Below are positions 1 to 64,000 of a stretch of DNA of 64,000 nt, in pieces; the first letter of the stretch is position 1, and the number at the start of each line of letters is the position of its first letter. This stretch comes from an uncultured Rubrobacteraceae bacterium. Its GTDB lineage: Bacteria; Actinomycetota; Rubrobacteria; Rubrobacterales; Rubrobacteraceae. The notes below the pieces were generated by a model that did not search any database, had not been told where the DNA came from, and saw only the letters and a program-made list of their open reading frames with translations. The stretch lies in assembly GCA_963819315.1 (NCBI GenBank), contig CAWFVR010000014.1, forward strand, positions 25,909-89,908, written 5' to 3'. The translations under genes and the position numbers were made by a program.

Positions 1-104
1 TCGCCGCCGAAGCCCTCAACAGGTCAATCGAAAGGGCGCTCGCTACGGGCGTCCCCCTCGTCGACATCGCCTACCTGAGCGTTACCGCAGGCGAGAATTT
101 CTAG
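1..104 (+). CDS. 3' end of an unidentified CDS (5' part lies outside the window)
   Basis: Open frame from the window edge (codons from nt 3) with about 80% G/C at third positions. It reads ...ALATGVPLVDIAYLSVTAGENF and stops at TAG 102-104. Too short to assign a family. Confidence 0.3.
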   Translation, partial: AAEALNRSIERALATGVPLVDIAYLSVTAGENF

Positions 105-404
105 GCAGCACGCTGCACTTCGCAGCTTGTCAGCACGGCGCCCTGGCGCTTGTCAGCACGCCCGCTTCGCGCGCTCTCAGCACGCTCGGGCCTTTAGAGG
201 CCCTCGCTTCTCAGCATTTCAGCTTCTCTCTGTGCTGAGAGAAGCTGACAAGCCGCCTGGCGGAGCCAAAGGCGGCGTGCTGAGAGCGAGGCCCGAAGGG
301 CCGAAGCGTGCTGACAAGCGAAGGCCGAAGGCGGAGCGTGCTGACAAGCCTGCGAAGCAGGCGTGCTGAGAAGCGGAGGCGACAGCCGGAGCGTGCTGAC
401 TAGC
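101..404. repeat. Composite palindromic repeat, copy 1: opposed arrays of 13-mer GCTTGTCAGCACG / CGTGCTGACAAGC separated by mini-hairpins
   Basis: Left-arm units start at 105, 125, 148, 173 and 206. Reverse-complement units start at 231, 244 (partial), 276, 307, 337, 362 and 392. Central hairpin at 219-250. CTAG sits at both ends (101-104, 400-403). A near-equal-length second copy lies at 57372-57672. Confidence 0.9.
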
Positions 405-615
405 TATCTTTCAGATCGTGCTCGGGGACAGACAGGTTGTACGGCCGGGCCGGCCTCTCGGCGAGCACGCGCACCTTGTAGACGAAGTCGGGTACGAACT
501 CGCCCCGCCTCACCTCGAGAATCTGCACGGGTTGCCCCGTGGCCTTGAGCGCTGCGCGGTCCCCGACACCGTAGCGCGCCGGACGGTTGCGGTCTACCAA
601 GATCCCGCCTCTCAC
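400..615 (-). CDS. Small hypothetical protein (71 aa)
   Basis: Track ORF 400..615 with a GTG start and about 80% G/C at third codon positions. Its TAG stop (complement of 400-402) lies inside the terminal CTAG of the repeat. No family recognised. Confidence 0.45.
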   Translation of the reverse strand: MRGGILVDRNRPARYGVGDRAALKATGQPVQILEVRRGEFVPDFVYKVRVLAERPARPYNLSVPEHDLKDS

Positions 616-628
616 CTCGCGACCAACG

Positions 629-634
629 TATAAT
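629..634 (+). promoter_or_regulatory. Candidate -10 box (TATAAT) upstream of the flavoprotein gene
   Basis: Perfect TATAAT in the 86-nt divergent intergenic region, 68 nt upstream of ATG 702. No convincing -35. Confidence 0.25.
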
Positions 635-701
635 GTACGCCGCTGCGGCGCGGCCCGCGGACAATTCTGGCACAGCAGATGGGACGTTGAGAAGGAGGGC
701 G

Positions 702-1937
702 ATGACAGAACGCTACGATCTCGTCGTCGTGGGTGCGGGACCGGGCGGCTCCGCGACGGCCTACTACGCCTCTAAAGCCGGGCTCAACACGGTTCTCCTG
801 GACCGCCAGGAGTTCCCGCGCGACAAGGTCTGCGGCGACGGCCTGATGCCCCACGCCGCCTCGGAGGTCTCGCTGATGGGCCTGGGCAATTGGCTCGACG
901 AACCCCATCACGGCAAGTTCACCGGGTTCTCCATCTATTCCCAGACCGCCTACATGCGCCAGGGAGTCCCTCCTTCCCTGAACGGCCCTCAAGGCTACGT
1001 GGTCAAGCGCGAGGAGACCGACGCCAGGCTGCTCGAGCGCGCGATCTCCGCGGGCGCGGAGTTCAACGGCGCGACCCGAGCTACCGAGCTCCTCCGCTCT
1101 CCTGCCGGGAAAGTGACAGGGGTCGCGGCGACGAACGGAGAGGATCTGCGCTTCGAGGCACCCCTCGTAGTCGCCGCCGACGGCGTGGGCGGCTTCGCGG
1201 GCCGCGGCATGAAGACGCACCAGAACGCCGTGGCGAGGAGGCGGTACTACCGCGGTGTGGACGGGCCGAACAAGGAGGACCTGCACGTCTTCATCACGAA
1301 GGACATGAACGAGCACGGCGCGGGGTACGGGTGGGTCTTCTACCTCGGCGACGGCCGGGCAAACGTCGGGGCCGGCGTCTCGACCAGGGTGCTCGCCCGC
1401 ACCGGGCGCAACCTCAAGGACTTCTTCGACCGCTTCCTGGAGGAGCCGCAGTTGGCCGAGTGGCTAGAGAGCGCCGAGCCCGAAGGGCCAGCAAAGAGCT
1501 GGTCGCTCAAGATGGGGATGTGGGGCGCCAGACGGCATACCCAGGGTCTCATAATGGTCGGGGACGCGGGGAGCATGGTCCACCCCATCAGCGGCGAGGG
1601 GGTCGGCTACGCCATAGAGTCAGGCCGGCTGGCCGCCTCCTGGGCCCACGAGGCGCACGCGAGAGGTGACTTCTCGGCCTCTACTCTTTCAGGCTACGAG
1701 CGCCAGCTCAGACACCAGCGCGCCCGCGAGCACTTCTCCGGGCACGCGCTCGTCAACCTGGTCCCGAACCTCGAGATGATGGAGCCGCTCTTCAAGGCCT
1801 GCGAGAAGAACCCGGCCGCCCGCCGCTCCCTCGTTGAGGGCTTCACCGGGGATGCCCCGATCTACAGCCTCCTCAAGCACCCGAGAGCTCTGGCTATCGC
1901 CCTCAAGGAGGGCGTCGGAGCGGCGGTCCGCTCCTAG
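702..1937 (+). CDS. Geranylgeranyl reductase family / FAD-dependent oxidoreductase
   Basis: Track ORF 633..1937. Start moved to ATG 702, which follows GAAGGAGGG (690-698). N-terminus is MTERYDLVVVGAGPGGS (FAD GxGxxG) followed by RDKVCGDGLMP, typical of this family. Confidence 0.8.
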   Translation: MTERYDLVVVGAGPGGSATAYYASKAGLNTVLLDRQEFPRDKVCGDGLMPHAASEVSLMGLGNWLDEPHHGKFTGFSIYSQTAYMRQGVPPSLNGPQGYVVKREETDARLLERAISAGAEFNGATRATELLRSPAGKVTGVAATNGEDLRFEAPLVVAADGVGGFAGRGMKTHQNAVARRRYYRGVDGPNKEDLHVFITKDMNEHGAGYGWVFYLGDGRANVGAGVSTRVLARTGRNLKDFFDRFLEEPQLAEWLESAEPEGPAKSWSLKMGMWGARRHTQGLIMVGDAGSMVHPISGEGVGYAIESGRLAASWAHEAHARGDFSASTLSGYERQLRHQRAREHFSGHALVNLVPNLEMMEPLFKACEKNPAARRSLVEGFTGDAPIYSLLKHPRALAIALKEGVGAAVRS

Positions 1938-3004
1938 GGACGCTCCTCCAGAGATACCTTGTCCACGTAGAAGGTGGTGCGGAGCACCGGGTCGGTCTCG
2001 ACGAAGAAGCTTAGGTAGACCGTCCGGCCCGCAAAGTCCGAAAGGTCCACCGTCTCGTGTCTCCATCCACCGGCGTCCCCGTCGGTGTACCGCTCGAGCA
2101 CGGCGAGCTGCTCGCCGTCCCGGTCCGTTAGCCGTACGAGCAGGCGGTCTGAGGGATGGCGATGCTCGTTGGTCTCTATCCTGACGTCGTAGGACAACTC
2201 GGCGTCCTCGCCGACCCGGATCTTCTGGCGGAGCTCGTCCGTTCCGTCGTCGTAGTCACCGAGGTGAGCGTGACCGTCGACGATCAGGTCGGCGTCGTTC
2301 TCAGTCTCTTGCTCCCAGATATCCCCGTCCTCCATCTCGCCGTTCTCGACCCCGGGTCCGTCTGAGTCCGGCTCTTCGTTCGTGTCCGCCGGCTGAGGGC
2401 TCTCGCCAGGGGCGTGGGAGCTGGGATCCTCTACCCCGCCGAAATCCGTGGTCCAGTACCAGCCGTGTACCGAGCCGGGGTCGCTGATTCGCGCGATGCC
2501 GATGACCCGGTACTTCCCGTCGAGCATGGCGAGGTTGTGGGAAGGCGACCTGCGCCAGGCCGCGAACGCCTGCTTTGCAGTCTCGTAGCCGACGGCGATG
2601 TTCTCGCCCTTGTAGGTGTTGAACTTGTAGCCCTCTTCCTCCATGCGGTCCCAGGGCTGCGATCCCACCCGGTAGTATGAGCTGGCGGCGGTGTCGTGGG
2701 CGAAAAAAGAGTAGCGGGCCATGTCGTGATCATGGTGCTCGGCGGACACCGAAAGCGCGTCCGAGAGGAGAAGGGGCCCGAGTCCGTTCTGCTGGCGATA
2801 GTCGTTGATGAGCTCCAGGAACTGCAACTCTTCAGAGTCGTAGGAGTCAGCGTTCGCGCGCTGATCGAAGACGGCGATACCGGCGACCAGGGCAGCAATC
2901 ACCGCGGTGACTACGCACAGCCAACGCAGCAAACGTCCACCAGGCAGCCCCTCTGTCCACACCCACATGGAGGGGATTATGAAGTGACGCGCCCTCTCCC
3001 GCAT
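1934..3004 (-). CDS. Membrane-anchored/secreted CAP (SCP/PR-1-like) domain protein with acidic linker and C-terminal beta-rich domain
   Basis: N-terminal hydrophobic anchor LLRWLCVVTAVIAALVAGIAVF. CAP-like core: ELINDYRQQNGLGPL...WRRSPSHNLAMLDGKYRVIGIA...WYWTTDFGG. Start uncertain (3004 or ATG 2968). Confidence 0.65.
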   Translation of the reverse strand: MRERARHFIIPSMWVWTEGLPGGRLLRWLCVVTAVIAALVAGIAVFDQRANADSYDSEELQFLELINDYRQQNGLGPLLLSDALSVSAEHHDHDMARYSFFAHDTAASSYYRVGSQPWDRMEEEGYKFNTYKGENIAVGYETAKQAFAAWRRSPSHNLAMLDGKYRVIGIARISDPGSVHGWYWTTDFGGVEDPSSHAPGESPQPADTNEEPDSDGPGVENGEMEDGDIWEQETENDADLIVDGHAHLGDYDDGTDELRQKIRVGEDAELSYDVRIETNEHRHPSDRLLVRLTDRDGEQLAVLERYTDGDAGGWRHETVDLSDFAGRTVYLSFFVETDPVLRTTFYVDKVSLEERP

Positions 3005-3122
3005 CCTTAAAAGTGATGAATTTTCTCTAGCCCCAATGGGCTAGACGCGCGATTGGAGACCTTCAGGTGGAGCGGACGAGTCGAGGTATCGTTATCATTG
3101 CGTCCTACTGACCAGAGGAGGC

Positions 3123-3932
3123 TTGCGAGACTTGGCTACGGGAACGACCTTCGACGTGGGAGAGATGCGGGTACGCATCCTGGACGACGGCGTCTTCATC
3201 ACCGACGCGGGCAACCTGTTCGGCGGCTCGCGCAAGATGCGCATCCGGGGTGCGATGCACGCGGTGCTAGTCGAGACTGGAGACGACCTGGTACTCATCG
3301 ACGCGGGCTTCGGTCCGGAGCTTCCCGAGGCGCTCGTAGGACGCTACGAGCTCAGGCGCGAGAAGAGCCTCATGGATCACCTGCAAGACGCAGGATACTC
3401 GGCGGAAGACGTCACGCGCGTGATCCTCTCGCACCTCGACGCCGACCACGTTGGCTGGGCGCTCGAGCCCCCGAGCTTCCCCAACGCCACCGTCTACGTG
3501 CAGGAGGACGCGCTCGAGGAGGCTCGGGAGATGCCGGAGGGCGACGGACGCAGAGAAGCGGTCCCTGCCGTCGAGAAGGGAGTCGAGGAGGGTTGGGTCG
3601 AGCTCCAGAGCGGGAACGGCGAGGTCGTGCCGGGGATCAGGGTCGAGGTCAGGTCAGGGCACTCCGCGGGACACCAGATCGCCTGGATCGGTGACGGCGA
3701 CGACGCCGCACTCTACACCGCGGACCTGGCGCCGGCAAAGATCTGGCTCGACCCCGACCTGATAAGCGGCGTGGACACCGACCCCGAAGCAGCCCGCCGT
3801 AACCGCATCGAGGTGCTGGAGGAAGCCGAGGCGAAGGGCGCGACGGTAATCCTCTACCACGAGCCCGGCGACTTCCTCGTCAAGATCCAGCGCACCGAGA
3901 AGGGCTTCAAGGCGGTCCCTGCAAAGGACTGA
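3123..3932 (+). CDS. MBL-fold metallo-hydrolase
   Basis: Track ORF 3123..3932 has metal-binding-type motifs SHLDADHVGW and RSGHSAGH. AGGAGG lies at 3116-3121. The true start may be in-frame TTG 3132 or ATG 3165. Confidence 0.7.
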   Translation: MRDLATGTTFDVGEMRVRILDDGVFITDAGNLFGGSRKMRIRGAMHAVLVETGDDLVLIDAGFGPELPEALVGRYELRREKSLMDHLQDAGYSAEDVTRVILSHLDADHVGWALEPPSFPNATVYVQEDALEEAREMPEGDGRREAVPAVEKGVEEGWVELQSGNGEVVPGIRVEVRSGHSAGHQIAWIGDGDDAALYTADLAPAKIWLDPDLISGVDTDPEAARRNRIEVLEEAEAKGATVILYHEPGDFLVKIQRTEKGFKAVPAKD

Positions 3933-4106
3933 CGCCAATGGCAAAGTCCCCTACCAGTAGCTACTCGGAAAAGACAGGCCTCCAGGTCTAGCCTTCGTTC
4001 GCGAGGATGCCGCTGGGGAACAGCTGGATGGTGAAGGTCTTCATCGGTCTTCCTGATCGGGTTCTGGATCTCGCGATAGTTGCGCCCGAAGGTGCTGCTC
4101 GGTGCT

Positions 4107-4706
4107 TCAGCCTTCGTGCCAGGTTGTCCTCTCGCGCGCGGCCTCGCGCCTGCGGGGCCTCTCGCCCATGTCGGGGTAGCCGACGTAGAGGTGGGCTACC
4201 ATAGTGTCGCCCTCCTCCAGGCCGAAGAACGACCGCATGCGGTCGTGATAGACGACAGAGCCCGTACGCCACATCGTAGCGAGGCCGAGAGCATGTGCCG
4301 TGAGTTGCATGTTCTGCACGGCGGCGGCGCACGCGGCGTAGTTCTCCAGGGTTTCTACCTCGTCGCGGCCGGCCTTCGAGATCACGGCTATGACCACGGG
4401 CGCGCGGAAGGCTTTCTTGCGTTCGCGGCTGATCCTGCCGGCCGCCATCTCCTCGCCCTCCCCATCGGCTTCGGCCTGGAGGCGGGCGATCTCGGCCCGC
4501 ACGCGGGCCAGCTCGCCGCGGCCCTTCCCTGTAAAGACGTGGAAGCGCCACGGCTCGGTGAGCCTGTGGTTGGGCGCGTGGACGGCGCTATCGAGGATAC
4601 GCTCGACGAGCTCCCCCGGGACAGGGTCCTGCTTCACGCGTCCCATGCTCTGGCGCGTTTCTATGGCCTCGATCACATCCATCACGCGCTCTATTTTATC
4701 GGGCAT
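4107..4706 (-). CDS. Nitroreductase family protein
   Basis: Track ORF 4107..4733, with ATG 4706 the likely start. Sequence [17 protein letters not shown]...[18 protein letters not shown] matches the nitroreductase fold signature. Confidence 0.75.
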
Positions 4707-4778
4707 CGAGGCGGCACAACGGCGAGAATTCACATATCATGGCGCGGCACACCGCGGTACGCACAGGAGGGAGTTCCC

Positions 4779-5708
4779 GTGGCAAAGAGCAAGGTTACGG
4801 TCGTCGGCGCCGGCAACGTCGGCGGGACGACGGCCCAGAGGCTGGCGGAGCGCAACTATGCAGACGTGGTCCTCGTGGACATAATCGAGGGCCTGCCGCA
4901 GGGCAAGGCGCTGGACATCCTGGAGAGCGGACCCGTGATCGGTTTCGACTCGAACGTGATCGGCACCAACGGCTACGAGGAGAGCGCGGGTTCGGACGTG
5001 GTCGTCATAACCAGCGGGAGTCCCCGCAAACCGGGGATGAGCCGCGACGACCTCCTCAAGACCAACCAGAACATCGTCCGGAGCGTTACCGAGGAGGTGG
5101 TCAAGTACTCGCCTGAGACGATCCTGGTGATGGTCGCGAACCCGCTCGACGCGATGTGCCACGTCGCGATTGAGGTAAGCGGCTTCCCGCGCGAGCGGGT
5201 AGTCGGGATGGCGGGCATCCTCGACACCGCCCGCTACCGCACGTTTATCGCCCAGGAGCTTCAAGTCTCGGTGCGGGACGTCTACGCGCTCGTCCTCGGC
5301 GGACACGGGGACACGATGGTCCCTCTGCCGAGCATGGCGACCGTCGGCGGGGTGCCGATCACCAAGTTGCTGCCCCGGGAGCGCGTAGAGGAGATCGTGG
5401 ACCGCGCCCGCAACGGCGGGGCGGAGATCGTAAGTCTCCTGCAGAGCGGCAGCGCCTTCTACGCGCCGGCCGCGGCCGCGGCCGAGATGGTGGACGCCAT
5501 CCTGCTCGATCAGAAGCGCATCCTCCCCTGCGCCGCCTACCTGCAGGGCGAGTACGGCATAGAAGACCTGTTCGTCGGCGTGCCCGTCAAGCTCGGAGCC
5601 TTCGGCGTCGAAGAGATCATCGAGCTCGACCTGCAAGAAGACGAGCTGGATGACCTCAGGAACAGCGCCGGAGCGGTGCGCGACCTGGTCGAGGTGTTGC
5701 ACAGTTAA
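4779..5708 (+). CDS. mdh: Malate dehydrogenase (LDH-like type)
   Basis: GTG 4779 lies 8 nt after AGGAGG (4765-4770). Motifs: [15 protein letters not shown] loop, [13 protein letters not shown] and [10 protein letters not shown]. The upstream 700 nt of track ORF 4080..5708 is antisense to the nitroreductase gene and not coding. Confidence 0.92.
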
Positions 5709-5721
5709 AGCGCGGTGAGTG

Positions 5722-5736
5722 GGGGCGAATCGCCCC
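5722..5736. terminator. Small GC hairpin between convergent mdh and mutase genes
   Basis: GGGGCG-AAT-CGCCCC: 6-bp GC stem with a 3-nt loop, 14 nt after the mdh stop. Weak, with no U tract. Confidence 0.3.
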
Positions 5737-5749
5737 TACCCCAAGGGCC

Positions 5750-7345
5750 TCAGACGGGTCTGTACTCCCCGAAGACCCCGCGCAGGACGTCAGAGATCTC
5801 ACCCACCGTCGCGAGGTTCGCGAGCGCCTCCTTCGTCGGGTAGAGCAGGTTGTCAGAGCCTTCGGCTGCGGCCCCGAGGGCGGCCAGCGCGTGCTCGACG
5901 GCGGCGTTGTCCCTCGTCTCCTTGAGCTCGGCCAGTCGCTCGGACTGCCGCTCCCGGATGGATTCGTCCACAGTGTGCAGGTCCATGTCGGGGTCATCGG
6001 CTTCGCTCGCATAGCGGTTGACGCCGACGATAGTGCGCTCTCCCCTCTCGACCTCGCGCTGGTAGCGGTAGGCGGAATCCTCGATCTCGCGTTGCATGTA
6101 GCGCTCTTCGATGGCGCGGACGCTGCCTCCCAGAGCGTCTATGCGCCGGATGTACTCCCACGCCTCCTCCTCGACGGCGTCGGTGAGCGCCTCGACGTAG
6201 TAGGAGCCGGCCAGAGGGTCGGCTGTGCCTGTGAGGCCGCCCTCGTGAGCCAGGATCTGCTGGGTGCGGAGCGCGACGCGGGCGCTCCTCTCGGTCGGGA
6301 GCGCCAGCGCCTCGTCGAAGGCGTTGGTGTGCAGGCTCTGGGTTCCGCCCATGACCGCCGAGAGCGCCTGCACCGTGGTGCGGACTATGTTGTTCTCGGC
6401 CTGCTGGGCGGTGAGGGATGAGCCTGCCGTCTGGGTGTGGAAGCGGAGCTTCAGGCTCCTCTCGTCGGTCGCGCCGAAGCGCTCCTTCACGATGGTAGCC
6501 CACATACGCCGCGCGGCCCGATACTTCGCGACTTCTTGGAACAGGTCGTTGTGAGCGTTGAAGAAAAAGGAGAGGCGGGGGGCGAACTCGTCAACTTCGA
6601 GCCCGGCATCGAGCGCCGCTTCGACATAGGCTATGGCGTTTGAGAGGGTGAAGGCGAGCTCCTGGACGGCGGTGCTCCCGGCCTCGCGGATGTGGTAGCC
6701 GGAGATCGAGATCGTGTTCCACCGCGGAAGCTCGCGGGCGCAGTAGGCGAAGGTGTCGGTCGTGATCCTCATCGAGGGTTCGGGCGGGTAGATGTAGGTT
6801 CCGCGCGCCAGATACTCCTTGAGGATGTCGTTCTGTGTCGTGCCTGTTATGTCCTCTTTGTTCACGCCCTGCTCCTCGGCGACTAGCGAGTAGAGGAGCA
6901 GGAGGATGGAGGCTGTGGCGTTTATCGTCATGGAGGTCGAGACCTCGCGAAGGGGTATGCCCTCGAAGAGGTCCCGCATGTCGAGCAGGGAATCTATCGC
7001 TACGCCGACCTTGCCTACCTCACCGAGGGCGAGTTCGTGGTCGGAGTCGCGGCCCATCTGTGTCGGGAGGTCGAAGGCGACGGAGAGGCCTGTCTGGCCG
7101 TTCGCCGTGAGGTACTTGAAGCGGGCGTTGGTCTCTTTCGCCGTCCCGAAGCCCGCGTACTGGCGCATCGTCCACGGCCTGCCGCGGTACATGCTCGGGT
7201 AGATGCCTCTCGTGTAAGGGTACTCGCCCGGGTCCCCAAGCCTCTCTGCGTATTCGAAGCCTTCTCCCAGGTCCTCGGGCCTGTAGACGGGTTTGACCTC
7301 GATGCCGGACTCCGTGCGCCGTTCGTCTACGTCCATGTCCCGCAC
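5750..7345 (-). CDS. Methylmalonyl-CoA mutase family, catalytic (large, N-terminal) chain without B12-binding domain
   Basis: Motifs [44 protein letters not shown] and [15 protein letters not shown]. At 531 aa it ends before any cobalamin-binding module. Confidence 0.88.
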
Positions 7346-7352
7346 ACCTCTC

Positions 7353-7766
7353 TCATCGGGCCGTGTCCGGCAATTCTACTAGCTCGGTGAGAACTCCGAA
7401 GGCGCCCTTGGGGTGGACGAAAGCCGTCCGCGTCCCCCCCAGGCCCACCTTCGGCTCCTCGTCCACGAGCCGGGCACCGCTGCTCTTGAGCCTGGCCATA
7501 GCGGTCTCGAGGTCTTCAACCTCGAAAGCGACGTGGTGCAAGCCTTCGCCGCGCCTTGCCAGGAATTTGCCGACGGGTGAGTCGGGGCGCGTGGGTTCCA
7601 TCAACTCGACCGCAGACTCGCCGACCCGGAACATAGTGGCTACTATGCCCTGTCCTTCGACGATCTCTGGCCCGCTGAGCTCAACGTCGAAGTTTGCTTC
7701 GTAGAAGCGAGACGCGACCTCTATGCTCTGTACCGCGTAGCCAAGGTGGTGGATCTTCTCGAGCAT
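7353..7766 (-). CDS. mce: Methylmalonyl-CoA epimerase (VOC/glyoxalase fold)
   Basis: Start moved to ATG 7766 after GGAGGGAG. Sequence [12 protein letters not shown]...[14 protein letters not shown]...TAFVHPK. Lies directly downstream of the mutase gene. Confidence 0.8.
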
Positions 7767-7834
7767 GCTCTCCCTCCGTCGGCGGCAACCAGATTGTAGC
7801 CAAAGCAGGGGAAGCGGACATTCCGCTAGAATCC

Positions 7835-8113
7835 ATGGAGCAGGCAAAGAGGAGGATGATGGGGATGGCGCAGGGCGTGATGGGAAGGATCGCGGAGCTC
7901 ACGCGAGAGCGAGAGCGGCTGCTCGCCCGCGAAGCCGGGCACCATGCGACCCGCGAGGATAAGGAACGGCTCAGGCAGATAGACCACGATCTGCAGGTCT
8001 TGTGGGACCTGAGGCGCCGCGAGCTGGCCGGGGAGACCGTTGACCTCGACGAGGATTACTTCGACCGGTACGACATCGACCCTGGCGACGACGCGCCGGA
8101 CCAGTATCGGTAG
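7835..8113 (+). CDS. DUF2630-like small protein
   Basis: The pattern RIAELTRERERLL...ERLRQIDHDLQVLWDLRRRE matches the DUF2630 helix pattern (I.EL..E...L....RL..ie..LDqcWDLLRqR). Start taken at ATG 7835 inside track ORF 7694..8113. Confidence 0.55.
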   Translation: MEQAKRRMMGMAQGVMGRIAELTRERERLLAREAGHHATREDKERLRQIDHDLQVLWDLRRRELAGETVDLDEDYFDRYDIDPGDDAPDQYR

Positions 8114-8120
8114 GAGAAGG

Positions 8121-8164
8121 GAGCTTCGCGTAAGGCGCTGCGCGCAGCGCCTTACGCGAAGCTC
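8121..8164. terminator. Perfect 44-nt palindrome, likely bidirectional terminator
   Basis: GAGCTTCGCGTAAGGCGCTGCG|CGCAGCGCCTTACGCGAAGCTC: the 22-nt arms are exact reverse complements. It sits between convergent stops at 8113 and 8173. Confidence 0.6.
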
Positions 8165-8172
8165 CTCTCTTC

Positions 8173-8397
8173 TCAGAAGCCCAGCCGGGTGTTGATGTCC
8201 GCCCACTCGGCCGCCGAGGCGGCCTGGTCGATCACCTTCTTGAGCTCCAGCATGTCGTCCTCGGAGTAGGCGGGTCTGCGGGCGTCGGCCACGAAGTTGA
8301 GGATGCGCCCGTCGGCGTAACGAACGACCACCCTGGTTATGCCACCCTGCGAACCGGCCGGGCCGCTCATCTCTCTGTGTCTCTCTATGCCGTGCAA
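8173..8397 (-). CDS. Small hypothetical protein (74 aa), paralog of the upstream gene
   Basis: ATG 8397 lies 5 nt after GGGGGAGAG, which overlaps the stop of the upstream ORF. The core GITRVVVRYADGRILNFV resembles GIREIVIEYDNGDYDTF of ORF 8407..8625. Confidence 0.5.
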   Translation of the reverse strand: MHGIERHREMSGPAGSQGGITRVVVRYADGRILNFVADARRPAYSEDDMLELKKVIDQAASAAEWADINTRLGF

Positions 8398-8406
8398 GCT
8401 CTCCCC

Positions 8407-8625
8407 CTAGTCCCTCTGAGCCTGGCGGACGCTGTGGGCGATCGAGTCCAGGTAGGTCGACATCATGTGCAGCTCGTAGGCCTTGAACTCCCCGCCGAGC
8501 CTGGGCCGGAATGTGTCGTAGTCGCCGTTGTCGTACTCGATGACGATCTCGCGTATCCCGTTAGGGTCCATGCCCCCCGCCATGTCGAGCGGGCTGCCCC
8601 GCCACTCCCTGTCTCTTCCCTCCAA
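8407..8625 (-). CDS. Small hypothetical protein (72 aa), paralog of the downstream gene
   Basis: TTG 8625 lies 6 nt after GGAAGGGAG. High third-position G/C. No family recognised. Confidence 0.45.
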   Translation of the reverse strand: MEGRDREWRGSPLDMAGGMDPNGIREIVIEYDNGDYDTFRPRLGGEFKAYELHMMSTYLDSIAHSVRQAQRD

Positions 8626-8676
8626 AGAACGCTCCCTTCCGTCTCGGCTCCGGCCAATCTTACCAGCATCCCCGAG

Positions 8677-9369
8677 CTAGAGCGGCCACAACGGCTCGAG
8701 CGCGACGAGAAGCGGGGCCACGATCAGCGCCGGCAGCATGTTCGCCACCCTTATCTCCTTGAGCTCCAGGAGGCCGAGCCCGAGGCCCAGGAGCAGCACG
8801 CCGCCGGTCGAGGCCATCGCCAGGATCATAGGCTCGCTCATAAAGGACCCGAAGAGCGCCCCGGCAAGCGTCAAACTCCCCTGCACGACGAGGACAGACC
8901 CGGCCGAGAGCAACACGCCCCACCCGAGCACCGAGGCGAACGAAAGTGAGGCCACGAAGTCCAGCGCGCTCTTGAGCGCGAGCAGCCGGTAGTCGCTCGA
9001 GATCCCGTCCTGCAAGGAGCCCAGGACCGTGAGCGGCCCCACGCAAAACAGCAGGCTCGTCGTGACGAACGCCCGGCTCACCGGGCTCCCGCCCTTCGAG
9101 AAGCGCTGCTCCAGGGCGTCGCCGAAGCGCTTCAGCCGTCCGTCTACGTCCAGGAGCTCCCCGACCACTAGCCCCAAGATCACGCTCACCAGCGGGACAA
9201 GCGGGTTGTCGAAGCGCAAGAAGCTCTGGATGCCGACGAGAAGGGTCACCAGACCGATGGCGTGCATGGCCGTCTCCCGCATCCCCTCCGACAGCCGCGC
9301 GCCGACCAGCGTTCCTATGCCAGCTCCGACCATCACCGCGACGACGTTGATGGCTGTCCCGATGCCCAT
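8677..9369 (-). CDS. DUF554 family integral membrane protein (YdfK/YqgA-like)
   Basis: N-terminus MGIGTAINVVAVMVGAGIGTLVGARLSEGMRETAMHAIGLVTLLVGI matches the conserved DUF554 N-terminus. Polytopic and hydrophobic throughout. Confidence 0.7.
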   Translation of the reverse strand: MGIGTAINVVAVMVGAGIGTLVGARLSEGMRETAMHAIGLVTLLVGIQSFLRFDNPLVPLVSVILGLVVGELLDVDGRLKRFGDALEQRFSKGGSPVSRAFVTTSLLFCVGPLTVLGSLQDGISSDYRLLALKSALDFVASLSFASVLGWGVLLSAGSVLVVQGSLTLAGALFGSFMSEPMILAMASTGGVLLLGLGLGLLELKEIRVANMLPALIVAPLLVALEPLWPL

Positions 9370-9855
9370 AGAGGAAGGAGTATATAGACCACAAGGAAAC
9401 TAGCGCTATCTCCATACAAATTCGCCCATCGTAAGTCGCGTGTGGCAGATTGCTGGTCTATGTTCACGACCGCCTTGATGGCGACGATCAGCGCACGCGT
9501 CCTGCCACGTAGTAGTCACACGTCGAGCCGCGCGAGCAAATGCTGCTCGTCTGGAGGGCGCGAAACACGCGGCACCGACGCTTGGGTTGTTCGGGTTGTC
9601 TCGTGGGCCAGCGACGAAGAGATACGGGTCGAGGTGAGCGATGAAGGCGTAGGGTTCTGCACCTGACTCGTGACGATTGTCATATTGCATCCTTCTGGTA
9701 TCGCGCCTATTGTGGGGGAGTCAACGAATGGAGTGTAGGAAAGGGAACAGCCGTACATACGTGGACCATCTGAGAGTCGTAGCGGCTTGCAGGAGGTGAT
9801 CGATACGAAAGCGATCTTGAAGACGCGTTTGATGAATCCATAGGAGGTATTGTTG

Positions 9856-11272
9856 ATGGTAACCTGGAGACCGGATCCCAGTTTCTACCCCTCGCCGAGG
9901 ATGGCGATGCAGGCGCCACCGGAGAAGCTCGCCTATGTGGCGCTCTTGAACCCCAACGCGGCCTTGAACCTAACGGTGACGGACGCCCGGACGCGATCGC
10001 TGTCTTTGACGTTGATGCAGACTCGGAGACCTATGGCCAGGTCGTCGGGCGCGTGGAGATGCCGAATACCGGTGATGAGCTGCATCACTTCGGGTGGAAC
10101 GCCTGCAGTTCGGCGCTGTGCCCTTACGCACCCCACCCGCACATCGAGCGCCGCTACCTGATCGTGCCCGGGTCTCCGGTCCTCACGCATGCACATCATC
10201 GACACCAAGCCCAACCCGAGAGAGCCGCGCATCGTCAAGGTGATCGAGCCCGATGAGGTGCACGACCGCACCGGCTACAGCCGCCCCCACACCATCCACT
10301 GCGGTCCGGAGGGCATTTACGTGAGTGCGCTTGGTGCTCCCGACGGGGATGGCCCGGGTGGTGTCTTCATCATGGACCACGAGAGCTTTGACCCTCTGGG
10401 GGCCTGGGAGGTCGAGCGCGGTCCGCAGTACTTTGCCTACGACTTCTGGTGGCACCTGGGCTACGACACCATGATCACCAGCGAGTGGGGCACGCCTAAC
10501 ATGATCGAAGGTGGGCTCAACCCGGAGATACTCATGCAAAGCGGCTACGGTCACCAGCTGCACCTCTGGGATCTGCGCAAACGTCGTCATCTACAGGCTC
10601 TGGATCTGGGCGATGAGTATCAGATAGTGCTGGAGCTGAGGCCCGCTCACAATCCGAACAAGACCTACGGCTTCGCGGGCGTGGTCGTCAATCTCCAGGA
10701 CCTCTCCTCATCGATATGGCTGTGGCATCGCGAGAACGGCCGGTGGGGCATCCAGAAGGTGATCGACATCCCGGCAGAACCGGCCGACCCGGACCAGCTG
10801 CCGCCTGCGCTGAAGGACTTCGCCGCGGTGCCGCCCCTGGTTAGCGACATCAACCTCTCCCTCGACGACCGCTTCCTCTACGTCTCGTGCTGGGGTACCG
10901 GCGAGATGCGCCAGTACGACGTCTCCGACCCGTTCAACCCCAGGCACACCGGCTCAGTCCACCTGGGCGGGATCGTGCGCAAGACGGCGCACCCGAAGAC
11001 CGATCAACCCCTGAACGGCGGGCCGCAGATGGTGGAGTTAAGCCGGGATGGGCGCAGGGTGTACTTCAGCAACTCTCTGTATGCCGCCTGGGATGCGCAG
11101 TTCTACCCCGAGGGAATACACGGTTGGATCGCCAAGGTGGACGTAGACCCCTGATGGCAGCCTTACTGTAGACCCCGACTTCTTCATCGAGTTCGATGAA
11201 GGTGAGAGGCCGCACCAGATAAGGCTCGAGGGCGGCGACTCCTCCTCCGACTCGTACTGCTACGTCTCATGA
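9856..11272 (+). pseudogene. Selenium-binding protein (SBP56 / methanethiol-oxidase-like), disrupted by three frameshifts
   Basis: Four frame segments give a full-length SBP56-like protein. They read MVTWRPDPSFYPSPRMAMQAPPEKLAYVALLNP (from ATG 9856 after AGGAGG), PDAIAVFDVDADSETYGQVVGRVEMPNTGDELHHFGWNACSS, track ORF 10189..11154, and DGSLTVDPDFFIEFDEGERPHQIRLEGGDSSSDSYCYVS ending at TGA 11270-11272. The shifts are near 9958, 10167-10172 (CCCGGG) and 11148-11151 (CCCC). Confidence 0.85.
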
Positions 11273-11922
11273 GCGAGAGCTGGCCCTGGCTCACGCTGGC
11301 CTTGTTGGGAGCCTACCACGGCCTCAACCCGGCAATGGGCTGGCTCTTTGCGGTGGCCCTGGGCTTGCAGGAACAGCGGCGAGGCGCCGTCCTGCAAGCC
11401 CTCCCACCCATCGCCCTTGGACACGCCATAGCCATCTTGGTGGTAGTGTTCGTTATCGGGGTGGCCCAGATCGTAGTGCCCCTCGACGTGCTGCGTTACG
11501 TGTGCGCAACCGCGCTCATCCTCTTCGGCCTCTTCAAGCTCGCCAGGCGTAGACACCCGCGCTGGGTCGGGATGCGGGTCGGCTTCAGGGACCTGACAGG
11601 ATGGTCGTTCCTGATGGCGAGCGCTCACGGTGCTGGCCTCATGCTCGTACCCATCTTAATGAGGCTTGCGTCCACCGAGCAGATGCATGGAGCGCACGCC
11701 CACGGCACTCACCATGCCGCCATGGCAGGTCCGGCGACGATGTTCGCCGATCTTGCGATGGTCGGGCTTCATACGCTGGCGATGTTCGCTGTGATGGCCG
11801 CGGTAGCGGTCGTGGTCTACGAGAAGCTCGGCGTATTGATACTCAAGCGTGCCTGGTTCAATGTAGATATCTTGTGGGCGGGAGCGTTGGTGGGGGCGGG
11901 TGTGATCACGCTGGTCGTCTAG
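11269..11922 (+). CDS. Integral membrane protein with His-rich loop (HGAHAHGTHH), function unknown
   Basis: Track ORF 11269..11922. Its ATG overlaps the reconstructed SBP stop (ATGA). About 6 hydrophobic helices. No named family recognised. Confidence 0.55.
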   Translation: MSESWPWLTLALLGAYHGLNPAMGWLFAVALGLQEQRRGAVLQALPPIALGHAIAILVVVFVIGVAQIVVPLDVLRYVCATALILFGLFKLARRRHPRWVGMRVGFRDLTGWSFLMASAHGAGLMLVPILMRLASTEQMHGAHAHGTHHAAMAGPATMFADLAMVGLHTLAMFAVMAAVAVVVYEKLGVLILKRAWFNVDILWAGALVGAGVITLVV

Positions 11923-12227
11923 AGCGGCCCTGTTTCCTTTTGTGGCGGCGCCTCGTTGTACCGCCGTCAACGTCAGGGTCGGCACAACCTGTGTTGACGT
12001 TGTAGCGAGTACGAGTAGATCAACAACACCGTGAGGTGCATGTTTTACCGGCCCTGGCAGATGCCGTGGTCGGACGTTCGGTGGGGCGCCACCTTACGCA
12101 ATCTCGGGGAGACTTGCTACACCGCTTCTACCCTCGGGTGAATAAGAAGACATACGCGAAATAAGCGAGCGACCTCCCGAGAGGTACGCTACCCTCGATA
12201 TGACCGGAGGCCAGCCGGAGGAGCAAA

Positions 12228-13713
12228 ATGGGCGAGCAGAGCGCCGAAGACGAAGTGGGCTATGAGGAGAGTATAAGGCGGCTCGAGCGCGAAGCTAAAC
12301 CTCTGGACCCGGACGCCGAAGAACGGGTTCTCCTGAGGAACAAGGTCGTCGCTTACGCTGACCGCTTCCTTGAAGACATCGACGGGAGGCCGGCCTTCGC
12401 AGTGTCCGAAGGCGAGGATAGAGCCCTATACGACTCGCCGATCTCGGAGGGGCCGACGGACCCTGGCGAGGTCCTTGACCTGCTGGATCGCGGCGTGAAC
12501 CGGAGCGGGGTGAACGTTGGATCGGGGGGCCACCTGGCCTACATTCCTGGCAGCAACCTCTACGCTTCTGCCCTGGCCGACTACCTGGCAGCGGTCACCA
12601 ACCGGTATTCTGGATTGTACTTCGCCTCGCCCGGTGCGGTCCGCATGGAGCGAGTGCTCTTGAGGTGGATGGCAAGTCTCATCGGCTACCCTGCGGAAGC
12701 CGCCGGGGATCTCACGAGCGGCGGGAGCGTTGCCAACCTGGTCGGGATCGTGACGGCCAGGGAGGCACGCGGTCTGAAAGCAAAGGATTTCGACAGGGCG
12801 GTCGTATACCTCACCGAGCAGACCCACCACGCGATCGACAAGGCATTGCGCATTGCGGGGCTCAAGGAGTCCGTCAAGCGTTTCGTCCCCCTAGACGGCC
12901 AGCATCGCATGCGGCCCGAGGCTCTCGAAAATGCGGTCGAAGCCGACGCGAAGGCGGGTCTTTTCCCCTGGCTGATCGCAGCGACCGCGGGCACGACGGA
13001 CACGGGAGCCGTCGATCCCCTCTCCGACCTGGTCGACATCGCCCGCCGCCGCGGGCTATGGCTGCACGTGGACGGGGCCTACGGGGCACCTTTCGCCCTC
13101 ACCGGGCAAGGAAAGCAGATACTGAGAGGGATAGAGCGTTCGGACTCGGTCGTCCTGGATCCTCACAAGGGGTTGTTCGTGCCGTTCGGCAGTGGGGCGG
13201 TCCTCGTAAGGGAGGGCGTCCATCTGTTGGACGCTCACCACTACGACGCCAGCTACCTCCAGGACAGGGACGCGCTGGCCTCCAGCGACGAGGTCTCCCC
13301 CGCGGACCTCTCGCCCGAGCTCAGCCGTCACTTCAGGGCCTTGCGTCTGTGGCTGCCCCTAAAGCTAGCCGGGGTTGCCCCGTTCCGTGCCGCGCTGGAG
13401 GAGAAGCTGCTCCTCGCGCGCTACTTCTATTCGAGGATGCGGCTCGAAGACGGCTTCGAGGTAGGGCCACCCACCGGACCTCTCGATAGTGACTTTCCGG
13501 TACCTCCCGAGGCGGGGGGATCCGGACGACTTCAACCGAAAGCTCGTCAACGCCGTGCAACGCGACGGACGTGTGTTCCTCTCCTCGACGATGGTCGACG
13601 GAAAGTTCACCCTGCGGGCGGCCATCTTGAGCCTGCGCACCCACCTGGAGACGATCGAGCTGGCCATCGAGGTCCTGCGCGAAAAAGCGAAGCAGCTCGA
13701 GCAAAGTGGTTAA
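12228..13713 (+). pseudogene. Group II PLP-dependent (aromatic amino acid/tyrosine-type) decarboxylase, one frameshift near 13468-13482
   Basis: ATG 12228 follows GGAGGA. Motifs GGSVANLVGI, HVDGAYGAPF and the PLP-lysine motif DPHKGLFVPFGSG. The C-terminus continues in track ORF 13489..13713 (SIVTFRYLPRRGDPDDFNRKLVNAVQRDGRVFLSST). Confidence 0.8.
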
Positions 13714-13825
13714 CCTGAAGAGCTAGACAACCGGCTTGATCGACGAACTTCCATCCCGGAGGGGCTTGAACGAGCACCAGGCGAGCCAATTCTCCGCAAC
13801 GTGGTCATTTCGGTGGCCGTGACGG

Positions 13826-14209
13826 TTAGCGCACGAAGCCGGCCACGTGATCCTCAAACGTCTTGCTCACGACGCCGAACTGCCGCACCCACGCTTCTGC
13901 TTCCGCGCTCAACTTGCCGTACACCCGCACGTCGACCGGCTTTACAGTGCCGAAGAACCGTTCGAACTCTTCCCATTCTGTGATCATGTCGATGTGCTCG
14001 ATAATTCGGCTGCTATCGGCGAAAGTTAGAAGAGCGCCCACCTCGGTAGATCCGGGAGTAGCATAGAACTGCAAGGTCACCAGCTCCTGTATGCCTTCGG
14101 CTTCGAGCCGCCGCGCCGCCGCCTGAATGGCAGCCCTGAACTCCTCGAAAGTACTGGTCAGCTCGAGCACCTCTACGAGGGTGACGTGTTCGCTGGCATT
14201 TGATCTCAT
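13826..14209 (-). CDS. Hypothetical protein (127 aa)
   Basis: Track ORF 13826..14209 has good coding bias. No family recognised. Confidence 0.45.
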   Translation of the reverse strand: MRSNASEHVTLVEVLELTSTFEEFRAAIQAAARRLEAEGIQELVTLQFYATPGSTEVGALLTFADSSRIIEHIDMITEWEEFERFFGTVKPVDVRVYGKLSAEAEAWVRQFGVVSKTFEDHVAGFVR

Positions 14210-14541
14210 GCCGGTCTCCTTTTGCTCGTGCAGGTCTTCTCTGCTCGCAGCGGCATTCTGCCTTCTTCAAGCGGACCAGGCTCCTGAGAAACCCGGTCTC
14301 TCGCAGCCTTATGCTTGCCGATCGAACGACTCGAAGAGCCGCACCAGGACGTTACCGGGTTGATGACGCTGCCTACGATCCCGACTACAGGAGTTCGGTT
14401 CTAAGACGTGCATGGCCAACGAGACAAGACCTATCGTGAAGTATTGTCGCTGGGACGGGCGGCGGCATCGGTCGAAGGTACGAATGTTGTGGTGGACGTT
14501 CGTCAGGACGATAATGTAGGACCAAAGTCGTAGGAGAAGCC

Positions 14542-15194
14542 ATGGCGATAAGGGTTCTGATAACAGACGACCATGGCGTGGTGCGCCAGGGGCTGCGCAT
14601 GTTCCTCTCGCTCGACCCTGACATCCAGGTCGTGGGAGAAGCCCAAGACGGCCAGGAAGCCTTGGCGATGGCCCGGGAGCTCAAACCCGATGTGGTGCTT
14701 ATGGACCTGCTGATGCCCGTCATGGACGGTCTGGAATCTACCAAGGCCATTCGAACGGAACTGCCGGAAGTTGAGGTCATAGCCTTGACCAGCGTGCTGG
14801 AAGGCGCCTCGGTGACGGGGGCTATCAGGGCAGGGGCGATCGGCTACCTCCTCAAAGACACTGACGCCGAGGGGCTGCACCAGGCAATAAGGGGCGCGGC
14901 CGAGGGAGGGTGCACCTTTCCCCCGAGGCTGCGGCGCGCCTGATGCGCGAGGTGCGCGCCCCCGAGAACCCGGAGGCGCTAAGCGACCGCGAGACCGAGG
15001 TCTTGAGGCTCCTCGCCCGCGGCAAGGCCAACAAACAGATAGCCAGCGAGCTGTACATGGAAGAGCAGACTGTCAAGGCCCACGTCTCGAGCATCCTCAT
15101 GAAGCTCGGCGTCCAGAGCCGCACGCAGGCCGCCCTTCATGCCGTGCGCGCAGGGCTGGTTAGCGTCGAGGAACTCGGCGAGGAGTCGTGGTGA
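14542..15194 (+). pseudogene. NarL/LuxR-type response regulator (REC + HTH), one frameshift at 14902-14912 (GGGAGGG)
   Basis: REC domain: IRVLITDDHGVVRQGL...VVLMDLLMPVMDG...YLLKD. HTH_LuxR domain in the next frame: LSDRETEVLRLLARGKANKQIASELYMEEQTVKAHVSSILMKLG. Confidence 0.85.
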
Positions 15195-18100
15195 AGCACT
15201 CGCGGCCCAGCAAGCCTGGCCGCGGCCTGCAGTCGCTCAGGGTATTGATAGTGGAAGATTCAGAGAACGACGCTCTGCTCCTCCTGCGGGAACTGAGGAA
15301 GGGTGGCTACGAGCCCGAATACGTTCGGGTAGAGACCCCCGAGGCGATGGAACAAGCGCTCGATGCCTCAGAGTGGGACGTGGTCATCTCGGACTACCAG
15401 ATGCCCCGTTTCGGGGCGCTCGAGGCCCTCGCAGTATTCAAGAGGTCGGGCCAGGAGGCGCCATTTATCGTCGTCTCCGGCAAGGTCGGGGAGGAAGCGG
15501 CCGTCGAGGCGATGAAGGCCGGCGCCTACGACTTCGTCAGCAAGGGCTACCCGGCGCTCGACTTCATCACTCGAGGCAGCATGCCGCTCCTGTGCCCGAC
15601 AGTGGAGCGGGGACTGGAAGACGCCAACGAGCGACGGGAGCGGAAGCGCGCCGAAGAGGAACTGAGGAGACGGGAAGCCATCCTCGATGCGGTCAGGTTT
15701 GCCGCAGAGCGGTTCCTCGACGAGACGACCGGCTGGGAGGAAAACGTAAGGTCGATCCTGCGCAGGCTCGGAGACGCGGCACAGGTAAGCCGCGTCTACA
15801 TCTTCGAGAACTACGTGGGGGAGGACGGCAAGCTGTGGGCGACCCAGCGTTACGAGTGGGTGGCGCCCGATGTATCGGCGCAGATCGAGAACCCCCTGCT
15901 CAAGGCCCTACCGTACCGGGACGCTGGCTTCGGCCGGTGGGAGGAGGTGCTGGGCCGCGGAGAGTTAGTGTACGGCAACACGCGGGACTTCCCGGAGAGC
16001 GAACAGCCGGAGCTGCAAGCCGAGGCAATCCTGTCCATAGTCGTTGTGCCAATCCAAGTGGAAGGTGAGTGGTGGGGTTTCGTCGGGTTCGACGAGTGCC
16101 TCGTCGAGCGCGAGTGGTTTGCGGCTGAAATGGACGCGCTGAAGGCGGCCGCTAGCACCCTGGGCGCAGCGGTCCGGCGCAGGCGAGCGGACAAGGCCCT
16201 GCGCGAGAGCGAGGAACGTTACAGCCTGGTAGTGGAGGGCTCTAACAACGGCATCTTCGACTGGGACATCCGAAGCGGCGAACTCTACTGGAACGATCGA
16301 CTCTACGCGATGCTTGGCCTCGCGCGCTCGGAGGTCTCCCCCACCTTCGAGCTATTCGCCGAGCTACTCCATCCGGAGGACCGCCAGCGGACCCTGGATG
16401 CCATCGGAGCCCACCTCGAGCGCGGCGTCGAGTACAGCCAGGAGTTCCGCCTCCGGCGTTCTGCGGGCGATTACGTCTACTGCGTCGGACGGGGCATAGC
16501 CCAGCGCGACGAGAGCGGCGCCCCGCTGCGCATGGCGGGGACGGTGACCGACATCACCGAGCGCAAGAGTGCCGAGGATAGACTACGGACCTCGGAGGCC
16601 GAACTGCGGGCGCTCTTCGAGTCGATGACCGACCTCATATTCGTGTTCGACTTGGAGGGTCGCTACCTCAAGGTCGCGCCGACCAACCCCTCGCTTCTGT
16701 ACAGACCGGCCCCCGAGCTGTTGGGCAAGAGGTTGCACGAGGTCTTGCCCAGAGATCGGGCCGACGAGTTCCTGGCGTACATCCGGCGCGCACTCGAAAC
16801 CCAGCGGAGCATGAACTACGAGTACGACCTCAAGATACGTGACAGCCAGATGTGGTTCGAGGCCACCATCTCTCCGATGCTGCAAGATTCGGTGGTGGCC
16901 GTCGTCCGCGACGTCACCGAGCGCAAGAAGGACGAGGAGGCCCTGAAGCAGAGCGAGCGGCTCTACCGCACGGTCATCGAAGAGGTCACGGAGAACATCT
17001 GCCTCGTGGACGTCGAGACCAGGCGGATCGTGGAGTCCAACCCAGCCTTCCGCGAGACGCTCGGCTACACGGGAGATGAGCTGAACGACATGACGCTCTA
17101 CGACTTCGTTGCCCACGATCAGGAAGAGCATAGACCACAACATCCAGCGGACCGTGCAGGCGAGAAGCTCCTTTGTCGGGCAGAGGAAGTACCGCCGCAA
17201 GGACGGCTCGCTTCTGGATGTCGAGTCCAGCGGCAGCATCATCCTGCGCGGCGGCAGGGAGACCATGTGCGTCGTCGCCCACGACGTCACAGAGCGGGCG
17301 CGGGTGCAACGCCTCCTCGAGGAGCGCGTGGCCACCCTCTCGCACATCGCCGCCAACCTGGCCTTCGAGCTCCCAACAGAGGACACCCTGAACGTCCTGG
17401 CAAGGAGCGCCGTGAAAGCCAGCACGGCCGTCGCCTGCGGGGTGGTCCTCATCGACGAGGAAGACGAATCGCTCCACGTGTTCGGCTCCTACGGTCTGCC
17501 CGAGGGGTATACGGCAGGGCTGCAGGCCGCCTACCGGGCCGGGGCTCCATCCCCGAGCCTCAGGGCCTTCCGCACGCGTGAGCCCGTGCTCGTGGGCGAC
17601 CTCCGCCGGTTCCTCCTGGAGAACCGGCGCTACGCCCCCATACACCACTTCGCTCGCGAGGTTTCGTGGGACATCGCCTACAGCCTGCCGCTCGTCTCCA
17701 GGGGCCTGGCGCTGGGCGCGATCTTCTTCTGCTACCTCCCCGATGAGGAGCCGGGCGAGGACGAGAAGGTCTTCCTCAGAGCCGTCGCCGACCAGGCCGC
17801 GGTAGCCCTCGAGAACGCCCGCCTCTTCTCAGAGGCCCGCGGCAAGGCAGCCCTCGAGGAGCGCCAGCGCCTCGCAAGGGAGCTCCACGACTCAGTCTCC
17901 CAGGCCCTCTACGGTATAGCCCTTGGCGCCAGAACCGCCCGAAAGCTTCTCGACCAGAACCCTAAACTCCTCGCCGACCCCCTCGACTACGTCCTCTCCT
18001 TGGCCGATGCTGGCCTCGCCGAGATGCGGGCGCTCATCTTCGAGCTGAGACCCGAATCTCTAGAGACCGAAGGGCTCGTGGCAGCGCTGGAGAAGCAGGC

Positions 18101-18473
18101 CGCTGCTTTGCGGGCGCGCCACGAGATAGAGGTCTCGACCTCCCTGTGCGAGGAGCCGGAGGCTCCTCTGGAGACCAAAGAAGCACTCTACCGCATAGCC
18201 CAGGAGGCTATGCACAACACCGTCAAGCACGCAAGGGCAAACAAAGTGGAGCTTGAGCTGGCCTGCGATAGTGGATCTCTTAGCCTTGAGGTCTCAGACG
18301 ACGGGGTTGGCTTCGATACGGGCGGTGAGTTCCCCGGACACCTTGGGTTGCGCTCGATGCGCGAGCGGGCGTTGGGCCTGGGTGGGACGTTCAGGGTCGA
18401 GAGCTCCGCCGGCGGGGGGACCAGGATCCGCGCTCGAATCCCCATCCAGCGTACCCGCGCACCCGGCGGATAG
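15188..18473 (+). pseudogene. Hybrid sensor histidine kinase (N-terminal REC, GAF, 3 PAS, GAF, HisKA_3, HATPase_c), one frameshift near 17118-17130
   Basis: REC (RVLIVEDSENDALLL...VISDYQMP). PAS repeats (SEERYSLVVEG..., SEAELRALFESM..., SERLYRTVIEE...). The third PAS continues in track ORF 17109..18473. That ORF carries GAF, ERQRLARELHDSVSQ (HisKA_3 H-box) and EVSDDGVGF...GLRSMRERA (ATPase). Confidence 0.85.
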
Positions 18474-18488
18474 GCTCTCGTTCGTCCG

Positions 18489-20360
18489 TTATTCCTCGTG
18501 TTCACGTCGCTCAGCTGCATCTTCGATCCTTGAGTTGACCGGTCCCGAGGAGTTCACGTCAGCACGTGCTGACGTTCGTGCGATAGTACCCGCGCTATCG
18601 AGACCAAGCCTGGCTTTGACAAAGTGCTCGTGGACCGATTGGATGGCGATCGCGCCCGCCCCAACGGCGGAGGCAACCCTCTTGACCGACCCGTACCTGA
18701 CGTCGCCGGCGGCGAAGACGCCCGGCATGCTGGTTTCCATTGGGAGAGGAGGGCGCCCGAGCGGCCAGCCGCGGGGAGGTTCTCCGTCTTGCAAGAGATC
18801 CGGGCCGGTGACTATGTAGCCTCGCGTGTCGCGCACGATCTCTTCGGGCAGCCACCCAGTCCGGGGCTCTGCACCGATGAGGACGAACAGAGCTGCGGCC
18901 GGGACCGACTCGGTGAGGCCCGAGGCCAGATCCTTCAGGACTAGGTGGTCCAACCTCCCTTCTCCACCGCCACCGACGACTCGAGTGCCGAAGCGAACCT
19001 GGATGTTCTGGGCCGCCTCGATCTCCTTTATGAGGTAGTCGGACATGCTGGTAGAGAGGGAGCGACCGCGCACCAGTAGCGTCACGCGCGAGGCATATTC
19101 CGAGAGGTGTATGGCCGCTTGACCGGCCGAGTTGGCCCCGCCAACTACGAAGACTTCCTCGTCCTTCATCGCTTGGGCCTCGCTCACCGCGGCCCCGTAA
19201 AACACCCCCATACCGACAAGTTCCTCCAGGCCCGGCACGCCAAGGCGTCTGTAAGAGACGCCGGTGGCCAGGACCACAGCTCTGCTGGTCACCTCTGCCC
19301 CGTCGGAGAGCGTTAACGTCAGATCTCTCCCATCGGATCGCAGTGCGACAGCGTTCCGCATGAAGCGGAAGACGGCGCCAAACCACCACGCCTGCTCGGT
19401 GGCCCTCATGGCGAGTTCGGCGCCTGCTACACCCCAAGGGAACCCGAGGTAGTTGCGGATCAGCGAGCTTGTCCCCGCCTGGCCGCCTATGGCTTCTCCC
19501 TCCAGGACGAGGGTGCCCAATCCCTCCGAGGCGCCGTATACAGCCGCCGCCAGCCCGGCCGGTCCCGCCCCCACGATCACCAAATCGAAGCTTCGCCGAT
19601 CCAGCTCACGGTTGACGCCCAATGCGTCAACGAGCTCGGCGTTCGAGGGATCTTCGAGCACTTGCCCGTCGTAAATGACGACCACGGGGAACCTGGCGGA
19701 ACTCTTGCCAATCCGGGCGAGGATCTCCCGGCCCACCTCTGTGTCCGCGGCGTGAAATTCATGCAAGATACCGTTGCGGTTGAGAATGTCCTTCAGCTCG
19801 TGCGAGCGCGCAGACCACTGTTCGCCCACCACGCGGATCTCCGCGAACACGGGACGGTGGGCTTTGGCCCAGTCGTAGATGAATTCGGCTATCATCCTGT
19901 GGAAGTACTCGTCGCCTGGGCGCTCGGGCTTGTTGACATAGTAGTCGATGTGGCCGAGGGTCATCGCTCGGAGAACCGGTTCCTGGATTCTCCTGTCGCC
20001 CCACTCGACGAGCACTGCCCGCTTGGCGGTTGGGAAAAGCTGACTCGCACGGGCGAGAAACTCGTCGCCGGTGATGTCGGGCATCCACTGATCGGCAAGG
20101 ATGAGAGCGACCTCCTCACCGGCCGCCCTGAGGTCCCTCAACTTCTTCATACCCCACATTGCCGACGTCTCGCAAATTACTTGGTACTCGACGCCGTAGC
20201 GCCTGCGAAGTCCGTACTCGATTCTGCCGAAGGATGTGACCCCTGCGTCGACGGCAAAGATCACCGGTTTGCGCGCGTGCACATCGATGGAGACGTCCCG
20301 AACGGGAACTACGCTTGCTGCGTGGGCTGGCCTCTTCTCATCATGGCCATCGGCCGACAT
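18489..20360 (-). CDS. Fused response-regulator-like / thioredoxin-disulfide-reductase-like flavoprotein
   Basis: N-terminal REC-like domain (VALILADQWMPDITGDEFL). C-terminal two-dinucleotide-binding TrxR fold: FDLVIVGAGPAGLAAAVYGASEG, GGQAGTSSLIRNYLGFP, VFVVGGANSAGQAA, PGVFAAGDVR. Confidence 0.8.
   Translation of the reverse strand: MSADGHDEKRPAHAASVVPVRDVSIDVHARKPVIFAVDAGVTSFGRIEYGLRRRYGVEYQVICETSAMWGMKKLRDLRAAGEEVALILADQWMPDITGDEFLARASQLFPTAKRAVLVEWGDRRIQEPVLRAMTLGHIDYYVNKPERPGDEYFHRMIAEFIYDWAKAHRPVFAEIRVVGEQWSARSHELKDILNRNGILHEFHAADTEVGREILARIGKSSARFPVVVIYDGQVLEDPSNAELVDALGVNRELDRRSFDLVIVGAGPAGLAAAVYGASEGLGTLVLEGEAIGGQAGTSSLIRNYLGFPWGVAGAELAMRATEQAWWFGAVFRFMRNAVALRSDGRDLTLTLSDGAEVTSRAVVLATGVSYRRLGVPGLEELVGMGVFYGAAVSEAQAMKDEEVFVVGGANSAGQAAIHLSEYASRVTLLVRGRSLSTSMSDYLIKEIEAAQNIQVRFGTRVVGGGGEGRLDHLVLKDLASGLTESVPAAALFVLIGAEPRTGWLPEEIVRDTRGYIVTGPDLLQDGEPPRGWPLGRPPLPMETSMPGVFAAGDVRYGSVKRVASAVGAGAIAIQSVHEHFVKARLGLDSAGTIARTSARADVNSSGPVNSRIEDAAERREHEE
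18555..18574. repeat. Perfect 20-bp palindrome ACGTCAGCACGTGCTGACGT carrying the core of the large repeats
   Basis: Self-complementary 20-mer made of GTCAGCACG joined to CGTGCTGAC. It lies 82 nt past the kinase stop and inside the 3' tail of the convergent ORF 18489..20360. Confidence 0.85.
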
Positions 20361-20778
20361 GCAGGCTCACCTCCTTGAGCTCCTTTCTCGCGTCCGAGAC
20401 AATTTCGTGCTCACGTTGGGCAGATCAGCAAAATAATTGCCCCTCGCACCGTCCGACCTCCTCCGAGAGGGTGCAATCCGTGCATATATACGCCCCGTTA
20501 CACCATCGGCACCAGCTTAGGGCATCGGCGAGGGTAGCACATCCGCCAAATGGACTATTTGTGGGGCAAGCTAATGTTTCCCTCACTGTACAGCTACAAG
20601 TGTCAACGTTGGCACCAAATGTGTGGACGTTGTGGCTAACTCCAGGAAGTTGGCGATTCCGACCAGCGAGGTGACGCTCGAACCGCGCGATGCAGCCCGT
20701 CAGGAGACGAAGAAAGCAGGCGAGAGCTTCGCCGCCGGGCTGAACGCCAACGGCCGGGTACTCGTTGTGGGTGGATAA

Positions 20779-23445
20779 CTAGGTTCGTCCAGGCTGGCTT
20801 ACAGCGGCTTGTGCAGCAGCCAGGCGCGCGCCCGGCACCCGGAAGGGCGAGCAGGAGACGTAGTCGAGGCCCACTTCGTGGAAGAAGGAGACGCTCTCCG
20901 GGTCGCCGCCGTGCTCCCCGCAGACCCCGAGCTTCAGCCGCGGGTTCGCCTCCCGCCCCCGCTCGGAGGCCATCTCGACCAGCTCACCTACGCCTTCCTG
21001 GTCGATGGTCTCGAAGGGGTTGTCCTGCAGCAAGCCGCTCTCCAGGTATTGGGAGAGGAACTTCTCCTCGGCGTCGTCTCGGCTAATGCCGCAGACCATC
21101 TGGGTGAGATCGTTGGTGCCGAAGGAGAAGAAGTCGGCGACGCGCGCTATCTCCCCGGCGACCGCGCACGCCCGCGGCAGCTCTATCATCGTCCCGATGG
21201 GCAAGCTTTCTCCGGCGAGCTCTACCTCGATCAGGTCCCGCATCTTCCTCAGCTCCGAAGAGAAGCCGACGAGGGGAATCATTATTTCGACGACCGGCTC
21301 GCCCCCAGCTTCCCTGACTTCCCTCGCGGCCTGCGCAATGGCACGAGCCTGCATCAGGTAGACGTCGGGTCGCAGGAGCCCTAGCCTGCAGCCCCGCAGC
21401 CCCAGCATCGGGTTCCTCTCTTCGAGGCTCTCCGCTACGCGCAGCTGCCGTCTCAGCTCCGTGGCGTCCTCCCCCCGCCCCTCGCGCTCGGCTATCTCCT
21501 TCGCCAGGTCCTTCGAGTCAGGGAGGAACTCGTGTAGCGGCGGGTCCAGAAGACGCACGGTGACCGGCAGACCGTCCATGGCCGAGAAGATGCCCTCGAA
21601 GTCCTCTCTTTGCATGGGCTCGAGCTTGACCAGGGCCTCCTTCAAGGCGTCGTCGCTTTCCGAGAGGATCATCTCCCGCATTATCTGGAGACGCTCGCCC
21701 TCCATGAACATGTGCTCCGTGCGGCACAGCCCGACGCCCTCGGCCCCGAGTTCTCTGGACCGCCGGGCGTCCTCCGGTGTGTCGGCGTTCGCCCTAACGC
21801 CAAGGGTGCGCGCCTCGTCGGCCCAGTGGAGCAGGACCTCGAAGTCTTCGCTCGGCGTGGGTTCGACCAGCGGCACATCGCCCCGGATGACCCTGCCGTC
21901 CGTTCCGTCTATGGTGAGGACTTCGCCGGCCGCGATCCTCCTGCCGCCAATCTCCAGTTCGCCCCGCGCGAGATCTATCTTCAGGGCGCTGCACCCGGTC
22001 ACGGCGGGCTTGCCCATCCCACGGGCGACGACCGCCGCGTGGCTCGTCATACCCCCGAACGCGGTCAGCACCCCCTTAGCCGCGATCATGCCCTCGACGT
22101 CGTCCGGGTGGGTCTCCCTGCGCACCAGGAGCACGGCCTCCCCGGCCTCCGCCCGCTCCTTGGCCTCTGGTGCGTTGAGAACTACCTTTCCCGTGGCGGC
22201 CCCGGGCGAGGCGGGGAGGCCCCTTGCGAGGACCTCCAGCTCGGCCTGCGGGTCCACGCGGGGATGGAGGAGCTGGTCGAGTGATGCAGGCTCGACGCGC
22301 ATGATGGCCTCGTCGTGAGAGATCAAACCCGCTTCGGCCATGTCGCGCGCTATCTTCAGCGCAGCTGCCCCCGTGCGCTTGCCGCTCCTGGTCTGGAGCA
22401 TGTAGAGTCTGTCCTGCTCCACGGTGAACTCCACGTCCTGCATGTCCCTGAACTCGCGCTCCAGCTTACCTGCGGTATCCAGGAACTGCTGGTAGGCGTT
22501 TGGCAGGACCCGCTCCATCTCCCTGAGCGGTCGGGGCGTGCGGATGCCCGCAACCACGTCTTCACCCTGGGCGTTCAGGAGAAACTCTCCGAAGACGCCG
22601 TGCTCCCCCGTAGCCGGGTTGCGGGTGAACGCCACCCCGGTGGCCGAGGTCTCCCCCATGTTGCCGAACACCATCCGCTGCACGGTGACCGCCGTCCCCA
22701 GAGTCTCCGGTATGCCGTACTCTCTGCGGTAGGCCGCGGCACGGGCTCCCAGCCACGAATCGAAGACCGCCTTGATCGCCAGCTCTAATTGCTTGACCGG
22801 GTCTTCGGGAAACTCGTCCTCGGACCTTTCGGATATGATGGATTTGAACCGGTCGGTGAGCTCTTTGAGGTCCTCTGCCGAAAGCTCTGTGTCCGCCTCG
22901 ACGCCTCGACGGCCCTTGGCCTCATCGATTGCCTCCTCGAAGAGGTGCCCCGGGACCTTCAACACTATCTCCCCGAACGCCTGGATGAAGCGCCGGTACG
23001 AGTCGTAGGCGAAACGCTCGTCACCGGTGCGCTCAGCCAATCCCCTGACAGCCTCGTCGTTCAGGCCGAGGTTCAACACGGTATCCATCATCCCGGGCAT
23101 GGAGACAGGGGCCCCACTCCTGACCGAGACCAGCAGCGGGTTATCGGAGCTTCCGAAACCCCTGTCCGTGGCCTCTTCCACAAGCGCCATATGGCTCTTC
23201 ACGTCGTCCATGAGGCCCTCGGGAAGCTCTCCGGACCCTATGTAGTGCGTGCAGGCCTCGGTCGTGATGGTGAATCCCTCCGGCACCAGAAAGCCGAGCT
23301 TGCGCATATCCCGGACCCCCGCGCCCTTGCCCCCGAGGAGGCTCCGGACGTCGTCAATCCCCGGGTCTTCCAGGAACCCATACACGAACCGACTGGCACC
23401 CGCGGTCTCTGCTCTCCCTCCGCGGTTTGCTTCCGGCACTTTCAT
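20779..23445 (-). CDS. ppdK: Pyruvate, phosphate dikinase
   Basis: Start moved to ATG 23445 after GGAAACAGGAGGAGAGC. Motifs LLGGKGAGVRDMRKLGFLVPEGFTITTEAC, the phospho-His region GGMTSHAAVVARGMGKP, and the PEP-utilizer C-terminus GLDYVSCSPFRVP. About 889 aa. Confidence 0.93.
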   Translation of the reverse strand: MKVPEANRGGRAETAGASRFVYGFLEDPGIDDVRSLLGGKGAGVRDMRKLGFLVPEGFTITTEACTHYIGSGELPEGLMDDVKSHMALVEEATDRGFGSSDNPLLVSVRSGAPVSMPGMMDTVLNLGLNDEAVRGLAERTGDERFAYDSYRRFIQAFGEIVLKVPGHLFEEAIDEAKGRRGVEADTELSAEDLKELTDRFKSIISERSEDEFPEDPVKQLELAIKAVFDSWLGARAAAYRREYGIPETLGTAVTVQRMVFGNMGETSATGVAFTRNPATGEHGVFGEFLLNAQGEDVVAGIRTPRPLREMERVLPNAYQQFLDTAGKLEREFRDMQDVEFTVEQDRLYMLQTRSGKRTGAAALKIARDMAEAGLISHDEAIMRVEPASLDQLLHPRVDPQAELEVLARGLPASPGAATGKVVLNAPEAKERAEAGEAVLLVRRETHPDDVEGMIAAKGVLTAFGGMTSHAAVVARGMGKPAVTGCSALKIDLARGELEIGGRRIAAGEVLTIDGTDGRVIRGDVPLVEPTPSEDFEVLLHWADEARTLGVRANADTPEDARRSRELGAEGVGLCRTEHMFMEGERLQIMREMILSESDDALKEALVKLEPMQREDFEGIFSAMDGLPVTVRLLDPPLHEFLPDSKDLAKEIAEREGRGEDATELRRQLRVAESLEERNPMLGLRGCRLGLLRPDVYLMQARAIAQAAREVREAGGEPVVEIMIPLVGFSSELRKMRDLIEVELAGESLPIGTMIELPRACAVAGEIARVADFFSFGTNDLTQMVCGISRDDAEEKFLSQYLESGLLQDNPFETIDQEGVGELVEMASERGREANPRLKLGVCGEHGGDPESVSFFHEVGLDYVSCSPFRVPGARLAAAQAAVSQPGRT

Positions 23446-23541
23446 GCTCTCCTCCTGTTTCCCTGCTGCGACGATGCGGGTCTTTGCCGCGACACCCGCT
23501 GCCATTGCCCTGTTCCGGCTTCGGCCGTTACAGAGACAAAT

Positions 23542-25174
23542 CTACAGCTCCGAGATGATCTTCTTGGCTCTCGGGATCGACGGCGCGCTCATGCTCAACT
23601 CGGTGACACCGAGCTCCACGAGCTCTGGGATCAGCGCAGGGTCGCCGGCTGCCTCGCCGCACACCCCTACCCAGATCCCTGCCTCCCTGGCCGCCTCGCA
23701 AGTCATGCCTATGAGCTCCAACACCGCAGGGTGATCCGCGCTCTGCAAATGCCTCAGGCGCTCGTTGCCACGGTCTGCTGCCAGGGTGTACTGCACCAGG
23801 TCGTTTGTCCCTATCGAGAAAAACGAGACCTCAGGGGCGATCTCAGAGGCCCTTATGGCAGCCGCTGGGGTCTCCACCATGATCCCAACCTCAAGCTCTC
23901 CTACTTCCTTCCCCTCGCTCTCTAGCTCCCTCTGAGCCTCCTTGAAGTTCTCCTTGGCTGCTCTAACTTCGTCGATGTGGGCGATCATAGGGAACATGAC
24001 TTTGAGGTTGCCGTGGGTCGCTGCGCGCAAGAGCGCCCTCACCTGGGGCTTGAAGAGCTCTGGGGTGTCAAGAGACATCCTGATCCCCCGCCATCCCAGA
24101 AACGGGTTCTCCTCAGCTGGCTGGTCCACCCCCGGGAGATCCTTGTCCCCTCCCACATCCAGGGTGCGGATGATAACGGGCTTATCGCCAAAGGCCTCAG
24201 CCACCTCGCGGTAAACCTCATACTGCTCCTCCTCCGAGGGCAGCTCCGGTCGCTCCATGAAAAGGAACTCCGTGCGGAAGAGCCCCACCCCCTCAGCCCC
24301 CCACGAGAGTGCCTCCTCTGCGTCTTTGGCAGAGCCGATGTTGGCTGAAACCTCGATGCGCCGACCGTCGCTGGTGCGGGCTTCGAGGTGCTTGTATTCC
24401 TCGAGCAGGGCAGCCTCTGCTGCCATCTGCTTGTGCTTGTCCTCGAAGGCTGAGAGCGTCTGGGGGTCGGGGTCGGCGATAGCGTAACCCTCGCCGCCGT
24501 CGAGGGCTACTACCTCCGCATTCAGAGCCTTGTCCAGCTCCGAGCCTACGCCAACGACGGCCGGGATGCCCATCGAGCGGGCCATGATCGAGACGTGAGA
24601 CGTCTTCGACCCTTCGGAGATGAGGAATCCCAGGCCCATGCCTTTGGGGATGCGAGCCGTATCAGAAGGGGCGAGGTTGACGGCGAGGATCACCGATGGC
24701 TCGGCGAGCGACTCCAGCCCGGTGGCGCCGCCGCCCATAAGCTCGGCGGCGATCTGGCTCGCCACGTCGCGCACGTCGTCGGCCCTGGCGGCCATGTACT
24801 CGTCCTCCATCGCGGCGAACATCGAGGCGTACTCCTCGCCGACGGAGATCACGGCAGCCTCGGGACTCGTCAGGTCCCTCACGCGCTCCTCGACGTCGGA
24901 CTGGAACTCGGGGTCCTCCGCCATCTCGACGTGCGCCTCGAAGATCCCGGCCTCGCTCTCGCTACCGCCCTCTCGCAACCGCTCCGCCGTCTCCGAGAGC
25001 TTCCGCGTCACGGTTTCGACGGCGCTTTGGAAACTGCCCCAGTTCCTCTTCGACTGCGTCCTTAGAGATGCTCTCACGCTCGGGTTTCAGCTCCCTGGGG
25101 ACGTGGACGAAGGCAGGCCCGACGGCGACCCCCTCGGAGGCTGCGACTCCGTTGAGCCTGACGTTATCTGCCAT
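23542..25174 (-). pseudogene. ptsI: PTS enzyme I (phosphoenolpyruvate-protein phosphotransferase), one frameshift near 25037-25046
   Basis: The N-terminus MADNVRLNGVAASEGVAVGPAFV is in track ORF 24962..25174. The rest is in ORF 23542..25077, with the active-site GSKTSHVSIMARSMGIPAVVG and FFSIGTNDLVQY. The join falls in a GGGG/CC run. Confidence 0.88.
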
Positions 25175-25431
25175 TATTCCTCCGTCGAGATTTGCTCGAC
25201 CAGGGAGTCGACGGCCTCTTGGGCGTCATCTCCTTCGGCCCGGATGGTTATCTTGTCGCCGTGCTTGGCGGCAAGGGTCATCAGCTTGAGAGGGCTCTTG
25301 GCGTTAGCCTCGTGCCCGTCCTTGACCACAACGATGGCTGAAGAAAACCCCTTGGCCTTCTGCACGAACTCGGCTGCCGGACGGGCGTGGAGCCCCTCCT
25401 TCGGTCCGACCGTCGTCTCCTTCTCTACCAT
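25174..25431 (-). CDS. ptsH: Phosphocarrier protein HPr
   Basis: ATG 25431 follows GGAGGAGGAG. Has GLHARPAAEFV (His-15 site) and NAKSPLKLMTL (Ser-46 region). 85 aa. The stop overlaps the ptsI ATG (TAATG). Confidence 0.9.
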   Translation of the reverse strand: MVEKETTVGPKEGLHARPAAEFVQKAKGFSSAIVVVKDGHEANAKSPLKLMTLAAKHGDKITIRAEGDDAQEAVDSLVEQISTEE

Positions 25432-25553
25432 ATGTACTCCTCCTCCTATCCCTTCCCCTGCCTCACTCCAGGCCACACGGTCTCTACGGGCCAACACTAA
25501 GGGCTTCGACCCCAACACATGCGTGCCTTTCCCACTACGACACTACTACTATC

Positions 25554-26692
25554 TCAAACGAGATCCATCCGTTCGACGACGAGATCTACCAGCGGATGGT
25601 CCTCTCCTATCCCGGCGTACCGGGCCAGCGCCGAACGTTTGCCTGCCGAGCGTATCGTCTCCTGTAGCTCCCTTGCTTCTTCGTCCTCGGGATAGTCGTA
25701 ACGCAGCACCGCCCCGATGACCGTCGCCAGGTGCACCGGCATGTGCCCCATGTCGAGCAGGCGCAGGGCAGGTGAGACAAAGCGCTCGTTGCGGCCGAGT
25801 TTCCGGATGGGGGCGCGCGCGACCCGGGTTACGTCGTCCGAGATGTACGGGTTGCTGAAGCGGGCGAGGACCTTCCGCCGGTATTCGCGGAGCTCTTCCG
25901 GTTCGAAGCCGTACTCCTTGATTAGCAGCAGGCTGGTCTCCTCCAGGGTCTTTGACGCCGTCTCGCGGACTTCGTCGTCTTCGAGGGCGGCGTGGATCGT
26001 CGGCTTTCCGCGGACGTAGCCCAGGTAGGCTATTGCGGAGTGGCCCGCGTTCACCGTGAGCAGTTTCCTCTCGATGTAGGGCAATGGGTCCTCGACGTAC
26101 GTAATGCCCGAGATATCCGGACGCTTACCCTTTATCTGCGAGGCATCGACTACCCATTCGTAGAAAGGCTCTACCAGCACGTCGATGTTCATGCCTGGCG
26201 CTCCGGTACTATGCGGTCAACCGCCGCGTTCGGGAAGCCGGCGATCTCCTCGACCGCCTCCGCGTGCTCGTCCGGGACATTCTCCATCACGAAGTCCCGC
26301 AGCGCCTGGCTCGCCCCGACCATGTTCTCGCAGGCGATCACGTTGACCGGCGCTCCTCCTCTACGCGCGCGCTCCACGAGCCCCTTCGCCATGGCGGGGG
26401 CCAGAACGGGCAAGACTGAGGGTCCGACCGCCGTGGTGATGAGGTCCGCCTCCGCCAGCCGCTCGGTGACCTCGTCTGCTTCGTTTATGGAGTGGAGCGC
26501 GGTGACCCGGTCCACGGGAACCCTCTCCTCCCTCTCGTCCGCCAGTATCACGTCGTAGCGCCCGTTCTTCTTCAGGGCGTCAACCAGGTCATCCTGGATG
26601 TCCACGAAGGTGATGTCGTAGCCAGACTCGTGCAGCAGCTGGCCGATAAAGCCGCGGCCGATGTTGCCGGCTCCGAAGTGAACGCTCTTCAA
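25554..26692 (-). pseudogene. mtlD: Mannitol-1-phosphate 5-dehydrogenase, split into two overlapping ORFs (26189..26692 and 25554..26192)
   Basis: N-terminal part: MKSVHFGAGNIGRGFIG...IACENMV...AVDRIVP. C-terminal part: VEPFYEWVVD...ERKLLTVNAGHSAIAYLG...RVARAPIRKL. The junction reads CAGGCATGAAC, an ATGA overlap consistent with a 1-nt indel. Confidence 0.85.
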
Positions 26693-27126
26693 ACCTTTAC
26701 CTCTTCGAAGATCGCAAGCAGTTCCTCTTTCGTCTCAGCGTTCACGAGCCGTTCGACGTTCTCCTCCTCGGCCACGACGAGTGCGATCTTCGAGAGGATC
26801 TCCAGGTGCTCGTCGCCCTTGCCAGCGATCCCGACGATGAGGGTCGCCACGTTTCCGTCACCGTACTCCACACCTTCGGGGACGGTGATGACGGAGAGCC
26901 CTGACCTCTTGACCCACTGCTTTGAGTCTCCCGTGCCGTGAGGGATCGCCACGCCGTTGCCCATGAACGTCGAGACCGACTTCTCCCGCTCGAACATGGA
27001 GTCTATGTACTGGTCATCCACGTGGCCGTTATCGACGAGCAGCTGGCCTGCCCGCCGGATCGCCTCGTCCTGGCTATTCAGGCTCGCCTTCAGTTCGATG
27101 GTCTCCGGCGCCAGTATCTCGGACAC
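26689..27126 (-). CDS. mtlF: PTS mannitol-specific EIIA component
   Basis: PTS_EIIA_2 signature with the phospho-His in FMGNGVAIPHGT. 145 aa. Overlaps the mtlD start by 4 nt. Confidence 0.85.
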   Translation of the reverse strand: MSEILAPETIELKASLNSQDEAIRRAGQLLVDNGHVDDQYIDSMFEREKSVSTFMGNGVAIPHGTGDSKQWVKRSGLSVITVPEGVEYGDGNVATLIVGIAGKGDEHLEILSKIALVVAEEENVERLVNAETKEELLAIFEEVKV

Positions 27127-27139
27127 TTCTAAGCTCCTT

Positions 27140-29269
27140 TCACGCTAGTTTACGCTGCAAATACCGGGCAAAAATGCCATTGAGCAACGCGATGACCTGG
27201 GCCTCCGAGCCCTCTTCGAAGACCTCGCGCTCCGCGGGCCGCTCGACCATCGCGACCGATATCTCGCTGATTGCTTCGAGGGCTACCGGGGAGAGCTCCG
27301 GCGGTGCGACCATCAACAAGCTCCTGCGGACCCGCATCATCGCACTGTCCATACCTTCCAGTTCCAGAGGCTCGTCGAAGTCGTGTACCGAGAAGGAAGG
27401 CCTGACGACGGTGTCGCCGCGGGCGTGGAACAGGGCCAGCGTGGTACCCGGTATCCCGATTCCGCCAAGCTCCATGCGCGCGAGCAGATCAGCCTCCAGG
27501 CGTTCGGGTTCGGAGATCAGGCCCCGCCCGGCGAGCGACTCGCACATCACGCGCACCGCTTCGGGCACGGAGCCACGGGCCTCGTGCCGCGCCAGGAAGG
27601 CGTCCTCCAGTAGCTCCGCTATTACCTGCGTCGCCTCGGCCATCTGGTCGAATTTCGTCTGTCCCCCGCCAAAGACCTCCAGGGACTCGGAGGACGCGCG
27701 CTCCGCGAGGCGAGCGTCGAAGCTCTTCTCTCTGAGGGGATCTCTTATCAATTTCTCTCTAAGGTGGTCCCTTATGCTCTCCACCTCGTCTTCGGAGAGG
27801 AGCGGATGGACCTGCACGTAAGATCCGCTGGGGATCGGCAGGGGGATCGTGGATACGACAAGGTCGAACCCTTCCGGGTCGAAGTCCTCGAGGTCGAACA
27901 ACGAGGTGTTTTGTATCAGCCGAATCTGGGGGAACGCTTTCTCCAGCCTGGAGGCGAGCATCCTGGCGGAGCCGATGCCGGCGGAGCAGATGACGAGGAC
28001 TTTCTGAGGGAATTCCCCCTGCCCCCGGTCGAGTGCTGCTCCGAAGTGCATGGCGACGAACCCGACCTCCTCTTCGGGGATTTCCTCGTCCACGAACACC
28101 TTCTCCATCCCCCGGTTGACCAGGTCGAAGAGCGCCGGGTAGTCCTCCTTGATCTCGGGTAGCAACGGGTTGTAGATGTTCAGGTTCTCCCGCAGGCGTT
28201 GGATGGCCCTATCCAGGTGGGCGAGAAGCCCGGTGTACAGGGAGCTGTCGCCGGCGAGGACCACGCCTGTCTGCTCCTCCACGTAGTGAATCAGGGCCTT
28301 CACCCGCGAGGCGACCTCCAGGTCCGAGGTCTCGAAGTACCGCTCCAGGGCGCCGTCTTGCCTGAGCTTGGTGCCGCGCATGTGCATGGTTATGTACGCG
28401 ATCTCTTCTTCGGGGATGTCTATTTGAAAGGCTTCTTCGATGGCCCGGGCCAGACTCCTGGCGTGCTCGTACTCGGCCGTCTTCCGGAGCCTTTGCAGGA
28501 TATCGTCATCCACCTCGACCTTCCCGCCCTGCAAGAGACGCTCGACCATCAGAGCCACGTGGACGCTCAGGCCCACGAAGGCGCTGTCGGCGATTGCGTA
28601 CGGCAGGCGCCCCACCTCCTCCCCGGTCAAGGCCTCGACCATCCGCAGCCGGTCCTCGTCGATCATCCCCAACAACCGGTCCGAGACATGGTCCGCTATC
28701 AGGCCGTCGGGTATATCTCCGGGCGCCTCCGCAAGGGGAAGAAGCGCCGCCTCGCCGAGGTTTTCCTGGATCAGGCGGCTCATCGCCCGGCGACGATCGT
28801 CCTCCGCCCCGTGAACCTCGACCCCGTAACCGCGTTTACGCAGGAGCGAGAGATCGAAGTCCGCCAGCCAGTCCTCCGCCCCGTCCAGGTCCCGGCTGAC
28901 CGTCCCGACCGAGACCTTCAACCCGCTCGACAGCGCTCGCAGCTTGATCGGCTCGTCCGCCCCGAGGAGCGTGCGCAGCAGAGAAAGCCGCCTTCCTTCC
29001 GGCGTGAGCACCGAAGTACCCGCCTCGCGCAAGGCTTCCAGCGTCTGCACCCGCGCCTCGGCCGACCCCTCGACCCTCAAGCCCCTCCCGGACTGCTTCT
29101 CGAGCGTGAGGCCGCGCGAACCGAGGAACTCCGAGGCTGGCTGCAGGTCGCGATGAACTGTCCTCGCGCTCACGCCGAGCCGGCTGGCGATGTCGCCGGC
29201 GGTGAGTCCTTCCGGGTGGCGCAACAGAACCTCGATCACCTGTATCTCTCGGGCCGAGAGTTCCATCAC
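27140..29269 (-). CDS. mtlR: MtlR-type PRD-containing transcriptional regulator (HTH, 2 PRD, EIIB-Gat-like, EIIA-like)
   Basis: N-terminal HTH (LTAGDIASRLGVSARTVHRDL). PRD-type segments. EIIB-like KVLVICSAGIGSARMLASRL. C-terminal EIIA-like domain. 709 aa. Confidence 0.8.
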   Translation of the reverse strand: MMELSAREIQVIEVLLRHPEGLTAGDIASRLGVSARTVHRDLQPASEFLGSRGLTLEKQSGRGLRVEGSAEARVQTLEALREAGTSVLTPEGRRLSLLRTLLGADEPIKLRALSSGLKVSVGTVSRDLDGAEDWLADFDLSLLRKRGYGVEVHGAEDDRRRAMSRLIQENLGEAALLPLAEAPGDIPDGLIADHVSDRLLGMIDEDRLRMVEALTGEEVGRLPYAIADSAFVGLSVHVALMVERLLQGGKVEVDDDILQRLRKTAEYEHARSLARAIEEAFQIDIPEEEIAYITMHMRGTKLRQDGALERYFETSDLEVASRVKALIHYVEEQTGVVLAGDSSLYTGLLAHLDRAIQRLRENLNIYNPLLPEIKEDYPALFDLVNRGMEKVFVDEEIPEEEVGFVAMHFGAALDRGQGEFPQKVLVICSAGIGSARMLASRLEKAFPQIRLIQNTSLFDLEDFDPEGFDLVVSTIPLPIPSGSYVQVHPLLSEDEVESIRDHLREKLIRDPLREKSFDARLAERASSESLEVFGGGQTKFDQMAEATQVIAELLEDAFLARHEARGSVPEAVRVMCESLAGRGLISEPERLEADLLARMELGGIGIPGTTLALFHARGDTVVRPSFSVHDFDEPLELEGMDSAMMRVRRSLLMVAPPELSPVALEAISEISVAMVERPAEREVFEEGSEAQVIALLNGIFARYLQRKLA

Positions 29270-29320
29270 GCCAGGCCCTGAACCCGCGTGGCCGCTGTTC
29301 CCGCGATCACCTCTTATCGT

Positions 29321-30829
29321 CTATTCCTGGAGCTGCGCTTCCCGGCTTTCCTTGAGTTCAGTCACCACCTCGTCGTACTTGGGGCTGCCGAGGAAGTTGT
29401 CCACCGAGACGTGAATCGCGTTCGGCACCTTCGCCCTGGCCCGATCGGTGAGGTCCTTGTGGGTGACAACGAGGTCCGTATCCTCGGAGAGGTTGCTGAT
29501 GGAAGCGTTGGTCACGGAGACGTCCTCTATACCGGCCTGCTTGACCTTGTTCCTGAGCAGCGACGCTCCCATCGCGCTGGAGCCCATCCCTGCGTCACAG
29601 GCGAAAACGATTGATTTCACCTGGCCGAACTCGGGGGTGGCTTCGCCGTCGGTCTTTCCGTCCTCGGTCTTTCCGTCTTCCGTCAGCGTGCCGGCCACGC
29701 TGCTCTTGCTGCCCTTCATCGCTTCCATCTGCGCGGCAGCCATGCCCAGGCTCTGCTCGTCATCCTCGTCAGTGTCGGCAGAAGCTCGGATTATCACGGA
29801 GGCCACCAGGAACGAGACGACGGCCGCGGCGAATACAGCCGACATCACGCCGGCAAAGCCACCACGTGGCGTCATGGCTATGTAGGCGAAGATGCTACCC
29901 GGAGCTGGCGTCGAGACGAGGCCCGCGTTGAAGACGGTGGCAGTAAAGATGCCGCTCGCCCCGCCGGCGATGGCCGCGATGATCAGGGCCGGCTTCATCA
30001 GGACGTAGGGGAAGTAGATCTCGTGTATTCCGCCGAAGAACTGGATGACCGCGGCTCCCGGAGCCGAGCTCTTGGCGAGGCCGGTTCCGAAGATGCTGTA
30101 CGCCAGCAGGATGCCGAGCCCCGGACCAGGGTTCGTCTCGACCATGAAAAGGATCGACTTGCCGGCCTCCTGGGCCTGATCTATGGCGAGCGGGGCCAGG
30201 ATACCGTGGTTTATCGCGTTGTTCAGGAACAGCACCTTCGCCGGCTCGACGATGATGCTCACGAGCGGCAGGAGCCCGAGGGCCACGATGAAGTCCACGG
30301 CGGCCCCGAGAGTGTCGCTTATGGAGGTGATGATAGGGCCGGCGCCGAGGACACCGATGATGGCGAGTGCGCCGCCAATGATACCGGCGGAGAAGGTGCT
30401 CACCAGCATCTCGAAGCCCTGGCGAACCCTGTGTGCGACGAGGTCGTCGAACTTCATGATCAGGTATCCACCGAGTGGCCCCATGATGAGCGCGCCGAGG
30501 AACATCGGTACGTCGGACCCGACTATGGCGCCGATGGTGGCTATCGCGCCGACCACACCGCCTCGCGCACCGTAGACTATCCGGCCACCTGTGTAGGCGA
30601 TCAAGAGCGGCAGCAGGTAGAAGATCATGGGCTCCACCAGCTGCGCCAGCCGCTCGTTCGGGTACCACCCATCGGGTATGAATATCGCCGTGATCAAACC
30701 CCACGCGATGAACGCGCCGATGTTCGGCATGACCATCCCGCTAAGGAAGCTCCCGAACCTCTGGACCTTCACCCTGAAGCTGGTGCCTCCCGACCCCCCG
30801 TCACCGCTCGCAGCACTTGCTTGTGCCAT
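29321..30829 (-). CDS. mtlA: PTS mannitol-specific EIICB component
   Basis: Start moved to ATG 30829. EIIC-Mtl N-terminus VKVQRFGSFLSGMVMPNIGAFIAWGLITAIF. EIIB Cys site IVFACDAGMGSSAMGASLL. About 502 aa. Confidence 0.88.
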   Translation of the reverse strand: MAQASAASGDGGSGGTSFRVKVQRFGSFLSGMVMPNIGAFIAWGLITAIFIPDGWYPNERLAQLVEPMIFYLLPLLIAYTGGRIVYGARGGVVGAIATIGAIVGSDVPMFLGALIMGPLGGYLIMKFDDLVAHRVRQGFEMLVSTFSAGIIGGALAIIGVLGAGPIITSISDTLGAAVDFIVALGLLPLVSIIVEPAKVLFLNNAINHGILAPLAIDQAQEAGKSILFMVETNPGPGLGILLAYSIFGTGLAKSSAPGAAVIQFFGGIHEIYFPYVLMKPALIIAAIAGGASGIFTATVFNAGLVSTPAPGSIFAYIAMTPRGGFAGVMSAVFAAAVVSFLVASVIIRASADTDEDDEQSLGMAAAQMEAMKGSKSSVAGTLTEDGKTEDGKTDGEATPEFGQVKSIVFACDAGMGSSAMGASLLRNKVKQAGIEDVSVTNASISNLSEDTDLVVTHKDLTDRARAKVPNAIHVSVDNFLGSPKYDEVVTELKESREAQLQE

Positions 30830-31027
30830 TATTCTTCTCCCTTTCCGTTCACCGAGATTTAGCCTACTCTCCCACCCTAATCCTAGATCTGTCGACGTGC
30901 TTGTGCAATATGTACTTAATACCATCCGGACACACGAGTTGTTGACAAAAGTGTATTAGTAAGGACGGGACGACAGCCGGGGCTTGCGTGAGTCGGCGCT
31001 GCGGTACCGGGCGCAGGGCAGTCGGTG

Positions 31028-31531
31028 CTATGGCGCCTGGTTGGTATTGGGGTCCCACCGCGTAAGGGGACGGAGTTGTTCGATTGTTCCTCCCCTGATC
31101 AGGGATCCGTCGTCGGTACGGTGCAGCCGCCAGGTGCCGGCCTCGTCGTACAGGATCTTCCCAACGTCGGGGTAATGGACGGTGTCGTACGCCATCCGGG
31201 TGCCGAAGATGAGGTAGGTGCAGGGTGCATTCGAACGGTTCACGACCTGATGGGCGTTCGCCGTGCCCGCCGGCCAGCAGGCCGCGTCGCCGGGGTGCAG
31301 CAAATGAGCACCATCCTCCTCGATCACGGTCGCTTCGCCAGAAAGCATGTAGAGGAACTCGTCTTCCTCTTCGTGCCAGTGCCGGTCGGAAGTTATTTCG
31401 CCCGGTTGCGGTTGTAACGTCTCGACATAGGCGCCGAACTGGGTCAACCCGCCCGCGTCGGAATATTGCAGCCGCTCCGTCCGTTCATCGGTCTCCCGAT
31501 CTGCCGGTGGTTGACCTTTCCGAATGATCAT
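31028..31531 (-). CDS. Cupin domain protein
   Basis: The region HWHEEEDEFLYMLSGEATVIEEDG...LHPGDAACWPAGTANAHQVVN matches the cupin motifs (H.H...E and G....P......H). Confidence 0.65.
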   Translation of the reverse strand: MIIRKGQPPADRETDERTERLQYSDAGGLTQFGAYVETLQPQPGEITSDRHWHEEEDEFLYMLSGEATVIEEDGAHLLHPGDAACWPAGTANAHQVVNRSNAPCTYLIFGTRMAYDTVHYPDVGKILYDEAGTWRLHRTDDGSLIRGGTIEQLRPLTRWDPNTNQAP

Positions 31532-31991
31532 CTCGGTCCTCCATAGGTGTCCCGTACTACCTTCGGGTGAACTTGGCTCTGCCTCCCTCGAAGTACCTGA
31601 TGAGGCAGCTCATGATCGATTCTACTGCAGAGACACCTTGTTCCGGAAGAGCCTGCTGGCGTTTTCGGAAGGACCGGACACGAACGAAGAGAAGCGGGAG
31701 GTCGTCGAGAAGCTCCAGAAGCAGGAGTCCAAACGCAGCCTCCTCGCCTGCCTGGCTTGTTGTCTGGTCGGTCATCGTCGTTGTCTCTTTGCTAGTCATT
31801 GTCTTCACACTCCTTTTCCTGGTGAGGGCGCGGGGTCTCGTGAGCTCTCTGATGCCGGGCGAGGTCTACTCCGCAAGAGGCGGTGCAATACCCTCTCACC
31901 CGCCGCCCTTTCGAGGCCGCGAAGCTACGCCCGCACGTTCCGCCTTCGATGAGCGAGCTCTACGGTGTCATGGCCAGGCTGCGGGAGTCTG

Positions 31992-31997
31992 TATAAT
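31992..31997 (+). promoter_or_regulatory. Candidate -10 box (TATAAT) for sucCD
   Basis: Perfect TATAAT, 38 nt upstream of the sucC TTG start. GGGAG lies 8 nt before the start. No clear -35. Confidence 0.3.
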
Positions 31998-32034
31998 TCT
32001 CACCGTCGTAACGGGCTTCGCGGGAGTCTAGAGC

Positions 32035-33186
32035 TTGGATCTCTACGAGTATCAGGGTAAGGAACTGCTGAGGAAACACGGCGTCGAGACGCTCGAAGGC
32101 ATCGTCGCCGAGACACCGGAGCAAGCGCGGCAGGCGGCGGAGACGTTCGGTGGAACCGTAGCCGTCAAGGCCCAGGTCCTCACGGGCGGCCGTGGCAAGG
32201 CCGGCGGCATAAAGGTGGTAAATAGCCCCGAGGAGGCCGAGGCCGCCGCGCGGCAGATCCTTGGCATGGACATAAGGGGACACACCGTCAGGCGCCTGCT
32301 TATCGAGGCGGGGGCTGATATCGAGAGCGAGATGTACCTCTCGATAACGGTGGACCGGGAGGCGAAGAGGCCCCTTATCCTGTTCTCCACCGAGGGCGGC
32401 GTGGAGATCGAGGAGGTCGCGGAGAGCAACCCCGAAGCCATCGTGCACCTCCACGTCGACCCCCTCCTCGGCCTCCTGCCCTACCAGGTGCGCGAGCTGA
32501 CCTTCTCCGCCGGCCTCGAAGGAGACGTAGCCAAAGGAGTGGGCGGGGTGCTCCGCAACCTGTACGGGGCGTTCGAGGGGCTGGACGCGAGCCTTGTGGA
32601 GATAAACCCCCTCGTCGTAACGGGCGACGGGCGCGTGCTGGCGCTCGACGCCAAGGTCACTGTAGATAACTCGAGCCTGTACAGGCACGAGGACATAGCG
32701 AAGATGCACGACGTGGAGGCGGCGGACCCGCAGGAGCAGCGGGCGCAGGAGGTCGGCCTGCAGTACGTCAAGCTCGACGGCGACGTCGGCATCCTTGGCA
32801 ACGGGGCCGGGCTGGTGATGAGCACGCTCGACGTCGTGGCGCAGGCTGGTGGTGAGCCGGCCAACTTCTGCGACGTCGGCGGCGGTGCTGACGCGGAGAA
32901 GATCTCGACCGCGCTCGACATAGTGACCTCGAACGAGCAGGTCAGGAGCGTGCTCTTCAACATCTTCGGCGGCATCACGCGCGGCGACGAGGTGGCCCGC
33001 GGGCTCCTCTCGGCTATAGAGCGCACCGGGATAGACCTCCCCATTGTAGTGCGGCTCGACGGAACCAACGCCGAGGAGGGACGCCAGATACTCGCCGAGA
33101 ACACTCCCGAGAACGTCGTGACCGAGGAGACGATGCTCGACGCCGCCCGCAAGGCCGTCGAGCTGGCGCGGGACGGAGGGCGGTAA
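32035..33186 (+). CDS. sucC: Succinyl-CoA synthetase (ADP-forming) beta subunit
   Basis: [17 protein letters not shown]...[19 protein letters not shown]...[16 protein letters not shown] start. Confidence 0.93.
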
Positions 33187-34055
33187 TGGCGATACTCGTT
33201 GACGACAACACGCGGCTCCTGGTGCAGGGGATAACAGGCAGGGAGGGCGCCTTCCACACAGGCCGGATGCTCGAGAGCGGCACACGGGTAGTCGCGGGGG
33301 TGACCCCAGGCAAGGGCGGGCAGGACTACGAGGGCGTGCCGGTCTTCGACACCGTCGAGAAGGCCGTCGAGGAGACAGGGGCGAACGCGAGCGTCATCTT
33401 CGTCCCGCCGCCCTTCGCCGCCGACGCCATCTTCGAGTCGCTCGACGGGGCCATGAGCACGGTCTGCTGCATAACGGAAGGCATCCCGGTGCACGACATG
33501 ATGCGCGTGACCGACTATCTCCAGATGAAGGAAGCGACGCTCATCGGGCCGAACTGCCCCGGCGTGCTCTCGCCAGGTAAGGCAAACGTCTCCATCATGC
33601 CCCGCGACATATTCATGCCTGGCAACGTCGGGGTCGTCAGCCGGAGCGGGACGCTCACATACCAGATAGTCAACGAGCTGACACAGAGAGGCATCGGGCA
33701 GAGTACGGCCGTGGGGATCGGGGGCGACCCGATCATCGGGACGGACTTCATCGAGATATTGGAGAAGTTCGAGGCCGACCCAGAGACGGAGTGCGTGGTG
33801 ATGATCGGGGAGATCGGGGGCAACGCCGAGCAGCTCGCCGCCGAGTACGTAAGGAGCCAGATGGATACACCCGTCGTCGCCTACATCGCGGGCTTCACGG
33901 CTCCGGAGGGCAAGACTATGGGTCACGCGGGCGCCATTGTCTCGGGCGGCGAGAGCACGGCCGAAGCCAAGAGCGAGGCCCTCAGAAGAGCGGGTATCAG
34001 CGCGGCGACGAACCCTTCCGAGGTCGCCGAGCTGGTCGCCGAAGCGCTCCGGTAG
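33186..34055 (+). CDS. sucD: Succinyl-CoA synthetase alpha subunit
   Basis: [22 protein letters not shown]...GPNCPGV...the phospho-His region [14 protein letters not shown]. Its start overlaps the sucC stop. Confidence 0.93.
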
Positions 34056-34088
34056 CGTAAACGCGGAGGAGCCGGACACGCGGGAAGC

Positions 34089-36045
34089 ATGATGGCCGAA
34101 CTGACGGATCCGTCGAAACATCCCTCGAGCCGGGTCGCGCGCTGGCTGCTCGAACAGCGCGTCGAAGAGGTCAGGGGGCCGGAGGCCAAGGAGACCCAGG
34201 AGAAGCACCCCTGGTGGCAGGTCGTGTGCCTGACAGGGGTTGACTACTTCTCGACCCTTGGATACATCCCGGGCATAGCGGCGCTCGCGGCCGGGGCGCT
34301 CTCACCTATCGCCACCCTGCTCATCGTACTGCTCACGCTCTTCGGGATGCTGCCGATGTACAGGCGCGTCGCCGAGCAGAGCCCGCACGGGCAGGGCTCG
34401 ATCGCGATGCTCGAGAACCTACTCTCGTTCTGGCAGGGCAAGGTACTTGTGCTCATCCTCCTCGGGTTCGTGGCGACAGCCTGGGTGGTCACGATCACTC
34501 TCTCTGCCGCAGACGCTACTGCCCACATCGTCCAGAACCCGCTCGTGCCGGCGTACTTCCACGACAAAGATGTCATGATTACCCTCGGGCTGCTCGCGCT
34601 GCTCGGCGCCATATTCCTCAGGGGTTTCAGGGAGGCTATCGGAGTCGCGGTGCTCGTAGTGGGAGCCTACCTCCTGCTCAACCTCGTCGTAGTAGCCGAC
34701 GGCCTTTACACCATACTGACCAACCCGCAGATGATAGGCGATTGGCAGAATGCGCTGTTTGCCAGCTACGGCAGTCCGCTGGTTATGCTGGGAGTATCGC
34801 TGCTGGTGTTCCCGCAGCTCGCCCTGGGACTCTCGGGGTTCGAGACCGGCGTCGGTCTGATGCCGCTCGTGCGCGGCGACCCTGACGACGACCCGGAGCG
34901 TCCCGCAGGCCGCATCCGCAACACGCGAAAGATGCTCACCGCAGCAGCCCTCACCATGAGCTTCTACCTCATTACCACGAGCTTCGTCACAGCACTGCTC
35001 ATACCCCCCGAGGCCTTCGAAGAGGGTGGCGGCGCCAACGGACGCGCGCTCGCCTACGTGGCGCACCAGTACCTCGGCGAGGCCTTCGGCACCATCTACG
35101 ATCTGAGTACTATCACCATACTCTGGTTTGCTGGGGCCTCGGCGATGGCGGGTCTCTTGAACATTGTGCCCCGTTATCTGCCTCGCTACGGCATGGCTCC
35201 CGAGTGGGGTCGCGCGATCCGGCCTCTCGTACTCGTCTACACGGCGGTCGGCTTCGCCGTCACCATTATCTTCGGCGCCAGCGTCGACGCGCAAGCAGGG
35301 GCTTACGCGACCGGTGTACTTGCGATGATGACCTCGGCCGCCTTCGCGGTGACGCTCTCCACTTATCGGCGGGGATCTAGGGGCGAGGCGCTCGCGTTCG
35401 GGTTCGTTACCGTCGTGTTCATCTACGCCCTCGCGGCTAACGAGATACAGCGGCCGGACGGGCTCACGATCTCCGCCTTCTTCGTCATCGCGATCATCAC
35501 CACGTCGCTCGTCTCACGGATCTACCGCTCGCTCGAGCTCAGGCAGAAGAGGATAGAGATCGACGAGACGGCCCAGCGCTTCCTGGACGAGGCGGCGCAG
35601 AAGGGCGAGATCCACATCGTCGCCCACAGGCGCCGCACGGGCAACGACCCCGAGGAGTACGCCCGCAAGGAGAAGGAGCAGCGCGAGGACAACCACATCC
35701 CGCCAGGCGAGCCCATAATCTTCCTCGAGGTCGACGTCGAGGACGCCTCGGAGTTCGAGGACGTGCTGGAGGTGAAGGGCGTGGAGGTAGGCGGGCACAA
35801 GGTGCTGCGCGCCAAGAGCTCTGTGGTGCCCAAACGCCATAGCAGCCCTCCTGCTGCACCTGCGCGACACCACAGGCAGGACGCCCCACTGCTACTTCGG
35901 CTGGACCGAGGGAAACCCGATCGTGTACCTCTTGCGCTTTCTACTCTTCGGTGAGGGGGACACAGCCCCCGTTACCCACGAGGTCCTGCGCGAAGCCGAG
36001 CCGGATGCCAAACGCCGCCCCGCCATCCACGTCGGCGGACGATGA
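34089..36045 (+). pseudogene. APC-superfamily-like permease with C-terminal cytoplasmic domain, one frameshift at 35829-35834 (CCCAAA)
   Basis: About 12 TM segments, including [20 protein letters not shown]. After ...LRAKSSVVP, the frame-shifted continuation [58 protein letters not shown] runs to TGA 36043-36045 with good coding bias. Confidence 0.55.
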
Positions 36046-36068
36046 GCGGGCCGGTCTACCCGCGCTAG

Positions 36069-37394
36069 ATGTTCTCGCGGCTCTCGGCTCCCCAGCTCAT
36101 AGTGCTCGCTTTCGCGGGGCTGATCGTGGTGGGTACTCTGTTGCTGAAGATTCCGGCGGCGAACAACGGCATCACCTGGATGGAGGCCTTCTTCGAGTCG
36201 GTGAGCGCGGTTACGGTGACGGGTCTGCAGGCCGTCGTGCCAGCCAAGGCTTTCACGCCGCTAGGGCAGGGAATCCTTGCCGCGCTCATACAGCTGGGCG
36301 GGCTCGGGATAATGACCGCAGCAACGGTAGGCGCGCTCCTCATCGGCCGCCGCATGGGCTTCCGGGAGCTCCTCATCGTGCGCGAGGAGCTCGCGAGCCC
36401 TGACTCGCCGAGGAACGTCGCGCGCCTGGTCGGCCAGGTCGTGCTCATAACCTTTCTCGTCGAGCTCGTAGGCGTGGTGGCGCTCACGGTCCGCTTCGCG
36501 CTCCAGGGACATGGACTCGGGTCCCTCGGGCTCGCGACCTTCCACACCATCGCCGCGTTCTGCAACGCGGGGTTCGACATCTTCGAAGGGGGCATGGCCT
36601 CCTACGCTGGCGACCCCACGGTCAACCTGACGCTCATATACCTGATCATCGCCGGCGGCCTCGGGTTCCCTGTGCTCGTGAACCTCTACTACTACCCGAA
36701 GATCCGGCGCCTCACCCTCCAATCGAAGCTGGTGCTTATCACGACGGCCGTGTTGCTCGCAGTCGGGGTCGGAAGCGTCGCGTTGCTCGAGTGGACCAAC
36801 CCCCTCACCCTGGGCGGGGAGCCCTTCGAAACCAGGGTTCTCATGTCGCTGTTCCAGGGAGTAACACCCCGGACGGCGGGGTTCGCGACGGTCACCTACT
36901 CCGACATGCGAGACCCGACGCTCGCGGTGCAGATCGCGCTCATGTTCATAGGGACCGCCCCCGTCTCTACCGGCGGCGGCATCAAGGTTACGACGCTAGC
37001 ATTGGTCTTCCTGATCTTCCTGTCCCAGATGCGGGGCCAGCAGGAGGTAACAGCCTTCGAGCGAAGGATACCGCGCTCCCTCATAGCGAAGAGCCTGACG
37101 GTTCTCTCGCTCTCCGTGCTGCTCGTCGCCGGCGCCTCCCTGGCGTTGATGATCTCCGACGAGGTCTCGTTCCTTCCGGCCATCTTCGAGGTCACCTCAG
37201 CCTTCGGAACGGTCGGGCTCTCTCTAGGTCCGGGCTACGGGCTGGCCACGGAGCTCGGCCCATTCGGTAAACTTCTGCTGGCCGCTGTAATGTTCGCGGG
37301 ACGGGTGGGACCGATAACCGTCATCGTGGCCCTAGCCCAGCGCAGCAAGCCCCGGCGGTACACGCTCCCCGAGGAGGAGATAGCGATAGGATGA
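36069..37394 (+). CDS. ktrB: TrkH/KtrB family K+ transporter membrane subunit
   Basis: Repeated pore-loop motifs SVSAVTVTGL, FCNAGFD, TPRTAGFATV and VSTGGGIKVTT. 441 aa. Confidence 0.8.
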   Translation: MFSRLSAPQLIVLAFAGLIVVGTLLLKIPAANNGITWMEAFFESVSAVTVTGLQAVVPAKAFTPLGQGILAALIQLGGLGIMTAATVGALLIGRRMGFRELLIVREELASPDSPRNVARLVGQVVLITFLVELVGVVALTVRFALQGHGLGSLGLATFHTIAAFCNAGFDIFEGGMASYAGDPTVNLTLIYLIIAGGLGFPVLVNLYYYPKIRRLTLQSKLVLITTAVLLAVGVGSVALLEWTNPLTLGGEPFETRVLMSLFQGVTPRTAGFATVTYSDMRDPTLAVQIALMFIGTAPVSTGGGIKVTTLALVFLIFLSQMRGQQEVTAFERRIPRSLIAKSLTVLSLSVLLVAGASLALMISDEVSFLPAIFEVTSAFGTVGLSLGPGYGLATELGPFGKLLLAAVMFAGRVGPITVIVALAQRSKPRRYTLPEEEIAIG

Positions 37395-38062
37395 GCCGGC
37401 AGTTCGTCATCATCGGTCTGGGGCGGCTCGGCAGCGCAATGCTGGAAACGTTGCTCTCCCTCGGTCACGAGGTGCTCGGGATAGACCTCGACGAGAACCT
37501 GATCCAGGAGCTCGCTGGCGAGTACCCCCGAGCCCACCTGGTCGCGGCGGACGCCACCGATGAGTCCGTGTTGAGAGACCTGAACGTCGCCCACTTCGAC
37601 GGCGCGGCGGTGGTAATCGGGGAGAACATGGAGGCCGGCATACTCGCAACCGCCAACCTCAAGGAGCTCGGAGTACCCTTCGTCGTCTCGCGTGCGCTCA
37701 GCAAGCTGCACGGGCGGGTGCTGCATAAGATCGGGGCCGACCGCGTCATCGAGCCAGAGCGGGACATGGGCGCTCAGCTGGCCCGGACGATGTCCTCACC
37801 CGTCGTGATCGACTACGTTGACCTCGGAGGGGACGAGGCCCTGATCGAAGCCGAAGTCCCCAAGGAGTGGGTGGGCAAGAGCCTCGCTGACCTGCACCTC
37901 TCTCGCGAGAGCGGTCTGACTATTCTGGCGGTCAAGCCGAAGGGCAAGTCCGGCACCATACCCAGTGGCGATACGGTTCTCGAGGAGGGTGACGTGATCG
38001 TGGTCGGAGGAACCAAGAAGGCCCTGGACCGGTCCCCGCTCGTCCGGCCCGAGGGCAGATAA
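37391..38062 (+). CDS. ktrA: TrkA/KtrA family K+ uptake regulatory (RCK, NAD-binding) subunit
   Basis: FVIIGLGRLGSAM Rossmann N-terminus plus a TrkA-C domain. 223 aa. Overlaps the upstream gene by 4 nt. Confidence 0.8.
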   Translation: MSRQFVIIGLGRLGSAMLETLLSLGHEVLGIDLDENLIQELAGEYPRAHLVAADATDESVLRDLNVAHFDGAAVVIGENMEAGILATANLKELGVPFVVSRALSKLHGRVLHKIGADRVIEPERDMGAQLARTMSSPVVIDYVDLGGDEALIEAEVPKEWVGKSLADLHLSRESGLTILAVKPKGKSGTIPSGDTVLEEGDVIVVGGTKKALDRSPLVRPEGR

Positions 38063-38073
38063 GGAGATCGGCG

Positions 38074-39408
38074 ATGCGTACGGTGATCATCGGCGCTGGC
38101 GAGGTCGGGTCGAACACCGCCAGGATGCTCTCCGAGGAAGGCCACGACGTCGTGCTCATCGAGCAGGACGAGAAGCTGGTGGAGCGGGCCTCGGAGCAAC
38201 TCGACGCGCTGGTGATCCACGGCAACGGCGCGAGCCCGAGGCTGCTGGCCGAAGCCGGTATCGAGAAGGCCGAACTGCTTGTAGCCGCGAGCAGCTCGGA
38301 CGAGGCGAACATCATCGCGTGCCTGGCTGCGAAGGCCAGGGGAGTCTCCCGCACCGTGGCACGCATCCACAACCCCGACTACTACGACCCGCAAGAGCCG
38401 TTCGCCAAGGAGATGCTGGGGATCGACTTCGTCATCCACACCGAGCAGATGGCCGCACAGGAGATCAAGGAAGCCCTGCTCGTGCCGGGGGCGATCAACG
38501 TGGAGACCTTCGCGGAGGACAGCATAGAGGTCGCCGAGGTGATCCTGAACGAGGGCTCTCCCGCCGTGGGACGGACTCTAAGGGACCTCAGGCTCCCGGA
38601 AGCCAGCCTCGTGGTCGGGGTAGTACGGCGCGGGGAAGCTCTCGTGCCCCGCGGCGATACCGTACTTGAGAGGCGGGATCACGTCCTGCTCATCAGCGGC
38701 CGGCGGCGCATCGCCGAGGTGGTCAAGTCCGTGACCACCGATACCGAGCCGGTCAAGGAGGTAACGATCTACGGCGGCGGGCGCATCGGGTTGCGGCTCG
38801 CCCTCGCCCTCGAGAAGGCCGGCATGTCGGTGAGGGTCATAGAGCGGGACGAGGCCAGGGCGCGGTACGTGGCCTCCCAGCTCAGGAGGGGGTTCGTGCT
38901 GCACGACGAGGGCATCTCCCGGGACTTCCTCCTCCAGGAGCGCGTTGACCGCTCCGACGCCTTCGTCGCCGTCACGGGCGACGACAGGGCGAACCTCCTG
39001 GCCGCGATGTACGCCCGCCAGCTCGGTGCCCGTATGACGATCGCCGGCGTGAGCAGCGGGGAGTTCGCGCCGCTCGCCGACGCCCTCGGGGTGGACCTGA
39101 CGATCTCACCCCGGATGCTGGCCGCCGAGGCCATCCTCCGGTTCGTGCGGCGCGGGGAGATAGTGGACGTCGCCCTCCTCGAGAGCGGCGCCGAGATGAT
39201 TGAGCTCAGGGTCCCGCCGCATTGCAGGGTCACGGGCCGTCCGCTCTCCGAGGTCGGCTTCCCAGAGGGGGCCATCGTGGCGGCGCTGCTGCGCGACGGG
39301 AACGTCGTGATCCCCACCGGCAGCGAGGTCCTCAAGCCCGGTGACGACGCGGTGGTCTTTACGGTGGAGGACGCAATCGAAGAGGTAGAGCGGCTCTTCG
39401 CCCCCTGA
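38074..39408 (+). CDS. trkA: Trk system K+ uptake protein TrkA (double RCK)
   Basis: Two tandem TrkA-N/TrkA-C units (VIIGAGEVGSNTA... and TIYGGGRIGLRLA...). 444 aa. Confidence 0.85.
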   Translation: MRTVIIGAGEVGSNTARMLSEEGHDVVLIEQDEKLVERASEQLDALVIHGNGASPRLLAEAGIEKAELLVAASSSDEANIIACLAAKARGVSRTVARIHNPDYYDPQEPFAKEMLGIDFVIHTEQMAAQEIKEALLVPGAINVETFAEDSIEVAEVILNEGSPAVGRTLRDLRLPEASLVVGVVRRGEALVPRGDTVLERRDHVLLISGRRRIAEVVKSVTTDTEPVKEVTIYGGGRIGLRLALALEKAGMSVRVIERDEARARYVASQLRRGFVLHDEGISRDFLLQERVDRSDAFVAVTGDDRANLLAAMYARQLGARMTIAGVSSGEFAPLADALGVDLTISPRMLAAEAILRFVRRGEIVDVALLESGAEMIELRVPPHCRVTGRPLSEVGFPEGAIVAALLRDGNVVIPTGSEVLKPGDDAVVFTVEDAIEEVERLFAP

Positions 39409-40871
39409 ATGAACACCAGGGTAATCGTCGCGGTCAACTCCGGGGTGATACTGGCCATCGGGCTGGCGCTCCTCGTACCTCTCGTGCTCTCCCTCCTATA
39501 CGCCGACGGCTCGTGGCGCAGCTTCCTGTTCCCGGCCGTCGCCATGATCGCTGCGGGTGGCGCAGGGTTCCTGCTCACCCGTTCCCCTGGCCGCGCTGCG
39601 CGGTACGTGTCGAACCGGGACGTGTACCTCTCGGTGACGCTGGCCTGGACGCTCGCAGCGCTCCTGGGCGGGGTGCCGTTCCTGATCGAGGGCACCTTCC
39701 CGAGCCTCATCGACTCTACCTTCGAGGCGATGAGCGGGTTCACCACCACGGGGGCGACGCTGCTGGCAGACATCGAGGGTGAGACGCCATCGATCCTGTT
39801 CTGGCGCAGCATGACGCACTGGCTCGGGGGCATCGGGATCGTGGTGCTCTTCGTGGCGGTCGCGCCGCTGATAGGCGTCGGCGCGGCGCGCTTGCTTGGG
39901 GCCGAGATGTCAGGGTTGACCCAACCCCGTCTGACCCCGCGTATCGCAGATACCGCCAAGGCCCTCGTCGTTATCTACCTCGCCATCTCCGCAGCCGAGA
40001 CTGTCTGCCTGCTCGCGGCGGGGATGCCCCTCTACGACTCCGTGGTCCACACCTTCGGTACGGTGGCCACGGGAGGGTTCAGCAACAAGACAGCGTCTAT
40101 AGGCTTCTACGATTCGGTGGCCATAGAGGCGATCATCATCTTCTTCATGACGGCCTCCGGAGTCTCCTTCTCGCTCTACTACCTGCTCTACACCCGGCGC
40201 CGGCTCGACGTGGTTCTCGACCGTGAGCTACTGGCTTACCTCGGGATCATCGCGGCGGCCGCGCTGCTTTTGTGGGGCATTCTCGTCTTCGAAGGGGACT
40301 ACGGGGACAACATCGCCAGGCACTGAGGGACTCGGCGTTCACGGTCTCGAGCATCATTACGACGACGGGGTTCGTTACGGCAGACTTCGACCGGTGGGAC
40401 CCCGCAGCGAAGGTGGTGATCGTGTTGCTGATGTTCGTTGGGGGGTGCGCAGGCTCCACCGCGGGAGGCATCAAGGTCATCAGGGTGCTCATCATAGCCC
40501 GGACGATCTTGCAGGACATCTTCAGGATGGTTCACCCGCGCGCCATCACACCCATGAAGCTGGGCGGGCGCGTGGTACCCGAGAACGTTCGGATAGCCGC
40601 TCTCGGGCTCTTTGCAGCCTGGATCGGCGTGTTCGGCCTTGCGACACTCCTGGTGGCGCTCCAGGATAACCTGACGCTCACCTCCTCGGCGAGCGCGGTC
40701 GCGACGACGCTCAACGACGTCGGACCGGGGCTGGATCAGGTCGGGGCCACGGAGAGCTTCGAGATCGTCGACTACTTCGGCCGCGTAGTTCTCACGGTCT
40801 GCATGCTCCTAGGGAGGCTGGAGATCTTCACGGTGCTCGCGCTTCTCTCTCCGGCGTTCTGGCGGCGTTGA
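39409..40871 (+). pseudogene. trkH: Trk system K+ uptake protein TrkH, one frameshift at about 40314-40322
   Basis: Track ORF 39409..40326 (AMSGFTTTGATLL, GTVATGGFS) continues in ORF 40272..40871 ([36 protein letters not shown]). The join ...DNIA|QALRDS needs one extra C in GCC-AGG. Confidence 0.85.
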
Positions 40872-40892
40872 AGGGCGATTCGCGAGACGCCC

Positions 40893-41819
40893 CTACGTGG
40901 GGATGCCTATGATCTGGCGTCCCATAAGGCTCGCCACGAGCTCGACCGCGAGCTCGGCGGTCCCGTTCTTCTGGTCGAGGATGGGGTTGACCTCCACGAC
41001 GTCGAGCGAGGCTGCAATCCCCGCCTCGTTGATGAGCTCCATAACCAGGTGCGCTTCCCGGTAGGTCAGCCCGCCGCGCACCGGCGTCCCGACGCCAGGT
41101 GCGACGTCCGGATCTAGCACGTCGAGGTCCAGCGAGACGTGGACCCGGTCGAGGTGCGAGAGGGCCTTGAGGGCGCGGCGCACGACGCTCGCGATCCCGT
41201 ACGCGTCTACCTCCTTCATCGTGTAGGCGCGGATACCGGCCTCCGTGAGCAGGCGCCTTTCCTCCAGATCCACGGACCGAAGCCCCACTATCACGACGTC
41301 TTCTGTGCGCACGCTGGCGCCCTCGCCGCCGATAGCCACGAGGTCGGGATGGCCTGCTCCCGTGAGCACGGAGAGCGGCATGCCGTGAATGTTTCCCGAG
41401 GGCGAGGTCTGCGGGGTGTTGAAGTCGGAGTGAGCGTCGAGCCAGATGACCCCGATGCGCTCGAAGTTCCTGGCGACCCCCGAGACGGTCCCGATCGCGA
41501 TCGAGTGGTCGCCACCGAGGAAGATCGGGAAGAGTCCACCCGAGATCATCGCTTCGGCCTGTTCGGCGACCTCCGCGCAGACGTCCCGAACGGCTTCCAG
41601 GTGCCGTATCTCCCCTTCTTTCTCCACCGTCTCGGGGAGCGGGGTCACGGCGTTGCCGAGATCGGCGACCTCGTAGCCGAGCTCTTCGAGGGCGCGCTGC
41701 AACCGGGCGTAGCGGATAGCCGAGGGTCCCATGTCCACGCCGCGGCGGTCCTGGCCTAGATCTATCGGTACGCCAAAGATCCCCGGCGGCCTGCGCGCGC
41801 CCTCAAACAAAAGCCACAC
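40893..41819 (-). CDS. rocF: Arginase
   Basis: Ureohydrolase Mn-binding motifs [17 protein letters not shown] and SLDLDVLDP, plus the arginase-type [13 protein letters not shown] start, exact start uncertain. Confidence 0.8.
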
Positions 41820-43377
41820 CTCCCGAGCGTCGCGGATCGGCTGCGGCCTCGAAGGTTCCTTCAGGGGTGCGCCGCACGGCGTTGACCCCGCCGAAGTACA
41901 TGTTCAATCCCTCGAAGGGGAGGACTTGCCCGTAGCGGTCGAGGTCGGTCGTCCGCGCGCCGGCCTCGTAGGCGAAGAGGTCGCCCTCCGCGTGGAAGCG
42001 AGGAGCGAATACGGCGGTCTCGAGCGGCGTCCCGAAGTCGAGCACGTTCACTAGGGTCTGCAGGATAGCCGTCGGTATCCGCGAAGCGCCAGCCGAACCG
42101 AGCGAGATCAGACCTCCCTCCTGAGATGAGACGATAGTCGGGCTCATGCTCGAGATGAGGCGCTCGCCTGGCTCTAGCGCATGGAAGCCTCTGGGGTTGA
42201 GCTCCGGCTCGCCCAGAGTGTTGTTCATCGGGATGCCTGTACCGGGGACTACTAGCCCTGACCCATAGCCCATCGTGGCGGTTATGGAGACGGCCGCCCC
42301 CTCGGCGTCTACGCACGAGATGTGCGTTGTCTGCGGCGAGCCGAAGATGCGCCGGCGCTGCTGGCTGGCGTACTCCTCGCTCGTCAGTCTCTGGGCAACT
42401 ATCTCGTTCTCCGCGCCGTCCACGTACGCGATCTCCCGGTCGCGCAGCGCGAACCTCATGGCTCCGGCCATCACCCTCGCGTAGTCGTCCGCGGACATGG
42501 CGGCCAGGTCGTAGCCTGACACGATCCTGAGCATCTGGGCGAGCGTCGGTCCCCCCGCGGAGGGTGGTCCGTTGGTGTAGATGTCACCATGCCCGTAGGC
42601 GACGGCGAGGGGCTTGCGAATGACAGCCTGGTACTCGGCGAGGTCCCTCTCGGTGATGATCCCACCCATCTTGAGGATGTAGCCCGAGAGGCGCCGCGCG
42701 AGCTCGCCCTCGTACATCACCTCCGCGCCCCCCTCCCCTATCGCCTCCAGCGTGTCAGCCAGTTCGGGGAAACGCATCTCCTCACCCTCGAGGTAGACCC
42801 GGCCATCCTTGTAGAAGTTCTTCCTCGTCTCCTCGGTTAGCCGCAGCACCTCCTCTGCGACCTGGATCCACATCGCGCTCGTCTTGCACAGCCTGAACCC
42901 CTCGCGCGCCAACTTCACGGCCGGCGCGAGCGTCTCTTCGAGCGTGAGCCTCCCGTGACGGACGAGCAATGCCTCCCAGCCTCTGAGAGCGCCTGGCACT
43001 GCCACCGACGCCCCCCCCACGGTCGAGTTCACCCCCGCCCCATACTTGAGAACGACGGTCTGCGGGCTGCCACCAGCCCCAAATGCCGACTCCGGCAACC
43101 CCTTGCCCGGCATCGTGTCGTAGTAGTCGATGAGCTCGCTCTTCCCTTCCGGGTCACGCACAAGGGCGAAGCCGCCGCCCCCGATCGAGCTCAACAACGG
43201 CTCGGTAACGCTCACGGCAGCCGACGCAGCGACCGCAGCGTCGGCTGCGTTCCCCCCCGCTCTATAAACCTCGGCCGCAGCCTCGGCTGCGTAAGGGGTC
43301 CCGGCCGAGGCCGCGAAGGTTCGAATGGGTCTGGCACCGTCCATCTCGGTAAACATTCTAACTGAGCCGTTCACCAC
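41803..43377 (-). CDS. ggt: Gamma-glutamyltransferase
   Basis: Has the autoprocessing/nucleophile region GSPQTTHISCVDAEG, then GSGLVVPGTGIPMNN and GSAGASRI. The start may be ATG 43356. Confidence 0.85.
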   Translation of the reverse strand: MVNGSVRMFTEMDGARPIRTFAASAGTPYAAEAAAEVYRAGGNAADAAVAASAAVSVTEPLLSSIGGGGFALVRDPEGKSELIDYYDTMPGKGLPESAFGAGGSPQTVVLKYGAGVNSTVGGASVAVPGALRGWEALLVRHGRLTLEETLAPAVKLAREGFRLCKTSAMWIQVAEEVLRLTEETRKNFYKDGRVYLEGEEMRFPELADTLEAIGEGGAEVMYEGELARRLSGYILKMGGIITERDLAEYQAVIRKPLAVAYGHGDIYTNGPPSAGGPTLAQMLRIVSGYDLAAMSADDYARVMAGAMRFALRDREIAYVDGAENEIVAQRLTSEEYASQQRRRIFGSPQTTHISCVDAEGAAVSITATMGYGSGLVVPGTGIPMNNTLGEPELNPRGFHALEPGERLISSMSPTIVSSQEGGLISLGSAGASRIPTAILQTLVNVLDFGTPLETAVFAPRFHAEGDLFAYEAGARTTDLDRYGQVLPFEGLNMYFGGVNAVRRTPEGTFEAAADPRRSGGVAFV

Positions 43378-43548
43378 AGGCCTGCCCGAAAGAGATCCTG
43401 ACCGCGTCAGAGCCTGACGAACCCCGTGCGCTCTCGCAGCCCGAAGCCGCCCGCGGGCGTCGCTAAAGTTAGAGCTTGTAACATATAACGATATGATGCC
43501 TTACTTTTTGCCTGCAATAGGCACATTTTTGAACAACGGGATTTCGTG

Positions 43549-43579
43549 TTGACTTGTTACCACGTTCATTAGCTATCAT
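43549..43579 (+). promoter_or_regulatory. Candidate promoter for the NaPRTase gene (TTGACT ... TATCAT)
   Basis: AT-rich divergent intergenic region. TTGACT at 43549-43554 and TATCAT at 43574-43579. The 19-nt spacer is longer than optimal. Confidence 0.25.
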
Positions 43580-43615
43580 GTGCCGCAGGCAGGCTAGAGG
43601 AAAGGGCTCACGGCG

Positions 43616-44779
43616 ATGCAAGGGGAGATCGCACGAACCCGGGGTCAGGGGTTCAACACGGCGTCGGACGAGGAGATCAGGAGCGCCGAGGTCGCTGACG
43701 TCTACTTCCACCGGACGATGGAGATCCTGCGCGCCCGGGGCCTCGAGAACGTTCCGGTCCACGCCGAGGTCGCGTACAAGACCTCAGCCCTTGAGGAATG
43801 GTTCGTCGTCGCGGGACTGGACGAGGTAGCCCATCTCCTGGAGGGGGTCGAGGTGGAGGCACGGGCTGTGCCTGAAGGCACCATCTGCCGCCCGAACGAG
43901 CCGGTGTTGACGCTCTCGGGTCCTTACTCGGCCTTCGCCGAGCACGAGACGGCTATCCTGGGCTTCCTCTGCCAGGCCTCGGGGGTTGCGACGGGCGCTG
44001 CCCGCTGCCGGCTCGCGGCGGGCGAGAAGCTAGTGATCTCCTTCGGCGCCAGGAGGATGCACCCCGCGATCACGCCGATGATCGAGAGGTCCGCATACCT
44101 CGGCGGCTGCGACGGGGTCGCCGTCGAGCTCGCCGCCAGGCGCCTGGGTATTCCCGCGAGCGGCACCCTCCCCCACGCCCTCGTCCTGATCCTGGGCTCT
44201 ACAGCGGAGGCCGCGAAGGCCTTCGACGAGATCATCGACCCCGAGGTGCCGCGCACCATCCTGGTAGACACCTTCGATGACGAGAAGTTCGGAGCCCTGA
44301 TCGCCGCGCGCGCCATACCGGATTCGATCTTCGCTGTGAGGCTCGACACCCCGGGCAACCGCCGCGGCGACTTCCGCGACCTGATGAGCGAGGTGCGCTG
44401 GGAGCTCGACCGCAACGGCTTCGAGCACGTCAGGATCTTCGCCTCGGGCGGTATAGACGTCGAGTACATCCTTCACCTCAACCCTGTCTGCGACGCCTAC
44501 GGGGTCGGCGGCGCCATCGCCGACGCGCCCATGATCGACTACTCCCTCGACATCGTCGAAGTCGCCGGCGAGGACCGCTCCAAGCGCGGCAAGCGTGGAG
44601 GCCGCAAGCGCCTCGTGCAACTCGAGGACGGCTCCCGCCGCACCCTGCCGGCCAACGCCCCCATTCCCGAAGGCGCGCGCGACCTGCTCGTCCCCCTCGA
44701 AGAGTTCGGCTCGCCCGACGTGGAAGTCCTTCGCGCGCGAGTTATCGACCAGCTCTCCACCGGCGCCTACGCTCTCTAA
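43616..44779 (+). CDS. pncB: Nicotinate phosphoribosyltransferase (archaeal/short type)
   Basis: EVADVYFHRTMEIL..., FGARRMHP, GTLPHALV, ILVDTFDDE and RLDTPGNRRGD are typical of the type II PRTase (NaPRTase) family. Confidence 0.8.
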   Translation: MQGEIARTRGQGFNTASDEEIRSAEVADVYFHRTMEILRARGLENVPVHAEVAYKTSALEEWFVVAGLDEVAHLLEGVEVEARAVPEGTICRPNEPVLTLSGPYSAFAEHETAILGFLCQASGVATGAARCRLAAGEKLVISFGARRMHPAITPMIERSAYLGGCDGVAVELAARRLGIPASGTLPHALVLILGSTAEAAKAFDEIIDPEVPRTILVDTFDDEKFGALIAARAIPDSIFAVRLDTPGNRRGDFRDLMSEVRWELDRNGFEHVRIFASGGIDVEYILHLNPVCDAYGVGGAIADAPMIDYSLDIVEVAGEDRSKRGKRGGRKRLVQLEDGSRRTLPANAPIPEGARDLLVPLEEFGSPDVEVLRARVIDQLSTGAYAL

Positions 44780-44928
44780 CGACCCCGACGTATAGCTCTT
44801 GCCGGCTGCCCGGCCGCGCCGTCTACCTAAAATTGGCTAGAAAAAGATCACTCATTTTGGGGATGTAACGTCCACGTTTGCAGAGGATAATTCTTGGTGT
44901 AAGGCCGAGTACTCGGAGAGGACACGAG

Positions 44929-45207
44929 ATGGAAGATACGTTTGCTACCAAGTCGCACCCTCTCACCTGCCCTTTCTGCGAGGCGCACGAGCTACGATCC
45001 TTCGGACATAACTCCGCCCGCTGTGATTCGTGCGGCGGCCTCCTCAGCGGCCCGCTCCTCGACACCCTGCAGAGGATCACCAGCCTGCCGGACGCCGTCG
45101 GGGGCCACGCCTGCGAGTGCGGCCACCCGGAGATGCGCCGACTCCCCGACGGTGTGTACTGGTGCCCGGCCTGCGGCTCCGAGGTTGTCCCGGTCAAGCT
45201 ATCATGA
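44929..45207 (+). CDS. Double zinc-ribbon small protein (4 Cys pairs)
   Basis: ATG 44929 lies 6 nt after GGAGAGGA. Cys pairs: CPFC, CDSC, CECG and CPAC. 92 aa. Confidence 0.5.
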   Translation: MEDTFATKSHPLTCPFCEAHELRSFGHNSARCDSCGGLLSGPLLDTLQRITSLPDAVGGHACECGHPEMRRLPDGVYWCPACGSEVVPVKLS

Positions 45208-45407
45208 TGGACCCGGAACCACAGAACCTCACCAGCGCATACGAGCACGGCTTGAACGATGGCCGCTACGGGGAGCAGTGCTGCTTCACGGAAAACTCGA
45301 AGCTCGCCACGCTGGAGGCGCCGTCAGACAGGCTCGATTACTACAGGGGTCACCGCGCGGGCTGCGAAATGCGACTGCGCGACGGCCATCTCCTCGAAGC
45401 CTCCTGA
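45204..45407 (+). CDS. Small hypothetical protein (67 aa), translationally coupled to the zinc-ribbon gene
   Basis: ATG 45204 overlaps the upstream stop (ATGATG/TGA). This is the tail of track ORF 45030..45407: MMDPEPQNLTSAYEHGLNDGRYGEQCCF... Confidence 0.4.
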   Translation: MMDPEPQNLTSAYEHGLNDGRYGEQCCFTENSKLATLEAPSDRLDYYRGHRAGCEMRLRDGHLLEAS

Positions 45408-45416
45408 GCACCCCTC

Positions 45417-46016
45417 TCATCTACCCTTCGTATCTATGACCAGGTAGTAGCTGCACTCACCCTCTCCCGCGTTGTCGAACCGGTGCGCCACGTCAGCCTC
45501 GAAGTAAGCTGCATCGCCCTCTTCCAGGACGTACTCCTCTCCCCCAAGGACGGCTCTCAAGCGCCCCCGCTCGACGACCACGTACTGCTCCACGCCACGG
45601 CGGTGCGGTGGGAGCTCGCCCGAGGTCGAGTTTTCCGGCACGACGTTCCTTATGAACTCAACCCCGCGTCCGCCGAGGCTCGGAGAGAGCAGTTGCCGCT
45701 CGAAGCCGGTCTCGGGGTCGCGCATGGTCATCCGCCTCTCCCGAGGCACCACGACAACCTTACTCTTCTCCTCGACACTGACCAGCTGCGACAGGTTCAT
45801 CCCGAGCCCTTCTGCAACCTTCGCCGCGACAACGAGCGTCGGGTTTTTCTCGCCGCGCTCAAGCTTGGAGATCATGGCTCGACTGACCCCCGACCGCTCC
45901 GCGAGCATCTCCAGGGTCCACCCCCGCTCTCGCCGCAAGGCCCGTACCCGCTCCCCTAACCGCCCGGAAGTGACCTCCTCGATAAGCGAATGCCCGGTTG
46001 TCGTATCGTCGTTCAT
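45417..46016 (-). CDS. XRE-family HTH transcriptional regulator with C-terminal cupin domain
   Basis: HTH: LRRERGWTLEMLAERSGVSRAMISKLERGEKNPTL. Cupin: GVEQYVVVERG...GDAAYFEADVAHRFDN. Confidence 0.8.
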   Translation of the reverse strand: MNDDTTTGHSLIEEVTSGRLGERVRALRRERGWTLEMLAERSGVSRAMISKLERGEKNPTLVVAAKVAEGLGMNLSQLVSVEEKSKVVVVPRERRMTMRDPETGFERQLLSPSLGGRGVEFIRNVVPENSTSGELPPHRRGVEQYVVVERGRLRAVLGGEEYVLEEGDAAYFEADVAHRFDNAGEGECSYYLVIDTKGR

Positions 46017-46018
46017 TT

Positions 46019-46045
46019 TGATAGAAATAAGTCTATCATGATAGA
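46019..46045. promoter_or_regulatory. Candidate operator: TGATAGA-N6-TCTATCA followed by a third TGATAGA half-site
   Basis: A 7-bp inverted repeat plus an adjacent direct copy fills the 21-nt gap between the divergent starts of the XRE-cupin regulator (46016) and the permease (46038). Confidence 0.4.
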
Positions 46046-47453
46046 AATGCTCAACTATTTGGTAGCGGCTGCGCCGTTGGTGGTAGCCGGGGTGGCGTTG
46101 CTCGGGATGAGGTTGCCGGCGGCATGGGCTGGGGTAGCCGCGCTCGCTGCTGCGCTCGGCGGGGCTGTGGCATGGCCGGACCTGGACGCTTCGGGTATTC
46201 CGGTTGCGTTCGTGGATGGTTTGGGGACCGCGGGGACGGTGCTCTACGTGCTCTTCGGGGGGCTTTTGCTCTACAACGTGCTCTCGGCGGGTGGGGCGAT
46301 AGAGAGGGTATCGCGTTTCCTCGGAAGGCTTGAGCCCGAGAAGGATGCGCTAGCGGTCGCGGTCGTAGTCGGGGTGGCGCCGTTCTTCGAGTCGGTAACG
46401 GGGTTCGGGGTAGCGGTGGTGATCAGCGCCCCCATACTGCTGGCGGCGGGGTTCTCGCCGCTGCGGGCCGCGGTCCTCTCGAGCTGGGGCCAATGTGCGG
46501 TGCCCTGGGGTGCTCTGGGAGTAGGCACCGTTATCGGGGCCGACCTTTCGGGGATGAGCTTCCAGGCGCTATCTGACTGGAGCGCCGCTCTCAGCCTCCC
46601 CCTCTTCCCTGTCTACGCGGTGGCAGCGGTCGCGCTGGCCGGCGGGTGGCCGGGGGTTCGGCGGCGCGGGATCGAAGCTCTCGGTCTCGGACTACTCGCC
46701 GGTATAGGCACGCTGCTGGCGAGCGTGTACACGGTGCCCGAGCTCTCGGGAGCCGCCGGTGGGCTCGCGTCTACCGCCGGGTTCCTCGGCCTGCGATGGC
46801 GCCGGCTCCGAGGACTGGACGTCCCGGTGCGGGCGCTCCTGCCATACGGGTTCCTGCTCGCGCTGCTGCTGGCGGTCAACGGGATCGGGTTAGTGAAGAC
46901 GCTTGCGGAGAACCTCGGTCCGGTCTTCGCCGGCCCCGGTTTGCCGCTGCTCCTTTCCAGCGCTTTCGCGGCGGCGCTCCTCGGGCTAGAGGGGCGGGGA
47001 GTGGCCACGGCGGCGGCCGGGACCTTCCGGCAGTGGCTCCCGACGGCGGGCGCAGTGCTCACGTTCGTCCTCGCTGGGCAGGTTGTCGCGAGCTCCGGCG
47101 CGGCGGCGATCCTTGCATCGGGAGCGACGGTGTTCGGCGGAAGCTATCCGGCGGTGGCGCCGGTGATCGGGGCACTCGGCGGGTGGCTCACGGGATCGAA
47201 CGCCGCGTCCAACGCGCTGTTCATGCCACTCCAGATCGAGGCCGCGCGGGACCTTGGAGTCTCCGAGCCTCTGACCGCTGCGGCGCAGAACGTATCGGGA
47301 AGCCACGCCAGCCTACTCGCGCCGCAGCGTGTGATCCTGGCAGCGACGGCGACGGGGCTACTCGGGCGCGAGGGCGACATCACCAGGGCGGCGCTGCCGC
47401 CCGTGGCCGTCTGCGTCGCGATCTTGAGCCTCATCGGACTGTGCGTCCGCTAA
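46038..47453 (+). CDS. L-lactate permease (LctP) family transporter
   Basis: Polytopic. The region APFFESVTGFGVAVVISAPILLAAGFSPLRAAVLSSWGQCAVPWGALG matches the LctP family core. Start is ATG 46038 or 46047. Confidence 0.7.
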   Translation: MIEMLNYLVAAAPLVVAGVALLGMRLPAAWAGVAALAAALGGAVAWPDLDASGIPVAFVDGLGTAGTVLYVLFGGLLLYNVLSAGGAIERVSRFLGRLEPEKDALAVAVVVGVAPFFESVTGFGVAVVISAPILLAAGFSPLRAAVLSSWGQCAVPWGALGVGTVIGADLSGMSFQALSDWSAALSLPLFPVYAVAAVALAGGWPGVRRRGIEALGLGLLAGIGTLLASVYTVPELSGAAGGLASTAGFLGLRWRRLRGLDVPVRALLPYGFLLALLLAVNGIGLVKTLAENLGPVFAGPGLPLLLSSAFAAALLGLEGRGVATAAAGTFRQWLPTAGAVLTFVLAGQVVASSGAAAILASGATVFGGSYPAVAPVIGALGGWLTGSNAASNALFMPLQIEAARDLGVSEPLTAAAQNVSGSHASLLAPQRVILAATATGLLGREGDITRAALPPVAVCVAILSLIGLCVR

Positions 47454-47495
47454 GGCGCTTCGCGCTAAGGCGCTTCGCGCTAAGGCGCTTCGCGA
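47451..47495. repeat. 3 x 15-bp tandem repeat TAAGGCGCTTCGCG(C/A)
   Basis: Three head-to-tail copies begin with the permease TAA stop codon. Each contains GCTTCGC. Confidence 0.9.
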
Positions 47496-47535
47496 GAGGT
47501 TTCAGGCGCCGGCATATTTACCTGAAGCCTTTTGG

Positions 47536-48363
47536 TTACCAGTCGTAGGCTTCGGGGCGACGGTTAGCGAGCGCCGGGAACTCGGCGCGGAAGCGGTCGA
47601 GGAAGTCAAGGTCGAGCGTCGCCAGGGCGTAGCCGTCACGGTCTGGGCACGTGGCGAGTACAGTTCCCCAGGGGTCAACGATCATGCTCCGCCCGTACGT
47701 CCAGCGCCCGTCTGCCTTCTGCCCCCACTGGGCCGGCGCTACGACGAAAGCCTGGTTCTCTACGGCCCGCGCGCGCAGTAGCAGCTCCCAGTGGTCCTTG
47801 CCGGTCTGCAGGGTGAAGGCAGCGGGGACGGCCAGTATCTCCGCGCCGCGCAATGCGAGGAGGCGGTAGAGCTCGGGGAAGCGCACGTCGTAGCAGACCG
47901 AGAGCCCCAGGTTGGCGGCGCCGGCCTTGGCGGTCACTATCTCGTTGCCCGGCGCGATGTTCGCGCTCTCAAGGTACTCCCTGTCCGAGACCTTCACGTC
48001 GAAGAGGTGGATCTTGCGGTACACCGCCGTCATCTCCCCTGAGGGATCGAATAACGTTGAGGTGTTGGACAACCGCCGCGCGCCGGGCTCGCCCTCCAGG
48101 ATCGAACCTCCGAGCAGGTACACGCCGAGCTCGCGAGCCAGGTCCCCCATAAACTCCGTCGTCGGACCGGGGACCGGCTCGGCGTTCTCACGGTAGACCT
48201 CATCGAGGCCGTGGCAGCTCCAGAGCTCCGGCAACGCGACGAAATCGGCGCCCGCAGAGACGGCTCCTCTGATAAGCGCCTCCGCCGTTACCTTGTTCTC
48301 CTTTTTGTCGGGCGTCGAGGACATCTGGATCGCCGCCGCCCGGATCTTCCGACCGTCCATCAA
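47536..48363 (-). CDS. Carbon-nitrogen hydrolase (nitrilase/omega-amidase superfamily)
   Basis: Catalytic E-K-C context: ALPELW, YRKIHLFD and GLSVCYDVRFPE. Confidence 0.8.
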   Translation of the reverse strand: MMDGRKIRAAAIQMSSTPDKKENKVTAEALIRGAVSAGADFVALPELWSCHGLDEVYRENAEPVPGPTTEFMGDLARELGVYLLGGSILEGEPGARRLSNTSTLFDPSGEMTAVYRKIHLFDVKVSDREYLESANIAPGNEIVTAKAGAANLGLSVCYDVRFPELYRLLALRGAEILAVPAAFTLQTGKDHWELLLRARAVENQAFVVAPAQWGQKADGRWTYGRSMIVDPWGTVLATCPDRDGYALATLDLDFLDRFRAEFPALANRRPEAYDW

Positions 48364-48409
48364 GCTCCTCCTTCTAGCGCTGCCTCAGACTAGCACGCCT
48401 GACCGTTCG

Positions 48410-49306
48410 TTACGGCGCGTCCCAGAGCGCAGCCTCCAGGACGTGCTCTCTATCGAGCTCCCGCAGCCCCAGGTAATGCCGGGCCGTCTGCAAGACGGCT
48501 TCCAGAGGCGCGAGCCCGACGAGCTCCGTGGACTCAACCGATGCCCCGTGTTCGAGCGCCGCCTGCCCTCACGGCTTCGAGAGCTACTGGCATCGAGGTC
48601 TTCTGCAGGTCCGTCAGGTTCATCGAGACCTGCGCCCTGCCGCCAACCTCCAGCCCGAGCGCCTTGAGGCCAGGCAACCCGCCATCGCGCTCCCGCACCT
48701 CCGGGCGATGGCTCTGGCCACCTCGACGTCGTCGGTGTCGAGGTAGGCGTTGAAGGCGACAAGGAAGGGACGAGCGCCGACGGCTACGGCTCCCTTGTGG
48801 GGGTCGAGCTCTCGCGGGCCGTAGTCCGGCTGCCAGAGGGGGTCTTCCAGGCGCGCGGCGAGACCATCGTAGCCGCCCCGCCGCACGTCAGCGAGATTGC
48901 GCCGGTGCGGGCCGGTGGCCGCGGCTTCATAGAGGTAGACGAGGAATCCGAGGGCCCCGAGCTTCTCCCCCACCTGGCGTGCCAGGCGAGTGGCGTCATC
49001 GAGCGTAGCCCCTTCCAGCGGCACGAACGGCAGCACGTCGAGCGAGCCCATCCTGGGGTGCTCACCTGTCTGCGAGGTGAGATCTATCTCCCTGGCGCAG
49101 GCCTCGGCCAGCGCGACGGCTGCCTCCAGGACGGCTGTCTCCTCGCCGGCGAAAGTAAGGACGCTGCGGTTGTGGTCGGGGTCGGAGTGAAGGCCGAGGA
49201 TCCGGATGCCCTCTACGGGCCGAACGGCGGCGACGATACGCGCGATCCTGTCATCGTCACGTCCCTCGCTGAAGTTGGGGACTGCTTCGAAGAGCGGTGG
49301 TTTCAC
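48410..49306 (-). pseudogene. Glutamate formimidoyltransferase, two frameshifts (about 48695-48706 and 48555-48568)
   Basis: Track ORF 48620..49306 reads MKPPLFEAVPNFSEGRD...HNRSVLTF...PRMGSLDVLPFVPL. The continuation REVRERDGGLPGLKALGLEVGGRAQVSMNLTDLQKTSMPVALEAVRA, then LEHGASVESTELVGLAPLEAVLQTARHYLGL...WDAP, is found in the other two frames and ends at TAA (complement of 48410-48412). Confidence 0.8.
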
Positions 49307-49313
49307 GGAGGAT

Positions 49314-51118
49314 CTAGGTCGCGCCCAGGGCGCGGTCGAGGTGGACGGCCGAGCTTATGAGGGAGAGGTGGGTAAGGGCCTGGGGGAAGTTGCCCAGGGC
49401 CTCGCCGCCGGCCCCGATCTCCTCGGCGTAGAGGCCGAGGTGATTGGAGTAAGAGAACATCTTCTCCAGAGCGAGGCGGGCCTCGTCGAGGCGGCCAGCC
49501 TGTGTCAGGCACTCGACGAGCCAGAAGGAGCAGAGACTGAAGCTGCCTTCACCGCCCCGGAGGCCGTCTGGAGCGGCCTCCTCCGTCTTGTAGCGGTCCA
49601 CGAGCGTGTCGTAGGTGAGCTCTTCCTGGATGCTGTCGAGGGTCGAGAGCCAGCGCGGGTCGGTCGGCCCGACGAACTTCGTGAGGGGCATGAGCAGCAG
49701 CGAGGCGTCGAGGGCGTCAGAGCCGTAGTACTGGACGAAGCTTTTTTCGCCGGGTTCCAGCCCTTCTCCATGACCTCCTCGTAGATCTTGTCCCGCTCGG
49801 AGATCCAGCGCCCGTCGCCCGCAGGGAGCCCTCGCTGGCGAGAGATGCGCCCAGCCCGCTCGAGGGCGACCCAGCACATGACCTTGGAGGAGACGAACTG
49901 CCGCTTGCCGCCCCTGACCTCCCAGATCCCCTCGTCCGGCTTGTGCCAGTTCTCGCTGAGCCAGCCGAGTATCCTGCGAAGGTTCTGCCAGAGGTCGTGA
50001 TCTAGAGGTGCTCCATGCTTGTTGTAGAGATACGCCGCGTCCAGGATGGCACCGTAGAGGTCTAGCTGGACCTGGCCGAACGCGGCGTTGCCGAGCCGTA
50101 TGGGACGGGAGTTCATGTAACCGGAGAGGTGGTCGAGCTCGGTCTCCGAGATGTCCTCACGGCCGTCGATGCCGTAGAGCGGCTGGAGGAGGCCGTCCCA
50201 GTCGCACTCGCAACGGCGCCTGAGGTAGTCCATGAAGTTGCGCGCCTCTTCGTCGAACCCTATGGAGATGAGAGCGTAGAGCGTGAACGCGGCGTCACGC
50301 AGCCATGTGTAACGGTAGTCCCAATTGCGCTCGCCACCGATCCTCTCCGGCAGACCCATCGTAGGAGCAGCGACCAGCGCCCCTGTCGGGTCGTAGACCA
50401 TGAGCTTGAGGACGAGCGCCGAGCGGTGGACCTCCTCCCGCCACCGCCCGCGGTAAGTGCTCTTCGAGAGCCAGCGCCGCCAGAAGTCGAGCGTGCTCCG
50501 CAAGAGATCCTCGAAGTCGCGCTCGGAGAGTGCCTCACCGGGGCCCTCGCCCTCCTCGCCCTCAGCCAGGACGAACGTGACCATCTCGCCCTCTTTCATC
50601 GTAAAACGCCCCCCGGCGGCCCCTTTCGTTCTCTCCTTGAGCGGAACTCCCGCCGAGAGCCTGAGGGAGACGTGGGACGAGGCCTTCGACGCGAAGAAAG
50701 CCCCGCTATCTCCGACCGCGACGTAGTGCTCCTTGCGAGCGTAGTCGAAGGCCGGCCGGCACTCGACGTCGAAGGTCATCTTGCCGCGCACGACGCGCAC
50801 GTTGCGAACCAGCCGGTGGCGGTCCCCCGGGCTTTCGAGTATGGACATGAAGTCTATGATCTCGGCCATCCCCTCCGGGGAGAGGAAGCGGGTGAGCAGC
50901 ACGTTGGTGTCGGGAAGGTAGAGCTGCTGGCTGCGGGCATACTCGACGGGTCCGAGCTTGAAGTGCCCACCCTTCTCGTCGTCGAGGATGGAGCAGAAGA
51001 CGCTCGGAGAGTCGAAGGCCGGCAGACACAACCAGTCTATAGTGCCGTCTCGCCCCACGAGCGCCGCCGTGTGGAGGTCCCCCACGATCCCGTGATCCTC
51101 TATGGGCAAATAACCCAA
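49314..51118 (-). pseudogene. Glycoside hydrolase family 15 (glucoamylase/trehalase-like), one frameshift in a 6-nt A/T run (49742-49747)
   Basis: Track ORF 49505..51118 (MGYLPIEDHGIVGDLHTAALVGRDGTIDWLCLP, NWDYRYTWLRDAAF) continues in ORF 49314..49877 (KSFVQYYGSDALDASLLLMPL...GSFSLCSFWLVE...NFPQALTHLSLI). Seven A instead of six would restore the frame. Confidence 0.85.
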
Positions 51119-51149
51119 CTCTCACCCCTAATCTCACCGCCGCCGGCTT

Positions 51150-52660
51150 TCCAGACATAATCTTAGCTGGACTTTGGCCATTCACGCTGCGTAGCAAACC
51201 GCGTCGGTTAGCCGCTCTACGAACTCCCGTGGGACTTTTACGTTGTCGGTTCTCCTGGGGCGACCCGCAAAAAGTCGCCTCCTGGGTCCACAACTCCTTG
51301 CGCACCAACGCCAGGGCATCGGAGAAGGTCGGATGTCTCCTTGCCGTACCACGCTGCTCGCCGTACGACGCCTCGCGGCATTGCGTCTTCGTGCTGGTGG
51401 GCGAAGAGCGTAACCAGGGAGAATAGACGCCAACAAGCGCCGGGGCCGTGCGCTGGACCGCTTTCTCCGACCAATGTCTCTGGGTCTCGAACCCGAGGCG
51501 CTGGCGCACCTCTTGAAAAGTAGCCTCCATCTGCCAGCGTCCTGACGAACCACGAGATGATCTGTTCCGGATCAGCTTCGAGGTCGGTGCATAAGCAAGA
51601 GCTTGGGTTTCGAACTCTTCCTTCAGGGTCGCGGATCAATACCCAACGCAGGGGCACGGCAGGCAAGCCAGTGCTGTACCAGACGGCCGTCCGCAGAGAC
51701 CACCTCCACGACGCGCTCCTGGCCACCGTACCAGCCGATGATCGTGATCGACTTCCACTCGACGCTGGCCGATCCTCGGCTACCGATGGAGAGGTTCGGC
51801 AAGCTCTCGCCCTTGAGGCGAGGGCGTCCTATCTGGCCGGGATACCGTGACGGAGCCGGTTCGTAGAGTGCAGCGTCCAGCCTCAGGCGGGTTATGAAGG
51901 TGATCGGCTTCTTGAGCCTCCGGCAGCAATCGAGGAGCTTCAAGGAAGCGTAGGTGCTGTCGGCGACGGCTACTATCTCTCGCTCTGGGTACCAGCGCCT
52001 CACCACAAGCAGAAGCTGCCAGGCCCACTCAGTGATCTGTCTTATGCCGCTGGCCCTGCTCCTTGGGTGTAGCGCTCGGAAGGAGCCAGCACCGAAAGAA
52101 ACGGCAAGGCCCACACCCGAGAAGCCCACGGAACATCCGTTAGCAGCACCACGCACACCCATCTGAGAGCACTCGTTTTGACGAAGTGGGAGTGGCTGGA
52201 TCTAACCGGGTCCCGGTAGATCCCCTTTGCCGCGATCTTCTTGCCCTGGCGTCGCTCGAGACGTCTCGTCTACACCCACAACCAACGGTCCATCCGGGCA
52301 CGAACGCTTCTACGAGCAATCTCAGCAAAATGCGGCTCGCTTCCCGACTCGACCAGGCGGCACGGCTCAAGACCCGATGGTAGCGGCAGAAGCGCCGTTC
52401 GTCTTGCAAGCCCACTGCTCGTAGAGCGGAAGCTACGGTTCTCTTGCCTGGGGCGAGCATCGAACCTGTGAGCAACACCTGGACATGCTGCGAAGACACG
52501 TTTGGAAAACAGTGGCGCGAAAGGGACCAGGACCCGCTTACCGGCTAAGTGGCGCGATCCGCTCCTCTGGGCCGGAAGTAGATGGGAGAAGACCAAAACA
52601 GATGGGGCGAAGAGGAAGGGATCTCCTCACGTTTCTGCGAAAAAGCTCGTGGGTATACGA
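51150..52660 (-). mobile_element. Decayed IS701/IS4-like insertion sequence remnant (boundaries approximate)
   Basis: The region between the GH15 start and the hydrolase gene is occupied only by transposase fragments. I could not identify terminal inverted repeats or target duplications. Confidence 0.55.
51182..52596 (-). pseudogene. DDE transposase (IS701/IS4-like), at least 10 frame changes and internal stops
   Basis: Conserved blocks are scattered over all three minus frames. They include FAPLFSKRVF, HVQVLLTGSMLAPGKRTV...YHRVLSRAAWS, PDGPLVVGVDET, LERRQGKKIAAKGIYRDPVRSSHSHFVKTSALRW and ITEWAWQLLLVVRRWYPEREIVAVADSTYAS...RLRLDAALYEPAP. Further blocks are AVWYSTGLPAVPLRWVLIRDPEG, MEATFQEVRQRLGFETQRHWS, SLVTLFAHQ, PTFSDALALVRKELW and VKVPREFVERLTDAVCYAA. 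Confidence 0.7.
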
Positions 52661-52710
52661 TACATTGCTCGCGTTACGATTCGTAGCAAGCTAACGCATG
52701 GAGGTAAATC

Positions 52711-53436
52711 GTGGAAGAGATGTTAGGCGGCACCAGGATCACCTACCTCGGACACGCCACATTCCAGTTCGTGACCGCGGGTGGCGAGCAGATCATCATA
52801 GACCCCTTCCTCACGGACAACCCCCAGACGCCCGACGAGCTGAAACGGATCGGTGACCTGGACACCATTCTCATCACCCACGGACACTTCGACCACTTCT
52901 CTGACGTGATGCCGCTCCTTGGGCAGACGGGCGCCACTGCGGTCGCCAACTTCGAGATCTTCGCCTACCTCCAGAGGGAAGGCGTAGAGAACGCGATGCC
53001 GATCCAGAAGGGCGGCACGATAGAGGTCGGGGGCATCAAGGTAACCGCGACCAATGCGTTCCACTCATCGAGCATAGCCCTCGACGACGGCAGCCTCATC
53101 TACGGTGGCGAGCCCCTGGGGTACGTGATCGAGTTCGAGAGCGGCTTCAAGCTCTACCACGCGGGGGATACCTGCATCTTCGGCGACATGCAGCTGATCG
53201 GGGAGCTCTACAGGCCGGACCTGGCACTCCTGCCTATCGGCAATCAGGTGGTGATGAGCCCCTACGAGGCCGCCCACGCCGCGAGGCTCCTGGGCGTCCG
53301 GCACGTCGTCCCCATCCACTACGGGACCTTCCCTTTCCTACCAGGCACCGCCGAGGAGTTCCAGCGGCACGTGAGCGAGGTCGCACCCGGCGTCACCGTG
53401 CACGTCATGAAGCCCGGGGACGACCTGACGTCCTAG
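52711..53436 (+). CDS. UPF0173-type metal-dependent hydrolase (MBL fold)
   Basis: GTG 52711 lies 6 nt after GGAGG. Motifs ITYLGHATFQF, ILITHGHFDHF, YHAGDT and VPIHYGTFP. Confidence 0.8.
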   Translation: MEEMLGGTRITYLGHATFQFVTAGGEQIIIDPFLTDNPQTPDELKRIGDLDTILITHGHFDHFSDVMPLLGQTGATAVANFEIFAYLQREGVENAMPIQKGGTIEVGGIKVTATNAFHSSSIALDDGSLIYGGEPLGYVIEFESGFKLYHAGDTCIFGDMQLIGELYRPDLALLPIGNQVVMSPYEAAHAARLLGVRHVVPIHYGTFPFLPGTAEEFQRHVSEVAPGVTVHVMKPGDDLTS

Positions 53437-53463
53437 CCGGTCAGCCCCCCGGCGTACCGGGGA

Positions 53464-54195
53464 CTACATAGTCGCGGAAAGGACTACCAGGAGAGCTGAC
53501 CTCGCCGCCTCCCCCGTAGCCCCCACTGCGTCGCCGCCGATGCCGCCGAATGCCCTGCGTGACAGCCGCAACCCGGCCAGCGCCGTCAGCGGCACCGGGA
53601 CAGCTGCAAGCAGAGCCGGTGTTCCAAGCGGCAGGAGCAGGAGCGGCGGGCCGAGCAGGGCCAGCGCCACGCCGGCCGTCCTGCCCCAGCCCGTGAGGGA
53701 CCGCACGAAGGGGACCGAGGACGAGCCTGCCTCGGCGGGCTTGCCGAAGGCCAGTACAAGGAGCATCGCGGAGCGGACCGAGACCTCCGCGGCGAGCAGA
53801 GCAAGCGCCGCGCGGGCGGGGGAATGATCGGTCAGCGAGATCAGCGCGGCGAGCGCCGGCGCGTAGACCAAGAAGAGCGCCACGATCCCCCCGACCCCGA
53901 TGCGGGTGTCCCCTAGCACCGCCCGGCGTCGCTCCGGATCTCCTCGCACCATCAGGGCATCGCCCACGTCGAGTACCCCGTCCGTGTGGTGTAGGCCCGC
54001 AGTGAGCAGCACCGCTCCGAGCGCCAGCGTGCCGGCTACACCTTCGGGCAACGCATAACCAAGAAGGAGTAGCGCCGCTCCAGGCGCACCCGTAAGGAGA
54101 CCGACGAGCGGCAGGAGGTAAACGCTCCGGGCCGCGTCGTCGAGGGAAGCGCCGCGGGCGGGAAACGCAGTGAAAAAGGAGATGAGCGCCCGCAA
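53464..54195 (-). CDS. cobS: Adenosylcobinamide-GDP ribazoletransferase (cobalamin synthase)
   Basis: LISFFTAFP..., LHHTDGVLDVGDAL and GDTRIGVGG match the CobS family. Polytopic, 243 aa. Confidence 0.85.
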   Translation of the reverse strand: MRALISFFTAFPARGASLDDAARSVYLLPLVGLLTGAPGAALLLLGYALPEGVAGTLALGAVLLTAGLHHTDGVLDVGDALMVRGDPERRRAVLGDTRIGVGGIVALFLVYAPALAALISLTDHSPARAALALLAAEVSVRSAMLLVLAFGKPAEAGSSSVPFVRSLTGWGRTAGVALALLGPPLLLLPLGTPALLAAVPVPLTALAGLRLSRRAFGGIGGDAVGATGEAARSALLVVLSATM

Positions 54196-54714
54196 CTACT
54201 TGACCCTCATCCCGATTCCGGCCACACACAGACGGACCTCCTCGGCAGCCGCAGCGGCCCGCTGGTTGGCGAGTCCGAGCAAATCTCTGAAGGATCTTCC
54301 CGCATCGCTCTCGGGCACGACGCCGAGCCCCACCTCGTCGCTCACCAGGATCAGGGACGCTCCAAGTGCCGTCGCGCCCTCGAGGAAGAGATCCAACTCC
54401 TGCAGCGTCTCCTCCTCTCCGCCGGGCATGCGCGCCGAGACCCACAGGGTAAGGGAGTCGAGCAGCACCGCTTCCCACTGCTGCGCGGCCTCGAGAACCG
54501 CGCCGAGGTCTCCCCCGCCGAGCTCGAGCGTCCCCCACCCGCCCGGCCGGCGCTCGCGGTGGCGCCTGACGCGCTCTTCGAGCTCCGGGTCCCGGCTCGC
54601 GAGGGCAGTGGCGACGTAGAGCACGCTCTCGCCTCCCAGGGCCACAGCCAGCTCCTCTGCGAACGCGCTCTTCCCACTGCGGGCGCCGCCGAGGATTAGC
54701 GCGCGGACGGCTAC
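54196..54714 (-). CDS. cobU: Adenosylcobinamide kinase / adenosylcobinamide-phosphate guanylyltransferase; start codon unresolved
   Basis: Track ORF 54196..54645 lacks the P-loop. The same frame is open upstream and encodes VVAVRALILGGARSGKSAFAEELA. There is no ATG/GTG/TTG in that frame upstream of 54645. Downstream motifs: LLDSLTLW and LILVSDEVGLGVVP. Confidence 0.75.
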   Translation of the reverse strand, partial: VAVRALILGGARSGKSAFAEELAVALGGESVLYVATALASRDPELEERVRRHRERRPGGWGTLELGGGDLGAVLEAAQQWEAVLLDSLTLWVSARMPGGEEETLQELDLFLEGATALGASLILVSDEVGLGVVPESDAGRSFRDLLGLANQRAAAAAEEVRLCVAGIGMRVK

Positions 54715-55781
54715 AACTCCTCCCGGATCCAGGCCAGCAGCCGCTCGTTCTCCGCAGCGCTCCGCACTGCCACTCTAAAGTATCCCGGTCCAAGCCCGAG
54801 GAAAGGCTCGCAGCCGCGGATGAGAACTCCCCTCCGGGCCAGCCGTACGGAGAGCCCCTCGGGACCGCGGACCAGCAGGAAGTTGGCCACGCCTGGAAAG
54901 ACCGTCAGCCCGGGCAAAGCTCCGAGGTCCTTGAGCAACGCCTCGCGCAGGCGCGTCACCTCCGCCACGGAGGCATCCACGAAGCCCTGGTCTTTGACGG
55001 CCACGGTTCCCGCAGCCGCCGCGACCGCGTTCACGGGCCAAGAGGGCTGAAAGCTCTGGAGGGAGCAGGGGTTTGCGCACACCAGGCAGCCCAGCCGCAG
55101 GCCGGGCATCCCGAAGAACTTGGTGAACGAGCGCGCGACGTAGAGGTCCCCGTCCGCCTCCGCCACGACGCTTATCTCGGGCGCGAAGTCGGCGAAGGCC
55201 TCATCTACCAGGAGAACCGCGCCTTTCCCGAGCACCCTGTCGGCAATCTCGAGAACCTCTGCCCTTTCGAGAGCATCCCCCGTCGGATTGTTAGGGTTGC
55301 ACAGAAAGACCAGGCTCACGCCGTCAAGGTCCTCGAGGACAGCGGAATCGAAGCGGAATGCAGCGTTTGAGCTTCTGGCCACGCGCCGCACCGGCTCCAG
55401 GCCGGCGGCTCGGGCTGCCGCGGCGTACTCGCTGAAGGTAGGCTCCAGGATCAATGCCTTGCCCCCTGCGCGAGCGCCGCGGGCGGCCAGGAACAGCGCC
55501 TCGGCGCCCCCGTTGGTGGGCAGTATCTTCGCTGGCGAGACGCCGAGATACCTAGCCAGCGCGTCGCGTAGCAGCCGGTATCCGGCGTCCGGGTAGCGGC
55601 CGGCCTCCTCGCGGAGCGCCCTCCGCGCAGCCTCCATGGCTTCTGCGGGGACCCCGAGAGGGTTGACGTTCTGGCTGAAGTCCAGGAGATCCTGCTCCGC
55701 CACGTGGAGAGACCTTGAAGCCGCGGTCCCGTGCGCCCCGTGGTGGCGGCCGCCTGGGTGCTCCGCCCAACCTTCAACCAC
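54711..55781 (-). CDS. cobD: Threonine-phosphate decarboxylase (CobD; class I/II aminotransferase fold)
   Basis: LLDFSQNVNPLGVP, YPD and ILPTNGGAEALFL, then FLCNPNNPTG and SFTKFFGMPGLRLG (PLP lysine). Confidence 0.8.
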   Translation of the reverse strand: MVEGWAEHPGGRHHGAHGTAASRSLHVAEQDLLDFSQNVNPLGVPAEAMEAARRALREEAGRYPDAGYRLLRDALARYLGVSPAKILPTNGGAEALFLAARGARAGGKALILEPTFSEYAAAARAAGLEPVRRVARSSNAAFRFDSAVLEDLDGVSLVFLCNPNNPTGDALERAEVLEIADRVLGKGAVLLVDEAFADFAPEISVVAEADGDLYVARSFTKFFGMPGLRLGCLVCANPCSLQSFQPSWPVNAVAAAAGTVAVKDQGFVDASVAEVTRLREALLKDLGALPGLTVFPGVANFLLVRGPEGLSVRLARRGVLIRGCEPFLGLGPGYFRVAVRSAAENERLLAWIREEL

Positions 55782-56709
55782 GACGGAGCCCTCCCGCGAC
55801 GACGGCGGTTGCGGCGACGAGCGTGCAGCAACGGCGCATTAGCCTCACGGCGCGCCGGATGTCCTCCATCGTGGGACGCCGGCCGTCGCCGAGGATCGCG
55901 CCCCTCCGGACGGCGCCTCCGTAGGAGTTGGTCCCGCCGAGGCTGAGGCCGAGCGCGCCCGCGAACGCGGCCTCTGCCCAGCCGGCGTTGGGGCTAGTCG
56001 TGAGCGGTCCGTAGCGCCGGGCCGTCGCGACCGTGGCGATCGGCCTTCCGGAGACCACGGCGGCGGCGACGGCCGTGGCACGGGCCGGCGCAAGGTTGGC
56101 CAGGTCGTCGAGCCGGGCCGAGGCCCAGCCGAACTCCGCGTACGGACCGACCCGGTAGCCAACCATCGAGTCGAGCGTGTTTACGGACCTGTAAGCCAGC
56201 GCCCCCGGCGCGCCGAACAAGAAACCGTAAAGCATAGGGGCGACGACGCCGTCGCTCGCGTTCTCGGCCACGGACTCGATCACGGCGCGCGAGAGCTCGG
56301 CCTTCGAGAGGTCCTCCGTGTCACGGCCGACCAGCGCACCAACGCTGGCTCGCGCCCATTCGAGTTCGCCCTCCAGGAGCTCGCGCTCTACGGCTCCGGC
56401 GGCCCTGCTGAGGCCACGCATCGAGAGGGAAGTGGAGATCAGGGTCGCGCCAAGGGCTCCACGGAGAGGCCGGGGCGTGACACCGAGGGAGATCCTGGCC
56501 GAGAGGTAGACGAGTGCAGGCAGCGCTGAGGCCAGCGCGACGCCCGCAAGGCGCCGAACTCGAGGACTCTCCGACTTCAACGCTCGCTTCTCGCAGGCCG
56601 AGATCGCGCGCCCCATCCAGACGGTCGGGTGCAGATGCTCGGGCGGTTCGCCGAACAGAGCGTCCACGAGGAGCGCCGCTGCGACCTCACCTCCGCGCCC
56701 CAGCCTCAT
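55774..56709 (-). CDS. cbiB: Adenosylcobinamide-phosphate synthase (CbiB/CobD membrane protein)
   Basis: Start moved to ATG 56709, which forms an ATGA overlap with the upstream ORF. Motifs LLVDALFGEPPEHLHPTVWMG, GRDTEDLS, ESVAENASDGVVAPM, NTLDSMVGY and PNAGWAEAAFAGALG. Confidence 0.85.
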   Translation of the reverse strand: MRLGRGGEVAAALLVDALFGEPPEHLHPTVWMGRAISACEKRALKSESPRVRRLAGVALASALPALVYLSARISLGVTPRPLRGALGATLISTSLSMRGLSRAAGAVERELLEGELEWARASVGALVGRDTEDLSKAELSRAVIESVAENASDGVVAPMLYGFLFGAPGALAYRSVNTLDSMVGYRVGPYAEFGWASARLDDLANLAPARATAVAAAVVSGRPIATVATARRYGPLTTSPNAGWAEAAFAGALGLSLGGTNSYGGAVRRGAILGDGRRPTMEDIRRAVRLMRRCCTLVAATAVVAGGLRRG

Positions 56710-57302
56710 TCCTTGCGGGGTTTCGGGCCGCCCGAGGGACCGGACCTTCCCCGAACCAGGCCGACCGCCGCGCCGGCGGCTCCCACGATCACCGCGCGCA
56801 GGACCAGGTTGGCGAGCGAGCGGCCAAGGTCCCGCAGGACCGGGGGCTGGAGGTCTTCTTCGATCTCGGCTGCTGGAGGGAGCGGAGGCGGGTCCTCCAG
56901 CCGTCCGGCCACCTTCTCGTTGTAGGCCACTATGCTCGGCGTAGCGTCGCTGGCGTAGGTTCGTATCTCGTCGGCGAAGAGCGTGGCGTTGAGCGCGGTG
57001 GCGACGAAGAGCGCGAGCCCGGCCATGACGGCTACCACGGTCGCCGCCAGCACGCAATCGCGCAGAAGAAGCGAGCGGTAAGGGACGTCGGGGTCGACGC
57101 GCGTGGGCCGCGTCCGGATCGCTGCCAGAATCCCCAGGAACAAGATCGCCGTCAATGCGAGCTGGGTCCGGAACCCCTCGATGGCGGTGAGGACCCAGTC
57201 GGGTATGGCCTCAGGGTCTATGAAGAGAAACCGGAGGTCCGAGGCCAACGCCACGAGCACCGCGATAATGCCGTACAAAAACCCGATCCTGAGCGGTCCC
57301 AA
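56706..57302 (-). CDS. Hypothetical membrane protein (198 aa), first gene of the cob cluster
   Basis: Track ORF 56706..57302 has 4 hydrophobic segments and a Pro/Glu-rich loop. It is translationally coupled to cbiB. No family recognised. Confidence 0.5.
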   Translation of the reverse strand: MGPLRIGFLYGIIAVLVALASDLRFLFIDPEAIPDWVLTAIEGFRTQLALTAILFLGILAAIRTRPTRVDPDVPYRSLLLRDCVLAATVVAVMAGLALFVATALNATLFADEIRTYASDATPSIVAYNEKVAGRLEDPPPLPPAAEIEEDLQPPVLRDLGRSLANLVLRAVIVGAAGAAVGLVRGRSGPSGGPKPRKE

Positions 57303-57371
57303 ATTGTCTCCCGAAGATACAACCCGGCTCTAAAAACCCAGAATACAACATCACGCGCCGCGCTTTTGTGA

Positions 57372-57672
57372 TTGAGCACGCCGCTTCGCGGCTTGTCAGC
57401 ACGCTCCGGCTTCGCACTCCGCTTGTCAGCACGCATCGGGCCTGGCGGCCCTCGCTTGTCAGCACGGCGCCTTGGCGCCTTGTCAGCACGCTCGGGCCTA
57501 GGGCCCTCGCTTCTCAGCATCTCAGCTTCTCTTTGCGCTGAGCGAAGCTGACAAGCGGCCTGGCGAAGCCAGGAGGCGTGCTGAGAAGGCGCGAAGCGCC
57601 GTGCTGACAAGCTGCCTGAAAGGCAGCGTGCTGACAAGCGACGCCCTAAAAGGGCGGAGCGTGCTGACTAGC
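57372..57672. repeat. Composite palindromic repeat, copy 2 (same architecture and orientation as 101-404)
   Basis: Left-arm units start at 57372, 57391, 57421, 57454, 57478 and 57509. Reverse-complement units start at 57535, 57549 (partial), 57577, 57600, 57627 and 57660. It ends ...GTGCTGACTAGC like copy 1. Confidence 0.9.
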
Positions 57673-58558
57673 CGATCGGTTCCGCAGGAACCGTGCGTCC
57701 CCGCAGGAGCAGGAAGAGCCCGATGAGCACAACGCAGCCGCCGAGGATAGTCGGGAGGCCGGGCGTCTCGGAGAGTATGAGCCAGGCGAGGAGCGACGAG
57801 ATCACGGGCTCGGCGAGGATCGTGGCGGAGATCACCGACGCCTCGACGTAGCGGAGTGCCCAGTTGAAGACGGTGTGGCCCATGAGCTGGGGGCCCAGCG
57901 TTATCGCCCAGAGCCAGAACCAGGTCTCGCCCGAGTATCCCCAGAGCCGGACGTCGAGGACGAGCGCCACTGGCAGGAGCGCGAGCGCAGCGGCGGAGTA
58001 CACCACTACGGAATAGGGCAGGACTCCGATGCCTCCGGTGCGCGAATAGCGCCCGACCAGGACGTAGACCGCCACCGTAACCGCCCCGGCGAGGGCGAGC
58101 GCGTTGCCAAGGAGGGCCGCCGACCCCACAGTATCGTCACCCGCGATGATGGCCGTGCCCACCAGGGCGGCGAGGATGCCGGCGAAGGAGAGCGGCGAGG
58201 TGCGCTCCCCGAAGATCAGATACGCCAGGATCGCCACGAACACCGGCTGTGTAGAGACGAGGACGACGCTCGCCGCCACGCTCGTGTGGTCGAGGGAGGA
58301 GATCCAGAACCCGAAGTGCGCCCCCAGCGCGACGCCAGACGCTATCCCCACCCACAGGTCCCGCCCCCTCGGGAACCGATCCCGCCGCACGAGCGCGGGC
58401 GGCAACAGCAGGGCCGCCCCGAGCGCGCAGCGCCAGAAAGCTACGGCGATGGCCGGTGCCTCGGCGAGCCGGATAAAGATGGCCGCCGCCGAGACGGCGA
58501 ACACCCCGACCGCTACCGCCGGGAGCGCGTACCTACCCCGTACCTTATCCTGTACCAA
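57668..58558 (-). CDS. EamA/DMT superfamily transporter
   Basis: Ten hydrophobic helices in two EamA-like halves. I chose in-frame TTG 58558 as the start, because the upstream part of track ORF 57668..58771 overlaps the DUF218 gene. The TAG stop lies in the repeat terminus. Confidence 0.7.
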   Translation of the reverse strand: MVQDKVRGRYALPAVAVGVFAVSAAAIFIRLAEAPAIAVAFWRCALGAALLLPPALVRRDRFPRGRDLWVGIASGVALGAHFGFWISSLDHTSVAASVVLVSTQPVFVAILAYLIFGERTSPLSFAGILAALVGTAIIAGDDTVGSAALLGNALALAGAVTVAVYVLVGRYSRTGGIGVLPYSVVVYSAAALALLPVALVLDVRLWGYSGETWFWLWAITLGPQLMGHTVFNWALRYVEASVISATILAEPVISSLLAWLILSETPGLPTILGGCVVLIGLFLLLRGRTVPAEPIG

Positions 58559-59109
58559 ACCAGCGCTCCCAGCTCCCTGACGAACTGCCCCCGCCGCGAC
58601 CAACTGCCGCGCCACATCGGGCTGCCGTACACCGGCTCCGACCACGCCCCGAGCCCAGCCCGCTCGAAGGCCGCCACCGTCCGGACGCAGTGCAGCGGGT
58701 CGGTGACCACCAGCACGTCGCTTACGCCGAGCCTCTTCGCCATGTCCGTAACGAATCGGGCCGAGTCCCACGTGTTGAGAGCCCTATCTTCGAGCATCAC
58801 GGCGTCATCCGGCACCCCCTCCTCCCCGAGCACGCGTCCCATGACCTCGGCCTCCGCCGGCGGATGCTTCCCGACGCCGCCTGTGGCGATGATCAGACGC
58901 ACCCTCCTTCGCGCGTAGAGCCCGGCCGCGTGGTGGACCCTCGCCGCGAGCGTACTGCTCGGCCTCCCGCCCGAGAGCACCTCCGTACCGAGCACCACGG
59001 CGACCTGGATCTCCTCGGGCGCATCGCCAGGGGGCGGCGCGCCACCCCGGTACACTTCGACGAGCGTTCGGACCCACTCCAGGACGCCCCCGGAAGACGA
59101 CGGCTTCAA
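58513..59109 (-). CDS. DUF218 (YdcF/ElyC-like) domain protein
   Basis: VAVVLGTEVLSGGRPSSTLAARV...LIIATGGVG...EAEVM...EDRALNTWDSA matches the DUF218 pattern. The TTG start overlaps the mobA stop. Confidence 0.7.
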   Translation of the reverse strand: MKPSSSGGVLEWVRTLVEVYRGGAPPPGDAPEEIQVAVVLGTEVLSGGRPSSTLAARVHHAAGLYARRRVRLIIATGGVGKHPPAEAEVMGRVLGEEGVPDDAVMLEDRALNTWDSARFVTDMAKRLGVSDVLVVTDPLHCVRTVAAFERAGLGAWSEPVYGSPMWRGSWSRRGQFVRELGALVWYRIRYGVGTRSRR

Positions 59110-59678
59110 GGCACGCCCGCCCTCGCCCGGTCCAGGTCTTCCGGCGAGTTGACGTTCATCAGGTAGAGGTAGGGATCTCCGAACCGCTGCAACTCTCTCT
59201 CTACGTAGTCCACCTTGTCAAGGCTGTCTAGGAACTGGCGTACAGAGCGTACCCCGCCGTCGAGCGCCGACCGCACCCGCGGCAGTATACGGCGGTCGTA
59301 GGCAGCACACAGCGGGTGCACGGTGGCCCCTTGCCGCGGCGCTACGGCAAGGGCGCCGCGTTCCTCGAGTCGTTCCAGCGCGAAGCCGACCAGTTCCGCG
59401 GGCAAGAAAGGCAGGTCGGCGGCGGCGACGAAGACGAGTTGGTACTCTGCGGCGGCGAGGCCCGCCTCGATCCCGGCCAGCGGCCCCAGGCCGCCTGTCC
59501 GCTCGTCCTGCACCTGCCTGACCCCTTCGAGCCGCGCGGGGCCGCCTCCTACCAGTATCACCTCCGCGCACCGCCTGGCGAGGACGTCGTGGACGCGGTT
59601 GAGAAGGGGCACGCCTCCCACCTCGAGGAGGAGCTTGTCGCGGCCCATCCTCCGGCTCTTCCCGCCGGCGAGTATCAC
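59106..59678 (-). CDS. mobA: Molybdenum cofactor guanylyltransferase
   Basis: ILAGGKSRRMGRDKLLLEV, GPLAGI and AADLPFL. GTG start. Confidence 0.8.
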   Translation of the reverse strand: MILAGGKSRRMGRDKLLLEVGGVPLLNRVHDVLARRCAEVILVGGGPARLEGVRQVQDERTGGLGPLAGIEAGLAAAEYQLVFVAAADLPFLPAELVGFALERLEERGALAVAPRQGATVHPLCAAYDRRILPRVRSALDGGVRSVRQFLDSLDKVDYVERELQRFGDPYLYLMNVNSPEDLDRARAGVP

Positions 59679-59701
59679 CCCGGATGCGTCGGTGCGAGGG
59701 T

Positions 59702-60736
59702 TCAGGTGCTCGCCTTGGTCGCCGCCCTGGCCTTCAGGTCCTGGATCTTCTGGCGCAGAGCTTCAACCCGGTCCTGGCAGGTGGGTGTGGGACTGCGGCG
59801 GGCGAGGCGCTCGGCGAAGGCGAGGTCCACGGCGGTCGCGTGCACCTTCCGCGCTCTTAACCACTCGCCCAGGTGTCCCGTGAGGATGAGCCGGAGATAG
59901 TAACCCGTTCTGCGAAAGCGGGTCGGGAGGATGGCGTACTCCTCCGGACTTATGATGCCTTTTTCGACCTCCTCGCGCAGCTCGTCCCGTATCCAGCGCC
60001 GCTCGATTGTCAGCCACACGATGATGAGCACCAGGTACAGTAGCACGACGATGAACATGAAGAGGTAGGCCACGAGACCCATCGTCGTGGCCAGGAAGTT
60101 GAAGGTCGCGTGCAGGAGGATTGCGCCAAGGAGCCCGAGCAACGGCGGAAGAACCCTCAGCGCCCTGTTGTTGACGAAGGGGATCATGCCGAACCCGATT
60201 CCCGTCAACGAGGTGAACGCGGCGTGGCCGAAGCCGCCGAGGATCCGGCGCATCAGGAACGTCTCGGCTCCATACTCTATCCCATAGAGTATGTCCTCGG
60301 CTAGTGCGAAGCCGAAGCCGACAGCCGCCCCGTAGACGATGCCGTCCATCACCCCCGCGAACTCGATGAGGCGGCGCCTGCGCGAAGCCAGGTAGGCGAT
60401 GACGAAGATGATGAGCAGCGCGAGCCCCTTGGTGGACTCCTCGACCACAGGCGCCACGAAGACCGCCGTCAGGAAGTTCGCCTCCTGCCTGCTGACGAGC
60501 GCCTCGAACGAGATCAGGGCCAGGGTGTTGAAGACCAGCGAGATGGTCGTAGCGACCGCGAAGCCCCAGATGAACACGGGCAACACGTAACGCAGCGGCT
60601 CGCGCTCATAGGCGTCAATGGTCCTGATAAAGAGCAGGTAGATGAGGGTCTGCAGGACCCCAAACCAGACGAGCGAAGCGCTCAATTCCACGTCGACAAA
60701 CCTCCGGAGAGCGACATACGAAGAATCTATACCCAC
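59702..60736 (-). CDS. prsW: PrsW family intramembrane metalloprotease
   Basis: FIRTIDAYEREP, the conserved APVVEESTKGLALL (EE motif) and GGFGHAAFTSLTGIGFG (H motif). Confidence 0.8.
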   Translation of the reverse strand: MGIDSSYVALRRFVDVELSASLVWFGVLQTLIYLLFIRTIDAYEREPLRYVLPVFIWGFAVATTISLVFNTLALISFEALVSRQEANFLTAVFVAPVVEESTKGLALLIIFVIAYLASRRRRLIEFAGVMDGIVYGAAVGFGFALAEDILYGIEYGAETFLMRRILGGFGHAAFTSLTGIGFGMIPFVNNRALRVLPPLLGLLGAILLHATFNFLATTMGLVAYLFMFIVVLLYLVLIIVWLTIERRWIRDELREEVEKGIISPEEYAILPTRFRRTGYYLRLILTGHLGEWLRARKVHATAVDLAFAERLARRSPTPTCQDRVEALRQKIQDLKARAATKAST

Positions 60737-60780
60737 TCCTGTTGGTAGAATACCCCCAGTGGACTCGCCGGCAGAGGAGA

Positions 60781-61278
60781 ATGTTGGATAGCGACCCTCA
60801 CGAACGCAACACTATACTAGGCGCGATGCGCAACCTGACCCACGGGGTCTACGTGCTCGGCACCAGACGCGGCCGCCAGTCGAACGCGATGACCGCCTCC
60901 TGGGTGATGCAGGCCTCCGAACGACCCCCGTGCGTGGCCGTCGCCGTCCGCGAAGACCGCTACTCTCACGACCTGATCCTGGAGAGCTCGACCTTCGCCC
61001 TGAGCGCCCTGCGCGACGACCAGGTCGACGTCGCAACCCACTTCTCGGACACAAGTGGCGAGTACCACGACAAGCTCCAGGGCGTCCCTTACGGCCTGAC
61101 TCCGGGGGGCTCGCCGTTCCTCCTGGACTGCCTGGCCTACCTCGACTGCAGGGTCATGGACACACTCCGCTCCGGGGACCACACGGTCATCGTCGGCGAG
61201 GTCACCGCAGGCGAGACCCTGGCCGACGGCTACCCTCTTATCTACGATCCCACCGAATACGAGGAGGCCCTGCGCTAG
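60781..61278 (+). CDS. Flavin reductase family protein
   Basis: ATG 60781 follows GAGGAGA. THGVYVLGTRRGRQSNAMTASWVMQAS...GDHTVIVGEV is typical of the flavin reductase-like domain. Confidence 0.75.
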   Translation: MLDSDPHERNTILGAMRNLTHGVYVLGTRRGRQSNAMTASWVMQASERPPCVAVAVREDRYSHDLILESSTFALSALRDDQVDVATHFSDTSGEYHDKLQGVPYGLTPGGSPFLLDCLAYLDCRVMDTLRSGDHTVIVGEVTAGETLADGYPLIYDPTEYEEALR

Positions 61279-61746
61279 ATGTCCTCCGACCCGGAAACCC
61301 GCCTCCGCGAACTCGGCCTCGAGCTGCCCGCCGTACCCGAGGCGGCCGGCGCCTACGTCCCCGCAACGCGTACCGCTAACCTCGTATTCACCGCAGGCCA
61401 ACTCCCCTTCGAGAACGGCGAGCTCCGCATGACGGGTAAGGTCGGCGACGCCGTCTCGGCCGACGAAGCCTACGAAGCCGCCCGCCTCTGCGCGCTGAAC
61501 GCCCTCGCCGCCGCCGCTGCCGGGGCCGGCCGCCTGAACGGGATAAGCCGCGTCGTAAAGGTGACAGGCTTCGTCGCCTCAGCCCCTGGCTTCAACGCCC
61601 AGCCGCGGGTCGTCAACGGAGCCTCGGATCTCATAGGCGAGCTATTCGGAGAAGCCGGCCTGCACGCCCGCTCCGCCGTGGGCGTCGCAGAGTTGCCGCT
61701 CGACGCCCCGGTCGAGGTGGAGCTCATAGTCGAGCTCGAAGCCTAG
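61279..61746 (+). CDS. RidA/YjgF family protein
   Basis: VFTAGQLP, KVTGFV and ARSAVGVAELPLDAPVEVE match the RidA fold signature. It starts right after the upstream TAG. Confidence 0.75.
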   Translation: MSSDPETRLRELGLELPAVPEAAGAYVPATRTANLVFTAGQLPFENGELRMTGKVGDAVSADEAYEAARLCALNALAAAAAGAGRLNGISRVVKVTGFVASAPGFNAQPRVVNGASDLIGELFGEAGLHARSAVGVAELPLDAPVEVELIVELEA

Positions 61747-61849
61747 AGCACACCACGGATCTTCGTCCTCCCTGGACGCCGCTCGTCAAGGTTTATAATC
61801 TGTTTGATCGGATATAACTATTATCGTGTACGACCGGGAGGGAATGAAA

Positions 61850-62101
61850 ATGGATGCGACGCTTTGCAAGACTGCGGAGATAAAGCTATACACAGGTGCT
61901 TACTGCCCATACTGTCGGATAGTCCAGAGGGAGCTCGAGAGGCAGGGCCTGGATTACGAGGTTGTGGACGCCGACGTTGATGGGCGTGATGAGGTGATAC
62001 GCCTCTCCGGGCAGCGAGCGATCCCGATCCTGACCATAGACGACGAGGTTCTCGTGGACTCCTCTCACATCGTCCGCGAGCTGCGCCGCCGCTGCGCTTG
62101 A
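61850..62101 (+). CDS. Glutaredoxin-like protein
   Basis: ATG 61850 lies 8 nt after GGAGG. Active site YCPYC in IKLYTGAYCPYCRIV. Also has the RAIPIL (cis-Pro) region. Confidence 0.75.
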   Translation: MDATLCKTAEIKLYTGAYCPYCRIVQRELERQGLDYEVVDADVDGRDEVIRLSGQRAIPILTIDDEVLVDSSHIVRELRRRCA

Positions 62102-62118
62102 GCACTTACGGGTGCCTG

Positions 62119-62916
62119 CTATTCCGGACCGGTTGTGAGCTGCTCGAGGACGTAGTCGGCGTAGAAGGCTATCGAGTCGTCCGCGCCTTCGAAGAGGAAG
62201 GCGCGTGACTTGCCTATTGGGTCCAGGACCAGCCAGCCGGCTTCGACCACCGGGCCCTCGCCCCAGCTATCGTCGGGGCGCCAGGCGCCTGGGGGGTTGG
62301 CGTTGCGGCGGATGATCTCCCCCACGAAGCAGCCCAACCCTACGACGAGAGCGTCGAGGATCGGCGGGTCCTCGTCCTCGTCCAGAGCTGCCATCACCAG
62401 CTCCTCGACTAGCGGCAGGTATTCCGGCTCGTAGTCGAGGTCCACGCTCCACTGTACGCTCGCGGTCTCCCGGAACAGCTCGGCCGCTTCCTCAGGCCTG
62501 TCAGCGGCCACGCGGACGAGGGCTAGTTGGAGCAGGGCGGCGGGCGACCGGCCGAAGAAAAACCCGACCTCCCGCGGCACGGGGTAAGCGCTCAGTATCT
62601 CCAGTCCGGCGCCGGCGTAGTCCGAGTCCCGCAGAACGGCCGCCTTGTTGAGCGCCTGTTTGGTCATTCCGGGCTCCCAGGGACCTGTCTCGACCTCGAC
62701 GAAGAAGTCCCGCCCGCCACGCACGAGGTGTATCGGCAGCGCCACCTCTCCCCAGGGAGCCCGGATCTCCTTGAACAGTTCCTGTATCTCGGCGCCGCGC
62801 CCCTCCAGCTCGGTGGCTACCTTGAGGATGGTCGCCGGACGCGGTGCATCGCGCTCCAGTCGGATGGGTCCGACGGAACCCTCCTCTGGCGTTTCGCCGC
62901 CGTTGCTCCGCAGCAT
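62119..62916 (-). CDS. Hypothetical protein (265 aa)
   Basis: Track ORF 62119..62916 has good coding bias. No family recognised. Confidence 0.45.
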   Translation of the reverse strand: MLRSNGGETPEEGSVGPIRLERDAPRPATILKVATELEGRGAEIQELFKEIRAPWGEVALPIHLVRGGRDFFVEVETGPWEPGMTKQALNKAAVLRDSDYAGAGLEILSAYPVPREVGFFFGRSPAALLQLALVRVAADRPEEAAELFRETASVQWSVDLDYEPEYLPLVEELVMAALDEDEDPPILDALVVGLGCFVGEIIRRNANPPGAWRPDDSWGEGPVVEAGWLVLDPIGKSRAFLFEGADDSIAFYADYVLEQLTTGPE

Positions 62917-63009
62917 CCGGGTCAGCCTCCCCTGTCGCGGTCGAACCCGCAGATTCTAGCAACCAAAGGAAGTTGCCGAAAGCGGGAGCTATATATTAAG
63001 CTTACCGCC

Positions 63010-63663
63010 ATGCCTGAACAAGAGTTTTTCCTGATCCGCCATGGCCAATCGACGGCGAACGCGAGCGGCGTCTGGCAAGGCCAGATGGAGTTTCCACTAT
63101 CCGAGGAAGGTCGTCTGCAGTCGCGCCTCGCGGGGAAGGCGATGACCGGCCAGCCGCTCGACGCCATCTACTCCAGCCCGCTCGGCAGGGCCTTCGAAAC
63201 CGCCGAGATAATCGCCCGCGAGGCAGGTTTCACGGGAGAAATCGTCCCCATAATGGGACTCATGGAGCGGCACGGGGGCTCGCTCGAAGGGACCACTCAC
63301 GCGGAGCGGGAGACGCGCAACCCCGAGCTAACGAGGAAGCTGCTCGGGTTGCCGGAGGAGGAGCGCTGGACGCTGGTCGGGGCCGAGACAGACGAGGAGG
63401 TCCTGGCGCGGTTCGAGGAGGCGATCTCCGAGATTCGGGCCAGCCACGATGCGGGTGCGCGCCTCGTCGTCGTCTCCCACGGCGGCGTAATGCGGGCATT
63501 CTTGAGGCACCACTTCGGACCCGGGGTATTGCCCGGCACCGTGCGGGCGGCGAACGCCTCGATAACGCGCATTGGATGGGCAGAGAACGGAGAGCCCCGG
63601 CTGCTGGAGCTCGCTTCCACGCGGCACCTCTCTTCCACCCCGCGAGCCTCCGTAACGGAGTGA
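63010..63663 (+). CDS. Histidine phosphatase family protein (phosphoglycerate-mutase-like)
   Basis: ATG 63010. Has the catalytic FLIRHGQSTAN (RHG motif) and VVSHGGVMRAF. Confidence 0.8.
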   Translation: MPEQEFFLIRHGQSTANASGVWQGQMEFPLSEEGRLQSRLAGKAMTGQPLDAIYSSPLGRAFETAEIIAREAGFTGEIVPIMGLMERHGGSLEGTTHAERETRNPELTRKLLGLPEEERWTLVGAETDEEVLARFEEAISEIRASHDAGARLVVVSHGGVMRAFLRHHFGPGVLPGTVRAANASITRIGWAENGEPRLLELASTRHLSSTPRASVTE

Positions 63664-63673
63664 GGAGCCGGGG

Positions 63674-64000
63674 TTAGTTCGCGGGTTGGACGCGGCGCGC
63701 GTTGGGGCCACGGTCGTTCTGCCCTACCTCGTACTCCACCTCGTCGTTGGGTGAGAGAGACGAGGGGTCACCCTGGACCTCCGAGTGGTGGACGAAGAGG
63801 TCTTCGCCCGTCGGCCGGACGAGGAACCCGTAGCCCTTCTCCGCGTCGAACCATTTGACGCGCCCGCGCTCTCGCGGCGGCCCGTCGGAGCCTTCCGCCT
63901 GGCCGTCGAGGGGAGCCTGCACGACGGACCTGATCCCAACGGTGGATGCCGCCGCGGTTACCTCCGTGTCGGCCTCGAGCACTATCGAGTCCTCGGCCAC
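63674..64000 (-). CDS. Cold-shock domain protein with N-terminal extension (5' end may lie beyond the window)
   Basis: GRVKWFDAEKGYGFL (RNP1-like) and DLFVHHSEV (RNP2-like), preceded by at least 45 non-CSD residues that reach the window edge. Confidence 0.75.
   Translation of the reverse strand: MAEDSIVLEADTEVTAAASTVGIRSVVQAPLDGQAEGSDGPPRERGRVKWFDAEKGYGFLVRPTGEDLFVHHSEVQGDPSSLSPNDEVEYEVGQNDRGPNARRVQPAN

Follow-up and report, generated by a model that had tools for sequence, protein, structure and literature searches.

REP/BIME repeats of Enterobacteria and Pseudomonas are extragenic, palindromic and present in many copies; they lie at the 3′ ends of genes and form mosaics with variable numbers of units. 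Two roles are ascribed to them: that of single-stranded DNA hairpins used by their enzyme and that of structures in mRNA or terminators that serve the host. The REP unit is an imperfect palindrome of ~20-40 nt with a conserved 5′ GTAG, and its cognate RAYT, an IS200-like Y1 transposase, is usually flanked by REPs. The BOX elements of Streptococcus pneumoniae are modular and intergenic, with a variable number of internal modules, stable folds and variation among strains. Bacterial MITEs, such as Correia, RUP and Nezha, end at fixed positions, are flanked by a target duplication of fixed length and have a parent IS; the Correia element of Neisseria, for example, has a fixed length of ~100-155 bp, a 26-bp TIR and a TA duplication. 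In a CRISPR array, direct repeats of 23-55 nt in one orientation alternate with unique spacers of similar length, and cas genes lie nearby.

The window analyzed here (the whole 64-kb stretch of DNA) contains two copies of an element that belongs to an undescribed, many-copy family of non-coding palindromic 'comb' repeats in Rubrobacter-type bacteria. Like REP/BIMEs, combs are extragenic (at least 96 blocks in 18 genomes), biased towards gene 3′ ends and palindromic, and they cluster into mosaics in which the number of units varies. However, whereas the conserved REP unit is itself a palindrome, the conserved comb word is not, and the comb palindromes vary in sequence and length; the comb units are arranged in two opposed blocks rather than alternating; and no RAYT was found in the comb loci searched (~1.3 Mb). 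Combs share with BOX their modularity, variable unit number, intergenic location, stable folds and strain variability, but they have no sequence relation to BOX and occur in a different phylum; moreover, the BOX order is A-B(n)-C, in contrast to the mirror-image arrays of combs, and BOX lacks the mini-hairpin loop rule described below. Combs also resemble MITEs in being small, non-coding, bounded by inverted repeats, polymorphic in presence or absence, numerous and close to genes, but their ends are ragged, and a search of 96 comb-containing 8-kb blocks turned up no parent IS. Unlike Correia, combs range from 33 to ~340 nt, have no fixed TIR and occur in another lineage. Unlike a CRISPR array, their repeats are 13 nt long and lie in two opposed orientations, and their spacers are self-complementary, recurring hairpins of 10-18 nt.

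The first-pass annotation of the window had set aside REP/BIME, Correia and CRISPR and could name no family, and both views held: combs fall outside the definitions of all three, and the Rfam, plasmid, viral and literature searches gave no match. Specifically, neither blastn against PLSDB nor a pattern search of IMG/VR revealed a plasmid or viral source, and the comb family was not found described in the literature searched. Taking all these comparisons together, we favor, with reasonable though not high confidence, the reading that combs are a new, lineage-specific family of mosaic extragenic palindromes of the Rubrobacteraceae/Rubrobacterales, similar to REP/BIME, BOX and MITEs and a member of none.

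Architecture and distribution of the combs

The features of the window are as follows.

Copy 1 (101-404)
101-104: left junction CTAG, whose TAG (102-104) serves as stop codon for the upstream gene on the + strand (C-terminus ...SVTAGENF*)
105-112 (partial), 125-137, 148-160, 173-184, 206-216, + strand: left arm, five unit-sense words
113-124, 138-147, 161-172, 185-205: hairpin spacers of the left arm
217-250: centre, a 12-bp hairpin in which 219-230 pairs with 237-248 (loop TGTGCT)
244-253 (partial), 276-287, 307-319, 337-349, 362-374, 392-404, - strand: right arm, reverse-complement words
260 (GCGGAGC), 293 and 325 (CCGAAGG), 352 (GCGAAGC), 379 (GCGACAGC), + strand: starts of mini-hairpin motifs
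400-403: right junction CTAG, in which CTA (400-402) is the stop (TAG, - strand) of a convergent 71-aa ORF (400-615)

Unoccupied site
3898-3917: orthologous comb site without an element, just downstream of a gene's TGA stop

Copy 2 (57372-57672)
57372-57380 (partial, TTGAGCACG), 57391-57403, 57421-57433, 57454-57466, 57478-57490, 57509-57519, + strand: left arm words
57523-57550: central hairpin CAGCTTC...GAAGCTG
57547-57556, 57577-57589, 57600-57612, 57627-57639, 57660-57672, - strand: right arm, reverse-complement words
57542, 57563, 57591 (GCGAAGC), 57654 (GCGGAGC), + strand: starts of mini-hairpin motifs
57668-57671: gene-proximal junction CTAG, in which CTA (57668-57670) is the stop of an EamA/DMT transporter gene on the - strand

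The second locus had been described as having the same layout as the first, and the opposed arrays and central hairpin were confirmed there: at both loci, 4-5 GCTTGTCAGCACG units face 5 reverse-complement units across a central hairpin. The two copies are 75% identical overall and ~85% identical over the central ~90 nt, and it is indeed the sequence between the 13-mers, the spacers, that differs. All of the copy 1 units first listed could be re-read in the sequence except the 'unit' at 231, which corresponds to the loop of the central hairpin together with its 3′ half; the stem of that hairpin, given previously as 10 bp, is 12 bp, and it is composed of degenerate TCAGC/GCTGA words. On the + strand, the left-arm spacers of copy 1 are A-poor with T..C loops, and the motifs at 293, 325, 352 and 379 fall in the purine-rich spacers of the right arm. 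In copy 2, the left-arm words are likewise separated by hairpin spacers, and the GCGAAGC at 57542 extends across the 3′ half of the stem in the central hairpin. The junctions recur at other loci. The left junction of copy 1, CTAG followed by (G/T)CAGCA, is also present in the orthologous loci L102, L103 and L164, and in L112 and L108 the element starts right after the same CTAG with a TTTCAGC-type unit; the 71-aa ORF and the right CTAG junction are conserved in relatives. The CTAG-TCAGCA junction of copy 2 is also found in L179, L180, L186 and L189.

A search for further copies, as proposed with the first-pass annotation, showed that its count of two is true of the 64-kb window only. The exact two-unit pattern CTTGTCAGCACG-N6-36-CTTGTCAGCACG matched at least 99 stretches, at least 96 of them in Rubrobacter-type assemblies; the three matches elsewhere (Actinomadura, Streptomyces and Halieaceae) were plain tandem duplications and not members of the family. 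Among the matches listed, the 96 or more blocks are spread over 18 species-representative assemblies, labelled as Rubrobacter, Rubrobacteraceae, Rubrobacterales or Actinomycetota MAGs, and the comb family is abundant and confined to this one lineage. A + array is followed by a - array in 61 of the 85 clusters among these matches, and solo arms are common. The size is not fixed at the ~296 bp first reported, ranging from 33 to ~340 nt across the family.

The 13-mer word and its hairpin spacers

A unit logo showed that sequence conservation is limited to 13 positions (GCTTGTCAGCACG, core TCAGC), a conservation that is somewhat overstated because the logo was built from matches with no more than two mismatches. 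The clustering of this word is far beyond chance. Matches to a 9-mer with at most one mismatch numbered 9 in copy 1 and 8 in copy 2, each over ~300 nt, against ~0.11 per locus expected from shuffles (Poisson P ~5e-15 and ~4e-13, respectively).

The spacers obey a different rule. They are 10-18 nt long, self-complementary and of few recurring types, nearly all being hairpins of 4-5 bp with variable sequence. For 194 distinct spacers, the mean folding energy was -5.2 kcal/mol, compared with -1.9 kcal/mol for shuffled sequences. A hairpin fold was found in 188 of 190 spacers, 170 of these with a C-G closing pair; when counting was anchored on the loop, the closing pair was C-G in 179 of 198. By the same loop-anchored counting, the second stem pair was G-C in 98 spacers and C-G in 93 and was paired in 100%, whereas shuffling the partners reduced pairing to 48%. 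The hairpins sit off-centre within the spacers. In short, the sequence of the 13-mer is retained across hundreds of copies (18 species genomes among the matches listed), whereas the spacers keep pairing only. This pattern suggests that a trans-acting protein probably recognizes the 13-mer as a sequence-specific word, and it is consistent with the first-pass proposal of convergent copies of a protein-binding word, a role that remains putative.

Both copies fold far better than shuffled sequences. As RNA, the z-scores were -9.9 (+ strand) and -10.2 (- strand) for copy 1 and -13.3 for copy 2; as DNA, they were -11.2 and -14.0, respectively, and in no case did any of 100 shuffles fold as well. The excess is thus large on both strands and for both nucleic acids (z -10 to -14), as the comparison with shuffled controls suggested with the first-pass annotation made clear. 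Its picture of one long interrupted hairpin with side branches is exactly what the minimum-energy folds of copy 2 display, both as RNA and as DNA, with 13-mers pairing across the arms and spacers forming side hairpins; copy 1 folds more as a rod.

Which nucleic acid do the hairpins serve? GCGNAGC, CCGNAGG and GCGNNAGC are the only loop and stem combinations reported as extraordinarily stable DNA mini-hairpins, and their RNA counterparts are much weaker (PMC13037366; PMC3201870). Such motifs function when the DNA is single-stranded or extruded; they have little affinity for SSB and withstand 3′ exonuclease (PMC13037366). Here, the term denotes a sequence motif and not an element family. Comb spacers conform to its definition: a GC/CC stem, a GNA/GNNA loop, a GC/GG stem and a C-G closing pair. 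One of the three motifs is present on the purine-rich strand in 162 of 206 distinct spacers (79%), compared with 2 on the other strand and with ~18 expected from shuffled spacers. In 95 of 106 triloops, the loop reads T-N-C, that is, G-N-A on the other strand. Motifs of the GCGNAGC/GCGNNAGC type are also carried by the origins of phages G4, St-1 and alpha3, by ssiA with its RepB′ primase and by the promoters of the phage N4 virion RNA polymerase. With these single-strand initiation sites and hairpin promoters, 79% of the comb spacers share an identical loop and closing-pair chemistry, on one strand. The known mini-hairpins, however, occur singly, in the origins and promoters of phages or plasmids, whereas combs carry 3-5 per arm and are dispersed through the chromosome. 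By analogy with the published loop chemistry, the comb spacers probably act as DNA mini-hairpins of the purine-rich strand, in single-stranded or extruded DNA.

Turnover at orthologous sites and the question of mobility

At three orthologous sites with the same flanks in close relatives, the combs vary from no element, via a 33-nt mini-element, to ~310 nt. First, the site of copy 1 is filled in close relatives, carries a 45-nt mini version in L108 and is empty in L116 and L117. Second, the site at 3898-3917 is empty in the window and in L130, L165 and L122, and it is occupied by combs of ~50-310 nt in 15 relatives. Third, at the site of copy 2 (the EamA-cobD site), strains whose EamA proteins are 89-98% identical to that of the window have eight different alleles and one empty site. 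One of these (L180) is only 33 nt long and reads CTAG-TCAGCACG-hairpin-CGTGCTGA-CTAG. In another (L186, 98% identical), the left arm has been reduced to a single unit, as would be expected from a deletion between direct repeats of the TCAGC type in the terminal unit and the centre. Combs, then, are hypervariable: they appear and disappear at orthologous sites, their size and content change very rapidly among close strains, and the number of units per arm varies from 1 to 5 among near-identical strains. Judging from the L186 allele, they may shrink by recombination or slippage between direct 13-mer repeats, and their interiors have probably been swapped with those of other copies. Presence or absence is not proof of transposition; loss, or growth in place, could account for it.

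The foremost alternative is that combs are classical MITEs: non-autonomous cut-and-paste elements mobilized by a DDE transposase that is encoded elsewhere, binds the 13-mers as multiple subterminal sites and inserts at, and duplicates, CTAG (YTAR-type, IS5-like). Multiple subterminal transposase-binding sites are found at the ends of Tn7, Mu and CACTA elements. Copy 1 and its orthologues, like the 33-nt element of L180, lie between direct repeats of CTAG, and the empty alleles of the 3898 site contain a single GCTAGC where the filled alleles read GCTAG-TCAGCA...TGCTGA-CTAGC. Repeated excision and re-insertion at a hot spot would also fit the presence of differing interiors between identical flanks at one site, and the window is depleted in CTAG, TTAA, CTAA and TTAG alike. 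CTAG borders the element on each side at the copy-1 site, in L180 and in a number of 3898-site alleles, whereas other alleles share only GC or nothing recognizable (L181, L187 and L190 have GC only). Because CTAG is palindromic and one base from the CTTG of the unit, it is indistinguishable from element sequence. The arms are inverted and the outermost unit is truncated variously, to TAGCACG, CTAGTCAGCACG or TAGCATTTCAGCACG, so that the ends are ragged and the start of the element varies within the unit. Two automated scans for a general target duplication or exact termini returned nothing recurrent, only artefacts of the palindromic spacers. Against this reading, solo arms are common, and binding of a transposase to double-stranded ends leaves both the hairpin spacers and the mini-hairpin loop rule unexplained. 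The 96 comb-containing 8-kb blocks held neither an autonomous copy nor a transposase. We also considered an autonomous element lying between widely separated + and - arms (L001/L061, L043 and L086) and rejected it; the intervening genes are housekeeping genes, encoding an ICMT-like methyltransferase, a HAD hydrolase, PanE, a 3-hydroxyacyl-CoA dehydrogenase, an Fe-dependent alcohol dehydrogenase and a pilin-like protein. On this evidence, we regard the MITE reading as unlikely, but as one to be kept in mind. A RAYT or other IS200-like enzyme had been put forward as a candidate partner; a phmmer search of 7,229 six-frame ORFs (~1.3 Mb of Rubrobacter-type loci plus the window) with E. coli RayT as the query detected no homologue (best E = 4.2).

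Position behind genes and possible roles

Combs sit directly behind genes and often overlap the stop codon, which answers the question, raised with the first-pass annotation, of where they map relative to stop codons. Of 147 arms, 63 have a gene end no more than 40 nt from their outer end, and in 15 of those 63 the first AG of AGCACG and the stop codon overlap. The flanking genes converge in 14 cases and diverge in 3; in another 15 they are arranged in tandem. Targeting of TAG stops was considered and rejected: 38 of the 63 adjacent stops are TAG, yet because TAG already makes up 49% of all stops in these genomes, the difference (54% versus 49% genome-wide) is not significant (P = 0.34). The unit-sense arms lack stop codons, and ORF finders consequently run through combs; the earlier dismissal of the internal ORFs as repeat artefacts is therefore reasonable. 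In one relative, a frameshifted real gene reads 9 codons into the comb.

This position invites a second alternative, in which combs are host cis-elements working mainly at the RNA level, as hairpin-cluster terminators or 3′-UTR stabilizers for convergent and tandem genes, and owe their spread and uniformity to recombination without a dedicated enzyme. Combs lie just behind stop codons and are rare in divergent promoter regions, and their RNA folding z-scores are -10 to -13. Because the comb is symmetric, a transcript meets the same unit-sense arm first, whichever side it enters from. For GC-rich bacteria, it has been proposed that clusters of hairpins no more than 80 nt from a stop codon serve as terminators in the absence of a U-tract (PMC8355165). 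Combs resemble these in having several adjacent hairpins within tens of bases of the stop codon and no need of a U-tract, but the proposed terminators are sequences unrelated from gene to gene, whereas combs are a repeat family with a shared 13-mer. Against an RNA-level role, the loop rule (C-GNA-G or C-GNNA-G, on one strand) fits the chemistry of DNA and not that of RNA (PMC13037366); GNRA accounts for only 9 of 43 among the six commonest tetraloop types (68 tetraloops in total); and the proximal arm, as it would occur in the mRNA of the adjacent gene, is the pyrimidine version. Pairing alone does not require strict sequence conservation of the 13-mer, no U-tract is present (neither canonical sigma-70 promoters nor U-tract terminators were found in copy 1 or copy 2), and the empty alleles of close relatives indicate that the site works without the element. 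We consider it improbable that combs are mainly RNA-level elements.

The Rfam search envisaged with the first-pass annotation, run on the window and 8 related loci, gave no family match: the whole window had no match at the gathering threshold, the E-value mode yielded only the MIR918 and mir-1271 hairpin models (27-46 bits versus thresholds of 80-268), and nothing fell on the comb elements of the 8 related loci. A ~95-110-nt central module of other members was tried as a structured RNA and rejected; RNAalifold gave no consensus on either strand (mean z -0.4 to -0.55). That combs are a structured non-coding RNA gene or a CRISPR-like array, as the stable fold and the superficially array-like succession of repeats and 'spacers' might suggest, is very improbable, given the lack of an Rfam match or a promoter, the equal folding of both strands, the variation from 1 to 5 units per arm among near-identical strains, and 13-nt repeats with spacers of 10-18 nt that are recurring hairpin types rather than unique sequences.

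Returning to combs as a new family of mosaic extragenic palindromes, what might they do? The likely effect on the host, judged from structure, is that the very stable multi-branched hairpin may form a two-way barrier at gene ends, either to transcription or to nucleases. Few bacterial lineages tolerate radiation and desiccation as well as Rubrobacter does, and to our knowledge its genome architecture has been little studied. We speculate, as a long shot drawn by analogy, that the comb is a new chromosomal single-stranded-DNA device, selfish or domesticated, in which nuclease-resistant, SSB-excluding mini-hairpins are set between 13-mers read by a dedicated protein that is neither a RAYT nor a DDE enzyme. 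If so, combs might propagate by an undescribed, hairpin-based single-strand mechanism. Alternatively, they might serve as a resection or replication-restart checkpoint in these radiation- and desiccation-resistant bacteria, a structural analogue of Chi or single-strand initiation sites, and the fast gain and loss of units would then be a by-product of heavy recombinational repair.

Combs differ even where the neighbouring proteins of two strains are 95-98% identical, and they could be used for strain typing and for measuring recombination rates. They also call for caution in annotation, in that they create spurious ORFs and can re-write the 3′ ends of genes, as in the L186 allele. The family separates a sequence-constrained word from structure-constrained hairpins, which offers a handle for finding a putative DNA- or RNA-binding protein, and it provides an abundant natural case for asking what DNA mini-hairpins do in a chromosome.

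The paired combs and their family

The first-pass annotation had described two palindromic loci in the window, in each of which an array of one 13-mer faces an array of its reverse complement, and direct reading of both copies bears out this paired-comb layout.

Features of the two combs (window positions; strand; feature)
101-104 to 400-403; CTAG at either outer limit of copy 1, read from the sequence
105-112, 125-137, 148-160, 173-184, 206-216; + strand; unit-sense words of copy 1, GCTTGTCAGCACG, some degenerate
219-230 paired with 237-248; central hairpin of copy 1, 12 bp
244-253, 276-287, 307-319, 337-349, 362-374, 392-404; - strand; reverse-complement words of copy 1
57372-57672; copy 2, laid out as copy 1, with five + words and one partial, and five - words

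The comb 9-mer (≤1 mismatch) has 9 and 8 matches per ~300 nt in the two loci, against ~0.11 expected (P ~1e-13 to 1e-15), and this clustering is well outside chance. The proposal that the element could fold as one long interrupted hairpin with side branches also held up. Compared with dinucleotide shuffles, the combs fold far better on both strands, as RNA and as DNA (z = -9.9 to -14.0; 0/100 shuffles as good), and at minimum energy copy 2 adopts the shape of the comb itself, with the 13-mers paired across the arms and the spacers forming side hairpins. Identity between the two copies is 75% over their whole length and about 85% in the central ~90 nt. Far from the combs, inside a long - strand ORF (18489-20360), a perfect 16-nt palindrome at 18558-18573, GTCAGCACGTGCTGAC, consists of the comb 9-mer and its complement with a 2-nt overlap. 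Another strong palindrome, which has no relation to the 13-mer family, occupies 8112-8173; its overlapping 33-nt arms show 91% complementarity, GCGTAAGGCGC sits at its centre, and it probably represents a terminator-like hairpin.

Further copies exist: a pattern scan of 185,579 species-representative genomes for two exact 12-mers lying 6-36 nt apart matched at least 99 stretches. Among the matches listed, 96 belong to 18 assemblies, assigned to Rubrobacter, Rubrobacteraceae, Rubrobacterales or unclassified Actinomycetota MAGs, and up to ~20 comb-bearing 8-kb blocks come from a single MAG. The three outliers (Actinomadura, Streptomyces and Halieaceae) are plain tandem duplications and were rejected as members. 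Among the matches listed, the combs form a large family confined to one lineage. The EamA protein of the window is 88% identical to a protein labelled Rubrobacteraceae by NCBI, and by sequence the window DNA is Rubrobacteraceae-like. Searches with the combs in Rfam, PLSDB plasmids and IMG/VR viral contigs gave no match, and no description of the family was found in the literature searched; the family is real and, as far as these sources show, undescribed.

Words, spacers and DNA mini-hairpins

Among 85 clusters with at least four units, 61 have their + units ahead of their - units, another 19 comprise one arm only and the other 5 are mixed; across the family, a comb arm carries 2-5 units. The centre is either short, as in the window, or a conserved module of ~95-110 nt (38 copies found), for which neither strand showed a stable or conserved fold (mean z about -0.5). 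The module is absent from the window; one example lies at L011:6770-6890, in a locus from a relative, and the consensus of its alignment with 37 other loci (A4) reads ...GCTTTCAGCTTTT..GTTCCGGCCTCGCC..GCG..CAACGAACCGCTGCC...GGCGGT.GGGTTC.ACGCTCGTAGCGACGCCCCGAGACGACTTCCTGA.

A logo of 533 units, biased in that these were picked with ≤2 mismatches, contains information at 13 positions only, and on the unit-sense strand (that reading the word) the flanks of the 13-mer are no more than A-poor. The spacers comprise 194 distinct sequences, with lengths peaking at 10-12 and 16-18 nt; a hairpin fold is found in 188 of 190, and the mean folding energy is -5.2 kcal/mol versus -1.9 for shuffled sequences. 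When base pairs are numbered outward from the loop, pair 1 is C-G in 179/198 spacers. At pair 2, G-C occurs in 98 and C-G in 93, with pairing in every spacer (48% with partners shuffled), and pair 4 is paired in 78% (control, 45%). This comparison indicates that the spacers conserve structure rather than sequence, whereas the 13-mer conserves sequence. Because pairing by itself needs no fixed sequence, and yet that of the 13-mer is kept, the word would be read in a sequence-specific manner.

The loops follow a rule of their own. On the unit-sense strand, 95 of 106 triloops are T-N-C, with T-NN-C as the alternative form; the opposite (purine) strand reads C-GNA-G or C-GNNA-G. GCGNAGC, CCGNAGG or GCGNNAGC occurs on the purine strand in 162 of 206 distinct spacers, and on the other strand in 2/206; shuffling predicts about 18. 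According to Kimoto and Hirao, GNA is the sole triloop that gives 'mini-hairpin DNA', in which only GC/GC or CC/GG stems are permitted; melting occurs at about 70-76 C for DNA, as against 39 C for RNA, and the DNA form withstands 3' exonuclease and is poorly bound by SSB (PMC13037366). The requirement for a C-G closing pair has been documented separately (PMC3201870). Known natural mini-hairpins are found at single-strand replication-initiation sites (the origins of phages G4, St-1 and alpha3, and ssiA with the RepB' primase) and in the hairpin promoters of phage N4 (PMC13037366). A loop rule acting at the RNA level fits less well, because GNRA accounts for only 9 of the 43 tetraloops within the six commonest types (68 tetraloops altogether). 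The spacer loop rule points to DNA, and, by analogy, mini-hairpin chemistry may serve a function in Rubrobacter.

Genomic position and turnover at orthologous sites

With neighbouring genes called by a GC3-based method, the combs are flanked by convergent genes in 14 cases, tandem genes in 15 and divergent genes in 3. A gene ends ≤40 nt from the outer end of 63 of 147 arms, and in 15 of those 63 the stop codon overlaps the first AG of AGCACG. A specific enrichment of TAG stops at combs was ruled out, TAG being already the commonest stop in these genomes (49%); in L001-L099 and the window, TGA and TAA make up 39% and 12%, a usage that is unusual at 63-69% G+C. Copy 1 fits exactly between two convergent stop codons, each within one of its CTAGs, and its neighbours are an unnamed upstream gene and a 71-aa ORF adjoining a geranylgeranyl-reductase-like gene. 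Copy 2 is bounded on one side by the stop of an EamA transporter gene and on the other by a 198-aa gene, after which comes cobD; all three genes are on one strand. No canonical promoter or U-tract terminator was found in either window copy.

At L011:7030-7277, a comb lies between the stop codon of a gene and its neighbour's own U-tract terminator hairpin (AAAAAGGGCCGG...CCGGCCCTT), and a tRNA gene (L011:7205-7277) adjoins it; the orthologous comb in L005 (reverse complement) is missing its outer units at either side and contains a stretch of poly-G that may be an assembly problem. In two species (L001:5782-6577 and L061:6405-7156), a + arm and a - arm bracket a normal host gene, which encodes an ICMT-like membrane methyltransferase and has a type III polyketide synthase gene upstream of it. 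These cases show single arms occurring independently on the two sides of a gene; no transposase was found between separated arms.

At the copy-1 site, sampled as 79 metagenomic loci encoding the neighbouring reductase (74-97% identity), the comb is present in the closest relatives (L100, L102-104, L115 and L164) and in some at 76-84%, and is absent from many loci at 85-86% or below. In the copy-1 alignment, the CTAG junctions at both ends are common to the window, L102, L103, L164, L112 and L108, with strongly different interiors; L108 holds 45 nt only, and L116 and L117 hold unrelated filler. The site at 3898-3917 is empty in the window, L130, L165 and L122; 15 relatives (83-92% flank identity) have elements there, about 50 to 310 nt long. 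The site reads GCTAGC when empty and GCTAG-TCAGCA...TGCTGA-CTAGC, or variants, when filled. The copy-2 site was compared among strains with EamA 89-98% identical to that of the window.

Alleles at the copy-2 site (locus; EamA identity; allele)
Window; 100%; about 300 nt
L186; 98%; left arm down to one unit
L179; 97%; about 190 nt
L180; 95%; 33-nt element, CTAG-TCAGCACG-hairpin-CGTGCTGA-CTAG
L189; 93%; about 75 nt
L187; 93%; different long centre
L190, L181; 90%; different long centres
L182-185; 89%; empty

Combs have been gained or lost at these fixed sites. The collapsed left arm of L186 is consistent with deletion between TCAGC-type repeats, and this one allele indicates contraction through recombination between units. 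In the same locus (L186:1020-1075), a 10-nt deletion at the gene end shifts the EamA frame beyond its usual TAG, adding 9 codons from the comb up to a TAG inside a spacer; therefore, combs can re-write C-termini. The spacer tgcctgaaaggcag, common to L103 at the copy-1 site and to window copy 2, hints at exchange between copies, and combs may undergo ectopic conversion or re-insertion. An 8-nt palindrome, TCAGCTGA or GCTGATCA, equivalent to the two terminal words of the comb fused, is retained in minimal or 'empty' alleles (L108:~2590-2640; L182:2391-2420) and could be a seed or footprint of the comb.

Mobilisation and classification

How might combs be mobilised? Scanning found neither a fixed terminus nor a general target duplication, and no RAYT homologue was found in about 1.3 Mb of comb-locus and window sequence. 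CTAG, a candidate target site, ranks second among the window's under-represented tetranucleotides (observed/expected 0.51); against this candidate, it is palindromic, differs by one base from the CTTG of the unit and is missing in some alleles. The eight tetranucleotides most under-represented in the window include all four of the YTAR type (TTAA 0.45, CTAG 0.51, CTAA 0.67, TTAG 0.68).

The annotation had placed the element in no named family, and we reach the same judgement. The comb resembles REP/BIME, BOX and MITE mosaics in being extragenic, palindromic, modular, polymorphic and situated at gene ends, but it lacks defining features of REP/BIME, BOX and CRISPR and probably of MITEs. It is distinctive in the separation of a fixed linear word from DNA mini-hairpins of free sequence, in its two opposed arrays and in its extreme allelic variability. 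We speculate, while considering it improbable, that the comb might be a single-stranded-DNA device read by a putative 13-mer-specific protein; such a device would be selfish or would serve this radiation-resistant lineage in repair or replication.
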